Assembly (NCBI GenBank): GCA_021613535.1
Contig: CP075492.1
Span: 19,716,001-19,780,000 of the forward strand
DNA: 64,000 nt
Reading direction: 5' to 3'
Source: Adineta vaga
Taxonomy: Eukaryota > Animalia > Rotifera
A program made the translations under genes and the position numbers. Positions within the stretch are counted from its first letter, which is position 1. Each line of letters starts with the position of its first letter. Positions 1-64,000 of the stretch are shown one piece after another. The notes below the pieces were generated by a model. The model saw only the letters and a list, made by a program, of their open reading frames with translations, was not told where the DNA came from and made no database searches.

Positions 1-223
1 TAAGAAATCCTATATCTAATGAATTAGGTGTTGTTTCAGCAGGCGTGACATTTTCATCAATATTAGTAGGAGGAAGAGAAGGCGGCGTGACGTATGTTGT
101 TTCTAAACTTGTTGTAGATTGTGGATGTGACACATCGAAATGTCGACAAAATTCTATATCATTGAGTAATTCTTCTAAAGCATTATCAAGAGTAGTATTA
201 TTATGTGAATTATTTGTAGCCAT
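1..223 (-). CDS. 5' part of an unknown ORF running off the left edge, co-oriented with the Athena RT
   Basis: ATG at 223; open frame MATNNSHNNTTLDNALEELLNDIEFCRHF... to the window edge; no recognisable motif. Confidence 0.35.
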   Translation of the reverse strand, partial: MATNNSHNNTTLDNALEELLNDIEFCRHFDVSHPQSTTSLETTYVTPPSLPPTNIDENVTPAETTPNSLDIGFL

Positions 224-1398
224 TTGATTTGTATATTATCTGTTGTCGATAGACAAGAAATAATGTCAAATATGAAACACAAAAGTTACGACATAGAATT
301 ATTTAGAAAGACAAAAACAACTCTTCGATAGAAGAGTCAAATAAACATGTCTAAATATGTACACAGTATCGCAGTCAGTTTATTTATGTTATACAAACAA
401 AAGAGAATAGAAAGTTCGAATAACAATATCATGCAACACATTTATTCTCTGTTTGAAAGTGTTGGATAGAAGCTTTGTATGCATTATATTTGACTTATTA
501 TTCTGCAATTTTGTTACTTGAAATATAATCATAATCACATAACCGAACAATCTAGAATTATAATATAAAAGAATTCGGAATGTTAAGAAAAATCTGTCAT
601 AACATATTTGATTCACTTACTATGTCTTACTGACCACTGTCTAATTCATTGTTTATGTTTACTTCATCGCCAGGATCCAAGCTATAATCAATATAATGTA
701 TAAATTTTGAATCTTTTATTATTACAAGGACTTTCATATCGAAACACGATATCGACAATCGAAAAGGCTTTATTTTTATTCAGAGAATTCTTTTTACATC
801 ACGGGAAAGTAATAATAAGAATAGAAGTACTAATTGCTACTAATAGTAATAGGTTCAATGTGGATCAAGTCGTTGTATTTACAAGAAGACAACCTTCAGC
901 AAGTGAAGCTCCCGTACAATTCACTGGTCGACGAAAACTATATGAATGATTGATATTGTGAAATATATAAGAATAACCGCTCATCTGCCAATTTATTGGG
1001 ATAGTGTCAAGCTTTGATAATGTTTTGTTGAATCGCCATTCAATCTTTTCGTGTACGAAATTAGATCTATGGAAATTATATTTTATATGGAGACAGTATG
1101 TACGATAGTGTGGGAGTAGGTAACTAAAACATTTTACTATCGCAATTTCGACCTTGCTTAGGGATCTCGTCAGGTAGATTGTATTCCAATGTGTTGTGAA
1201 TCGATTGAATAGGATGAGTCTTTTGGAGAGTTAAGTCTCGAATTATTGCTTGCTGCAGACGGGTAGGCTAATAGTTTTTGATGAAGCTAATACGTAATAT
1301 GATACTTCTGTTTTCTTTTATTTTTCCATTTTATTGAATATATGAAGATATGATATGCAGGAATACGAAACACATAGTATTAAGAACTATAGAGAATG

Positions 1399-4300
1399 TT
1401 AGTCATCCGTTTTTTTGTCTAGTGTAATCTTATAATCGTTGTGTTGGCGACCGTCCAGACGAACGAATTCTTGTTTCATATTGGGATTATTTCGATTACC
1501 AATAATCAATCGTGTATTAATAACTGGTGATCGTCGAAATGTATCATTCCAAAGTCGATGTACATCTTGTTTAAATGACGTCAGACGTCTTTCATGAGTG
1601 TAATGGATGATTAGTTAGTTGTCCCATTTCGAATGTTTCTGTGGCTTAGCTTGGACCATGACGTGTTGGGAAGAGTTTCCATGTGGAATGTCTTGTATTC
1701 TAGTCAATCGTGAAGCAAGTTGATATTCTGAAACAGTTGGTTTATGCAGAGTTTGATGACGAATGTTGTTAAAGTCGTTCTCGTCATCAATTAGTGTTTG
1801 GATGTTGGAACTCTGTATGTATGGAGAGAAAAATCGTTTGAATTGGGCCATGATGAAACAAGATGGATACCTAAATAGTTTCGATGAAAACATTATATCT
1901 AAATTAAGCGTATGTTCAAGGATTACTTATTATAAAGGAGCATTAATTTAATAGTGCGTTGTTCACTCTGAAAAATCGACAATGTCGATGAATAACGTAT
2001 TGCTCGAAGAAGTGCACCATCAATAATATTTCGAAATGTATGTCGAGGATGATCCGAATTGAATGGCACAACGTATGGTTCAGCTGCTTCTTTATGATAC
2101 ACATGTGTTTTCAATACTCCGTTGTTGTTCTCAATGAAGAGATCAAGAAATGCTAAATTTGTGCCAATTTCACGAACTAATTTGATATTTGGATGATAAA
2201 TATTGGCTTTATCTAAGACTTCATTGATTTTATCAGGTGGTTCATTTGTAGTAAAGAAAATATCGTCGATATACCTATAAGTACGAAAGAAACAGAAAGA
2301 CAGGCTCAGTATACATGTTGAATACGAAAGAAAAGGTACGTACCGGCCATAAATTTCATTTGAATTTGTTTGTCGAAGAACAAGTTCCTTCTCCCATTTC
2401 CACATGAAAATATTTGCTAAAGTTAAAGTGAATGCCGATCCCATAGCTCCTCCAACCACTTGTCGATAGAATTTCTTTTCATATGTAAACACATTTTCGG
2501 TAAGAACAAGACGAGCTAATTTCCGAATGGCATCGAGTGGAACACTTTGCACTTTCTGATAGCCATGTTTCAAGAGAAATTCAGTAAGAATATCTAGAGA
2601 TTCTTCTTGTGGTAACATTGTATATAGATCTGTAATATCAAATGTACACAAATAAGTTGTTGGTTTCAAATAACCATTTTTAACATATGTTTGTAGGCGA
2701 CGAATAAGATCAACACCATCAATAATTGTAGTCGAACGAACATGTTTATCAAATAATGGTCGAAGTAATCGATCGAGAAATTTTGAAATACCAGTTGTCG
2801 GTGTACACATTGAAGATACGATTGGTCTTAGAGGTGTACCTTGCTACAAAATACATAACACAGGTCATAATACTAATGAAAACAATTTAGAATTTACCTT
2901 ATGTGGTTTTGGAATGAAGTACAAATAAGCCAATTCAACTTTATCTCGTTTTGGCATCATTTTTTCAAGTTGCCATGCAAGAATGTGTTTCTTCGAACGA
3001 AGATCATTGAGTAATTGAACGACTTTGTCGAAAACTATCCATAATGGGTCATTCACTAGCTCAACATATGCTCCAGGTTTTTGTCGATAAGCTTCCGCTT
3101 TTTCCTCATAATCTTTGGCATTACCAATATGAAATATACCACTCTTATCTGTTACACGAAGAATTTGATTGTTTTTCTTCAAGCGATATTGAATAGACCT
3201 GGCTAATTTAAGCTCTTGTCGTGCACGATACACGTGTATATACGGTATTGGAGTCATAAATCGTTCATAGAGATAGGCTGCTAACTGGTGAGAAAACTGT
3301 TTAATGATTGTTGATGTTGGTGACATACGATGTACACGGATCAGATAAGGAACGATTACATCAAGAATGTTGTTATATTCTCGTTCGACTTGTTGCTTTT
3401 GATGGTCACTAGAATGAAGATAAGTTTGATTCGGTCGAATATAACTTGGACCTTGAGAAATAGAAAGATAAGTATAATGGAAAATATCAGATGTAGTATA
3501 GTATTGAGCTATAATTTTTATTTACCGTTGTGTGACAGATATTCTAGTTCGGTATCATTTAACACTATTTTTGAAACATCAACCAGCACTTGTGGATATA
3601 CATCGATGACGTTCTTTTTTATCAATGTTTGCCGACGAAGATGATGATGATGTGTTAATTTAATATGCAGACATGTTTCTTTGAAACGTATCTGACGTAT
3701 GAGTCGATATGTATAATTATTTAGATACAATTCAAGAAAATACAATAAGATGTCTGTTTGACGTTTGTGATTAGAAGAATCTGGATTTCGAATTTGTTGT
3801 TGAAGTATGGTTAGTTCTTGTTGATATAAATATTCATACTGCTGAATTTTCTCTTCATATTCTTTCAATTCAACATTTAGGGTCATACGTTTTAGTTCTT
3901 GTACCATCTTGTAATGTTTTTTGGTGAGCTGCTTGACATCAACGTTAGGTATTATAGAATCAAACGATTTTGGTCATTCATGACATAAAATTCGTTGTTC
4001 AAACATTGTTAATTGTTCGAATACTTTCAGTTGTTTCGTACGAATCGCTGTTAAATGATGGATTGCTTCAAACTTAAAACAAATGAAAGAAATGATCAAG
4101 AAAGATCAGTGAACCCTTCTTACTTGATCAGCAGTTAAATAGTAGAAAGTTAGTTGTTTGAAGAGTTGTTTTTCGTAGATTTCATCTTTTAGTTTATTTA
4201 CTTGATAGTTGACTGTTCTGAGCAAATCGATATGGTGTAAGCATACAAATTCTTTTAATCTTCTATCGATGACTTCTATCGGAGTTAAAGTTGATGGTAA

Positions 4301-5199
4301 AGATAAAGACTGAGATTCTATTTCAGTTACATATTGATCCAGTTGATTTCTTATTAATATTAAATAATCTGCCAAATACTTTTGAATGACCTTGTTTTCG
4401 TTTGATCCTACGATTTCCAGGATATCTTCCTATGGAAATAATGGTTATGTACAATGATAAAATGTTGCTCTTCTTTCTTCCTGATCGGAGTATTTAACTG
4501 TAGAGATAATGAATAGAGAAGTTGATATCGTGGCATTCTTAAATATCTAGATGACTTGTAAAAAGTACAAGTATTATTCCGAGAACTATTGTTTTCTTCA
4601 TTGGTAGATGATTTCGTGGTATGCACTGCTTTTCTTCTTTTTCTCAGTGATATCTGATGGGAAAGTGATAACTGACTGAGTGATTTCATTGAGCTTGACA
4701 TAAAATTTTGTGTGGATATATCTCTTTTCCGTTTTTTTGATAGTTTAAAATGATCAGCAGTGAGTTGCTCATTTGATACTTGTTCAGATATTGTATGATC
4801 CTTAGTTTGGACTAACGAAGTGATTTGTTCCTCAGATAATCCACGAGCCCGACATTTCCGTTTGAAATGTTGTAACTTTCGATTTCCATGACATTTTCTT
4901 TTTTTGTTCTTCATAAGTGAATCACTTATAATGAATTCTTGCGTTTCAGCTGTAACAGTTTTAGAACAATCATCTTTATTTTGTAGCAAGTTATTCGAAG
5001 AATAAATGCTATCATTATTTTCATTGTCATCAATCATAAGTAATACTTTTCCACGTATATGCTTTAATCTAAAAAACAAAAGAGTTAGTTTCATGAATAG
5101 AAAGATGTTCAAAGGTAACAAATGAAATGATTTATCGTTAATAGAAAGATTATGATAGTTTTTTTTATTTAAGATTTTCATAAATGACGACATCAACAC
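1399..5199 (-). mobile_element. Decayed Athena-type (endonuclease-deficient Penelope-like) retroelement: basic/coiled-coil N-terminal region spliced to RT
   Basis: PLE RT motifs TDKSG, LYFIPKPHK, LRPIVS, FDITDLYT, GGAMGS, YIDD, FLD. KR-rich KKRKCHGNRKLQHFKRK upstream. GT-AG introns, including 2275-2343 between YGR and YIDD. C-terminus IIHYTHE...LIIGNRNN with no GIY-YIG. In-frame TAA at 1615-1617 and an apparent deletion near 4440-4450. Confidence 0.85.
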
Positions 5200-5737
5200 C
5201 TGGTAAACTCAGCGATGGCATGATAGCTGCAGTTGTTCTTCCAACTGTCGATGATAATGTTGGCATTACTGCACCAAAAAATAATGAATCAAATGATGGC
5301 TGATTATGATTAACATTCTGTTCGATATCCATCTCTACGAACGGAGGAAAATCTTGTTAATGTCTGATATTAATGATGCACAGCTAGTCAAATCATTCTA
5401 TGATTTAAATCCGACATCACAACAGGTTTCTGTTCATTTATTACATAGTTTTATTTTACTTTATTCTTGTCTTTCATGATATCTTAGATTTCGACTGCTC
5501 AAAAACTTTGGCGAACTAAAATAAAGCACTGTCGAAAAACCGTTCTTCATCAAAAGAAAAACTATTCATTGTCAATGTTATATGCTAGTACAATAAATAA
5601 AGAGAGCCAAAAGCAGCAAAATGAAGTACCTAAAATGGAATCATTTACTCCGACCATGTCTACTATTGTGGAAGCTCGTCTATGTAATATGGAAGAGCGC
5701 ATTCATCAATTGATACATTTTTCTTCTACTTTTTACC

Positions 5738-8700
5738 CAGGGCTGCCATATGTACCCCATTGTGGGGTACAAAACCCCATTTTAACATTTGTACCCCAGA
5801 AAATCTTGTACCCCAGGGGTACAAAATTTGTACCCCATTTGTCATTTTTAGCTTGAAATACAATTAACTGATTTTCTAATGAAAATGCGTTGTATTTATT
5901 ATTGAAATGCTGTCATCTTATAAAGACATCTACAGTAAAAACTGTAGTAAAAAGAAAAGAAAAGAATTGACCAATGGATATTAGAATTCATCCTAATATC
6001 GTTCTGTAAAGATTCAGTTCTACAGAATTTTCAGTCCAAAGCATTGTTCGCCGAACATACAATGAAATGAACTTTAATCGATTTCTTCTCGTTTAATATC
6101 TCATTATTTTATTACTTTTGCTTATTATATCTATCGACTGATATTGTTTCATCAATTAATCTTGTTTTAGGTGACCTTTTCTGTGGTTCTCTTGATCGTT
6201 CTTTTCGTCGTATGGATTTGAACAATAATTCTGATTTAGAAGCTGTTGAAGGTTCTGAATCTTCAGATTCAGAAGTAACAACAAGTGAAAAATCTTCTGA
6301 TTCTCAAATCAAAACACCTGGTGGTACAAAACAAAAAAAAGGTCGTTCATCAACATCTAAAAGACGTTGTACTTCCAAATCAAAATGGCTAAAAGATAGC
6401 CAATATACTTCATTTCTCAAAGAATGTCCTTATAATAAACATTCTGCTCATTGTTGCATATGTAATTCAAACTTCTCTATTGCTAATGGTGGTCTTTATT
6501 TAATTAATCGTCATATGGATCAACCTGGTCATAAACGTTTAGCTGCAGCTCAAGCGAAAGAAAAATGTAAAGTATAATACAGATACAGTATATTTTATTA
6601 CATAATTGATTTTTGTTATTAAGCACGACTAATAAACGAATTTCTTCCACCGTCATCAGCATTAACTAAATTAACTGCAGCTGAACTTAGTCTTGTTTTT
6701 CATGGAGTCCATCATGGATATAGTTATGTTAGTCAATCATGTGCAGTTGATCTTCTAAAAAAGATTTTCAATGATTCTTACATTGGACAAAATATCACCT
6801 GTGGTAAAACAAAAGCACGTGATTTAGCTGTGAACGTACTTGGTGAGTGAATGACTAGAACTTATAGGAAAAAGCATTCGATAATGAAAAGAAATACGAG
6901 AAATTATTTATACTATTCATGAACTTGTTCTAAAAAATATTTTATGATTTTTAGCTCCATTTTTCACTTCTAAAATTCTTCAAGAAGTCAATCAATCTTC
7001 TTTTTATTCCTTATCTTTCCATGGATCAAATAAGGGAAACATCAAGATGTTCCCATTTATCATTAATTATTTCACAATTGAATATGGTATTGTTAGATCT
7101 GTATTACAAGTTGTTGAACAACCACGTGAATCAGCTCAAGATATTGTTGATACATTGCGTAATGTGCTAAAGACACATAGTCTTGATATTGATAAATTAA
7201 CCTCTATTGGTGCTGATAATACGAATACAAATTATGGACGACATCATTCGGTTTTTTCTATTATTCAACGTGAAGTTTCGAACTTATGCAAAGGTAATAG
7301 TATAACTTTTTAAAAATTGATAGATTTATATTTCGTTTCGTAGGGAATTGTTTTTGTCATGTTTTATCCAATTCAGTGAAAACATCGCATCGATATTTAC
7401 CAGTTGATGTTGAAACGTATTTGTCTCAACTATATAATCATTTTAGTTCATCATCCAAACGTGTTGCTGAACTAAAAGAATATTTTGAATTTGTCGAACA
7501 AGATTATTTAGTGAGTACGGTCATTTATATTTTTAATAAATTGAAAAGTGCTGTTTGTTTAGCGTTTACTTCAACATATAAAACTTCGTTGGCTTAGTTT
7601 ATACAATTCAATTGACCGATTGCTAAAAGTGTATGAACCACTGTCTTCATACTTCCTCGGTTTTGATAATGATAATGATAATGAAGATGAAGATATAGAT
7701 ACATATACGTCTTGTCCACCAATAATTCGAACTTTTTTCTCATCGACGATGTCGAAATGTACTTTACATTTTTTACATCAAGTCTTGTTCGATATTCAAA
7801 CGAAGAACTTAGAGCTACAACGATATGGTACTACAATTGCTGATCTACATGGAATTATTTCAAATTTACTGAAAAAACTAAATGATCGACTTGAACAAAA
7901 ATATTTTGGTCAAAGTACACGTATACTACTGAATTCGATGTCAGTAGAAGAACAAGAAAAGACGATTTCTTCCTTTACAAACTATTTGTCAAATATTATT
8001 AAATACATAAGTAAATATTATGAAGAACATTCTGTCTTGGCAGAAACATTATCTATCTTCGGTAATTTTAGCAATTAAACGTATTGAAGCATGAGAAGAT
8101 AATAATTTCTTTGGTTCTAGGAATCGTTGAAATCGATCAAATTACATTCGATCAAGTCGAACGATGTGTTATCAGTCTTAAACTTGAACTCGATCATGAC
8201 AAGTTATTTGAAGAATTGATGAATTTACAATCAATCTATAAAGAAGTTTCTTCTTATCGTGAGTCACTCTTTGTCCAAGTACAAAAGCATGTTGGTATTG
8301 GTGGTCGTAATTTTGATGAAATTGGAGGAAAAGATGATAATGATGAATATGTTCATAAACCATCAACACAAAATCATCAATCTACAATTCGACCAGATCA
8401 ACTTTGGGCTTATTTGATATCAAAAACAACAACAAAATGTCAAGAAATTATGAAGTTAATCTCTTTCATTTATTCTATTCCTTGTTCCAATGCTTTCACA
8501 GAAGGTGTATTTAATCATATGAAGCATGCATGGACACCTAGTCGTAATTCAATGTCAGTTAAAACTATTGCTGCTGAATTACAAATTCGATTAAATTGTA
8601 AGATGAAATGTAATGAATTTTATTCATTTGTGCAGAATGAACCTGAATTATTAAAATGTGCTCGACGTGCCGAAAAATATAACTATACGAAAAAACCTTG

Positions 8701-9049
8701 TTCTAGTTCCAGCTAATTTATTTTTGAAATATGTATCAAATTTTATTGTGCTCTTTTTTATCTGGTATATTGTTTTTGATGTTTACTTTATGAACTAAGT
8801 CAATTAGCATACTGCTTTTTTTGAAAGAAAATGAACAATAAAGCGAATCTAATAATAGAAACACTGACAAACTGTCTTGTTTTATGCGAAAATGTTTAAT
8901 TTGTTCGGTTTCTCTAATAAAAACCTCCAGTTCGAGATGGAAATGGTGTACCCCAATGATGTACCCCATTTATAAAAAGAATGTACCCCAAATGTACCCC
9001 ATTTAGACTTTCGAAAACCCTATTTCAAAAATAAAAAATGGCAGCCCTG
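5738..9049 (+). mobile_element. Full-length hAT DNA transposon (3312 bp)
   Basis: Perfect 12-bp TIRs CAGGGCTGCCAT; 8-bp TSD TTTTTACC (5730-5737 and 9050-9057); subterminal TGTACCCC repeats at both ends. Confidence 0.95.
6212..8716 (+). CDS. Multi-exon hAT transposase (ZNF862-like subgroup)
   Basis: BED-type zinc finger CCIC...RHMDQPGH; GADNTNTN; CFCH (CxxH); LRWLSL; C-terminal dimerization region SIPCSNAFTEGVF...RNSMS; short GT-AG introns. Confidence 0.9.
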
Positions 9050-11245
9050 TTTTTACCATAAACCTTTCTTCTCGTAATATACACCTCCACCCAATATTGT
9101 ATCCTCTATATAGATGGGAAAAAATTATCAATGAAAGTTTGAATGTATAAAAGTTTTCATTTCTTTTTCTTATTTGAATTGGTGTACAACTTCAACATGT
9201 AAACTAAACTTCTTTCTCTGTTCTAGATATAATTAACATTCGACATTTAGTATATTCTGAAATCAATTATCGAAATCTACATCAAGGAACGCTTTTTACG
9301 TACCACTAGTATTAAGAAAAAGTGTGAAAACGAAAAGAAAACTTTCTATTATCTATCTACATTTCAAATTATATTATCAAGGTATCAATCATTTCATACA
9401 TATCACATAGTTTCAAACATCTCAAAAGTAAGTATAAGCAGGAAAAGTAAACTACATACATAATCATATACTCAGACCCAAATATTTCCAAGGCATCTTA
9501 TCTTATTACGCACTCCCTTAACTAAGAATAAGATTTTTTCAACATGCTCAGCTCCAAATTATATCTGCTACACTGAATATGAGACTATAAAATTGATTGT
9601 ATCATATACCAAACATACAGGTAAGTATAGCTTCGGTTTCATATGCAATGAACGTTACACTACTTCTTCTCTTATGACCTTTCAATCGCATTTCAGCCTT
9701 AAAAAGTTAAAAATTTTCTTTTAAGTTTAGACAAACGTTTTCAGCGACCTGAACAGCTCGATCTTCAAGTAAGGTGACGTATATAGTTATAACATTTTCA
9801 ATCAATACAAATCCTTATAAGTGTAAAAATTCTTTTTGTTTCGATTTAATTTATCTTGATATTTCTTTCTGATAATATTTCTCAGCAACATCATAGATAT
9901 CATTTTGAAGAAAGTTAATTCAAAAATGAATTCTATTTCACCAATCAATCGATTTATTCAAATGAATCCATGTCATTTCTACAGAAAAAATAATACGCAA
10001 AATTGTTGGCTTGGATACAAATATATTTCATGTGCGCATTTGCAAGAGTATTTACTTAAAATGATTAAACCGTGTACAAATGTGGTTAGTGATAACATAG
10101 TAGTACCAACAATAACGGTACCTCAATTACCTAGTATGTATTCGTTTGATAATCTTATTTTAAGTATGGCAAACAATGCAGACCTCGATGTCTAGATTAC
10201 AAGAAGAAATGTCATTCTGTCTCTTTTTCTACCGTTTTTTGCCAAATAGATCAATTACAAGCTACAATTTCATTCGATTTCCATTCGCCATATATCGTTG
10301 TTATTTTAATTCTATCCATAATTATATTCATTAGTCTACTTGTATTTTTCACAATTATTATTATTATCTATACTATGGATCATTGTCGAAAACACCGACG
10401 ACGACAAAGCTATATGCCAGAGACAAATCAATACATCCGTAAGTACTTTTATGTCCCTTATTCACTTATTTCTCTTCCTGAGTCCTTTTTCGATATAACG
10501 ATGATTCCTACTCTTAGAAACGGAAGCAACACAAGAACAACACTATTTACATCCATTGCCACCGATCCACTATAAAAAAGAAACACAGATCGGAAACAAT
10601 CATCAAAGTCTTCCAATAAACCAAAGTACGCTACGACAACCAACCACTCATGATTACGATCTACCGTCCGTGAGTTCTATAACCAATAATTACTTTACCT
10701 TTCAGTCAATTTCATTCATTTTTCTTGCTTTCCCTATTTCAGTCACCGCTTTACTATGAATGCCTTAACTAAGAAAGTCTAATCAACTGCGACTCCACTG
10801 CATCCAAACAAAAACCATGACAAGCCAACAGCTAGATGAACATACTGCTTCTGATTGACGCTCCATGAACTATTCTTTTTCGTGTATTTATCTTTCGTTT
10901 TTTAACTTCTTTACTAAAAACTTGGAAATTTCTTTGAAACAGTCAATCTCAATTCTATAACTTGAAAATTTCACGTGGCGGAGCATTCTCCTTCAACCAT
11001 TCATGACCGAAGTGAATTTATCCTATCTTCTCCTACGCATACAAACACAAACGCTAGTCCATCACACCACACAAAAACCTCCCATGTGAGCAACGGCAAA
11101 AATAAAGAGAGATACCAATTTATATTCATGATGAAAACAACAGTTGAGCCAGCCAAACAAGTTTATGTAGAATATTTATGCCACCTGATGACAGACCCTT
11201 TAGCAAGGTCGAAACTATAGTCGTGGTAGCTATTTCTTTATATAC

Positions 11246-11306
11246 ACACCCACACCCACACCCACACCCACACCCACACCCACACCCACACCCACACCCT
11301 CAAGAT
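11246..11306 (+). repeat. (ACACCC)9 telomere-type tract followed by TCAAGAT
   Basis: Nine perfect hexamers at 11246-11299, the reverse complement of the TGTGGG repeat. Confidence 0.95.
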
Positions 11307-11810
11307 AATGTAAAAATCTTATCCTACGAATCGAATTGGCGAAAACGTATTGTAAAAGAAAGTTTATTCACACATTATAGTTTTGGAAAAGCATTAAATG
11401 ATGTTAAACATAAATTAAAAATTTACGCTTAAAAACAGTAATTATCATTACTATTATAATGATAATTAAAATTAAATGATTACTATATAACTAAAATTAT
11501 AATCTTTTTTAAATTAAGCATTAAATAATAATTGTTATAAAGAAAAACATACATAAATTGTCCAATTAGGACGTTTTTGTCGGCCAAAAACAATGTTCTA
11601 CGAACATTATATTCGCGAATATAATACAATTACACTAATTATAATTAATCTTCTTTTCTTTCTCTATATATTGTAAAGTCATTTCTCTAACGTATTGTTT
11701 CCTGATGATGGAGAAAGTATATTCTCCGAAAGCTCGAAATAAAATTGAAATTTAAAATTCGAAGAATTTTAATATGTACTTCATAGCAGCTTTATACTCA
11801 TTTATTTGTT
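11304..11810 (+). mobile_element. 5'-truncated Penelope (GIY-YIG-type) element: end of the endonuclease ORF plus 3' pLTR region
   Basis: DNVKILSYESNWRKRIVKESLF...ALN matches the C-terminal pattern of Penelope GIY-YIG domains; stop at 11432; hammerhead and AATAAA downstream. Confidence 0.75.
11695..11742 (+). ncRNA. Minimal type I hammerhead ribozyme (PLE-associated)
   Basis: Stem I TTGTTTC/GAAATAA; core CTGATGA (11702-11708); stem II GGAGAA/TTCTCC; GAAA; palindromic AGCT in place of stem III; predicted cleavage after C11735. Confidence 0.85.
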
Positions 11811-14659
11811 CTATATGCAACTCAGTTTGTAAGTGGAAAAAATTACAATGACCTTGGCCATTGAAAACGAAATTAATAAAAGGGAAGATTGATTCGCTCA
11901 TTCATTTTGGTTATAAATGATGAAGTTTACATAGACTGTGCAGGAATCGATTATTGGAATGGCTTTTGTATACTCTCTTGGATGTAAATGAGTTTCATGG
12001 GTGTAGGTGTGAGGGTGATGCCTTCAAGTTACACCTTACCGTCATGGTCATACTCCTTCACACCCTCAATTATTTTAATGAACATTGAACCTAACTCGGA
12101 ACAAAAAGAAAACATTAAAAACCAGGATTTTTTGAGACAACATAAAATTTCCTGAAAAAAGAAAAGATAGATGAAAATAAAATAGTTTATGATACTATTT
12201 GTCTTTAGAAAGGCGTACAGAGAAGAACCATTTTACTTGTTTGTTTTTTGTATGTAGCTTCAATGCTTGTTGGACTTTCACCTCAGATGAATGTCTATTT
12301 CACAATGGGAATAAATGATAATAAAAGTTATATTTGTATTTTATTCTGCTTGTGTTCACATGATTGGCCGATAGGAGTCAGAAATAGGCACATGACGATT
12401 TTTCTGGCCTATCCGGTTGTGAACCATCGGTATATTATGAAACGGACTAAGAGAAGATGATCGTATGTTTTATCGTATGCTTATGTCAATGGATGAAGAT
12501 GTGAGTGCAAGAAGCAGACCAATGAAATGCACACAACCTCATTCACATACATCTACATCCATACAACGAAGGACACTAGGTGATACGATCATTTTCTTGC
12601 CAAAAAATATTTCCGTTTGTTCTATTAGAATCAAGTGAAGAGAAGAGTATGAGAGTGGGTGAAACTGCATGACGCTGCGCTTTTTTCATCGCACATTCAT
12701 GATTTTATTATCTTGTGTCTATAAAATGTGCATGTCGATTTACTGATCAAATAAAGACGAATGAGAACGAAGTACAGTTTGTTGATTAGAATTTAATTGT
12801 TTTCAAGTTAATTAAAGACGAATATCTCAGTACTTTATTTCGTTTCGATCTGTTGATAATGATAATAAATTAATATTACTAACAAATATCTTTGTAAATT
12901 ATTTCATCTTAATTTTCTGTCACTCTATTAACTAATTCTACAGCATGCTAACGAATGAATATGTTTGAGATAACGTTTTATCTGGTTTTTCTTTGAAATA
13001 AAAGTGATGTTAACGCTTGTTATTATTTGTAACAAATATTATCCTATTTCCTTGTTCGTTTTCAGTAATAGAAAGGTAGATGAAAATCCATGATGTTAAT
13101 TGTTAAATATGAACATTCTGTTTTTCTATTTCATTATTTGAAGAAAAAAAGTAGTGAAAAACAGAAACGGCAAAATATCTTCTTCTCACCATAATAGTTT
13201 AAAATGTTGAAATTAGTTTGATTGTTAAAGAAATAAATTGAGAAAAGAGAAGGAAATTGCATTAGACATCTGAATTAAGTTTTCTCTTGATAATTCTGTT
13301 GAAAGTGTACAAAACATGATCGAAGATGTCCATTTTTCGACATGTCTTTTTTGCAAGGATTTCCCGCTTCTTCTACATAAAATCTAATGATTCTATAATG
13401 GATTTGCTATATTATCCATCATGATCAAGTGTAACTTCATCTGTTTTTTAATGAAGAATATCATAAAGAATTATTTGTAATAGAAATAGTGGTGACAAAT
13501 AATACTAAACTGTATGATATCAATCTAACTGAATATGTATTTGTTACACAAAATGTCTCTTTGAATCCTTTAAAAAAAATGAATTTTACCTGTTTCTGTT
13601 CATTTTGATGTCTACAGTATGTCATGATTCCTTTTGACCAACATGGAAAAGGAAGCAGAACAGACATGCAGATATAGTTGCCTCGTCAAAGAGAACTAAC
13701 ATATGTTAGCATAATTTAAATTCTATTAACAGATGGAAGTAAAAAAATACTTTTTGTTTTATCCGTTTTGAACTTTGTGCATCGATTTGTGTTGAAAGTG
13801 TGTGATAGTTAATATAGAAATATTATTTCTGTTGAGAAAAAACTAGTACGAGTGTGGACATCGTGTATTGTTTGGTTATTTTGAATGATAATTGAATAAG
13901 AACAAAACTCTTTTTCTATAGTTGAGCGTGTCAAGCGAAAATATTGTTCATTATTAGAGAAATTTTAATCAGCAAAGCCTCATCAATATCGATTTATTAA
14001 AGTGCGAAGGTTAGTCTCGTCATTTTTGTTTCTATTTGAACTTCTACAGTGTTTCAATAATTTATCTTTTGTCGCAATTAGTTACTTAGTCTTTATTCAA
14101 AGTTCTGTATTTCCATTAATGGATTTCATTTGTAAAAATTTTACATCAATACAAGTCGATGTTGCATTCACTCCAGTAGTGTCAAACTCGAAAGTTGAAT
14201 TCAGCTATTCAAGGATTTAACTAATTCCCCTCAGATATTTTATTTTCATCCACATTGTTGACCCTCCACCCTAATGGCTGTAAATAGTTGAATTCAACTT
14301 TCAGGTATGACATATATGATTCATTCTTCCCTTTGCTCCTCTCGATCGAGATTTATCATTGTATAACAACTCCGTTGACCCAAGGAAATTTGGTTTACCG
14401 AAGTTTCGTCGATTAGTGATAGTCTGATTTGCAGACCATCTTGAGGATGTGAGTGTGAAATCAAGTGAAAATAACACATCCACTTACTCACACCTTCAAT
14501 TTGTCGATTTTTTTCGTTAAATTATTTTATTTGGCCATAATAAACTGTCTATAAAAATTTGATTTGTAGAATAGAATATTCCAATTGTTTGTGTAATTCT
14601 GAGAAATTCATATTTCATCATTCGAACGATCGATTGATCAATTTCATTTATTTATCAAC

Positions 14660-17600
14660 ATGAATCTGAAATTTTTTTTCTATTGGTTGTATAATCATCT
14701 ATGTGATTACAATGTTTTTATGCCTGAAGAAAATATATATGATAATGAATCACAAGATCGAACAAGTGTTCTCAAGCATCAAAAATATTCAACTTGGTTA
14801 TATGTTCTTTGTCTCATAGGTAAGCATAACGCAAGCTTTTTCTTTAGAATATCCATAAGATACATTCAATAGTTGCTATGAAATATTACAGAAAAAATAT
14901 TTCTGCAATTAACACTTCTTGAACCGGATGATTGCCATTTTCATCTTGAGGGTGTGAGGGTGTAAGTGCAGACGTTATAATCATTCTACACAAGCACTCA
15001 TATTTACACTCACCCGCACCCACATCAAATCAGCATATGCACACCCTCACCCTCTCAGGATGGGACTCTTTTCGCATCCCGCGAAGCTCTGTTCCTAGAA
15101 AAACGTCAAATATCAAATTTTGATTAATAATTAAATAAACACGAATATGGAACCATTTTAGAAATTTTTCATTTATTTTTTTCAGTATCTTTCTATGTTC
15201 TTTTCTACATTGCCATGGTAAATCCGCAAGATAGAACAATAGTTATTACTGATCTAACTCCTGATATCTTTACTAAACTTGATCTTAAACATGGTAAGAA
15301 ACTTTCATGTCCATGTTTGACAATATCGATTCCTTATCAAACTGTTGCTTCTAATACAATTGAATTGCATCCTGTTTGTTCAAGTCATTTCGTAAGCCAA
15401 CAATGGATTCAATCATTATACATATCAGACGCAAGTAGATATGGAGTAGTGGATTTTCGAACGACGGCAAGCTCGCAAGTAAGTTAAAACTGCTTTTAGA
15501 ATGAAGTCTGATTTCTAATAGAAACAAATTCAGTCAGAATATGAAATTTTACAATTTTGAAAAATAAGATTCTATTCTAACTTGAATAATGATTCATTCA
15601 ATACTTTACACGATAGAACAAAGTGGTTCAGATCATGCGATTTGAATGAAGTAACTGATCTGATTAATAAGAATTGTATTTGAAGAATTTCCGAGATTAA
15701 CTCATAGAAAAATTCAACAGCAAACAGAATCGCTGTTAAGTACTTTTCTCATTTTTTCTTAAAGTAAGGAAGATACTTAAGAATAAATCCTTTCAAATGA
15801 CCACAAGGATACTTATAGGTGAAAAGTACTCTTGATCACTTTCGAAAGTACTGAGGTTCATCCATGCAAAAAAGAGCGAACTAAAAATACTTTAAAACTC
15901 TTTCAGTACTAATAAAGTAAAATAGATTAAGTTTTCTTATTAGTTTTCAATTTTTACAGTGCTCAATGATGACTGTTTGCACTCATCAAAGTAATTAATA
16001 GTATTTTTGAAATTCATAAAGTACAGTATAACACTCCAAAGTTCAGCTGGGCCATTTCTTGAAAAATTTATGTTTGAAGTAGGCGAATGTTTGAGAACCA
16101 CTGTGGGGGTTAAAACTATTTTTTGCAAAGTTGATCAGTTATAAATGGGCCGTTTTAACTCGAGTTAAAATCGTTTTTTGGAAAGTTGGTGGGTTATAAC
16201 TCGAGTTATAACCAGCCTAGTTTTAACTGCCACAGTGTTGAGAACACATGAATCCGTTTTCGTAGATTCAGCATAATCCAGTCAGACATCTGGTATTAAA
16301 GAGTCTCTCATTAATTAAATGATACTCTCTTCCGAATAAAAGCGATCTATGGCCTTGTAATACGTCTTGCAACATCATTCCTTTTTAAATGACTTTCTGT
16401 CAAGATCAACGTTTCACCCGTTATTGTTCATAATACACATGACGAGCTATTGTCTGCACATGGACGCCCAATAAGTGTGACTCTCTAGTATGGAGTGGCC
16501 TTGTATTACTTAGGAAACCGGTCGCAATAGAGAGATGGTATGGTGACAAAACGAAAAAGATGAGCCGTTCGCGGGAATCGAATCATGCACCCCCTGCTAT
16601 ACGAGCAGATGTTTCAAGCCAGTTAGACTAGAAGAGAGAACACACCCTTCGTTTTAAATCATCATCTTCGTATGCATGATCCAACAGTATACTGCAAAAG
16701 AGAAGTTTCCTTAGAAAATGACTTCATTTTTTATTTAGTTTCAACTTCTGAGCAGTTTTTGTTCACTCTCTCAAGACATTGCCTTACAAATTCAAACCGA
16801 TATTGACAATCTTGATTTCGTTAGTGACTATCTTCTTCCTGAAGTCGACTTTCAATTAAAAATCAATGCTATTTCTGATTCGTTTAAAAACAGTACATAT
16901 ATCAGAATTATGTCCTATTTTAATTTTCTCAGAGTTAATACTCGAGCAAACCACTTAGTTTCGGCTCTCAACACAAATACAATAATTCGAATTAAAAAAA
17001 AAAACGATCAGTATACTACTGTAGGACATCGAACACTATGTCTAGATACCACACTTGGTGTTTGGGATGGGTGTGGCAGTACAAATAAAACTGTTTCAGC
17101 TGTTTTCGATTTATTAACCATAAAACAATTATCAAGTCAACCACATGTGTTTTGGTTTGACCAGCATTCAATTTCTTCACAAATTGTCCATGGATTTTTT
17201 GCTGGATGTAGTCCTCTGGATGGTTTTCTTCGAAGTACTCTTGATTGTTTATATGATATTCAATGTCTTGAGTTATTAATGGAATATTTTCCATCTCTCA
17301 ATAAAGTTTGTAGATAAATACATATGTATTCGATCTTTATTCAATCGTCTCTTTCTCTAGACACATTTCAATGCTACTGATTCTGTTCTTTCTTCAAAAC
17401 AAGAAAACATTTCTATCAATGATCATTTTCAAAATCTTTTTATTAATCACTGGTCAAAAAAAAACAATTATTCAAAATATTTTGACAATTGTGCTCCATC
17501 ATTCTGTTCATACTCAACAAGAGATCAAATCAATCTACATTATGCACTTATTCTTTTAATCAGTCTTTATGGTGGTCTGATTATCATATATCGTACGACT

Positions 17601-20600
17601 ATACCGTTATTAGTTAAAATCGCATTTGCGTATCAATGTTGTTCGATAAATACAAATGGTCGTATCGGTAAGTTTGATAGATTGGATCCAAGTTTTATTT
17701 AAAATCTTCTTCATATGTTATTGATAGAATCTCAAAGCAGGCGCCGACGTAAATTCATGCAATCAATAAAACAAATGAACTTGTTTAAAAAAGCCAATGA
17801 TGAAACAGAGAACAGTATTAAACAACAGAAATTGACCACACGAGTTTATTTGATTTTACTAACTAGTAAGATATGTTTCTGTTTGATAACAATAATCGAA
17901 TCGGTCGCTTAATAGATGAAAGGAAGATTGAAGCCTGTATTATTCATCTCTGTTATGTGTTAGACTACATGTGAGCTGTTTTATAGAGCTTGAATGACGA
18001 AAACACATCACTCCTTTAGAATGGTCGAAAGATAGCGCCTTTCGCAGACTTTGTTGAGTAGTCTCACTCGCACCCACATATATGTAAGATGCACTCAGGG
18101 CAAATTTAAAGTGAAAAAACTTTTCGCTTTTTTTATACATCATTCGATAGATTAAGTGCTGCTGATCACGAATATCACATTCCCGGCTGCCAAAACTCTT
18201 TCCTTGCTGAGATATTTCTAAAATGCTGAGAGGGTCCAGAAAAAGTAAAAATATAACATTTTAGTAAAATGGTCGTAGTTTTTTCCCACTTTAGGTTGTC
18301 TACTCAATTCAAAGCTTTTTGGATTCAGCATCGAAAGCTGAGTCTAGAAAAGCGGTTTTCAAGTCTCCAGACCCAAAACTGGACTTCCAGAGGGATCAGA
18401 AATCGGGTTCATCCGAAAACTTCAGACCAATTTTGCAGTCCTAACACAGGTTTTTCAGAAGCTACTAGAGTAAATATTCTTACGTGGTTAGATCCGCCTG
18501 ATGCTTAGCTACAAAAGAACAAAAAGTTTTTTTCGAAATTTTGTTTCTTTGCTGAGAAAAACGGTTTTTACTGACACCATGTTGAAACGACCAAATCGGT
18601 TTTTGGTCTTTTTGAGATTTTTGATCGAAATGAAGTCTAGGTATTGCCAAATAGACTATAAAGCATGGCGACTACAATGGACACATTGTCGAGATCTCTA
18701 GAAGGTTTCTGGAAGATTTTCATAAGGACTGAAGACGGTTTAACAACTTTTCTGTAGACATATAACTATTTCCTGTATCAGTAGACTTGAGGTGTCTACG
18801 TAAGGAATAAAAACAATATGCTTTTCCTGCAGAATGGGTGTGGGTGTGGGTATCTCCTCTTCTTTCACATCCACCCACACCCACAACCCTCAAGATTTCG
18901 ATCAAAAATCTCAAAAAGACCAAAAACCGATTTGGTCGTTTCAACATGGTGTCAGTAAAAACCGTTTTTCTCAGCAAAGAAACAAAATTTCGAAAAAAAC
19001 TTTTTGTTCTTTTGTAGCTAAGCATCAGGCGGATCTAACCACGTAAGAATATTTACTCTAGTAGCTTCTGAAAAACCTGTGTTAGGACTGCAAAATTGGT
19101 CTGAAGTTTTCGGATGAACCCGATTTCTGATCCCTCTGGAAGTCCAGTTTTGGGTCTGGAAACTTGAAAACCGCTTCTCTAGACTCAGCTTTCGATGCTG
19201 AATCCAAAAAGCTTTGAATTGAGTAGACAACCTAAAGTGGGAAAAAACTGCGACCATTTTACTAAAATGTTATATTTTTACTTTTTCTGGACCCTCTCAG
19301 CATTTTAGAAATATCTCAGCAAGGAAAGAGTTTTGGCAGCCGGGAATGTGATATTCGTGATCAGCAGCACTTAATCAATCGAATGATGTATAAAAAAAGC
19401 GAAAAGTTTTTTCACTTTAAATTTGCCCTGAATGCATCTTACAACGCCTCTCCGAGAGGAGTGAGCAACAAGCAGAGGAAGTCAGCCTTTAAAGTTGTTT
19501 TAAAAAGCTGTTAAATCTCGCGATTTCTTTTTGAAAATTATTCAACTAAGAAAGCTGGAATTTGTAGAATGATTTCCCAAGTATTGAAATTCTTGTAAGT
19601 TGGAAAATGAAGATCAGAGCTTACCTGTTCTGCAGTATGTAGGTGTGAGTATGATTGTTGAATGGCTTATGTAATCGCCTACCATCGCAGTTGCATTCAT
19701 CTTTCGATATTTTCCTTACGGTGTTTTTCTGTATTTCCTATTCTACAACTACGTTTTTCACATTTTCTTGTTCGATGTTCAACACCAAATCCGTAAATTC
19801 AGATAGTTCAAGGAATTGTCTTGAAAAAAGCTATAACCATTCTATCGGCAGAAACTGCTGAAAGATAACTGATGTTTAAGATAAATTAAATCGACTATTT
19901 TTGCTTTTTAAACTTTCATAATTTGTTCTTACTAAATGAACATGTAAGTGTCTTTTATTTACAGATAATCTGATCTTATTTAGAATTTTGACATTTAAAA
20001 ATAAAATATCTTACTTGAAATGTTAGTTCTTTCATGATGAATAACCCTTCTTTTTGATCTTTTAATATCTAATATTAATCATTTCTTTCACTTTCAATAG
20101 ATTAAGATTGTTCAATTTTGATGAGAATTTTTTAATTGAAAATCTCTTTTGAATTCTTGATACATTTATTTGTTTTCTTTTATTTAATTAGTTTCATTTG
20201 TGGTTTTTGGTGTCTTTAACTCATTAAATGAGGAAATGGCTACGATAAGTGTTGCAAATCCTTCAATAATTAGTTATGAAACGTTACATATATCATATCC
20301 ATCGACATTAAAATGTTCTTGTTCAACAAAGGCCATTCCTTACACAAATTTCCTTTCATTATCTCCAACGATACATCAGGTGTGTTCAAGTGATTTTGTT
20401 GATAAGCGTTGGATTTCATGGTTAATGCAAGGACAAAACCAATGGACTTTGTTTGATTGGCGTAACACAGGTCCTTCACAATTTGAATTATTATCTGAAC
20501 TATGTCAACTGGCTAATAAAACAATTAATGAGGTTGTTGATCGCTTTCTCTCGCAATCTTTCATCGTTTCAAATCTTCTAACAGCAAATGATTTCGATGC

Positions 20601-23600
20601 ACAATTAGATGTAATTCTTGATCAATTTTTAAATTCGTCGACCGTCTCGTTTGGTCTTCTTATCGATATAGTACGTCTTCTCATGCAAGTCGATCAGCCT
20701 TATATGAGCCTATCAGCACAGTCTCTCATGAGTTCTGTCACGGGTTTTGACTCGAATTTAATCACAAACATTGTGGCAAACAATACAAGCAAACAACAAT
20801 CATTGAAAGTATGTATAACTTGAAACTTTTAAAACATTCTTTTCTTTTCATAAGTGAATATTCCAAAAATAAACTCTGAGCATTTTACATAAGACTATCT
20901 TTAAGCCCCCCCCTCCCTTAGAAAAACCGGATTTTTCGAAAAAAATCGAAATTGAGTTTTTTACATAGAAAGATGCACCGAAGTTTCCTTTTTCCGAATA
21001 TATGTAGATTTTTCAAAAACGATCAAGTTTTCACAGATATATCGACACTACTCCGACGTGTCGGTGTGGGTGTCGGTGAAGAAGATATACCTACATCCAC
21101 ACCCACACCCTGGTTCGAGCAGTGACATGTAAACACCAAAGAACAATATAATCCTAAAATATACACATGTAATTATTAAGATTTATGTGAGAGGAGAAAA
21201 TAATAGGCAGTACCTTCTCGTTTTGCAACAGATATATCACCATTTCATATTGACATACATGAAATACAAACACTTTGTTTCATTAACTCCAACAAAAACG
21301 AGTTGTGAATTATTTGATAATAATCATTCGCATCGTTGACATCATCTGGATTTTGTTGTTCAAGAAAACTCGACAATTTTCCACATGATGTGCCGGAAAA
21401 TGAACGGTTTTTGTACGTGAAACTATCGTTACTAGTTGATCGATTTGCATCAGAAATAAGATCATTTTGTAGTTCACGTGTTTTTTTGGTAACACTCTTA
21501 ACGATTTTTTTCGATCCAGAAAGGTTGTGAACCAGTCGAGCCGTTTTTCCAATCTTTTTCGTCAACGGACGTGTCATTGAAGAAGATATAAGCGTAGAAT
21601 AATTTAAAAAATCTAGAAATAGAAGAATTGACAATGCCATTCAGTTTAGAGATCATCGGTGGTGTTGTCTGGAATTCGTCTACAGCGTTTTAGTCATCGT
21701 TACCGAAAAACTTTCAATCTTTTTTATTTAACGAAAAACCGCTGTGAATCATAATATCCAGGAGATGCAGTGGTATAAAAATGTGTGCGTTACCTGAATA
21801 GGAGAAGATTCAAACTATCTGACAGTGATAGGTGGAGTTAAGTTATTACGCCCTCTACGCGCTATAAAAAAATTTGATGAAAAATATCGAAAACACGACG
21901 TTTTTCTCAGAACATGGTTTCCGGTTAGAAAAATCGATATAACTTTCGCTCAGTTCAAGATATATCCAATATTTTTATTTCATTTTGAAGGCCTGCATAA
22001 GGGGAAACTTTTATCTGAACGGATTTTTTTATAATCGATTCCTGGTTTGTGAAAAGTGGAATTTAATGTCGCTGAATCACCGTTTTTGGTGCTGATTTTC
22101 AAACATATCTATTGAAATATTCATAAAAAATGCAATACACAGGATTTAAAAATTCTGTTCAGACAAAAGTTTGGCACTAACATGAGCTTTAATTTGAAAC
22201 TACTCCGGGCTCTATACCTCGTGTTACAGTGGAGTTATATCCATTCTTCTGAAGACCAAAACTGACCCATGAATCAGCTGAAAATCCGGTCTGGTACAAC
22301 CGATCGTGTTGAAATTTTTACCAGAAGTGTATCTCATCATGACTGTTCATCCCTGAAAGTTTCAGCCCAAACGGATCATTCTAAGTGGCAAATCGTTTCT
22401 GAGGGGAGGGGGCTTAAGGGTTTTGGGGTCAAATGGGAAACAATGTCTACCCTTCTTCTTCCTCCCAGCTCCTCCCATTCTTTCAACCGATAAATAGAAA
22501 CAAAGATATGTTCGTCTTGTTTCAGTTTACATTTGCTTTAAAACAAACTGACGACGTCTATTCTGCATCAAGTAGCTGTGTTTTTGCAACTAATCCTCAT
22601 TGTCAAGGCATGACCGCCATTCATGACTCGTTTTCCGAGTTAAAAATACTTTATGATTTCAACGACCCTTATATATTATCAAACTTAATTGAAGGATTTT
22701 CTTCGATTGATTCTCTTTTGTTATCAACACTTCAATGTTTCTATATGGATTCCGATTGTTTATGGGTCTTATTGCATTCTATACAAATTCCCTCTCGGTT
22801 CTCTATTAACAAAGAACCGAGCTATTATATCCGTCCGCTTGTTTATCATGAAAACTTGACTCGTTTCCCTCCAAATACTTCAAATGCAATAATAATTAAA
22901 GCAATGATGATAGAGCAATGGAATCAGTCGTATTCATACAAAAAGTTTTACGAATCATGTGCACCAACGCATTGCACTTATTTGAAAAAACGTCGTACAA
23001 AGACTGTGGTTGAAGTTATAATAGGATTAATCTCTATAATTGGAGGTCTCAGTCTTGTACTACGTTTAATAACAACTTATCTTATCCAATGCATCGTTTA
23101 TTTGAAGATATTCTTCACCAAAAAGAAGGAACCACGAGCACAAGAAGAACACGAACAAGAAGAAAGAGGTATTTGTTAATTGAATGTTCTTGAAGGATAG
23201 ATTAAAAAGTTTTCAATTTGATATAAACATCCTGATATAAATCTTATTTGAGATATAAATCGGTAAGATGTCGTTTTTTTAAATAGTTCGTCAAAAATGT
23301 TCCGACCGAGTGAGAGCAATCATACGAAACGTGACCGCGCTTATATATACTCAATTGACTGATTTAAATATTTTCCCGCGACGAGATTTTGGAAGTCATA
23401 TTGATGAACAAAATGCTAAACGCCTTGGTCAATGGTCTACTCGTCTCTACATTGTTCTACTCATTACAAGTGTTTCTGTATTTGCTATATATACTATAAT
23501 TCAACCTCAGACTGTGACGAAAACGTCCGATACACCATCTCTCATTACATACAATGCTCTTATAGAAAAGTATGGCGATCAACTGCAATGCTCATGTGGA

Positions 23601-26530
23601 TCAATTGTATCAGAATACACGAAATTTATGGAAATTGAACCTGTTTTTCATCAGGTAAGAACATATTATTCTAATTGATGTTAGTCCTCTACTCCCCAAC
23701 GGAAATCAGGTGTAGGTGTAGAATGGATAACATATCGACATAATCACATCCACACTCACTCTCACCCTGACGATTTCGCGAATATTTAAGAGTCAACCCG
23801 ACACCATGGCTTCGAATAGTTTTTATAGTTGATTGTTCAAATATGAAACATTAGCATAAGAATATTTGAGAAATTTTCATCTGTTAGAAAGCGAACCGAA
23901 ATTTCTCGAACATCCTGTAAGATCAGTCAGATATTTCTATCAACAGTTAACGCCAACTTACCTTATACTTATTCCCTTAATTAATTGAAAACACAGGAAT
24001 TTATGTTCATGTTTTCAATGTGATCGAACAAACACCTTTCAACCAAATGATTATTATCAATTCTTTTTCTCCTTCTTGACGATAGATTTGTTTGAGTCCA
24101 TTTATTTCGGATCAATGGCGAGTGAATCTCACATCCAATCTCGTTTCCAACCTTTCTGTTTATGCCCGAACAGATTATCGTCGTTTTCTTTCTGCACATT
24201 TACAATTTCTTCGTGGACTGTGTCAAGTGTCCATGGAATCAGTCAACAATTCAATCGATCAACTTCTGACATCATCATTTATTACAACTCAACTTCTATC
24301 GCAAATTAGTTTTGATCGACGTCTTAATTCATCAATTGAACATAGAAAATCACAATCTTCAACAACATTATCTCAAATTCTCGTCTTAATTCGAAGTATA
24401 AATCATGGAAATGCTATTATATCAACTTATGGAACAAATTTTGAATATATTGCTCTTCGGGATGTACCCAATGACAGTTATGCACCGACTCAAGCATTTA
24501 TTTATGGTGATGGATGTTCTTGTGGATTATATTCAAACTGTACGAGTCAAGCTAAGTTTATTGAAAAAAACGCATCTGAATCGAATGTAATTAAAGGTTT
24601 GAAAATTGGATGTATACCGAGTGAAGCTTTTCTTGTTTCAACTCTCGAATGTTTCTATAATTCATCATGTATTCAACTTATTCAACAATATACGAATTCT
24701 ACAAATCATATTAATCCTCTTTCGACAGGGTTAAGTCGATTTCCAGTTCAAACAACAATCGCTCAATTGATTGACAATCTATTCACTGAACGATGGATAG
24801 CAATAATGAATTATTCCTTGTATTTTGAACGATGTTCACCCTTATTATGTTCGTATACCTACATTCAAAAATTCAATCCACTCTATACCATAACTGCGAT
24901 CCTTGGTTTTCAAGGTGGTCTAACAATTATTCTTCAATGGATTTGTCCAAAACTAGTTCGACTTATAGTCAAAATATTTCAATATCGTAAGAAGCGAAGA
25001 AATATGATCCAACCGACTAGTTCTCTTGAAATAACATGCCATGACACTGGTAGTACGAATGTTCACGACTCTAGTCCTGCTTTACAGTCAACACTAACAA
25101 ATAGAACAACAGAGTATGTCGTATTCATTTTATTCCTAATGCACAGTTTTCTTCGTTAGGGCAAATGTAGTTTCGTCGATTCATTGTTCTTGTAAACATA
25201 TTACAACGTGTATATTGTTGATGATCATTGTAACGGCCTTAATTTATTTTTCTATTTATTTCAATCGACAAGGTAAGAACCAATTTGTACTGACAAGTTC
25301 GTCGTTTGCAGTTCTCTGTTTGATAGTCATTTTCGTTAATCTATAAGAATAATCGAGTGTCTCTAGTCTTAATAATAGATATCAAGAAAATATGAACTAG
25401 AAAGTAGAAACGAATCAAATTCAGACAGACGAATTAGGCATTAAGCGCATCAAATTCTCATGATAAATAAGATCTAAATGTTTTATCGGCAATGATTATA
25501 GTAAAAGTCCGAGACATTTGATTCATGATTATAGAATTTATGTATTTGATTCCATCGGACTGTATCGTGTGAAAAATACATGAGAACAATAGTTAAGAGC
25601 TTATTCTTAGTGAAATCAATAGGACAGTAATATTAGATGAACTTCTTCGTGTATTTTTCTCCATTTGTTCGGTTATCTATTCGGCAGAAAACGACCCATG
25701 TCGCTAAAATCAACGGTTAACTGCAGTTCTTAAGCTTGAATATTTTCTACTCTTAGAAAACTATCAGGTTTTAGACAAAATTAGGCTTCCTTATATTTGT
25801 GGGTACGGTGAAGCCGCTGGTATTAGCCACGTCGACTAATTTCCTTCAGCTTACGACTTTGAATACTTGTTAAAGATGCCACTATTAAAATAACGATTAG
25901 TCAGAAGATTAACCGATAGAGAAAATTGAAGCACCATCTAAAAAAATGTACGATAACGTATTGAAATCAACTTTTTTTGATTAAACATCAATGTTTTTAG
26001 AATAGAAAGCTTTGATTTTTGTGCAAATTCTACTATAAATCTCTTTACACTTCCTCTCTCCCTAATCTTAACTTCTTCGCCTAATCATTGGGATCATCAC
26101 TATGAATTTGAATTATAAAATCTGAATTTGTGTAGATAGACTTCAAAACTAAATGTGGGCTAAAGATCAGTTCCATGAACTTTGACTGTCACACGTATGA
26201 GTGCTTTAAGTGCGAAATAGTTTCTTCATATTCTATTTCTTTCGTTTCTAAATAGTTCACGTTGATACACTGTAAAAAATAAACGTAGACTACTAAACCC
26301 TTCAAAAGGGTTTATTTGTTCCATAAACTCTTTCACATACCCTTTTAGGGTTTATTATCTTCATAAATCCTTCGGAAAAGCGGGTTTTATTCGACAGTTT
26401 CTTCCAAACGGTATATTAATAAACGCTTGCCCGAAGGGTTTATGAAGTTATGACACTCTTTAAGAGTATATTACTACTCATATACCCTAAAAGGTTTATG
26501 AACTGCAACGTATCATATACCCTTCGTAGG

Positions 26531-26565
<35 letters not shown>

Positions 26566-26586
26566 CAAATAAACCCTCTTGAAGGG

Positions 26587-26664
<78 letters not shown>

Positions 26665-28105
26665 TACTATACTTAACGATCACTATCTATTATAGTAATA
26701 AGCTTAGATTTTTTAAAGTCCAAATGACAGTCTTAGAAATTTTCGTTTGAGCGATGAAAAACCTTATCATAACATTGGATAGAGCTCAAAGAGCTGCAGA
26801 CCAACAATCTTCTTCTTATTCTTCTAGTTTCTACGGCGACAAGATCACCAATCGTTACAAATACCACCGATACTACAACGACCCAAACAATAATATCAAG
26901 TGAGAAAACGAAAATAATCTGCCTTGTTTTTGTGAAACATCTATATAATCGTTTCTTTGTTCTTAATAGAACCTTGTCCGTTAAAATTCAAATCTATGTC
27001 CTTATATGAAAGTACAACTGATGTTCAAGCAACATCACCTGTTCTTGCTGATTTCAATGGTGACAAACAGATTGATCTTGTTTTTTACTCTGCACGAAAA
27101 AATAATATTCATGTGCTGCTGAGAAATGGCGAGGGAGATTTTGGGAAAGAATTAACAATGTCCATAGGATATTTGAGCTCGCCGATTCGAATTATTGTTG
27201 CCGATTTCAATAATGACAATAAATTCGATCTTGCTTTCACTAATCATCGGGAAAGTAAAATAGGTATTCTCTACGGACATGGCAATGGAAGTTTTCAAGC
27301 AGTCATAAGTTTATCGATCATTTCTTCGAATCCTATAGTTCTTCTGTTTGACAATCCAGTAGATATCACGACAGCTGACTTCAACAATGACAGTTACTTA
27401 GATATCATTGGAGTTTTGGACAGCCCTGTGAGCCCTGAATTTCATCTGTTTCTTGGGGATAAAAACGGGAACTTTTCGTCACAAAGGTTCCTTATGTCAA
27501 AAGGTAAGATTCGTGACTTCAAAACATTGATTGATCATGCTGATTTTAACAATGATGGTCACATAGATATCATTATATCTGGGCCAGACGAACTGAGTAT
27601 TGTTGTATTTCTTGGATATGGAAATGGAAGTTTTGGACAATTAAAACTCTCTTTTACTGGAAAAGAAATTATCAACGATATTGTTTTTGGTGATTTCAAT
27701 AGTGACACTCTATTAGACATGGGTGTTTCATCTACGGAATCGAACGATGTTCTCATTATGTTTGGATATGGCAATGGTGCATTCATTCGATGTGCAAAAT
27801 TTGATATAGGACAAGCTACGAATCCATTTATAATTGCTGTTAACGATTTCAATTGTGATGGACATTCAGACATTGTTCTTAGCCAGTCTGATCCGTTTAG
27901 AATAAGTGTTTTAGTCGGCAATGAAACTGGCAGTTTCTATATTCAGACTATATTTTCAAGTGAACTTAAGAGTAACAACATTTGGATTGGTGTCGACGAT
28001 TTTAATGGTGATCATTATCAAGATATAATTGCTCTCGATCAATCATCTGGTGCCATATACGTTCTTTTCAATACTTGTGAATGTTGTACGCATGAAAATC
28101 TCTAG
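14660..28105 (+). CDS. 12-exon membrane protein: three tandem TM-Cys-rich ectodomain-TM modules, a seventh TM, a Thr-rich stalk and C-terminal FG-GAP/VCBS repeats
   Basis: Exons 14660-14819, 15186-15478, 16739-17305, 17361-17667, 17728-17865, 20192-20808, 22526-23168, 23287-23654, 24086-25113, 25160-25272, 26828-26899 and 26970-28105 join in frame through GT-AG introns. Repeated motifs CxC...HxVCSS, STLxCxY, CAPxxCxY, GGL. Seven DFNxD repeats in the last exon. Confidence 0.85.
16099..16237. mobile_element. 139-bp MITE with 8-bp TSD (hAT-like)
   Basis: TIR CACTGTGGnnGTTAAAACTA (18/20); TSD TTGAGAAC on both sides; internal GTTATAAC/AACTCGAGTT motifs. Confidence 0.85.
16564..16636 (-). pseudogene. 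tRNA-Thr(CGT)-like pseudogene or SINE head
   Basis: A-box TAGTCTAACTGG; anticodon arm CTGC-T CGT AT-AGCAG; B-box GATTCGATTCC; acceptor stem is mismatched. Confidence 0.6.
18083..19443. repeat. Long fold-back: 549-bp inverted arms with a 263-bp spacer, in intron 5
   Basis: Arms 18083-18631 and 18895-19443 are nearly identical reverse complements; no TSD seen. Confidence 0.9.
18835..18896. repeat. Telomere-repeat fold-back element
   Basis: (TGGGTG)n-TATCTCCTCTTCTTTCAC-(CCCACA)n-CCCTCAAGAT. Confidence 0.8.
20905..22413 (-). mobile_element. Internally deleted TTAA-target DNA transposon (Kolobok-like) in intron 6
   Basis: TTAA at 20901-20904 and 22414-22417; imperfect TIRs GCCCCC(CC)TCCCyTyAGAAA; remnant ORF 21245-21640 with YQIIH...LLEL...CxxC, resembling a transposase N-terminus. 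Confidence 0.65.
21063..21110. repeat. Telomere-repeat fold-back element
   Basis: GGTGTGGGTGTCGGTGAAGAAGATATACC...CACACCCACACCC. Confidence 0.8.
26534..26660. repeat. (TA)n microsatellites
   Basis: Two TA runs separated by an AAACCCTCTTGAAGGGTT motif. Confidence 0.95.
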
Positions 28106-30379
28106 ACAATCATTTTCATCTATCAGTTCTTTTGTTTTTCGAATTACTGCCTCGAAAGACGATTTTCTAGGTTCGATGTTAACGAAACGTTTACTTGTAA
28201 GAAAACGTGTGATCGAGATTGAGAATAAAGAATAATTATCAAACGAATATAAGCAATTGATACACTAAAACTGACATCGTAACAAGCACACTTAATTGCG
28301 ACTCATTTCGTATGAGTGTGAGGGTGTTCAATCGAAAATAGATTGTCCTATCTCTTAAAGAAAGGACAAGTTTAGAAGAAACTAGCTTCAGTGTTTCTTT
28401 TTCTTCTTCAATGCATCGTTGGCTAACTAATTTATCTATCACAACCAATTAGCTCAGACTGAATTATTTGTTTTCGGTGACTGAGTCTCTCGGTTCTGAT
28501 GCTAAGCAAACAAATCTTGGAGGACCTCCTTCAGACATCAAGCGTAAACCAGCATCGCCACAATCTGTCGCTCGGTTGGATGGCGGAATGCATTTATCTT
28601 TCAATGAAAACGAAGGAGATGTGCAAGTTCGATCAACCATCGAGTGCTCTAATTGCAAACTGACTTCTTGTGGAACAAAGAAGAAAAACTGTTGATGCGT
28701 GTCATTCGTGTGGACTGCGGTGGGCTTTGCTCACCGGCAAGTTAGCAGAGTGCGTCCTGCAAATCATGGACACAGAGATATATCTGATATAACTCTCATC
28801 CCCAGGTTTAACTGAGCTTCCAGGAAAGCCAAAAAACGCACCATATGGCTTTTTTCTATAGATAAAGAATTTTCAATGAATTCTCTCTATATGAGTTTTG
28901 GGAATATCGTCATTTTTTATAAACTTTGTAGGTAACATGGATGCTTATAATAACTTATGTTTTGTAAAGACTAAATCTGAACTTCTTTAAACACTCTGGC
29001 CCACTTGAGATTCTAATCTCGACTAAATTTCGGATTGCTAGTCGAAAAATGATATTACTAAAAATGTTATATACTGTTGAGAGAATTTATCAAAAATCCG
29101 ATGTGTTCCGAATAAAGGCGCCAGATGCCTATCTTGAGGGTGAGGATGTGGGTGTCAGGAGCAGTGCAATGATGAGGGTAAGGTTTAAATTGAAGGCATC
29201 ACCCTCACCCACAGGCACATTCTTAGAAAACATGTATATTGCTGGCAATTATTCTCATCGTTAACATGCTGGATGTGAGTACCATGTTATCATCGGACTG
29301 GCTCGGATTTATGAAAACCCGATGAGATCCGATAAATCGTCTTCGACCTGGCTGGGTATTGTTTCTCAACTATTCCTCAGTCAGATGTCTTCTGCAGCAC
29401 CCTTTAGCCCGCCCCCAGACTTGCAGAAATTTTCGGAACCTCGAATAGGATATAATTAGTTAATAAAGCAGTGTGATTGATTACAGAAGAATTTTTTTAA
29501 ATGCTATATTATTCTAGAGGATCGCATCACATATAAGGATCAAATAAGTAGCTGTCCGTTATAATGATTCGTGTTTTTTAATACTGAACATTTTTTAGTG
29601 TCTTCATGTATGGAAAACGCATCCCGTGTTTGTTATTGAAGTGTATAAACATCTCTCGAAATAGCTTACATCAAATGTCCAGGAAACAGCGCATCATTCG
29701 ACTCAAAATGTGAACCATTTCTATGAACTTGAGTGAGTATCAACTCTATATTAGTTTGTATTTCTTCTGTTCTTCATTGTAATGTCTCTTTTTTTAAACA
29801 GATTTGGCGATCTAATCTATATTTATTAATAAAACTTTATATACTGTCACATGTATTTTCAACCATGCATAGAAGTCTTTGAAGATGGAAAATCAACACT
29901 GAAAAAATACAACGAAGCAAACTTTATTGAAACAATGTGGGGTGCTGAAAGGAATATTAAGCACTTTGAAATCAACTACCGAAAAAGATTATAAATCATC
30001 AGATACGATCTTTCGAAATAACTACAGTACAACTATAAGTTATGCATCATGGATAACATGTCACTATATAGTGTAAAAAGACTCTGAATATTCCAAAAAA
30101 TAATTGTTTAGAGTTGTTTTTCTTCAACAGCATAAACTATGCTTCATAAAGTGAAATAGATCAAAAGACATTCATAAATTTAGAGGGTATGCATATGACA
30201 GTGTCGAAATCACACGAATCTCATACCTTTATCCCTCACCTTCATCGTGGAGTAGATCGAACTGCTCATATTGTTAAAAAACTCAAATACGACAGGTTTC
30301 ATTTTAAGATAACCATCACACTGTTATTTTTACTTTTGTGTTAGTCTTCATCGTACAATCATATCTTTCAGTCACATTA

Positions 30380-31185
30380 TTAACCAAAATGTTTTAAAAA
30401 GCCTTCATAATTTATATATTGAAGAGTACAGTGATCTCCGACGCTTGTAAGTTCGCGAGCATAAATGTAAAATTCATCGAATGAACCATAAAACTGACCC
30501 ATTTGTATCGTACCCGTGTTGCACACCCCAGTTCCCAATAACGAGCTACCAAGCGTCATTGTCATAGGAACAGTACCGGCTTGAAACTTATACCCGCCTA
30601 CCGATCCTCTAAGGGTACCGTTAACATATAATCGTTCGCCATTAGTCAATGAATACGTTGCGATGACATGCGTCCATGCATTGAGTAGTACTGATGATCC
30701 AGTAATTGGAACGTTGCTACTATTCCAACTGTTAATAGCAATCTGTCCGGACGAAGTGAGACGCATGATAAGCAAACACCATCCACCGACCTGCGCTCCA
30801 TCAGTTCGACTGCTCAGATGCATAATGGTGCCACCAGTAAGATTTGTTGGATTGATCCAAACTGCCACAGAATACGTCCAGCCAGTCGTTCCAATACGTC
30901 TTAACCCTGTGATTTGAACGTAGGATGACAAATTTGAAAGAGTAAGAGCGTTATTCATTCGACCCAATGATGTGTAAGAATAGTGCATTCCTGTTCCATT
31001 AATAGATAAAGGACCGGAGTCGAGAAGTGTATTTCCGTCGAAGCGAAGATAAGCAACTAATGTAGCATCATCCAACACTTCTGTGACATTTTTTGCTCGA
31101 CCAAAATAAGCAATGGAGTCAAGACATCCATCAAAATAATTGTTTGGCGCATTCATCCGGTTCGTACCAATAGTGAGTGCTCTAG
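30380..31185 (-). pseudogene. LamG/concanavalin A-like domain gene fragment
   Basis: DATLVAYLRFDG...DSGP, YSVAVWINP, WTHV, LYVNG, FYGSFDEFYIYAREL; begins mid-domain with no upstream exons found. Confidence 0.75.
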
Positions 31186-31280
31186 AATACTTGTGATGAA
31201 ATATTTTTATTCGTAGAAAAATCCGTAACACATATAATGAACGAGAAATAAACTGTGAGTAGAAAAAAGTCGCTCGTTAT

Positions 31281-31350
31281 ATCTGTAAGGGTGTAGGTGT
31301 GGGTACATCTTCTTCACTCACACCCACACCCACACCCACACCCACACCCA
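31281..31350. repeat. Telomere-repeat fold-back element
   Basis: GGGTGTAGGTGTGGGTACATCTTCTTCACTCA followed by about five CACCCA units; the core is the exact reverse complement of the core at 38828-38852. Confidence 0.9.
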
Positions 31351-31845
31351 TCGACGCATTTTGTAATTCTTATTGTTTGATCTTGACAGGAATAAGAGAA
31401 ACACCCGAATTTTCTCAACACTTAAAGAAAATTTAGAAAAACTAAACAGGTACTTTTGCAGCCCTTGATGTAGCGGTTCTGATGAGATATGACAATTAAT
31501 TATATCTCTCAATACGAAAAACTAAATAGATTCACAAGATTAGTACCGGATATGTAATTTTTCAGCATATAGGGGTATGATTGCTAGACAGGAGTTTTTA
31601 CACTTTTTTTTGCTTTGAATATGGTCAAATGACATTTTCTGATTCAGTTTTTCATGTTGATTTAGAATATGATATTTAAAAAACATTCAACATAATAAAT
31701 AATCTGGAATTTTAACACTTTTTCTGCAGGAAGCAAGATATATGACATTTTTAGTCATAGAACGTATCTAGCGTTTTTCTCAGCCAAAGAGCGATCAAAT
31801 CGAAATAATTTATATATATTCGTGATCAGCGTTTCATTCTCTATC

Positions 31846-31920
31846 CAGTAGCGTAAATAGGGGGGGGGGGCGCGTGGGGCGCAACACCCCCCCTGCTTTG
31901 ACACCTGACTTACGCCCCTG
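31846..31920. mobile_element. 75-bp GC-rich MITE
   Basis: Ends CAGTAGCGTAA and TTACGCCCCTG; direct repeat CTCTATC on both flanks. Confidence 0.7.
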
Positions 31921-31989
31921 CTCTATCAATCCATATATAAACGAGCGGGAAAAAAATCCACTGAAATTTTGCATGTGTTGCACCTTACA

Positions 31990-32300
31990 TCAAATATATC
32001 TTCGATTTGATGCAAAATTCCTTTACATTTTTTAAATTCATATAATTGGATTTTCTCATTAGATAATATAAAAATTGAATGTAATTGTGATATATCATCA
32101 ATAAGAGATAAAATATACTGACAAATAAAATCTTCAATATCAGTTAAAGAATCAATTGCTTGATCAATATTATCAAATCTATCAATTTGTGGAACAATTT
32201 TTTTAAGTTTATCGATTGAATGTTGACAAATTCTCGAATCTTGACTAATATTTGAATAAAAAATCACGAAATTTTGATGTAAATATTTTCTTCGATCCAT
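31990..32300 (-). pseudogene. Truncated N-terminal fragment resembling the leader domain of bdelloid ART/TPR proteins
   Basis: QNFVIF...CQHSIDKL...FDNIDQAIDSLTDI...ISQLHSIFIL pattern; internally deleted, with no downstream domains. Confidence 0.45.
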
Positions 32301-33240
32301 TTTTGATCAATTGAAAATGAATATTCGCGTTTTTTTTCTTTTTGAGTGAGCGTGGATATTACATCTATCTCACACCCTCAAGATGGTCGCAGAAATACTG
32401 AGAGTAACATTTATCCTGGGTCACCCGTTATATATATGTCATTTCGTTGAATATTCCTGACGGCAATGACAGAACGAAAAAAAACGTCTTTGCACTTGTT
32501 GAACTTGTATTGAGTTATGTTTTGAACGAAAAAATATAATTATCAGCTTTGCTACTATGGTGATTTCTCGAAAAATTACCAGTTAACAAGAATAAAACTG
32601 ATAGAATAGTGATGATTTAAAAGAATCTTTTCAAAATTTAAATTAATTGTTATTTGTCAGCTCATATAGTTAGTACTTTTGATGCTATTTGAGCACTTTT
32701 TTATCCATACTCCTGTACTCCAGAGCATACTCCAGATTGTCCTCCAACATACTAAGTTTTCTCTGAATACTTTCGGATATAATCCGTCACTCTCAGAGTC
32801 TTCAAACTTGTTTTACGAGTCTAGAGTTGGCTGTTTCCCCCTTGAATGAAGTCTTTCTCCTAATCATCGTCATCTTCATACTGTACTCAGAACAATTGAA
32901 ACTATTAGAAAGCGTTTCTGATGAGTTAACTATATATTTTGAATGTCAAATAAATCGTTAGTTTGATTGCTAGTGTGTAGGCATACAAAAAAAACAGCTG
33001 GAAGGTGTGGCTGTCTGTAGATATAAGTCTATTCTTTTCGGAGATGTATTTCTCGAGGATGTGATGGTGAAGATGTAAAGAAAGAGAAGATACCCATGCC
33101 CACACCCTCCCCTCATTCTCACTCTCAAGTTTTTTCTTTGGCAAAGTGACTTTTGGATCGTCATATAAATAATCTGAGATTATTTCTGAGCAAAGCCAAC
33201 AAAAAAATCATAAATGAACAACAAGTTTGAATAGTTTATA

Positions 33241-36200
33241 TCACTTCAATGTGCGTATTCTCATCTTCTTTAGAGTGGTTCCACTCAATATCCCGGTTAT
33301 GGACATCCATTTGAGGAAGTTCTTGCCAATCAATGTCTCATAAAATTCTTTCTTGTAGATAGTAGACGGTAGAACATAGAGGAGAAAACCAAGAACTTGT
33401 GGAGCATACGAAAACAGATAAGAACCAAGTAGTGTATGACGTTGCCAGTCAGTTAATTGTGTTACATGCAAAACTAAATGTAAGAATGACTTGAGGAAGA
33501 GCTGAAAGAATAATAATCGTTGGAGTGATATAAAGTTCTTTCTGAGTGAAAAACTGCTTTTTTAACACTTCACCAAACGTTACCCATCCGACAATCGTTT
33601 TCAACCGGATACGTGCAACCAGAATAACTAACAAGATAACGCAAATAACTTGAACGAAGAATGGAAAGAGATGATGAATTAGAGTGGAGATTCTGTTATA
33701 AGTGAAGATTAGATTAGTGTCAAAATTTGTGACGCAAATAGGTAAACCAGTAGAATGATGTTGAATGACTGTGTAATACATTATTTCATGTGTATGCATA
33801 CCAAAGAGAAAGGTTGTTGTAAAAAAACTTATTACAATAGCTAGACGAGAGTTTTTTACAGAAGATAAAGTTGGAAATATAACCATCAAAAGACGATCAA
33901 CAGAAACCCAGCTTGTCAACCAGTAAGTGGATCGAGTCATCACAGCAAGAAAACAGGATATTGCTTTACACGATATAATATCAATGATTCCAAAAGTAAT
34001 TTGAATAAATTTAAAAAGTAGAAAAAACAAAGCAGTTTGATTGAAGCAACTAACAATCAACAAATAGTTACCAACACTGAAATTTCGTGGTGTAGAACGT
34101 TGAAATGTTACGAATGAACACAAATTATTACAGAATCCTACGATACAGAGAAGACAAACTATAGAGCTATAGATAATCTTCGATTTTTTCGAGCATCCGA
34201 CAAGAAGTGAATCAAGAGTGAAACTAAATGCTTGCATACTAAATTCACATCGATCCCCTTGATGACAAAAAGGACAAAAGCAAATAAAGTCATTGGGGTT
34301 TTGTAGATCACCTTGAAGGCATTTTCCTCCAAAAAGACATTTGGAACAACGATCATGTTGAATATCTAGAATAAAACATTCGGCACGATACCGGTCTTTC
34401 TCACAAATGCAGAAATAGTTTTCATCATAAAAACACAAACGTTCAGTGTCGTTTTGACAGATATAATGATATTTGAAGATAGCTGTAACAAAGTGATCAA
34501 TTTCTGCAAGTAAAATTCATTCCATGTAAATAGTCTTATTGACGGAAAAACTTACCTTCGGATAATAGTGATGAAGCATGTGGACAGTGATATGGAGATG
34601 ATGTAATATTAATCTTCGTTTGGTACAAAAAATATATCAGGAAATATTGTGGATTTAATGAATCTTCGTATATTTTGAGAGTGGCAAGTACAGGTGGATA
34701 CATATTAGATTGGTACTGCCTAATTGAGAATGGTATTTTTTTATACATTTGCTGTTGTCTAATGAGCAGCATAAAATTATATAGCTGATAATCGTAAAAT
34801 TGAACAACAGCAGCACGCACAGACCATGTCTTTGTCATATTCAGTTCAATATAAACTGATAGATTCTCTTCTTGACATTCGGATCCACCGAATCGCTCTG
34901 TACAATTGCACCAATAGAGATTTTTACCCGTAGGATCATAATTAGAAAAGCAGGTTCCATTGTTCAGACATGGATTTGAATGGCAATAATCATATTTCAA
35001 ATTACAACGTGGTCCAAAATGATTCTGCGGACAAATGCAATATAGTTTGTTCTTTCCATTTTCTAGATTAGAACCATCAGGTCGACAGAATGCGTTGGCT
35101 GAACAATAAGTCTCACAAAGAGGTTCGTACATGTTACAGTTTGTTCCATAGTAACCACTGATACAAGAGCAATAATAAGAGTTATTTTTGTTGAAAACTG
35201 GAATACAAGTGGATTTCTTATTACAAGTGCTTTTTGTACAAGGGTCAAGTGTTGCATTTCCAAGCCAAAATGGAAATTTCAATACAACAGCTAAACGAAA
35301 CGCCGGTAGATAATCAAAATAAATTGGATAAAACCAAGAGCCCATTTGTTTTATATTGTTGTTCTCTTCAAGACTGAAAATATCGAAGTGGATTGAATAC
35401 GGATGATTGTTGATCACATCACTTCGATTGAAATATCGACTTTGCTTATGTGCTAGCATTTCAGTAGTGCGTGCAAAGAGAAGATAGAATTTATGTTTGA
35501 TGATCTTGTCTTTTTCTAGTATTGGAACAACATGAAATTCATGATGATCAATGATTCTATTATCAAAATAAAAATTAACTCTGATTTTGAGTGTGACATT
35601 TAATATTCTCTTTAATTCTGATTCTTGATCAATAAGTGCAATAATACTAATTCGATCACTGAAGAATTCGCACCAATCACCATAATAAGCAGGGGGACAG
35701 AAACATCGAGTCTCATTCATTTGAAGAACAGTGATGCCTTGATTACATTTATATGAATGTACTCTAAAAGGTTGATCATCTTGTAGATTAACACTAGATT
35801 TAGATAACTGTTGTTGTTTCACTCTCAGCATATCTTCAAATGGGTATTGTAGTGGAAGACCAGAATCGTCGGATTTTAGTGAAATTTGCCATTTGTCAGA
35901 ACGATATTTCATTTGATTATTCATAGTGCCAAATACACACCAATACTCAACTTCACCATTCAAACAATCAAACTTCTGATCACACCTTGCATTCTTCCTG
36001 CAATGGTTCTCTCCCAAACAAATGAAATCATTCATACCGGAACATGAACCATCATTATCGCGATAATGCGAACAAAGAATCTGATCACAGCCACTCTGTT
36101 GATGGCAAGCATCTGGGTAGATTATATGTTCATTTCCACAGTTAAAATAGTAACCCCACATATTTCTTTTGTCTAAATTCGCTGTGAATGTATTTTTTTC

Positions 36201-38567
36201 ATCATAGGCATTGTAGCAGTCTTCTATACCATCACCAATCTGAGTAAGATTGATACAAGGACGATTAGATTGAATATCCAGTGGATTTGAAACTCGAGAT
36301 AGATAACAACCAAATTCAAAGGATGTATTACAAATATTAGAAAATGGAGATTTAGAATACCGTTGTTGACATTTTTCAAGTTGCGTAAATAAAGACCCTA
36401 AACGAGCATTGTGAACTGAAGGCTTTTCACTCAGAACCACTGCTTCTTCATCTGACGCATCGGAACAATCCCATTCGCCATCACACACCCACGCGAGTGG
36501 AATACACTGCCCCGTTCGACATTGGTATTGATGATTCTGGCATGTCCAATATTGACATGAAGAAGGCGTTTCATCAAAATGTGTGTCGGAATTCCAGAAA
36601 CTATCGCAATAATGTCGAAAAGGCATACGATCCATTGTCTCCTCTGGTTGAGAATCAATGAAAGAACTATTGCCACTTGGATTCTTAGTGAATGACTGTT
36701 GTATGTATTCTTTCAGACGATGACAATCAGTTTTTACCGCATTAAAACAAAAAAGTTGAAGTCTAAGGTCAGTGCCAGTACCAAACCAACTTATATCATA
36801 GTTATTCGAACAGTCAGCGTACCCACTACCCAACACGGGCAGTTGAAGGCATTTATGCTGATCATTGAAGCACTGAAATCGGTGTCGTCCTACATTTTCT
36901 GTGCAATAGTTCTTTCCGGGGTCAAGTTTTTCATCTTGTTGATCATAGCAGTCCGGATATCCATCACGAATTCGATATTGTGATATACATTCTCCTGCAT
37001 AACTACATATGTCAGGATTGACAGCATATGGGCGACCATTGAACGTTAATGAGTTATTCCAACAGAACTTATCGTTTTGATAAGGTGACAAAAAATCTTT
37101 GTATCCGTAAAACGGAGTATTGATAGCACACAGTATCTTATTGAGAGAAGGATAACGAATCAAATGAAAGTTGATTAATAGTTCTAGGGGAAATATTGCT
37201 TCATAAAAATATCCTCGGCATCTTAAACCTCCAGAAAGTAAAAAAGCATGAGGGGCTGGATTTTCCATAGATTGACTGTAGTTGTAAATGAAGAAAATGT
37301 TTGGATCGATTAATCCATCGGGTGGATAGAAGATAATGTTATGTGAATACGGACACAAACTTCTCATTATTTGTAAGCAATTTAGATGATTGCATGGACA
37401 ATCATGCTCGAAACCTTTCGACAAAACACACCGAAATAGATATTCACATTTTTCCTCGTCGGAAAGTTTTGATGTGTTAATCATGTTCCATGGAGGATAT
37501 CGAAGATCATCGTAATCTTTATCCGGCAAACATAGTCCGCTTTCAAGTGTCCAAGCAGTTCTACGTTGACTCACTTCACACATGTAATTCAAATTACGCT
37601 TGTTGAAACAATCATTCTGTACTTTAGAAAATCGTTGAAATGCCATTCGAGTCTCCCATGGAACACATTCTCCATCACCACATGAGTACATTTCGATAAG
37701 ACATAAATGTTCATCGCATTCAATTGCGTTTGGCTCGACTGAACATATTTGTCCATAATGAGAATGGTATTCGTCGCTCCAATCCATACAATCGTAATCA
37801 CCTGTGAATAAGATCAATATACTAAGAAGTTCTCTCTAGAATCTACAGTACTTACCATCTGCCCAGAATTCTTCTGAGATGCACATTCCGTTGTTGCGTC
37901 GAAATTCATCATCCTCACATTCGTTGAATTCTAGCTTATCGCAATTTTCTTCATCAATACCATTTGAACACCTTTGCTTACCATCGCAAATCTCACGCCA
38001 GTCGAGACAAAGAGGACTCGACGGATAGGATAATGTCTCATAGCAGACAATCTTTCCATGTCGCTGACTGTTCCATGAATCATCCTGTTCTTTGTCAAGT
38101 TTCTTTTGTTCAAATTGACTCTTGATTGCATCAGTGAAGGATTTTGCGTTATACGTTAACTGGTATTCACAATATTTACCGAATGTTCCCGACGTGGTAC
38201 AGTTGCACACAAATTGATCGTTGTCATTGACAGACAACGAACGATTGTAGAATACAGCGGCATATAAATCAGCCATCTCGATGCTTGAACTATATTCGAG
38301 GACGAATCTTGGATGAACTTCTTGCTTGAGTAAACTATCAAAGGATAATTTCGTTCCTTGATGGTCGCATTCATTTTTATGTCGACTGAGTAATTGACTT
38401 CCATTTGGACGTCGACAATATGCAATCTCTTGTCCAACATCGTGTGAATGATACATACAATCAAATTTCTCAACTGCCTGATTATTCTCTGTGTTAAATA
38501 GTAAAATTCCACAATGAATGATAGTGAAAGAGAAGGAAATGAAGCTAATTATTATGTTTCCCCACAT
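33241..38567 (-). CDS. LDLa- and EGF-repeat rhodopsin-type 7TM receptor, with a +1 frameshift near 33462
   Basis: Signal peptide; LDLa motifs (CDGxxxCxxGxDE, [13 protein letters not shown]); EGF motifs; TM region with DRL. Exons 38567-37856, 37801-34556 and 34503-33241. TM7 lies in a shifted frame. Confidence 0.85.
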
Positions 38568-38790
38568 TACCGATCTGTCTCACTTTTACAACTAATATGA
38601 GCTGACAGCTACCATCTCATCAACACTATTGATTAATAACTAACAATGCAGATAACATTGTTGACAGTATGTTACTGTCAGTGATGGCATACACTAATAC
38701 TAATAAAGATTGAGTTGAATTATCTAGTCTGACTGGCTAGAACATCTGTCCGGATAGAAGAAGATGAAAATTCGATCGGCACGAAGGTAA

Positions 38791-38930
38791 TGTGAGGGTG
38801 TGGGTGTGTGAGGGTGTGGGTGGGTGTGGGTGTGAGTGAAGAAGATGTACCCACACCCACACCCACACCCACACCCACACCCACACCCACACACCCACAC
38901 CCACACCCACCTACACCCACACCCTCAAAT
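38791..38930. repeat. Largest telomere-repeat fold-back element
   Basis: Mixed TGAGGG/TGTGGG arm, core GAGTGAAGAAGATGTA, then about 12 ACCCAC units ending CCCTCAAAT. Confidence 0.92.
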
Positions 38931-40033
38931 ATTTGGTTTTTTGATCAAAATACGAGTAATTTTACAGCATCAAATCAATTATTTATTGAAAATTCTCAAA
39001 TAAATCTTTGGAGATTTGAAGTTATTTACACATTTTTAAACGAAACAAGTACAAGTGTATTGAATTTTGTTACAAATCAATCTCCATCAAATGGTTCATG
39101 TTCAATTAATCCATTGAATGGTACAACAACAACTGCATTCAATATTTCATGTTCAAATTGGTTTGATTCAGATGGAGTTCGTGATTATACTTTATATGGT
39201 TTGTTTTCAAATTTAATTCAAATGAAAAAAAAATTTCAAATCTTTTTTTTAGTTTGGACAAAAGATATTTCTGAAAAAATAATGATTTCATATTCATCTG
39301 TTGATCATTTTCAAGTTCGATTACCAATTGGAAATGAAAATACTTCATTAATTAATCTTATTGTTTATATTCGAGATTTTCTTGGATCAATAACACAAGT
39401 CAATATTTCATCAATTGCTGTTACTTTAGATTTTCTAACAATTGATGATTTATTTAATAAAATACAAAATTCATCAAAGACAATAACAGACAATTCAATT
39501 GTTCAATTATTATCAAGTGGAAATCAAAATATCGTTTCACAAATAATTATTTTATTATCACAACAATTGAATCAAATGAATAATCATTATTTAACAAAAG
39601 CGATTTCCAATGGAATTTCATTTGTCGATATCTCAATTTCAACACTTAATTCTCCAAATTTCACCTCATCAACAACAATAATAAATGAAACAATTTCAAT
39701 TGAATATAAAAATGAAATCAATTCTTTAGCAAATATTCGAGATTATTTTGTTTCATTTATCTCCGATCTTCTAATAACAACATCAAATAGTATTATTCTA
39801 CAATCATCATCATTAGTTCAATTAACTCAATCAACAAATCAATTAACACGAAATCTTTTAGTAAAAATACAAATTCACATTTGATTTTGTTCATTTCGAA
39901 TATTCTTTTAGACAATTGTTACCAATCAATGTTATCAATTATCTCTTTCTTTATATTCCATAGCAAATCAAATCTCCTATGAAGATGTTCAATTAGCTGC
40001 AAATCAACTTTTTCAATGTGCATCAAATATTTT

Positions 40034-40256
40034 TGTAACGATATCTGTGATGATATCGTTCTATCCACTTTCTTTGGATGTTCTCTTTCTCACATCTATC
40101 TATCTCTCTTGAATTTCCTCTCTCGTTCTCTTTCTTTTGGTTGCACATATATAAGCTTGTGTTTTTGTATGTAAAAGATGCGATTAATGTTAGGAAGAAA
40201 TAAAGAATGACATGATTCCATCAGGATATACATCTCTTCCATCAGAAATCGTCACA
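40034..40256 (+). mobile_element. Solo LTR (223 bp) inserted in a PKD exon
   Basis: TGTAACGAT...ATCGTCACA termini; 5-bp TSD ATTTT; TATATAA and AATAAA inside. Confidence 0.85.
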
Positions 40257-42429
40257 ATTTTATCTGTAAAAAGAAAATATTTCTTCTTTTTCTTTTATTG
40301 GAATTGTAATTTCTAGGGTGTTAATGGATTATTACAACGACGAACAATTCTTCTTGATTTAGATTATTCTCGTTCGAATACAATTACTTCAGATTATGAT
40401 ACTGATCTCGAATCTCCATGGTCAAATTTAAGTTAAAATCGTTTTTTTCATTTATTCTTCAAATAAAAATTTTTCATTTGATTTAGATTTATTTGCGGAT
40501 GAAAATGATTTTTCTGAAGAAATAATTGAGAAAAATCGAAATATTTATTATCAAAAACAAGTATCAAATGAAATATCAAAACAAGTTACAGAAATGAATT
40601 CATTATTAAGTTTATCATTAAATATTCATCGAAATCTTGGTCAACAATATCTATTAAATAATTCTCAAGCATTTCTTTTCTTTGAAAAACTTTCAAAAAA
40701 ATCACTTGAAAATGGAACATTTCATCAAATTGAAAATTCTCAATTCAATTTTCCATCAAATCTTCTTCTCAATTCATCATCAACAATTTCAATTCGAGTA
40801 AATTTCAAATAACATTTCACATTTTTCTCCTTTTTTTTCTCTTATTCTTTTAGTCTCAAATGACTCCACTTGCTTCATTTGGAAATGCCCAAAATACAAA
40901 TTTATCTCGTTCGATCTCAATTTCAATTCTTGATGAAAATGGAAATGAAATTTCTATTTCTACGAATGAAAATTCTTCAATTCGACTAAGAATTCCACGT
41001 GATCCGAATCTTTTAATTCCATCAATGAATTTCCAAAATGTGACATCAATTGCAAATGTTTTATTTTATTTGTCTTATGTAAATATCACAAGTTCAATTC
41101 CAATTTCAATTGATATGGAAATTGAACCATTAAATTCTTCTCTTTCTTATTTATTTATTTATAAATTTGATCAAATTCCACTTTTAAATAGTTCAATAAA
41201 TGAAATTGATGGTTGGAATTTATTTTGTTCAAATAAACATTTAACAAATGAAAATCTTTATAAATATTTTCTTGATAATCAACGAACATTAAATCATCAA
41301 TCATTGATTTACGGAATTCGACAATTAAATTCAACAGAATTTCAAAATTATTGTTCGAATTCATCATTAAGAAATCAAATTCCAATTACAGATGAAAAAT
41401 CTCATTTTACTTCAAATTATCAAATACGAATTTATACATCGGGTTGTTATTATCTTGATGAAAATTATCAATGGAGATCTGATGGATTAAAAGTAAATGA
41501 ATAATTTTAATTACATAGAAAAACAAAGAATTTCTGTTCTAAGGTTGGTTCATTAACAAACCATTATGAAACAGAATGTTATTCAACACATTTAACAACA
41601 TTTGCCGGTGGATTCATTGTTTTACCGAATCCAATAAACTGGAATTATGTTTTTGCAAATGCGGATTTTTCGAAAAATCAAACAATTTACATAACCATGA
41701 TTTGTACAATAATAATTTTTATTATTTTATTATTTTATTCTCGTTTTAAAGATAAAAAAGATTTGGAAAAATTAGGAGTGACACCTTTAATTGATAATCA
41801 AAAGTCTGATGGATATTTTTATCAAATTATTGTTTTTACTGGTCAAAGAAAAGATGCAGGAACTGAATCTAAAGTTCATTTTGTTTTATCAGGTGAAAAA
41901 GACCAAACAAATATTCGAACATTTTCCAATTCAAATCGAAAAATCTTTGAACGTGGTGGAATTGATGCATTTGTTATGTCTGTTCCAAAATCCTTAGGTT
42001 TATTAAATTATATTCGTATTTGGCATGATAATTCTGCCCATGTAAAAATTTCAGCCGCAATATTTTACTAAAAAGTACTTTTGATATTTTTCTAACAAGT
42101 CAAATAAGTACTTATAAGTGAACCTTTTTAAGTGACTATTAGTATAATAATAAGTGAAAAGTACTATTTATTACTATTAAAAGTGTCAAAAGTTCTTATC
42201 TTATAATTTTGTAAGTACTAAAAAGTACTATCATTTCAGCCAAAAAGTACTTTAAGCGGTATCTTCCTTGTAGTGCTTGTGACTACTATTATTAAGTTTT
42301 TGAGAATTACAACATACTATTCTAGCATATTCTTCAAAGTATACGAAAAGATTTTCTCACCGAGAACTATTACCTAATCCCTTCACGACAACAGTAGAAT
42401 CTTTTATTAAATTTCAATAGGACTAAACT

Positions 42430-42897
42430 TTGCTGCAGTCACGACGACTCCGTCACTATGGTACTTCAGTATGGTATTTTCATCTGGTTCTTGTCAACAG
42501 TCCTGAACGTCTTCACAAGCTATATGGTAAGGCAGGAAGTCTAGCGCCACTGTTTTACCTGCTTGACATGCATAATCAAGTGTGAATTATATTGCACAGA
42601 GCGGCAATGACTATTTTGCGACAACACTGGAATGCAGTGAGAACACTTATGACTGCTCGAAAAAGAATGACACTGTAAAATAAAACCAAGTACATTCCGT
42701 TGTTGTCGTAAAATAGCCATTGCCGCTCTGTGCAATATAATTCACACTTGATTATGCAAGTCAAGCAGGTAAAACAGTGGCGCTAGACTTCCTGCCTTAC
42801 CATATAGCTTGTGAAGACGTTCAGGACTGTTGACAAGAACCAGATGAATATACCATACTGAAGTACCATAGTGACGGAGTCGTCGTGACTGCAGCAA
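42430..42897. repeat. Palindrome with arms of about 200 bp inside the CACTA-like element
   Basis: Arms ~42430-42633 and ~42692-42897; mismatches cluster next to the spacer. Confidence 0.9.
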
Positions 42898-43511
42898 TGC
42901 TCAGTGCTACTGAAAGAATAATGTCTAGGATGATTGCTGCTGTAGTTACGGCATACTCACACATTGTTGTACCAGAGAGCATTGTATCAGTAATAAATGT
43001 TTCATTCTCAACGTATTGCTCCATCTTGATCCAACGCTGTCAATTCCTAAATCGCTTCAATCGAGGTTCTTCGCTAGAACTAGAACTACGACAACACGCC
43101 TTTAAAAAGCCCAAATGAGAATTACTTTAAAGTACTTTCGAAAATAATATAAAGTAATATTCGCATTAATTATTGATAGGTGCCCACTGCCATGTTTTCT
43201 GAATAAATGAGAAAAAAGACTGTTATGCTGGGTATTTATAGGCTTCGTTCATCACGGCGGCCGGCTATACACAAAGCCGGCTGAATATATCCTCCCACGC
43301 GTCGGCTAGATGTAAGCTAGAAAGTACTTATAAGTACTTTTACCCAAATGTCATTTTAATAGTTTTGGGAGTATAGTTAGTGAACTGTGGTGTATATATT
43401 CGACATTTTGCCGAAACGTGATAGAGAAATTGCTGGTATTTGTTTCATTGTCATGTATAGCATTCGGGTGGAGATTCGATTACGTGTTACGACATTTACA
43501 TGCCTATAACT

Positions 43512-44045
43512 CATAGTGGGAGTTAAAACTGGTGAGGTTATAACTCGAGTTATAACTTTTGAGTTATAACCGATCAACTTTTTGGCTCAAAATTTAATTC
43601 AGTTATAACATTTAACCCCGGTTATAACCTTTAACCACAGTTATAACCTATAGCTGCAGTAAAAACCTTTTGCCGTAGTTATTGTTGTGTATTTTCTCGA
43701 TTGTGTAAATCTGAACATGTTTATTATCTCTTTAATTGTAGTGAGTATAGACCTTTACAGAACTTTTTTAAACATAATTTATGTCATTTCAGTATTGCTC
43801 AATAGGGAAGGACGCGGATCTTATTAGTCCTAGCATCTATCGAATTCCGAATTCATAACGTTTTAATATGGTTAACAAAAGGATTCAGGACAATTTATAT
43901 TATATATAAAGCGCTATAGAATGGGCAGTATCCGCTTTATCATCCTTGATATTGGTTAAAAGTTATAACTCCCGTTATAACCATTTTAACTTTTTTGAAT
44001 TTTGTCAACTTAACTTTTCAAAAATTAGTTTTAACTTCCACTATG
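43512..44045. mobile_element. Nested MITE related to the 16099 element
   Basis: TIR CATAGTGG(G/A)AGTTAAAACT; GTTATAAC repeats; no clear TSD. Confidence 0.65.
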
Positions 44046-45335
44046 ATAAAAGTAGCAAGTTTCTTCAGAAAATCTACTTCTCTATTTATAAAAGTATTAT
44101 TAAATACTATGATAATGATAAATACTAAATTTTTGAGACGGATAAATAAATGTTCAAATTTTAATAAAAATTATTTTCAAAAGTAAACTTTAGTATAAAA
44201 TATTGACAACTGTTGCTTAAATTAATAATAAATACTTTAATAAATACTGTGAAGTGTCAAAGTTTCCTTTAACACATGCAAAAGTACTAAAAAGTACTTG
44301 TAAAAGTAACAAAGTATTCAAATCTAATTTGAAAAGTTTCAGAATTACTTAAAAGTACTTTATAAAACTTTTAAGTACTTCAAAGTAAATCTTGTATTAG
44401 CAAAAATATTTACAAGTGCTTCTCACGGTTGGAAAAGGGATATAAAATACTTTTAGAAGTACGATAAATTATGTTTTTTCCTCAAAAGTGGGAAAATATT
44501 TCGAAGCAATTTGAAAAAGTACGAAATATTATGAAATTTTACTTTACATAGTACGAAATAGTACGCAAAGTGCACTTAGTTTACTTTATTAATATGAACA
44601 GTGAAAATAAGTATTTTTTTGCTACTATTCTTTCACATGGGTGGTCGAGATTCATCAGCATCTTGGTTTTTAAAATATTTAATTATTCAAGATTTACAGA
44701 CATTAGAAAAATTTCGTTTTATTTCACAAAAATGGTTTGCTGTGGAAAAAGATGATGGAAAAGTAAGATTCCTCTTTTTTTTTTTTTTTTTGGATTCAAA
44801 GCCTTTTATTCGAAATGAAAGAGGTGTTACAATTTAAACAGGACATAACCGAGAACAGAAACAACCGAAAATAATCTAAGGCCGGAGAGAAGAGAAATAG
44901 AGACGCATGACAATGTCTTATGTCTCTGATAAATCACAGTAGTTGAATGTTGCTGTTTTATCGACATTTTTGGTCAACTCAGCTTGTGATGTACTACAGT
45001 ATTTAATATCTGACGTTTCATGGTTTTGTATAATGGATGAAATAATTTGTGTTATTTACAAGAAATGAATAAGCCATTTTGTTGCTTATTCTTGTACTGT
45101 ATAGTAAGATGGATGTTATTGTATTTTCTAACGATAATCATCGTTGATAATAATATTATAATTTGATTCAGTTCCATATTTAATATGAACTTGAATCGAG
45201 TGGACGTTGTTTGGGGGTTCATTTTTTTGTGTTAATGTGGGAGCATATGTCATATCACTCTAATTTGAACTCGTATAGTTGATATTCGACAATAATGACT
45301 ATAGTTGTTAATATACTGTCCTAGTCGATGTTGTT

Positions 45336-48023
45336 TCATATTTGACTAAGTATCTCTTCAAGATGCTTTTTCAGTGTGCTGTCATTGTTTGCCGTTGCTG
45401 TTTGAATGGATTGTTTCAGCAGTGTTGTTGCATACTCTTTGATTTTTGGTATGTTCGATTTTTGATGAATATAATTAACCGACGTATAGATTGGTAAACC
45501 AAGTGTAGCACGTATTGCTTTGTTTTGGATGATTTGTAACCGTTCCCATACTTTGTCACTTGCAGTGAGTAGTACAGGATAACCATACGTAATTAATGTT
45601 CTTGCAATAGCTTTGAAAATATTTATCATCGTCTTTTCGTTTGGTTCTTTGGCTGCGTTTGATAAATATCTTAATAGACTAATTCTTGCAGCCAGCTTCG
45701 TTTCGATGTGACGAAGATGATTTCTCCATTTTAATTGTTTGTCGATGATTACACCCAAATATCTTGTTGCATCAAGCGGTTTAATGTTGACATTATCGAC
45801 TTTTACTACCACAGGATGTTTGTATTTCTTCTTTGGATGTATTGTGAAGTGTATCATCTCTGTCTTTGTTGGTTGTAGTTTTAATTTCCATGATTTACAC
45901 CAGCTTTCGAAAGCGTCTATGGATTTTTGAAGTCTTTTATTTAGGCAAGACATTCTGTTTGATGAAGTCCATAATGCTGTATCGTCGGCGAATAAACCAT
46001 GTTCAGTATATTGTGGTAAACCATTCATCGAGTCTGCTGTATATATAATGTATAATAGTGGCGATAAAGGAGACCCTTGTGGTGTTCCACTTTGTAATTT
46101 AAATGGACGTGATAATACATTTTCTAATTCTATTGCAGCTGTTCTATTGTCGAGGAAAGAAATAAGGTAATTGATGATGTATTGTGGAAGACGAAGATCA
46201 TAAAGTTTGTAGATTAGACCATCATGCCATACAGAGTCAAAGGCTGCCTTGATGTCGAAGAAGATAACAGCTGAATGTCGTCTTCGTTCTAATCGATGCA
46301 GTTGTCCCTTTGCATAGCGTTCAAGCCTAACTATATTGTACATTGTGCTCTTCTTTGAACGAAAGCCAGCTTGATGTTCTGGTAGAATATTTCTTCGTTC
46401 TATTTCGAGCATCAGTCGTTGTTTTATGATCTTTTCGAGCAGTTTTCCTAAGCAGCTAAGTAGACTAATTGGACGATAACTGGATGTATGTTGCTTGTCC
46501 TTCTTTGGTTTTAATAGCAAGATAATGTTCGCTTTCTTCCAAATGTCAGGAATGTGACCATACATAAGAATTAAGTTAAACAACGCTGTTAGGTGTTGTA
46601 TAAATAATTCTGTATAGTTCTTAATACACCGATTGTGCACATTGTCTGGACCATTTGAACTATTACGAAGTTTCTTTATATGCCATTGTACTTCTTTAGT
46701 TGTAATAGGATTCCAATGCTTTTGTTTTAATGAATGCAACATATCTCTCTTGATTTTGTTTGTTTGTTTCGTTACTTGATCATGAAATGGTATCGTATTC
46801 GACGTTTGGGAATAGACTTCATTTTCGAAGTAATCAGCGAATAAGTCAGCCTTTTCCTTGTCTAGTGTTGCTGTTTGGTTGTTGTATTTCATGATGCTTG
46901 GATATGTTTGTTTAATTCTTTTGTTGTGGAATCTGCGAACTGTACGCCATACTTCATCTGAATACATCTTCTTGTGACACAAAGTCGACATCAATTTCTT
47001 GAAGTTGTTCTTTCTGTCATTTTTAAGTGAATTTGTTAGTAGGACCTTGGTGTTGTAATACTGATCTTTCACAGTGTATTCTCCGGTCTTCTTCCAACGT
47101 CTATACAGTTGATGTTTTAATGTTATAAGACGTTGTGTTGCTTCACTTAACTTGACGTTTGTATTCATTTGTTTTCCAGTTGGTATGGCTTCTTTGGTTG
47201 CTACCGATATACAGTTTGTAATGAAGTCGGTATATTCTTCTATATCTGCTTGTTGTACAGGACTAGTTTTGTTCCACATCTTCAGTTGTGTGTCTAAGCT
47301 GCTTCTATATTGGATCCAATCTGCTTTTTTAAAATTTAATGATATTCTTGGGCAAGACGGCTTGAATTGAGCTTTTAAAGATATATCGAAGGTTAAAGGC
47401 TTGTGTCCACTTAATACACCTATTGTTGGATGTGTTTCGACATTTGAAATAAATGAAAATAATGGTTGACTGGCAAGTATCCAATCTAACTTTTCTTCAT
47501 AATCGTTCTTCTCAAATGTTGTATAATCATCGTCGACACAGTTCAAGAAGCCTTCGTTAATCAGTTCGAGAAGCTGTTTTCCTCTTGCATTTGTTTTTCT
47601 TGAACCCATTTGATTTAATGTAGCATTTAAATCACCCATTATAATACAGTTGTTGTTTAGATTATATAAATCATGGAATACATCGACGCTAAGTTTCGCT
47701 TTCGGCGGAATATAAATCGATGCCACCAAGATTGCCTTGGATGATTTCATTTCGAGTTGTACTGCTATTAATTCGTTGTTTTCCACTGTTTTATTCACTA
47801 TTTCTCGACATTTGATGTGTTGTTTGACTGCTAATAACACTCCTCCACCAGTTTTCCCTACTCGATCATTTCTATAAACGTTGTAACCATCGAGAGAGAA
47901 CTGTTGTTCACTTCTTAGGTTAGTTTCATTCACTGAAATGATGTCGTATTGAGAAAATCTGGCTACGAGTTCATCTTTGTGTTTGTTAATAGAGTTGATG
48001 TTGATATGACATATGTTAATCAT
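45336..48023 (-). CDS. LINE ORF2: AP endonuclease plus reverse transcriptase
   Basis: NINS, NET, GGGV, GDLNA, LD, SGH; YRPISLL, QAGFR, DIKAAFD, GTPQGS, FADD, YLGV. Confidence 0.97.
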   Translation of the reverse strand: MINICHININSINKHKDELVARFSQYDIISVNETNLRSEQQFSLDGYNVYRNDRVGKTGGGVLLAVKQHIKCREIVNKTVENNELIAVQLEMKSSKAILVASIYIPPKAKLSVDVFHDLYNLNNNCIIMGDLNATLNQMGSRKTNARGKQLLELINEGFLNCVDDDYTTFEKNDYEEKLDWILASQPLFSFISNVETHPTIGVLSGHKPLTFDISLKAQFKPSCPRISLNFKKADWIQYRSSLDTQLKMWNKTSPVQQADIEEYTDFITNCISVATKEAIPTGKQMNTNVKLSEATQRLITLKHQLYRRWKKTGEYTVKDQYYNTKVLLTNSLKNDRKNNFKKLMSTLCHKKMYSDEVWRTVRRFHNKRIKQTYPSIMKYNNQTATLDKEKADLFADYFENEVYSQTSNTIPFHDQVTKQTNKIKRDMLHSLKQKHWNPITTKEVQWHIKKLRNSSNGPDNVHNRCIKNYTELFIQHLTALFNLILMYGHIPDIWKKANIILLLKPKKDKQHTSSYRPISLLSCLGKLLEKIIKQRLMLEIERRNILPEHQAGFRSKKSTMYNIVRLERYAKGQLHRLERRRHSAVIFFDIKAAFDSVWHDGLIYKLYDLRLPQYIINYLISFLDNRTAAIELENVLSRPFKLQSGTPQGSPLSPLLYIIYTADSMNGLPQYTEHGLFADDTALWTSSNRMSCLNKRLQKSIDAFESWCKSWKLKLQPTKTEMIHFTIHPKKKYKHPVVVKVDNVNIKPLDATRYLGVIIDKQLKWRNHLRHIETKLAARISLLRYLSNAAKEPNEKTMINIFKAIARTLITYGYPVLLTASDKVWERLQIIQNKAIRATLGLPIYTSVNYIHQKSNIPKIKEYATTLLKQSIQTATANNDSTLKKHLEEILSQI

Positions 48024-49404
48024 CTTCTTGGCTTAGTTTTGCCTCCTTAGTTGCTGTATTATCTAAGGAGCTGTTTGCAGAAATGTTTCTTTTGTTTCTT
48101 TCTTTTGATTCTTTTCGTTGTGGTTTTGCATTTGATATAATTTCAATTGATGACGTTGATGGTTTCGATGATGTATCGTTGTTCGTTGTTGCATTTTGTC
48201 TTTTTTGTTTTTCATTGTTCATGTGTTTGACTACTTGACTCTCTTGTGATGAATCTGAATCAGATACGGATAGAGGTTCGTCAAGTACTGTGCCCTGTCG
48301 TTTGGTGATTGCTTTTTCGATTTTTTCGATTTTTTGTTGTAGTGTTTTGAATAATCGATTTGTCGCTTCTTCGATCATTTTCTCCATTTTGTTACTTAAC
48401 ATGTCTAATAAAACGTCGAACATGTCCTTTTGTAGTTGTTGTTGTTGTGATGCACTTGGTAATAATGGGAATTCATTCAGATCATGTAATGCAGGTGCTG
48501 TTGTAACAGGATTAAAAGCTGTTGAATATTGGTTCACCATATTCTTCATTCTTTTGTCTTGTTCTTGGTATGATGGACAATCTGTGGATGTAGCTAAATG
48601 TTTACCGCTGCAGTTACAGCATTTAATTTTGTCATCAGCAGCATTACATTGATCCAACTTGTGATTATCTCCACATCGAGAACATACCTGATTCTTGGTC
48701 TTGCAGTATTTGGCGATGTGATTGTATTTCATGCAGATGTAGCACTGTAATGGTTTTGTATTTTGTGTTGCTGCTTCTGCTAAGAAATGCATCGAATCGA
48801 CCTGAAGACCAGCGTATACAAATGTATTTCGATTTGTTGCATCACTAAATGTAATTTTTAATGTTCTTGTTGGTGTATTTCCATCTCTGGTTGTTAGTCT
48901 CGTTACTTCGATAACATCAAGACCAACATTCTTTAATGCATCTATAATTCGATCGTTTGGAATTTCTAAATCGACCTTCTTTACGAATGCAACTTTTTCC
49001 GTATCTTTGATACGTTGTATAGATCGAGGAACAAACACTTTCGAATTTGCTTGACCATTTGAAGATAACACTTTTGGTAGATCATTTAGCATTCGATTAA
49101 ATGATTTGACATCGGCAGCTTGTAATGTAAATATTCCTGTGCGACTAAGTTGAATATCACACACCTTAATGTCGCTCATGTGCTGTTTTAAAATGTCATT
49201 TAATTGTAATTTATTTAAATTAATACCTTCAATGATAAGGGGAGCAATGGAGAATTTCGATTGGCCGGATTTAGCAGCCAATGGATTTCCATTAACCCTG
49301 GATAATGTTGTAGTCTGGGTTGTTTTTCTTTGAAGATTTTTATCTTCTAAACTTCGATTTCTTCTATTGGCACCGGCACCGCCGGTGCTCGTTTTTACCG
49401 GCAT
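48016..49404 (-). CDS. LINE ORF1: gag-like protein with three CCHC zinc knuckles
   Basis: CYICMKYNHIAKYC, CSRCGDNH...C, CCNCSGKH...C; first ATG at 49404; overlaps ORF2 by ATGATTAA. Confidence 0.93.
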   Translation of the reverse strand: MPVKTSTGGAGANRRNRSLEDKNLQRKTTQTTTLSRVNGNPLAAKSGQSKFSIAPLIIEGINLNKLQLNDILKQHMSDIKVCDIQLSRTGIFTLQAADVKSFNRMLNDLPKVLSSNGQANSKVFVPRSIQRIKDTEKVAFVKKVDLEIPNDRIIDALKNVGLDVIEVTRLTTRDGNTPTRTLKITFSDATNRNTFVYAGLQVDSMHFLAEAATQNTKPLQCYICMKYNHIAKYCKTKNQVCSRCGDNHKLDQCNAADDKIKCCNCSGKHLATSTDCPSYQEQDKRMKNMVNQYSTAFNPVTTAPALHDLNEFPLLPSASQQQQLQKDMFDVLLDMLSNKMEKMIEEATNRLFKTLQQKIEKIEKAITKRQGTVLDEPLSVSDSDSSQESQVVKHMNNEKQKRQNATTNNDTSSKPSTSSIEIISNAKPQRKESKERNKRNISANSSLDNTATKEAKLSQEDD

Positions 49405-51251
49405 ACAAACCAAAAAACCAAGCACCAATCTCCAAATAAATGCAGATTCAGCAAAAAAAAACCGACAGTTGACGATGAAAAACCAAAGATTTAGAGAGAG
49501 AGCAGAAAAAAGTTTGAGGACAAAACTTGAAAGAGAAAATTTGTATAACCCTAGCTGAATGCGACTTATCACCAGCTAGTTAGAAAGAGAAGTGAAGATT
49601 CCTCTTGGAATGTTAAATTCTTTCATTTGAATTGTATGTAATAGATCGAAAGAATTCTTCCAGTTGCTGATGAAATTGAAAAAGACAATTTTTCTTATAT
49701 TTTATCAAAAAAAACGTATCATAATATATCTGATGGTCATTTATGGTTTTCAATCTTTTCTCGTCCACCATCGAATCAATTCTCGCGTGTTCAACGATGT
49801 ACATGCTGTTTTGTTTTATTCTTTTCTGCAATGTTACTCAATATAATGTATTATGATTTATCGAATCAACCGAAAACATCAGAAAATCTTCTTCTTCAAT
49901 TAGGTCCTTTAAAAATCACACCACAACAAGTATTTGCTGCACAATTTCATTTCTTTGTTCTTCTCATAAAAATTCTTGATTTTTAGATTGGAATTGGAAT
50001 AATGGTTGAATTGCTCACATTTATTCCAAGTATTTTAATTGTTCAAGTTTTTCGTCGAATTCGACCACGTCAACAAATTTCTCCAATAGAGAACTTGTTC
50101 ATGAAAATGAAATCATCTTTTGAAAAAGCAAATTTCAATTCAATAAAGAAAAAATCATCTGAATTTCTATTTCCATGGTGGTGTATTTTTATTGCTTATA
50201 CACTTTCAATAATGATTATTATTCTTTCGATATTTTTCATAATTGTAATTACGAGGAATTGAATTCGGTGAGGATAAAACACAAAAATGGTTAACATCTG
50301 TTCTTACGGGCTTTCTTTCTTCAATTTGTCTCATTCAACCAATCAAAGTTTGTTTATTTATTTATTTCTCCTCTTATCTTCTCATTTGTTTTTCTATTCA
50401 TAGATCATTTGTTTAGCGATATTCTTTGCATTATTCATTCGAAGATCAACAAATGATAAAGAAGAAAAGCAGTTTGTGGTTGATGATCAAATTGATTTTC
50501 ATGATTATGTTAATTCAACTGAAATTTGTTTATTTTCTTCTCAATCTTCTAAACGTATTTATCGTTTGAGTCAAAATCAAATTGAATTTGCACGTGAACA
50601 ACGTCTTCAACAACTTGAAATGTTCAAAATTTTAAAAGAATTTTTCGTTTATTTTCTCTTTGCATTACTTGTTTTTCTTATAACTTATTCAAATCAAGAA
50701 CCAAATTCGTTTTTACAAGTTCAACATTTACAAAGATATTTTCTCAATCGAAGACAAACTCAACTTGATTATACAAAAGTTTGTTTCATAATAGAATTTC
50801 AATTCCAAAGAAATATCTTTTTGTTTATTAAGATTTCAACGATTGATCAATATTGGAATTGGTTACGAATGAATTTTATTGAAAATCTTCGTGCTCAACA
50901 ATGGTACAACGGTGATATTCCTCAATATTTAAATGGATTTTTAAATGATAAATACTATTAGTGATCCCTTCTTCTTGTGAATTGATCTTTTGTGATTTTC
51001 TTATTTCTGATGTTGCTATTAATGATCTTTTTTGTTTTGTGATTTGGTCTATTTGTAGTCTGATTTGCTTACGTACTGATGTACTTATGATATTCTAATT
51101 CGAACAATACACACTTGGAAGAAAATGAATTAAAACCGAACTGGCTTTGAAAAAAAGACTTTGAATCAAAATAATGCGCGTGAATAGTAGCTACTCTTTG
51201 TGTCAAACTTCCAATGCAGAAAATGGTAGGATAGAACATGTTTTTAGAAAT

Positions 51252-51389
51252 TCGGGTAGGGTCGGGCGGGTTGAAAATTGGCGTGGGTCGGGTCGGGCGG
51301 GCTGGAAATCTTCACGGGTAGGGTCGGGCGGGTTTAAATTTTTACGGGTAGGGTTAGGGTACCACTTCTCGTACCCTTGCAGGTCTCTA
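51252..51389. mobile_element. Orphan hAT-like terminus
   Basis: Repeated GGGTCGGGCGGG/CGGGTAGGG subterminal motifs ending TGCAGGTCTCTA; partner end not found. Confidence 0.5.
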
Positions 51390-52299
51390 TTGCTTTGCAG
51401 TTGCACGGTGCGGGTCGACAAGAACACAATGATACAATAGCTGAAACATTGCCGATAGCCACAGCCAACAACAACAGTCCTGGTGTGGAAAAGAAAGGCT
51501 CTCTTCGCTTTCCCGAAAGATAACGAGCCTTTAGTCAAAAGAACACGATCTAATACAAGTGAACAAACCGAAGAAGAAATACTCCTGTTCTCCAAAGAGA
51601 CATCCGATGATTGTAGTCTGATTTTTGCAAAAGCGACGATCTACCCATATCTAAATTTTACTTGCTCGTCGTCTTTTGTGTGTACCGGCGACGATAGCAC
51701 CAGTGGAACGGGTGTTTTCTACAAGTGGATTCGTGATGCGACCACACAGAGGACACACGTCTAAAGAAATGTTGACTAAATTAACATTTCTTAAGTCGAC
51801 TTGTCCACGTAACGGTCCACCAGTGTGAGGAAAGTCGACATATGCAATTGGAGAAAACCAATATATACATCTTGTAGAGCATCATCGATAACGTCGGAAA
51901 GCACATTTTTTAACTCAATGGGTGATTCTTTCTTTAAAAGAAACTTGGTGGTACGAGATGCACTCGAAGAACCAGTTATAACTAGGAAATACGCCTTGAT
52001 TATGATCTGATTTTTTTCCACTAAGAGATGTTATTGTTTCTAAAGCTGATTATATGCCGCACATGCAACTCACATGGACTCTTCATTTATGTCGTTAAAT
52101 TTGAGATTCATCGTTTCTTCAAAAAAATATTCGCTTTGATAAAGTAGTGCACTTCTGAGTGTGATTCCGTCACGGAAAATACTCTGTAATTCTTTTTCTG
52201 CCTTAAGTAGGAAAGTTTAGATTTCGTCCATATATCCCCCAACGCTAGTTTTTCATGCTCTATCGGATGCACTGCATTGCTTTTTAAACAGCGTTCAAG

Positions 52300-53401
52300 T
52301 TACTTCGAACGAGTGTGACGGAATCACCAATAAGTAATCAATTTGTTTACCTGAATTAGCAAAAACACTTTTTTTTCTTATAATATCTTACTAATTAATA
52401 AACAGAGTGCGCAGAAGATTCAAGTGCAGCATAGATCAGAGTGTAGGTGTGGTTTTTACTGTGAGTATGAGTTGGAAGAGGATGTCGATTCGGAAGGAGA
52501 TAGGTGTGTGGGTGGGAAATAGTGTGGGTGTGCAGGAGTAATGGTATGGGTATGCGAGGATATGGGTATGATCGTGGGTGAAGACAGAATCAGTATGTAG
52601 TCATACTTGTCGAAACTAGCACTCACTTCCCATCTTTCCGCCACACACCCATGCGGATACCTATATCCACCCACACATATACCCTCACCGGCATCCGTAT
52701 CTGCCCATACCCATACCAGTACCGAGGCTCACAGTTACTCACACCTAAGCCGATAGTCTGAGTGACATCCACAGAAACACCCATAATCACTTTTACCACT
52801 AGTATGCTCATCACTCATACTCTCACTCTCATCCACACCCATACTTCAAAGAAATGATGCTTTGGTGTTATTACGGCTATTAGAAATAGTTTCACTAATT
52901 ATTTCGCCCTTCATAATGTTTATATATCAACTTTGGGGAACTATATTTATGTTTTCGGATAAATAGAATTTCTTTAAATTTCAACATTTTTAAACTGTGA
53001 TTCCATCACGGAAAAAAGTGATTCCATCACGAACCATTTTTCTAACTGCAGAGCCATGTTATTATATACTTTAATTTTGTTCATTCCTGTGGGTAGCTAG
53101 TCATAAGGGCTATAACTTTTACATACAAAAGTTCTTTGTTACACTTACAGTTTCGCTAAACTTTTCAAGTCTTGTCATGGCGCTGGAAATGCATTACCAT
53201 TTTTGCTGATTCCGTCACGGGCATATTTTTCAATTTTAAACTCATAAAAGCAGAACGAAATTTAATGAAACTTTTGCGAGATGTAGGGCTAGGTAGCTCG
53301 TATATCTTACAAAAGTAATCAACTTTAACCGACTAGAATGTGCTGAGATATTGAGAAGACAAGAGGAAAAAACGTGATTCCGTCACGCTTGGACAGGTCG
53401 A
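52300..53401. mobile_element. Degenerate TIR element with GTGATTCCGTCACG repeats, containing a long decayed telomere-repeat fold-back (~52440-52850)
   Basis: GTGACGGAATCAC near 52315, inverted relative to copies near 52997, 53018, 53207 and 53375. Confidence 0.45.
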
Positions 53402-53569
53402 AGTGCAATATAGAACTTTTGAATACGAGTTAGGTGCTTTTATCTTCCTCATCTCTTCTCAGTCGTGTTAGTGTGTCATCTGCATTAAAATTGAAAGCCT
53501 GAAAACATTTAATAAAAGAAGAACATTAACATAAAAATATTTGATTTTGGAGCCGGAGCTGCCCATCTC

Positions 53570-54854
53570 TGACTCTCAAACTGCTGACACACTACCATTT
53601 CATGACCAAGTGACACGCCAAGCAAACAACATCAAGAATGGAATGATAAAATCGTCAAACAGGACCAAGTGGAAGTTAATAAAATTAGAAGAAGTTAAAC
53701 GATACATAAAACAACTTCGAAACAGTTCCACTGGTCCAGATAACATTCACAATAGGTGTTTGAAGAATTATTCAAAATTACTCGTACAGCATCTAACAAA
53801 TCTGTTCAATGCAATTTTGAATCAAGGCTATATTCCAGCAAGGTGGAAAGAGGCCAACATTATTCTTCTCCTAAAGCCGAAGAAAGACAAACAACACCCG
53901 TCCAGTTATCGGCCGATCAGTCTCCTTAGCTGCTTGGGCAAACTATTGGAGAAAATCATCAAACAACGTTTTATGCTGGAATTAGATCGACGAAACGTAT
54001 TACCACAACATCAAGCCGGCTTTCGACCAGGAAAAAGCACAGTATACAACATCGTCAGACTAGAAAGATTCGCTGTAGGACAACTAAGACGACCCAGTCG
54101 AAGACGTCACTCAGCTGTAATTCTGTTCGACATCAAAGCTGCTTTTGATTCAATCTGGCATGATGGTTTAATATACAAGCTCAACGATCTACGCCTTCCC
54201 CAATACATCACCAAATACCTGATCTCCTTCTTAAACAATAGAACGACTGCAATTGAAATAGAAAACATCTTATCTCGTCCCTTCAAGTTTATGAGCAACA
54301 CTCCACAAGGATCTCCGTTATCACCACTACTTTACATCACTTAGATCCAGATTACAAAAATCCATCGATGCATTCGAAAGTTGGTTAAAGTCGAGAACAC
54401 ATTAATCAAACCATTGGATCACACTCGATACTTGGGTGTTATTATAGACAAAAGATTAAAATGGCGAATGCATCTCGAACATATTGAAGCCAAGATTGCT
54501 CCTTGGATCGGTCTTCTTCGATATCTATCGAGATCAGCACAAGAACAAAACAACAAGACTATGATAAATGTCTTCAAATCAATTGTACGCACAGTCATCA
54601 TATACGGCTATCCTGTCCTGCTCACAGTCGATCAAAAAATATGGGATCGTTTACAAATCATGCAGAACAAAGCAATCAGAGCTGCATTAGGTTTACCCAT
54701 ATACACATCGGTCAAATACATCCATCAGATCAGCAACATCCTCAAGATCAAGGACTATGCAGTAGCACTTCTTAAACAAGCAGTTCAAGCAGCAACAAAC
54801 AACTGCGACATTACGCTTAAGAATCATCTAGTACACATACTAGAAAACATTTAA
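53570..54854 (+). mobile_element. 5'-truncated, internally deleted LINE related to the 44775-49594 element
   Basis: Clear protein similarity to ORF2 (PFHDQVT, YRPISLL, TPQGSPLSP); the FADD segment is missing. Confidence 0.9.
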
Positions 54855-55891
54855 AAGAAATCACCAAAGTCGTATTATATAGAAGCGTCGATAAACTCGA
54901 TCATTCTTGTGTCGGCCGAATCTATACAAAAATCGTTATATCGGAATAACGTACGAAGCGTTTGGTATATATGCAACAACGTATACAATATAAAACGAAT
55001 TCAATCCAGCTGACTATTCTTTCGATCGTTTTTTTTTCGTTCTGTCTTCTTTTCATATGTAATATGGAATCGATTCAACGTGTTTGCTGACTCTTTCACT
55101 ACTACCAAATCTTCCACGCGTTCTTATACCTAATACGAAAAAAATTCAATGCATTTACCGATTAAACTGTAACCGTTTAAATTCTCTTTCCTTTCCTTCA
55201 ACTTCTTTTTCTTATCATAACACATCACGGACGCACATCACTACCATACACAAACCATATTGTCTCCGTGTTTACTTTCTCATCCTTTTCTTCTAGGACA
55301 AAAGACATACGTCATGGATCCTGTCTTCTTTCGTTTTTCGTGTAACAACTAACCGTTGATCTATGGCTTATGCAGTAATGTTACACGAAATGAAACTGTG
55401 TTACCTAAAAAAAATATTTCGAACTAGGAGTATATATCGAACTAATCGATCGAAAAAGAAAGAAATCGGTTGTCGTTCGATAAAAATCGTGATTAATCGG
55501 TATTTTTTGTTGTTATATTGCCGTTCTACTCTTGTGCAACATCATACTACTTGATATGAAACTCAGTTTCATCGATTATATGATGGCGAATATTTATCCT
55601 TCTTATCACAACTGACTTTGATCGTAAATTGTACGGATATCTTCTTAAGATTATAAAAAAAAATACTTAAATATATGTACCATATATAATTTCTTTGAAA
55701 CCAAATTCTTTCTTTTTTATGATTAATTCGATCAGTAAGAAAAGTATGATAAGTACCTTTGCTGTTGATTTTGTAACTAGATATAATATAATAAAAAGTA
55801 GAGAAAGTGTATGTAGGCGTTGATTATGTAAAAAGGATATAAAGTCATTTATTGCAGTCAGTTTCTATTCATCAGTTTTATTCGTCGTATA

Positions 55892-56329
55892 ATGGCCACA
55901 TTGAATCTACCACCAACTTATCCCGAATCCGCAAAACCTACAGTAGGACAACCATCGTCTTCGATGATAGGAGTACAGAATGCACAACAGTTGTCGACAT
56001 ACCCTGTGGCACAATCTTACATTGTTCATCATCCGGTTTATTTTGTCGATCCTACTATCACTCAAATTCGTGATTGGTTACCATGGCCAATTATCAATAT
56101 GTTTATCGGCGGAATTTTACTCGAACTTATTCCATTAAGCTTTAGCATTATCCGTCGAAATCATAAAAGATCAAATAATGCAAGTAGTGCGAGAACAATG
56201 AGCACATTGGCTCTCGTCTTCAATATCCTTATCACATTGATTGGCCTTGCTTTGTGGATTACACTCATCGTTCTTCTTGTTCAAGCCAATCGAGTTATCA
56301 CCACGTGCCTTACTTATCCATATTGTTAA
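55892..56329 (+). CDS. CD225/dispanin (IFITM-like) membrane protein
   Basis: Pro/Tyr-rich N-terminus; IRDWLPW...; two hydrophobic segments separated by a basic loop (...A...S..AL..N); intronless. Confidence 0.65.
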   Translation: MATLNLPPTYPESAKPTVGQPSSSMIGVQNAQQLSTYPVAQSYIVHHPVYFVDPTITQIRDWLPWPIINMFIGGILLELIPLSFSIIRRNHKRSNNASSARTMSTLALVFNILITLIGLALWITLIVLLVQANRVITTCLTYPYC

Positions 56330-56749
56330 AAATTTTCAAAATCTTTCTTTAAATCATAGAAAATAAATAATCAACAGTTCTCTATGTTTGACACTTCTGC
56401 CAATACTCTTCTGATTTTTGGTTACGAGGCCTGTAATATATACGAGCTAAGCTTTTATTTCGTCTGAAATATAGCTGAGAGTGAGAGTGAGACAAGCAGG
56501 GTGTGGATGCAACTAGCAGCCATTATCCAGATTCCACTGCTACTAAGAAGATCACCAGATGGCTTAAGGCTGTGGGTTAAATGCATAGTCGCATGTGCAC
56601 CCTCGCCCACACCCACGTCCTCAAATAAATCACGATTCTGACAAACTATCAAACAATATATTTTCTTTTAATCAGTCATGCCAAGTACTCTCGATTGATA
56701 TTGGATGTGTAGTTACAGAATATTCGTATTTGGATCAAGCATCAAGTCG

Positions 56750-57134
56750 ATCGATGTGAAGCTAGCACGAAGGAGCTAGCACGAACAAGCGATATGTTAG
56801 GTAAAAACTTTTTTACTAAGTATGTCCCGTCCATGGAAACTACACCGTTCGACTCAGAATTTAATTCTGCATCGAATGGTGGCACTTTTATTCACCGGAC
56901 AAACTTTGGAAAAATTCTATCTGGATTATAAATAGACCTAAAGGAAACGAACAAAGATATAGATAGAAAATTTTCCAAAGTTTGTCCGGTGAATAAAAGT
57001 GCCACCATTCGATGCAGAATTAAATTCTGAGTCGAACGGTGTAGTTTCCATGGACGGGACATACTTAGTAAAAAAGTTTTTACCTAACATATCGTTTGTT
57101 CGTGCTAGCTCCTTCGTGCTAGCTTCACAACGAT
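56750..57134. mobile_element. MULE-type fold-back MITE (385 bp)
   Basis: Near-perfect TIRs of about 170 bp; 9-bp TSD ATCAAGTCG (56741-56749 and 57135-57143). Confidence 0.9.
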
Positions 57135-57712
57135 ATCAAGTCGTGTAGCGATTGTCAATGAACAATGTAAATTATCTTCAATTCATTGATTTGTTTCTTT
57201 TAAAAGGAAAGAGTGTAGTCGAAGCTTGAACAAGTGCAATCTATACTTTTTCGAGTACGAACAAAAATTCCACTCTTTCGACATTTAAATGGTCTTTATG
57301 CAGCGATTTGCTTATCTGAATTCAGTCGAGGATATTGTCGTTGTGGAGAACCATTAGATAGTGAATTAAACGAAACATATAGTACAAAAAACGTTGAGAT
57401 TCCTATGATCGACAAAAAGGCTTATTGATGTTACTAAATAAGAACACAAAGTGACATGAGTTACGACTTTCATTCCACTTTATTTTCATTGGTCTTCTCT
57501 CTCGAATTTCGCTGTTTTCTTTATATCTGAAGTTAAAAGTATTATCTCGAAGACGTGCGCAAAAACGTGGTTATTCTTTTCACAAATATATCCACATTCA
57601 CCCCGAAAAACTAATTTTCCAATGTGCTGATTGATTTACTTTTATTGTAATTAGCAAATCACTTTATTTTCGTGACAGAGCAAAAGTGATATTTTAGTAC
57701 TTCGTATGACAT

Positions 57713-58629
57713 TTAATTTTTAAATTTGAAATCATCAACGTCGCAGGTGAATTTATTTCTGTTATAATGAAGTTCAATTGAGCGTCCACTCGAGAGGGGG
57801 TAATTGAATCTCATCTTGTACCAGCCTGGTTCTGGCCATGCCGAGTCACCGATTGTCGAAATAGGTTCACCATAATCTGATGCAGTTATAGCACTACGAA
57901 GTGCTATTTGCTCATTAAGATCTTGAGGAGTGCTTCTACCCGTTGATTTTCGTCCAAGTGGTAGTCGCCCATTTGATGAACATGATTCCTCTACAAGAGC
58001 GTAATCAAAATATGTACGTACTTTTACAGAAATGAATTCTTGGGACACTAGTTGAACTTTCAGTTGTAGTTTGTTAAACTTCGTATTGTGCAGAACGTAG
58101 CGTCTCTGATAATTCTATACTAGTTTTTGTTTTAAAAATATGAAAGCTAGCGTCTGACGATGATGGATATCAATCTTCCATATGTATCAGTACGTTAAGC
58201 TTAAACAAATATGTGAAATGAAAAACGAATAAACTAGAACTTCTTTTATCATTCTTGTCCTGTTGTTCATTTTATGAAAAATAAATTGATAGTGTGTGAA
58301 CACACCTTCAGGATCGTAATGTAAACTCACCATTATATTCATTGAGCATACTGATTCCATAGCTAACCAAAGCACCAACACCAAAAGCTGCATCCAAAGC
58401 CAAATATACTGGAGGAGCCAAAGCCATACCCGCATATGGTGCTAAGGCTATAGCAGCTGGCATTCTCAGCATAGACCCTTTGCTCGCTAGTTCTGTTTGC
58501 TTCTCGTATGCATGGATAAGTGTTGGCGAGAGAAGAAGAGCGACGTAAAACCTATATTTAGCATGAAGTTAAAAGAATATTCATAGTTCAAATGCAATCC
58601 AACTCTTACCATACTAGATTGTAAATCAT
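57713..58629 (-). CDS. Predicted secreted protein with a bacterial polymorphic-toxin-like C-terminal domain
   Basis: Exons 58629-58610, 58551-58331 and 57990-57713 splice in frame (172 aa). Signal peptide MIYNLVWFYVALLLSPTLIHA; hydrophobic Ala/Gly segment; STGRSTPQDLNEQIAL...GDSAWPEPGWYKM...IELHYNRN...DDFKFK. Confidence 0.6.
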
Positions 58630-60068
58630 TTTTGACTGTAGAATGAGTGTAAGCTGGAAGTGGAAGAATACTCGACATTCCTCCGTATAAATAGGGAATT
58701 TTTCTCTTCTCTTTAAAATAAAGCAGATAATAGTAAAGCAAACATATATTCAATTTTCTGTAGATTAAGAATAGATACGTCTGTCTGTTATATTTCAATC
58801 GACTTTCGTAGAAAAAAAATCATTTGATATGAAATTGAAAATTTTCGAAGGAAACCAAATGACAGTGTTTAGCTCTGGGTACGAATGGCATAATTCATGA
58901 CGCGTTTCATCGGTTCCCTGGATTAAAAGAGATACTCATATGTACATATAGTCTATTATTCTCATTGGTTTACTTGGTCTAATCATTTGGCTTACTGCTA
59001 GGCAGGCCACTATAGCATTATTCTTCGGAACGACTCTGTTTTGGAAAAACAATGCAGAAAAATATTAATTAAAGTTATAATATTACCTGATTAAAACGTA
59101 TTCACTTGACTATATTGAGTAAAATTCTAACAATTCTTCATGAATAGACGGTTTTTTTAAACATTGACATCAAGCTTTCTTCGAAAACTTTCAATTTCAT
59201 AGCAAATAATAGATTTTTTCTACTATATTTGATTGAAACACAATACACAAGCATTTATTCTTAATCTGCAATAAATGGAATACATGATTTATTTTCAAGA
59301 GAAAAGAAACAATTACGCATTAATTTTCATGATGACGTAGGATATCTTAGTATAAGAGTCGAGTTTTTTGAACTGCGATTCGCGACAGAGACGTTTCCAG
59401 GTGGATCTCGACGAGCTCTATCGATTCCATCAGTCATTTTCCAGTTTTGAGTCAAGCATCATTAAGAAAAATGCTAATTACGTCACCATGCATTGTAGTA
59501 AAATATGGCAACATCAACCATTGGCTCATTCAATTCAGCCAATAAAATAGACAAAACAAGAACATGGTCTTTTCTCTACACCAATAATTTTGTGTATTTG
59601 TTCTATGTGCGAGTAATGTGGATCAGAATTTTTTCTTTTCCTCAAAGCAGAACACTTGCAGAGAGTGAGGTAAGTCTCTTACTTGATTTTACAAAAAACT
59701 TACTATTGCCCGTTCGCAGGTGAAAGTTTGACAGAAGGGTAATCGAGGTCGAGGAATCTGAAGCAATGGCTATTGAGTGTAGAAAACGTTTTTTCAAACA
59801 GAAAACCAGTTCAAAGCTCCTGTTAAAAGATTTTTGCTCATAAATTTTGTAAAAAATGATCTTTTTTCCAAATGAAGAATGTGGCTGAAAAGGTTTCTCA
59901 TGAATGATTACTGTAGTAGAGAGAAATTTGTTTTTGATTAGTAAAACTCTTTTGTGTCGAATTTCGAACAGACATTTATCCAAGAAATTGTAATCAACTT
60001 TTGCGGGAAGATATCGTGTGAAGAAAGGTTCTGTAAATAGATAGTCACTCTTTCACATACTTCTACAA

Positions 60069-61163
60069 ACAAGTAACGCTCGCCGAGGCCGACTCGCTAA
60101 GCCCTCGACTGATTCACTTTTAATTCGACTCTTGTCATAAGATTCTTTCAAAAGATGTATCAATGCACTGATCTCGCAGTCGGTCATCGGCGTCCCTTCG
60201 GTCCGCCACTCCCGACTGTTCGATATTGTTTATAGCATATACACGTCCTCAGATGGCACTCGCCTTCCTCTCCGACACTTCACACACAATTTAACTACTT
60301 CAACTAAATCTATACCAAGAAAGCTTTCAGCTGGAGCTTGTCTCTTGTTTACTAGACGTTATAAGAGGAAATCCACGCTGATTCTCATCTTGCGGGTCAT
60401 ACGACAAAAGCATCTAAGATATTCAGTGCCTGATTCATGCATCCTAGACACATACCTAATTTCTCAGCCTTACATCGCGTGATACCTGGTTGGTCAGTTT
60501 TGTAATCTACGATAGCTACCAATCAGTCTCAGCTATCTCCCACGTTATCCGTGAAGTTTCTGTTAATATTGATCTTGAATCATGATGCTAGCACACACCA
60601 TTCAAACAATCTTCTCTCATACGATTCTCTCTTCGCACGAAAGAACATTTAATTAGTCCTCGTACCTCTCCTCAATACACTATTGATATAGTCAAATTAG
60701 AGATTTAGTAAATTTCGAGCTAAGGCAGTACGGCATATCTCTCGGATATACAAGCGTTGTTCGGTCAATGGTTGAACCCATTTCAAACGATTTAAAAAAA
60801 ATTAAAGCATTTCGGAAAAGGCGGGAGTGTTTTTTACCTTTGACGTCGCCGGCACAGTTCTTCTCATCCCGTCCTTTACTCTACCATCAACATCCACCCC
60901 CAAGACTCCTCCCAAACGGTCCTTTATTGAGGTTTGAGCGTTTTCGCAAAAATGTTTTTCTGACCTTTGACTCTTGGCCCCCGACTCTCACTCCCACCCC
61001 AAACCAAGATCTAGCCTCAACACCCCTCCCAAACCATATTTTATGAAGCTGTGAGCATTTTCAAAAAAAATGTTTTTTTTTACCTTTGACCTTTGATCCT
61101 GGCACAGACAGATAGACAAACAAATTTTTTTTTATTTGACGCTCCTTTCAGTCGAGGGAATAA
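60069..61163. mobile_element. Possible Helentron/DINE-like non-autonomous element
   Basis: Subterminal inverted repeat CCCTCGACTGA (60102-60112) / TCAGTCGAGGG (61148-61158); ACAGACAGATAGAC near the end; TGACCTTTGAC repeats. Confidence 0.45.
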
Positions 61164-61606
61164 GTCATTTGGACGCCAGGATGCTGGTCATATATAGAAA
61201 AAATGGACAATGAAGTCAGAATACAAAATTTAGTAAAATAAGGCGGCCGCACATCTGACTCCTGTTTATGGCATAATAAAGACATAATCGTGTCAAAATA
61301 ATATCTAGTCAATTACCATTGGTTAAAACAAATGTCAATTTCAGACTGGCTACACTCAGCTTATAGTCTTCGGGTTTCTATGAGGCAGTTTCAAGTCCGC
61401 AAATTCTAATTAATGAATTTTATTACCCTTGAATTCTGATTGGTCAATTTTATCCTCCTCAATATGTGATTGGTCGACTTTATGACCCTCGATATCTGAT
61501 TAGTCAATTTGACCCGTGTAACAGTTTTTCATTGCGACCTTCGACCCTGACACAAACTCACAAACTATTTTTTCTCATATGATCCTCCTTTTAATCGAGG
61601 GAACAG

Positions 61607-64000
61607 TTGCAATGAACAGCATGAAGAAATCAACAGAAAATGTGGATATTGAGGAAACTATAGAAGCCGTAGAACAGATGGGACGATTCTCTCATACACA
61701 CAGTAAGTAATCATTCATCTTCAGAATTAACGCTATCTTTTCTTACAGCACCAAATCAAATTTTGATAAATGCATCGTTTGCTGATAATTATCAGCCGAT
61801 AACACCATTTGTTCCTTCAACATCTGATCTCGTTCGACTCAATACTAAACAGCAAGAATAACTGAAAGCTGAAAGAGAGCGAGTTAGACGAAATTTAATC
61901 ACTGGTAAACATTATAAAATAGACGACGAGTCGAATATTGACGATATGGAAGACACAGTTGTAACACTGATAAATTCAACTAGTTCAAATATGAACATGT
62001 CTGATAATTATAACTCAATTCTTCCCGTTGCTTCAGTAACAAGTACAACATATTGTAACCAAAAGACTATTGCTGATCAATATACACTAAATAGAGAGCA
62101 AAAAGCTGCATTCATGATAATCACAAGTCACCTTGATGGTGACAAACCGTCACGCACAGGTATGTTCATGCACATGGTTGTATATAATCATAAACTGAAA
62201 AATATTATTCATATAGGAGACAACAATGGTCAACTCATCATGTGTATACCCAGATGTGGTGGTACAGGAAAATCACAACTTATTCGTGCTGTGACTGAAT
62301 ATTTTCGTGTTACAAACAGAATACAAAAGATGCGAAAGCTAGCACCTACTGGAATTGCAGCCGCTGAAATTGGTGGTATGACTATCCATTCATTCTTAGG
62401 TGAACAACGCAATTAGGGGTGGCACTTTAACTTTACTTTCAAAATTAAAGTTAAAGCAAAATACTTTAACTTTAAATTCAAAGTTAAAGTATTTTACTTT
62501 ATTACTTTAACTTTAATTAAAGTACAGGAAAAAATCGAAAATATTTTTTAGCTTGCCCTGTTTAATTTTATGCGGTTTTTGACAAAAATTTTCAACTTTC
62601 AACTTTAACTTTAATAAAGTTTAAAGTTACTTTAACTTTAATTAAAGAAATTTTAAAGTTGTAATTATTATCCAAAACCACATAAAATTAAACAGGGCGG
62701 GCTAAAAATATTTTCGATTTTTTATTGTACTTTAATTAAAGTTAAAGTAATAAAGTAAAATACTTTAACTTTAAATTTAAAGTTAAAGTAAAAACTTTAA
62801 ACTTTAAGCACTTTATAAAGTAAAGTTAAAGTTAAAGTGCCACCCCTAAACGCAATTCTGGAAAGCCACGAACTATTAAACCAGGCGACTTGAAACTTGA
62901 AAAAGAATGGACACTTGTAGAATATCTCTTGATTGATGAAATGAGTATGGTTGGTCTGACTTTACTTGGAAAACTCAATCGAATTCTTTGTGCCGCTAAA
63001 CATGCCGATCCTCAAATTCCATTTGGTGGTATAAATGTTATATTCTTTGGTGATTATTTACAGTACCGACCCGTATACGATGCCCGTTACACACTGACTT
63101 TTCGCCGGAAAATAAAAAGAAATTCAACTACGTGTTGCACGTTCTTTAATTCTACAAATTAATTGTGTGGTCAAACTTACTCAACAGATGCGAACTGAAG
63201 ACCTACGATATCTTCAGTTACTTGAACGACTTCGTCAAGGTCAATGTAGTTATGAAGATTATGAATTACTATTGACGCGCGTTGTGGGACAGCCAACCGT
63301 ATCTCTTCGTGAACCGCCATGGAATCAAGTAAGATATATTTCTCTACTCTAAATGAACATATTTTCTATGTTCTTTTTTCTTTTAGGCTCTCATGCTTGT
63401 GTTTAGAAATGAAATACGAACGCAATTGAATCACAGGTCGGCAATTCATAATGCAATACAAACAGGTTGCGATCCAATGGTATGTGTTGCCCAGGACTTT
63501 TGTAAAGGTAAACCTGTTGAAGGGCCGACACTTCTTAAGAAATTATTGGAATTATCAGACAGTAAGACTGAACGCTTACCGGGTTTGTTACCGTTAGATC
63601 CTGGAATGCCGGTTATCATTACACAAAATATTGGTATTGATCTCGGATTAATTAACGGCATGAATGGAATCTTTAGACAACTAGTCTATGATCTTGACTC
63701 AGTGTCAACAGATAGTCTTTCAAAAACTTTTCCTCTAAACACCCAATATGTTCATAAGCCAATATATGCATTGGTCGAAATAGGTAAATCAAAAATTGAA
63801 TGTAATCTTAAAAATCTTCAACCAAAACTTATTCCAATACCAATAATGGAACAAACCTTTCAGGTAGACATTTCCGATATTCTTCCGAAAGTCAACAACA
63901 AATCAAAAACGAACAGAAAGGCAATGTTATCGATTAAACGACGTGCATTACCTCTTGTACCTGCATATTCTATCACAACTCACAAAAGTCAAGGACAAAC
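61607..64000 (+). pseudogene. Decayed intron-containing PIF1-family helicase (Helitron RepHel-type), running off the right edge
   Basis: LNREQ, CGGTGKS, LAPTGIAA, IDEMSM, FGDYLQ, LTQQMR, LINGMNG, AYSITTHKSQGQ; MITE insertion and frameshifts near 63085-63130. Confidence 0.85.
62414..62848. mobile_element. hAT-type MITE (435 bp) in the helicase exon
   Basis: TIR TAGGGGTGGCACTTTAACTTTA; 8-bp TSD AACGCAAT; internal CTTTAA repeats; largely palindromic. Confidence 0.93.

Follow-up and report, generated by a model that had tools for sequence, protein, structure and literature searches.

The window, by which we mean the whole 64-kb stretch of Adineta vaga DNA that was analysed, carries a three-exon gene on its minus strand. 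The exons join in frame into 519 nt encoding 172 amino acids with zero internal stops (Table 1). Exons 1 and 2 encode a predicted signal peptide followed by an Ala/Gly-rich hydrophobic segment, and exon 3 encodes a C-terminal domain. The surroundings are eukaryotic and transposon-rich, with CD225, PLAT, and FG-GAP genes, retrotransposon reverse transcriptases, a PIF1 helicase remnant, and inverted-repeat elements.

Table 1 Features of the gene and its neighbourhood, in window coordinates
Feature	Position	Strand	Observation
5′ untranslated stretch	58630..58704	-	Contig coverage, from 58649 (X1, X13) or 58704 (X12)
Exon 1: start codon and first 6.7 codons of the predicted signal peptide	58610..58629	-	Translation and contigs
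Intron 1, 58 bp, GT-AG	58552..58609	-	Spliced out in X1, X12, and X13 (three of four runs in the first comparison)
Exon 2: remainder of the predicted signal peptide, short polar stretch, Ala/Gly-rich hydrophobic segment	58331..58551	-	
Ala/Gly/Pro-rich marginally hydrophobic segment, residues about 37-76	58344..58463	-	Hydropathy
Intron 2, 340 bp, GT-AG	57991..58330	-	Spliced out exactly in five of eight runs
Exon 3: linker, toxin domain, stop codon	57713..57990	-	Translation and contigs
The only two cysteines, C84 and C163	57743..57982	-	Both kept in A. ricciae
S8-BECR3 domain, exon-3 residues 10-90, helix and four strands	57719..57961	-	Profile E 2.3e-26; AlphaFold2 mean pLDDT 91.5; ortholog in published alignment
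Candidate catalytic residues K139, H155, and K169 (exon-3 58, 74, and 88)	57725..57817	-	On three successive strands
3′ untranslated stretch with two AATAAA hexamers	57641..57712	-	Contigs extend to 57670-57676
CD225/interferon-induced transmembrane-like gene	55832-56329		Convergent with the toxin gene; E 2e-5, under Pfam's cut-off
MITE-like inverted repeat	56750-57134		167-nt arms, 98% complementary; about 580 bp beyond the stop codon
Decayed inverted-repeat element (about 76%)	58735-59294		Begins about 100 bp upstream of the start codon; likely promoter region
Broken PIF1 helicase (Helitron-like)	61862-63700		Inverted-repeat element inserted at 62413-62849

Eight public runs contain contigs that match the gene. 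The contigs have no RNA label on record, and expression level, strand, and transcript ends are not readable from them; despite the missing label, the joints at both GT-AG introns indicate that they are transcripts. The 340-bp joint is present in X1, X12, X13, X3, and X8, which come from four studies, and the 58-bp joint in three of the eight runs, each from a different study. Contigs from X5 and X7 contain exon 3 only, and an X14 contig runs unspliced into intron 2. Individual contigs in X1 and X13 run through exons 1 to 3, which ties the signal exons to exon 3 with no additional exon in use, and no contig in any of the eight runs contains an extra exon from intron 2. A preliminary description, made from the sequence alone, had drawn the same three exons, spliced in frame to 172 residues, and had warned that intron 2 might hide small exons containing stops, so that the copy could be decaying. 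The contigs bear out the gene structure and do not support the warning, since they skip exactly 340 bp; the differences from the A. ricciae ortholog, which avoid the conserved core, also speak against decay. The three-exon Adineta gene is real, intact, and spliced.

The database record for this gene, UJR12881.1 (I4U23_017055), is the 172-aa protein extended at its N terminus by 56 residues, which are supplied by a predicted exon at 60187-60062; in run X8, part of that exon matches a repeated sequence whose ends are loose. The extra residues would bury the signal peptide, a point against the preferred explanation given below. No contig in four runs joins the predicted exon to the gene, an absence that alone is no evidence. 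We prefer the short start because the X12 contig continues unspliced to 58704, beyond the acceptor that the long model requires (the X1 and X13 contigs begin at 58649), because the reading frame upstream of the start codon meets a stop and contains no ATG, and because the A. ricciae model begins at the same Met. The upstream exon of UJR12881.1 is probably mis-joined.

The A. ricciae ortholog, CAF1301102.1 (P0002), also has 172 residues, of which 11 differ, only three of them within residues 22-81. Two further copies were encountered. The protein P0004, encoded on a 1.2-kb contig, is a 60%-identical Adineta-type copy that keeps the C-terminal Cys and the K/H/K residues and has a core worn elsewhere; from its sequence it is possibly a paralog or a decaying copy. 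Run X8 contains a divergent spliced allele over window positions 57785-57924, with eight non-synonymous and one synonymous base change in exon 3 (p=0.69, not significant).

The exon 3 domain and its bacterial relatives

S8-BECR3 has been described as a polymorphic-toxin domain and a predicted RNase (Li, Tan and Zhang 2022, PMC9424270). A motif search of published supplements identified the exon 3 domain as a member: CAF1301102.1 is an uncommented row in the supplementary alignment of that paper, as are rows matching two Rotaria proteins, and the main text contains no mention of rotifers. The 85% consensus positions of the published alignment (E, D, K, H, N, and K) are all present in the rotifer copy. 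A 2026 review enters the activity of S8-BECR3 as 'Unknown' (PMC13460014, Table 1), and among literature main texts it is the only one found to use the name. None of four motifs searched for occurs in the supplements of PMC13483458.

The profile behind the E value in Table 1 was built from 52 non-Adineta relatives. Against 1.84 billion representative proteins, phmmer returns 395 matches at E<=0.001, far above chance. In 136 of the 149 listed relatives (the ortholog not counted) the closing motif lies no more than 18 residues from the C terminus; the other 13 are missed by the motif pattern, and one of these is a spurious repeat protein. Pfam delivery or pre-toxin domains, comprising PT-HINT, RHS, PT-VENN, PT-TG, LXG, hemagglutinin, T7SS signal, and DUF4280, occur in 36 of the 149 by hand count. 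The taxonomy covers 20 of these 149 relatives, among which the named eukaryotes are bdelloids, so absence from other animals is not exhaustively established.

With 12 bacterial-type relatives as the query, 80 bacterial genome loci from 12 phyla were retrieved. Across 82 loci examined, the motif is found in 74, followed by a stop within 20 residues in 73 and by an adjacent downstream ORF in 70. A single family accounts for 59 of the 70 downstream ORFs and, judged by this position, is likely the immunity protein. Its members, which follow the matches in loci L005-L084 (for example L007:3055-3465), are mostly 125-150 aa long; two of them have no Pfam match, and the family profile has no match in the PDB. 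On a Bacillus cereus plasmid (L002:370-3668), the tip ends a protein annotated as a cell-surface amidase and lies, with its likely immunity gene, between NRPS and PKS genes. A genome scan queried with the rotifer protein alone gave no match; two metagenome loci (E 6e-6 and 3e-5, 32-41% identity) were read as chance matches.

On this evidence from sequence, exon 3 is an S8-BECR3 domain, the C-terminal tip of bacterial polymorphic toxins. The preliminary description had likened a residue pattern to such toxins, and the phmmer relatives, their delivery domains, the published alignment, and the associated immunity family all uphold that likeness. It had also seen no immunity gene nearby, and the profile of the bacterial immunity family likewise finds no match in the six frames of the 64-kb window. 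Elsewhere the domain leaves few traces: neither exon 2 nor exon 3 matches a family in Pfam or NCBIfam, NCBIfam recognises no domain family among 54 aligned relatives, the PDB has no significant sequence match for the toxin domain, and phage records and viral contigs contain no match to it. In the ESM Atlas, bacterial clusters are reached at up to 0.96, with recognition below the bar. The domain had been described; its chassis in the three-exon animal gene, a predicted signal peptide and a hydrophobic segment, is new.

Predicted fold, conserved core, and immunity-protein docking

AlphaFold2 predicts a helix followed by four strands (H24-35, E41-45, E56-64, E70-78, and E84-90 in exon-3 numbering), the order by which the BECR core is defined, namely an N-terminal helix and a four-strand antiparallel meander. 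In VIA-align, RelE comes out on top (Z 5.1, rmsd 3.1, 73 aligned residues; a weak match, Z being under 8), with YoeB, HigB, ParE, BrnT, and CdiA tips just behind and RelE-family toxins filling most of the top rows. The preliminary description had expected sequence and structure searches to return bacterial toxin C-termini, possibly with an RNase fold. Bacterial toxin tips were indeed returned by phmmer, Foldseek gave no match at E<=0.001, and the suggestion of an RNase-type fold is favoured by the modelled alpha-beta4 topology and the RelE-like ranking. Since the structural scores are middling, they support the fold class and not a substrate; at that level the model supports a BECR/RNase-type fold for the exon 3 domain.

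The rotifer copy keeps 19 of the 21 columns that are at least 90% conserved among 145 non-rotifer-type rows. The two exceptions are a 92%-conserved Arg (exon-3 position 50), which is Ala, and a 92%-conserved Pro, which is Ser. The columns of K139, H155, and K169 are 99-100% conserved in the non-rotifer-type rows, and we infer that these residues are catalytic, an assignment of our own, not one read off the three active-site stars of PMC9424270.

Within the domain the A. ricciae protein differs at six residues, each of them in a variable column (mean conservation 0.23 vs 0.62, p=5e-5), and the pattern points to purifying selection acting on the core. It also bears on whether the gene is a recent acquisition that drifts neutrally or decays, or is even a bacterial contaminant. 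The eight non-synonymous changes against one synonymous in the divergent allele (not significant), the worn core of P0004, and the transposon-rich region would suit drift or decay; the two spliced introns, a frame that is open in two species, and the avoidance of the core do not. Contamination is excluded by the introns, and the eukaryotic neighbours speak against it too. We therefore regard drift, decay, or contamination as very improbable.

We then modelled the rotifer domain with a bacterial immunity protein. The ESMFold2 complex with the Kitasatospora immunity protein scores 0.77 against 0.02 for the best control, and the runs share at least 85% of their contacts, with a partner pLDDT of at least 84. 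The same mark is reached by 51 of 78 solved pairs and by 2 of 108 mismatched pairs; sequence searches returned no solved structure related to either chain. The predicted docking shows a likeness to a bacterial toxin-immunity pair, not natural binding. Its interface comprises exon-3 residues 38-45, 57, 60, 62, 68-70, 72, 79, and 90-91, and would adjoin the K/H positions provided that the strands alternate in the expected way. Four of the seven exon-3 differences between the two Adineta proteins fall on this predicted interface (p 0.026). Among variable columns only, the clustering weakens to p 0.04-0.17, so we treat it as a lead and not as evidence; a signal of an arms race is possible, and is not significant after this control.

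These observations also frame the reading that exon 3 is a folded secreted module other than an RNase, either another enzyme such as a DNase or a weak binder that acts as a decoy for immunity proteins. Such a module would accommodate the weak structural match, the lost Arg, and the retained surface predicted to bind immunity proteins, and it has precedent in the polymorphic tips PT1 and PT7, which turned out to be metal DNases. The alpha-beta4 topology and the K/H/K pattern are suited instead to BECR RNases, and every candidate catalytic residue is kept. We consider a non-RNase module improbable.

The front end and a proposed function

Residues 1-21 resemble a cleavable signal peptide by inspection, with a hydrophobic core at residues 5-15, and cleavage after residue 21 is suggested by applying the -3/-1 rule by hand. 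Both hydrophobic features that had been pointed out from the sequence, the one at the N terminus and the Ala/Gly-rich segment, are borne out by hydropathy. In the second of these, the Kyte-Doolittle average over 19 residues peaks at 2.03 at residue 51 of P0002. The insertion sum on the Hessa scale is +4.85 in the window copy and +1.05 in A. ricciae, values that describe a poor membrane anchor. From these values the segment is likely membrane-active rather than a firm anchor. The AlphaFold2 model is unreliable at residues 32-77, and pLDDT is below 50 for most of the segment.

The middle segment is 60 aa long, has no predicted strands, and is not cationic (pI 5.1); the flank that follows the hydrophobic segment is acidic (one K/R vs three D/E), and the domain has a net charge of +2, equal to the family median. 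In a word-based search with 99 candidates of 94-301 aa, the A. ricciae ortholog is the only homolog found for residues 1-85. A comparable hydrophobic stretch before the tip is present in 25 of 111 relatives, and some of these stretches are ordinary signal or membrane segments. At the C163 column, 121 of the 153 aligned rows have Gly and four have Cys, three of the latter being Adineta-type. A C84-C163 disulfide is possible and would fit secretion.

Our preferred explanation, in which our confidence is evenly poised, is a domesticated, secreted antimicrobial RNase; its activity, secretion, and target are predictions. The signal peptide would direct the protein into the ER and keep the nuclease from the animal's own RNA, and we propose that this routing makes an immunity gene unnecessary. 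After cleavage, a protein of about 151 aa (16.5 kDa), possibly held closed by a C84-C163 bond, would leave the cell for the gut or the body surface. There the Ala/Gly-rich segment may engage a bacterial or fungal membrane, or the protein may enter cells damaged by feeding, and the face formed by K139, H155, and K169 would cut RNA without metal, like other BECR toxins. Against an antimicrobial role, an RNase needs to reach the target cytoplasm, and the middle segment has no recognised homolog beyond the ortholog and is not cationic; nor does the domain, at +2, have the strong positive charge on which the diffusible ABP toxins depend. The fold match is also weak, the conserved Arg is lost, and the signal peptide was judged by hand. 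With regard to an infection response, the gene was not matched in 12 of the 16 supplements of PMC11258130.

The same conservation and the same secretion evidence would serve a digestive or scavenging RNase, barnase-like, which acts on the RNA of eaten microbes or of the surroundings and never enters live cells. The front end has no recognisable entry module and the protein has low positive charge, as such an enzyme might. A free RNase would have no need of a 40-residue hydrophobic segment, which is nevertheless kept (residues 22-81 contain just the three changes noted above), and the relatives of the domain are conflict toxins with immunity genes. This digestive role seems unlikely to us.

The hydrophobic segment bears equally on a single-pass topology, in which residues 51-73 would stop transfer and leave the domain in the rotifer cytosol as a tethered RNase for cell suicide or antiviral defence. 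The hydropathy peak and the near-neutral insertion sum of A. ricciae are compatible with such an anchor, and S8-BECR3 also tips long, cytosolic-looking DnaJ-FYVE proteins of rotifers. The window copy has an Asp inside the segment, which accompanies its higher sum, and the acidic flank contradicts the positive-inside rule. The Cys pair, specific to this lineage, would suit an oxidising compartment, and a cytosolic nuclease would be expected to sit less easily with a 64-kb window that holds no immunity gene. A tethered RNase is, in our judgement, distinctly unlikely.

If the preferred reading of a secreted antimicrobial RNase is true, an animal has solved or bypassed the delivery of a toxin into the microbial cell. 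The Adineta gene is a small, concrete candidate for a defence role of bdelloid foreign genes. It would also allow S8-BECR3, an uncharacterised family, to be tested for the first time, with the bacterial immunity protein as a ready control.

Origin and comparison with known systems

The preliminary description, which suggested horizontal acquisition, had named a phylogeny among its checks. In a tree of 153 rows and 87 columns, the three Adineta-type rows group together and are the only ones resolved (100/95), and the tree names no donor. The row nearest to them is a long rotifer-type protein, a placement that is not firmly supported (36/92). The rotifer-type rows do not form one clade in the best tree, and joining eight of them is not rejected (AU p 0.21), P0074 having been added to the eight after the tree was seen. 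All eight rotifer-type rows lack a Pro found in 135 of the 145 other rows, a pattern noticed post hoc.

The S8-BECR3 domain also tips long proteins of the DnaJ-FYVE family in Rotaria, so the transfer to the Adineta gene may be indirect. The named long proteins are from Rotaria; P0153 and P0074 were classed by similarity of their core. In our preferred explanation the domain came from bacteria, either directly or through long rotifer proteins with swapped tips.

Members of this DnaJ-FYVE-TPR family (P0153, P0160, and P0162-P0226) share a conserved core and a Gly/Ser/Asn linker but carry swapped tips at the C terminus, and are found in bdelloids, Tupanviruses, Hydra, Darwinula, Bradysia, and protist transcriptomes. 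The closing core motif is present in 51 of the 67 members, and clustering the 48 tails that reach 60 aa or more yields 26 clusters, in which some of the singletons are probably truncated gene models. The tips include S8-BECR3, Ntox8, and AHH, and one common to four bdelloid proteins has a counterpart in a hemagglutinin-repeat locus on a plasmid of the endosymbiont Candidatus Bandiella (49% identity, E 6e-11). A full-text literature search, with most subscription journals outside its coverage, found no description of this family, and under the same coverage the literature on bdelloids and polymorphic toxins consists of general papers only. The Adineta gene leads to a tip-swapping family in animals, protists, and giant viruses. 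We tentatively raise the possibility that the DnaJ-FYVE-TPR proteins are a eukaryotic polymorphic-toxin system of bdelloid rotifers, some other animals, protists, and Tupanviruses. The Adineta gene would then be a tip re-housed with a new signal peptide and membrane segment, a secreted RNase with an intracellular target that still meets immunity proteins and may be evolving away from them.

The closest known counterpart of exon 3 is S8-BECR3 as described in PMC9424270, which is the same domain and includes the A. ricciae ortholog as a row. In bacteria, according to that paper, the tip stands behind BetaH or other delivery modules and an immunity gene is present; in the rotifer it belongs to a three-exon animal gene with a signal peptide, a novel hydrophobic segment, and no immunity gene in the window. 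Bacterial polymorphic toxin systems combine a C-terminal tip with varied delivery modules, and the rotifer domain is C-terminal too. The rotifer gene is not itself such a system, since the window contains no immunity gene. At the level of fold, RelE, YoeB, HigB, and the BECR-type CdiA-CT RNases (PDB 1wmi, 2kc8, 6cp9, and 5i4q) have a helix and antiparallel sheet and are the best structural matches (Z 3.5-5.1), with 6-13% identity to the rotifer domain and scores too low for substrate or ribosome dependence to be transferred.

The ABP/AbpT toxins are Sec-exported and diffusible, with a membrane-active helix before the tip, and S8-BECR3 is among their listed tips; the diffusible ABP toxins depend on strong positive charge (PMC13460014). 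The rotifer gene, unlike these, has no recognised BetaH domain or S8 protease partner, its pre-toxin segment is not cationic, and its host is an animal. Transfer of toxin domains to animals is a known pattern, with no fewer than 14 polymorphic-toxin domains recorded from metazoans (Zhang et al. 2012, PMC3482391). The mention of Adineta vaga in that paper concerns Het-C, a different domain in a different chassis.

The nearest parallel in an animal is tick Dae2, an interbacterial toxin that was gained by an animal, acquired a signal peptide, and is a secreted antibacterial (bioRxiv 10.1101/2020.04.10.036376). The rotifer gene likewise places a bacterial toxin domain behind a signal peptide, here a predicted one, in a transcribed, intron-containing animal gene. 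Dae2, the best studied of the domesticated interbacterial toxins considered, attacks the cell wall from outside and its function is proven, whereas the rotifer domain is a predicted RNA cutter that would have to enter its target. By this analogy, the rotifer gene may work like a domesticated effector of the Dae kind, with a toxin of another class in a new chassis.
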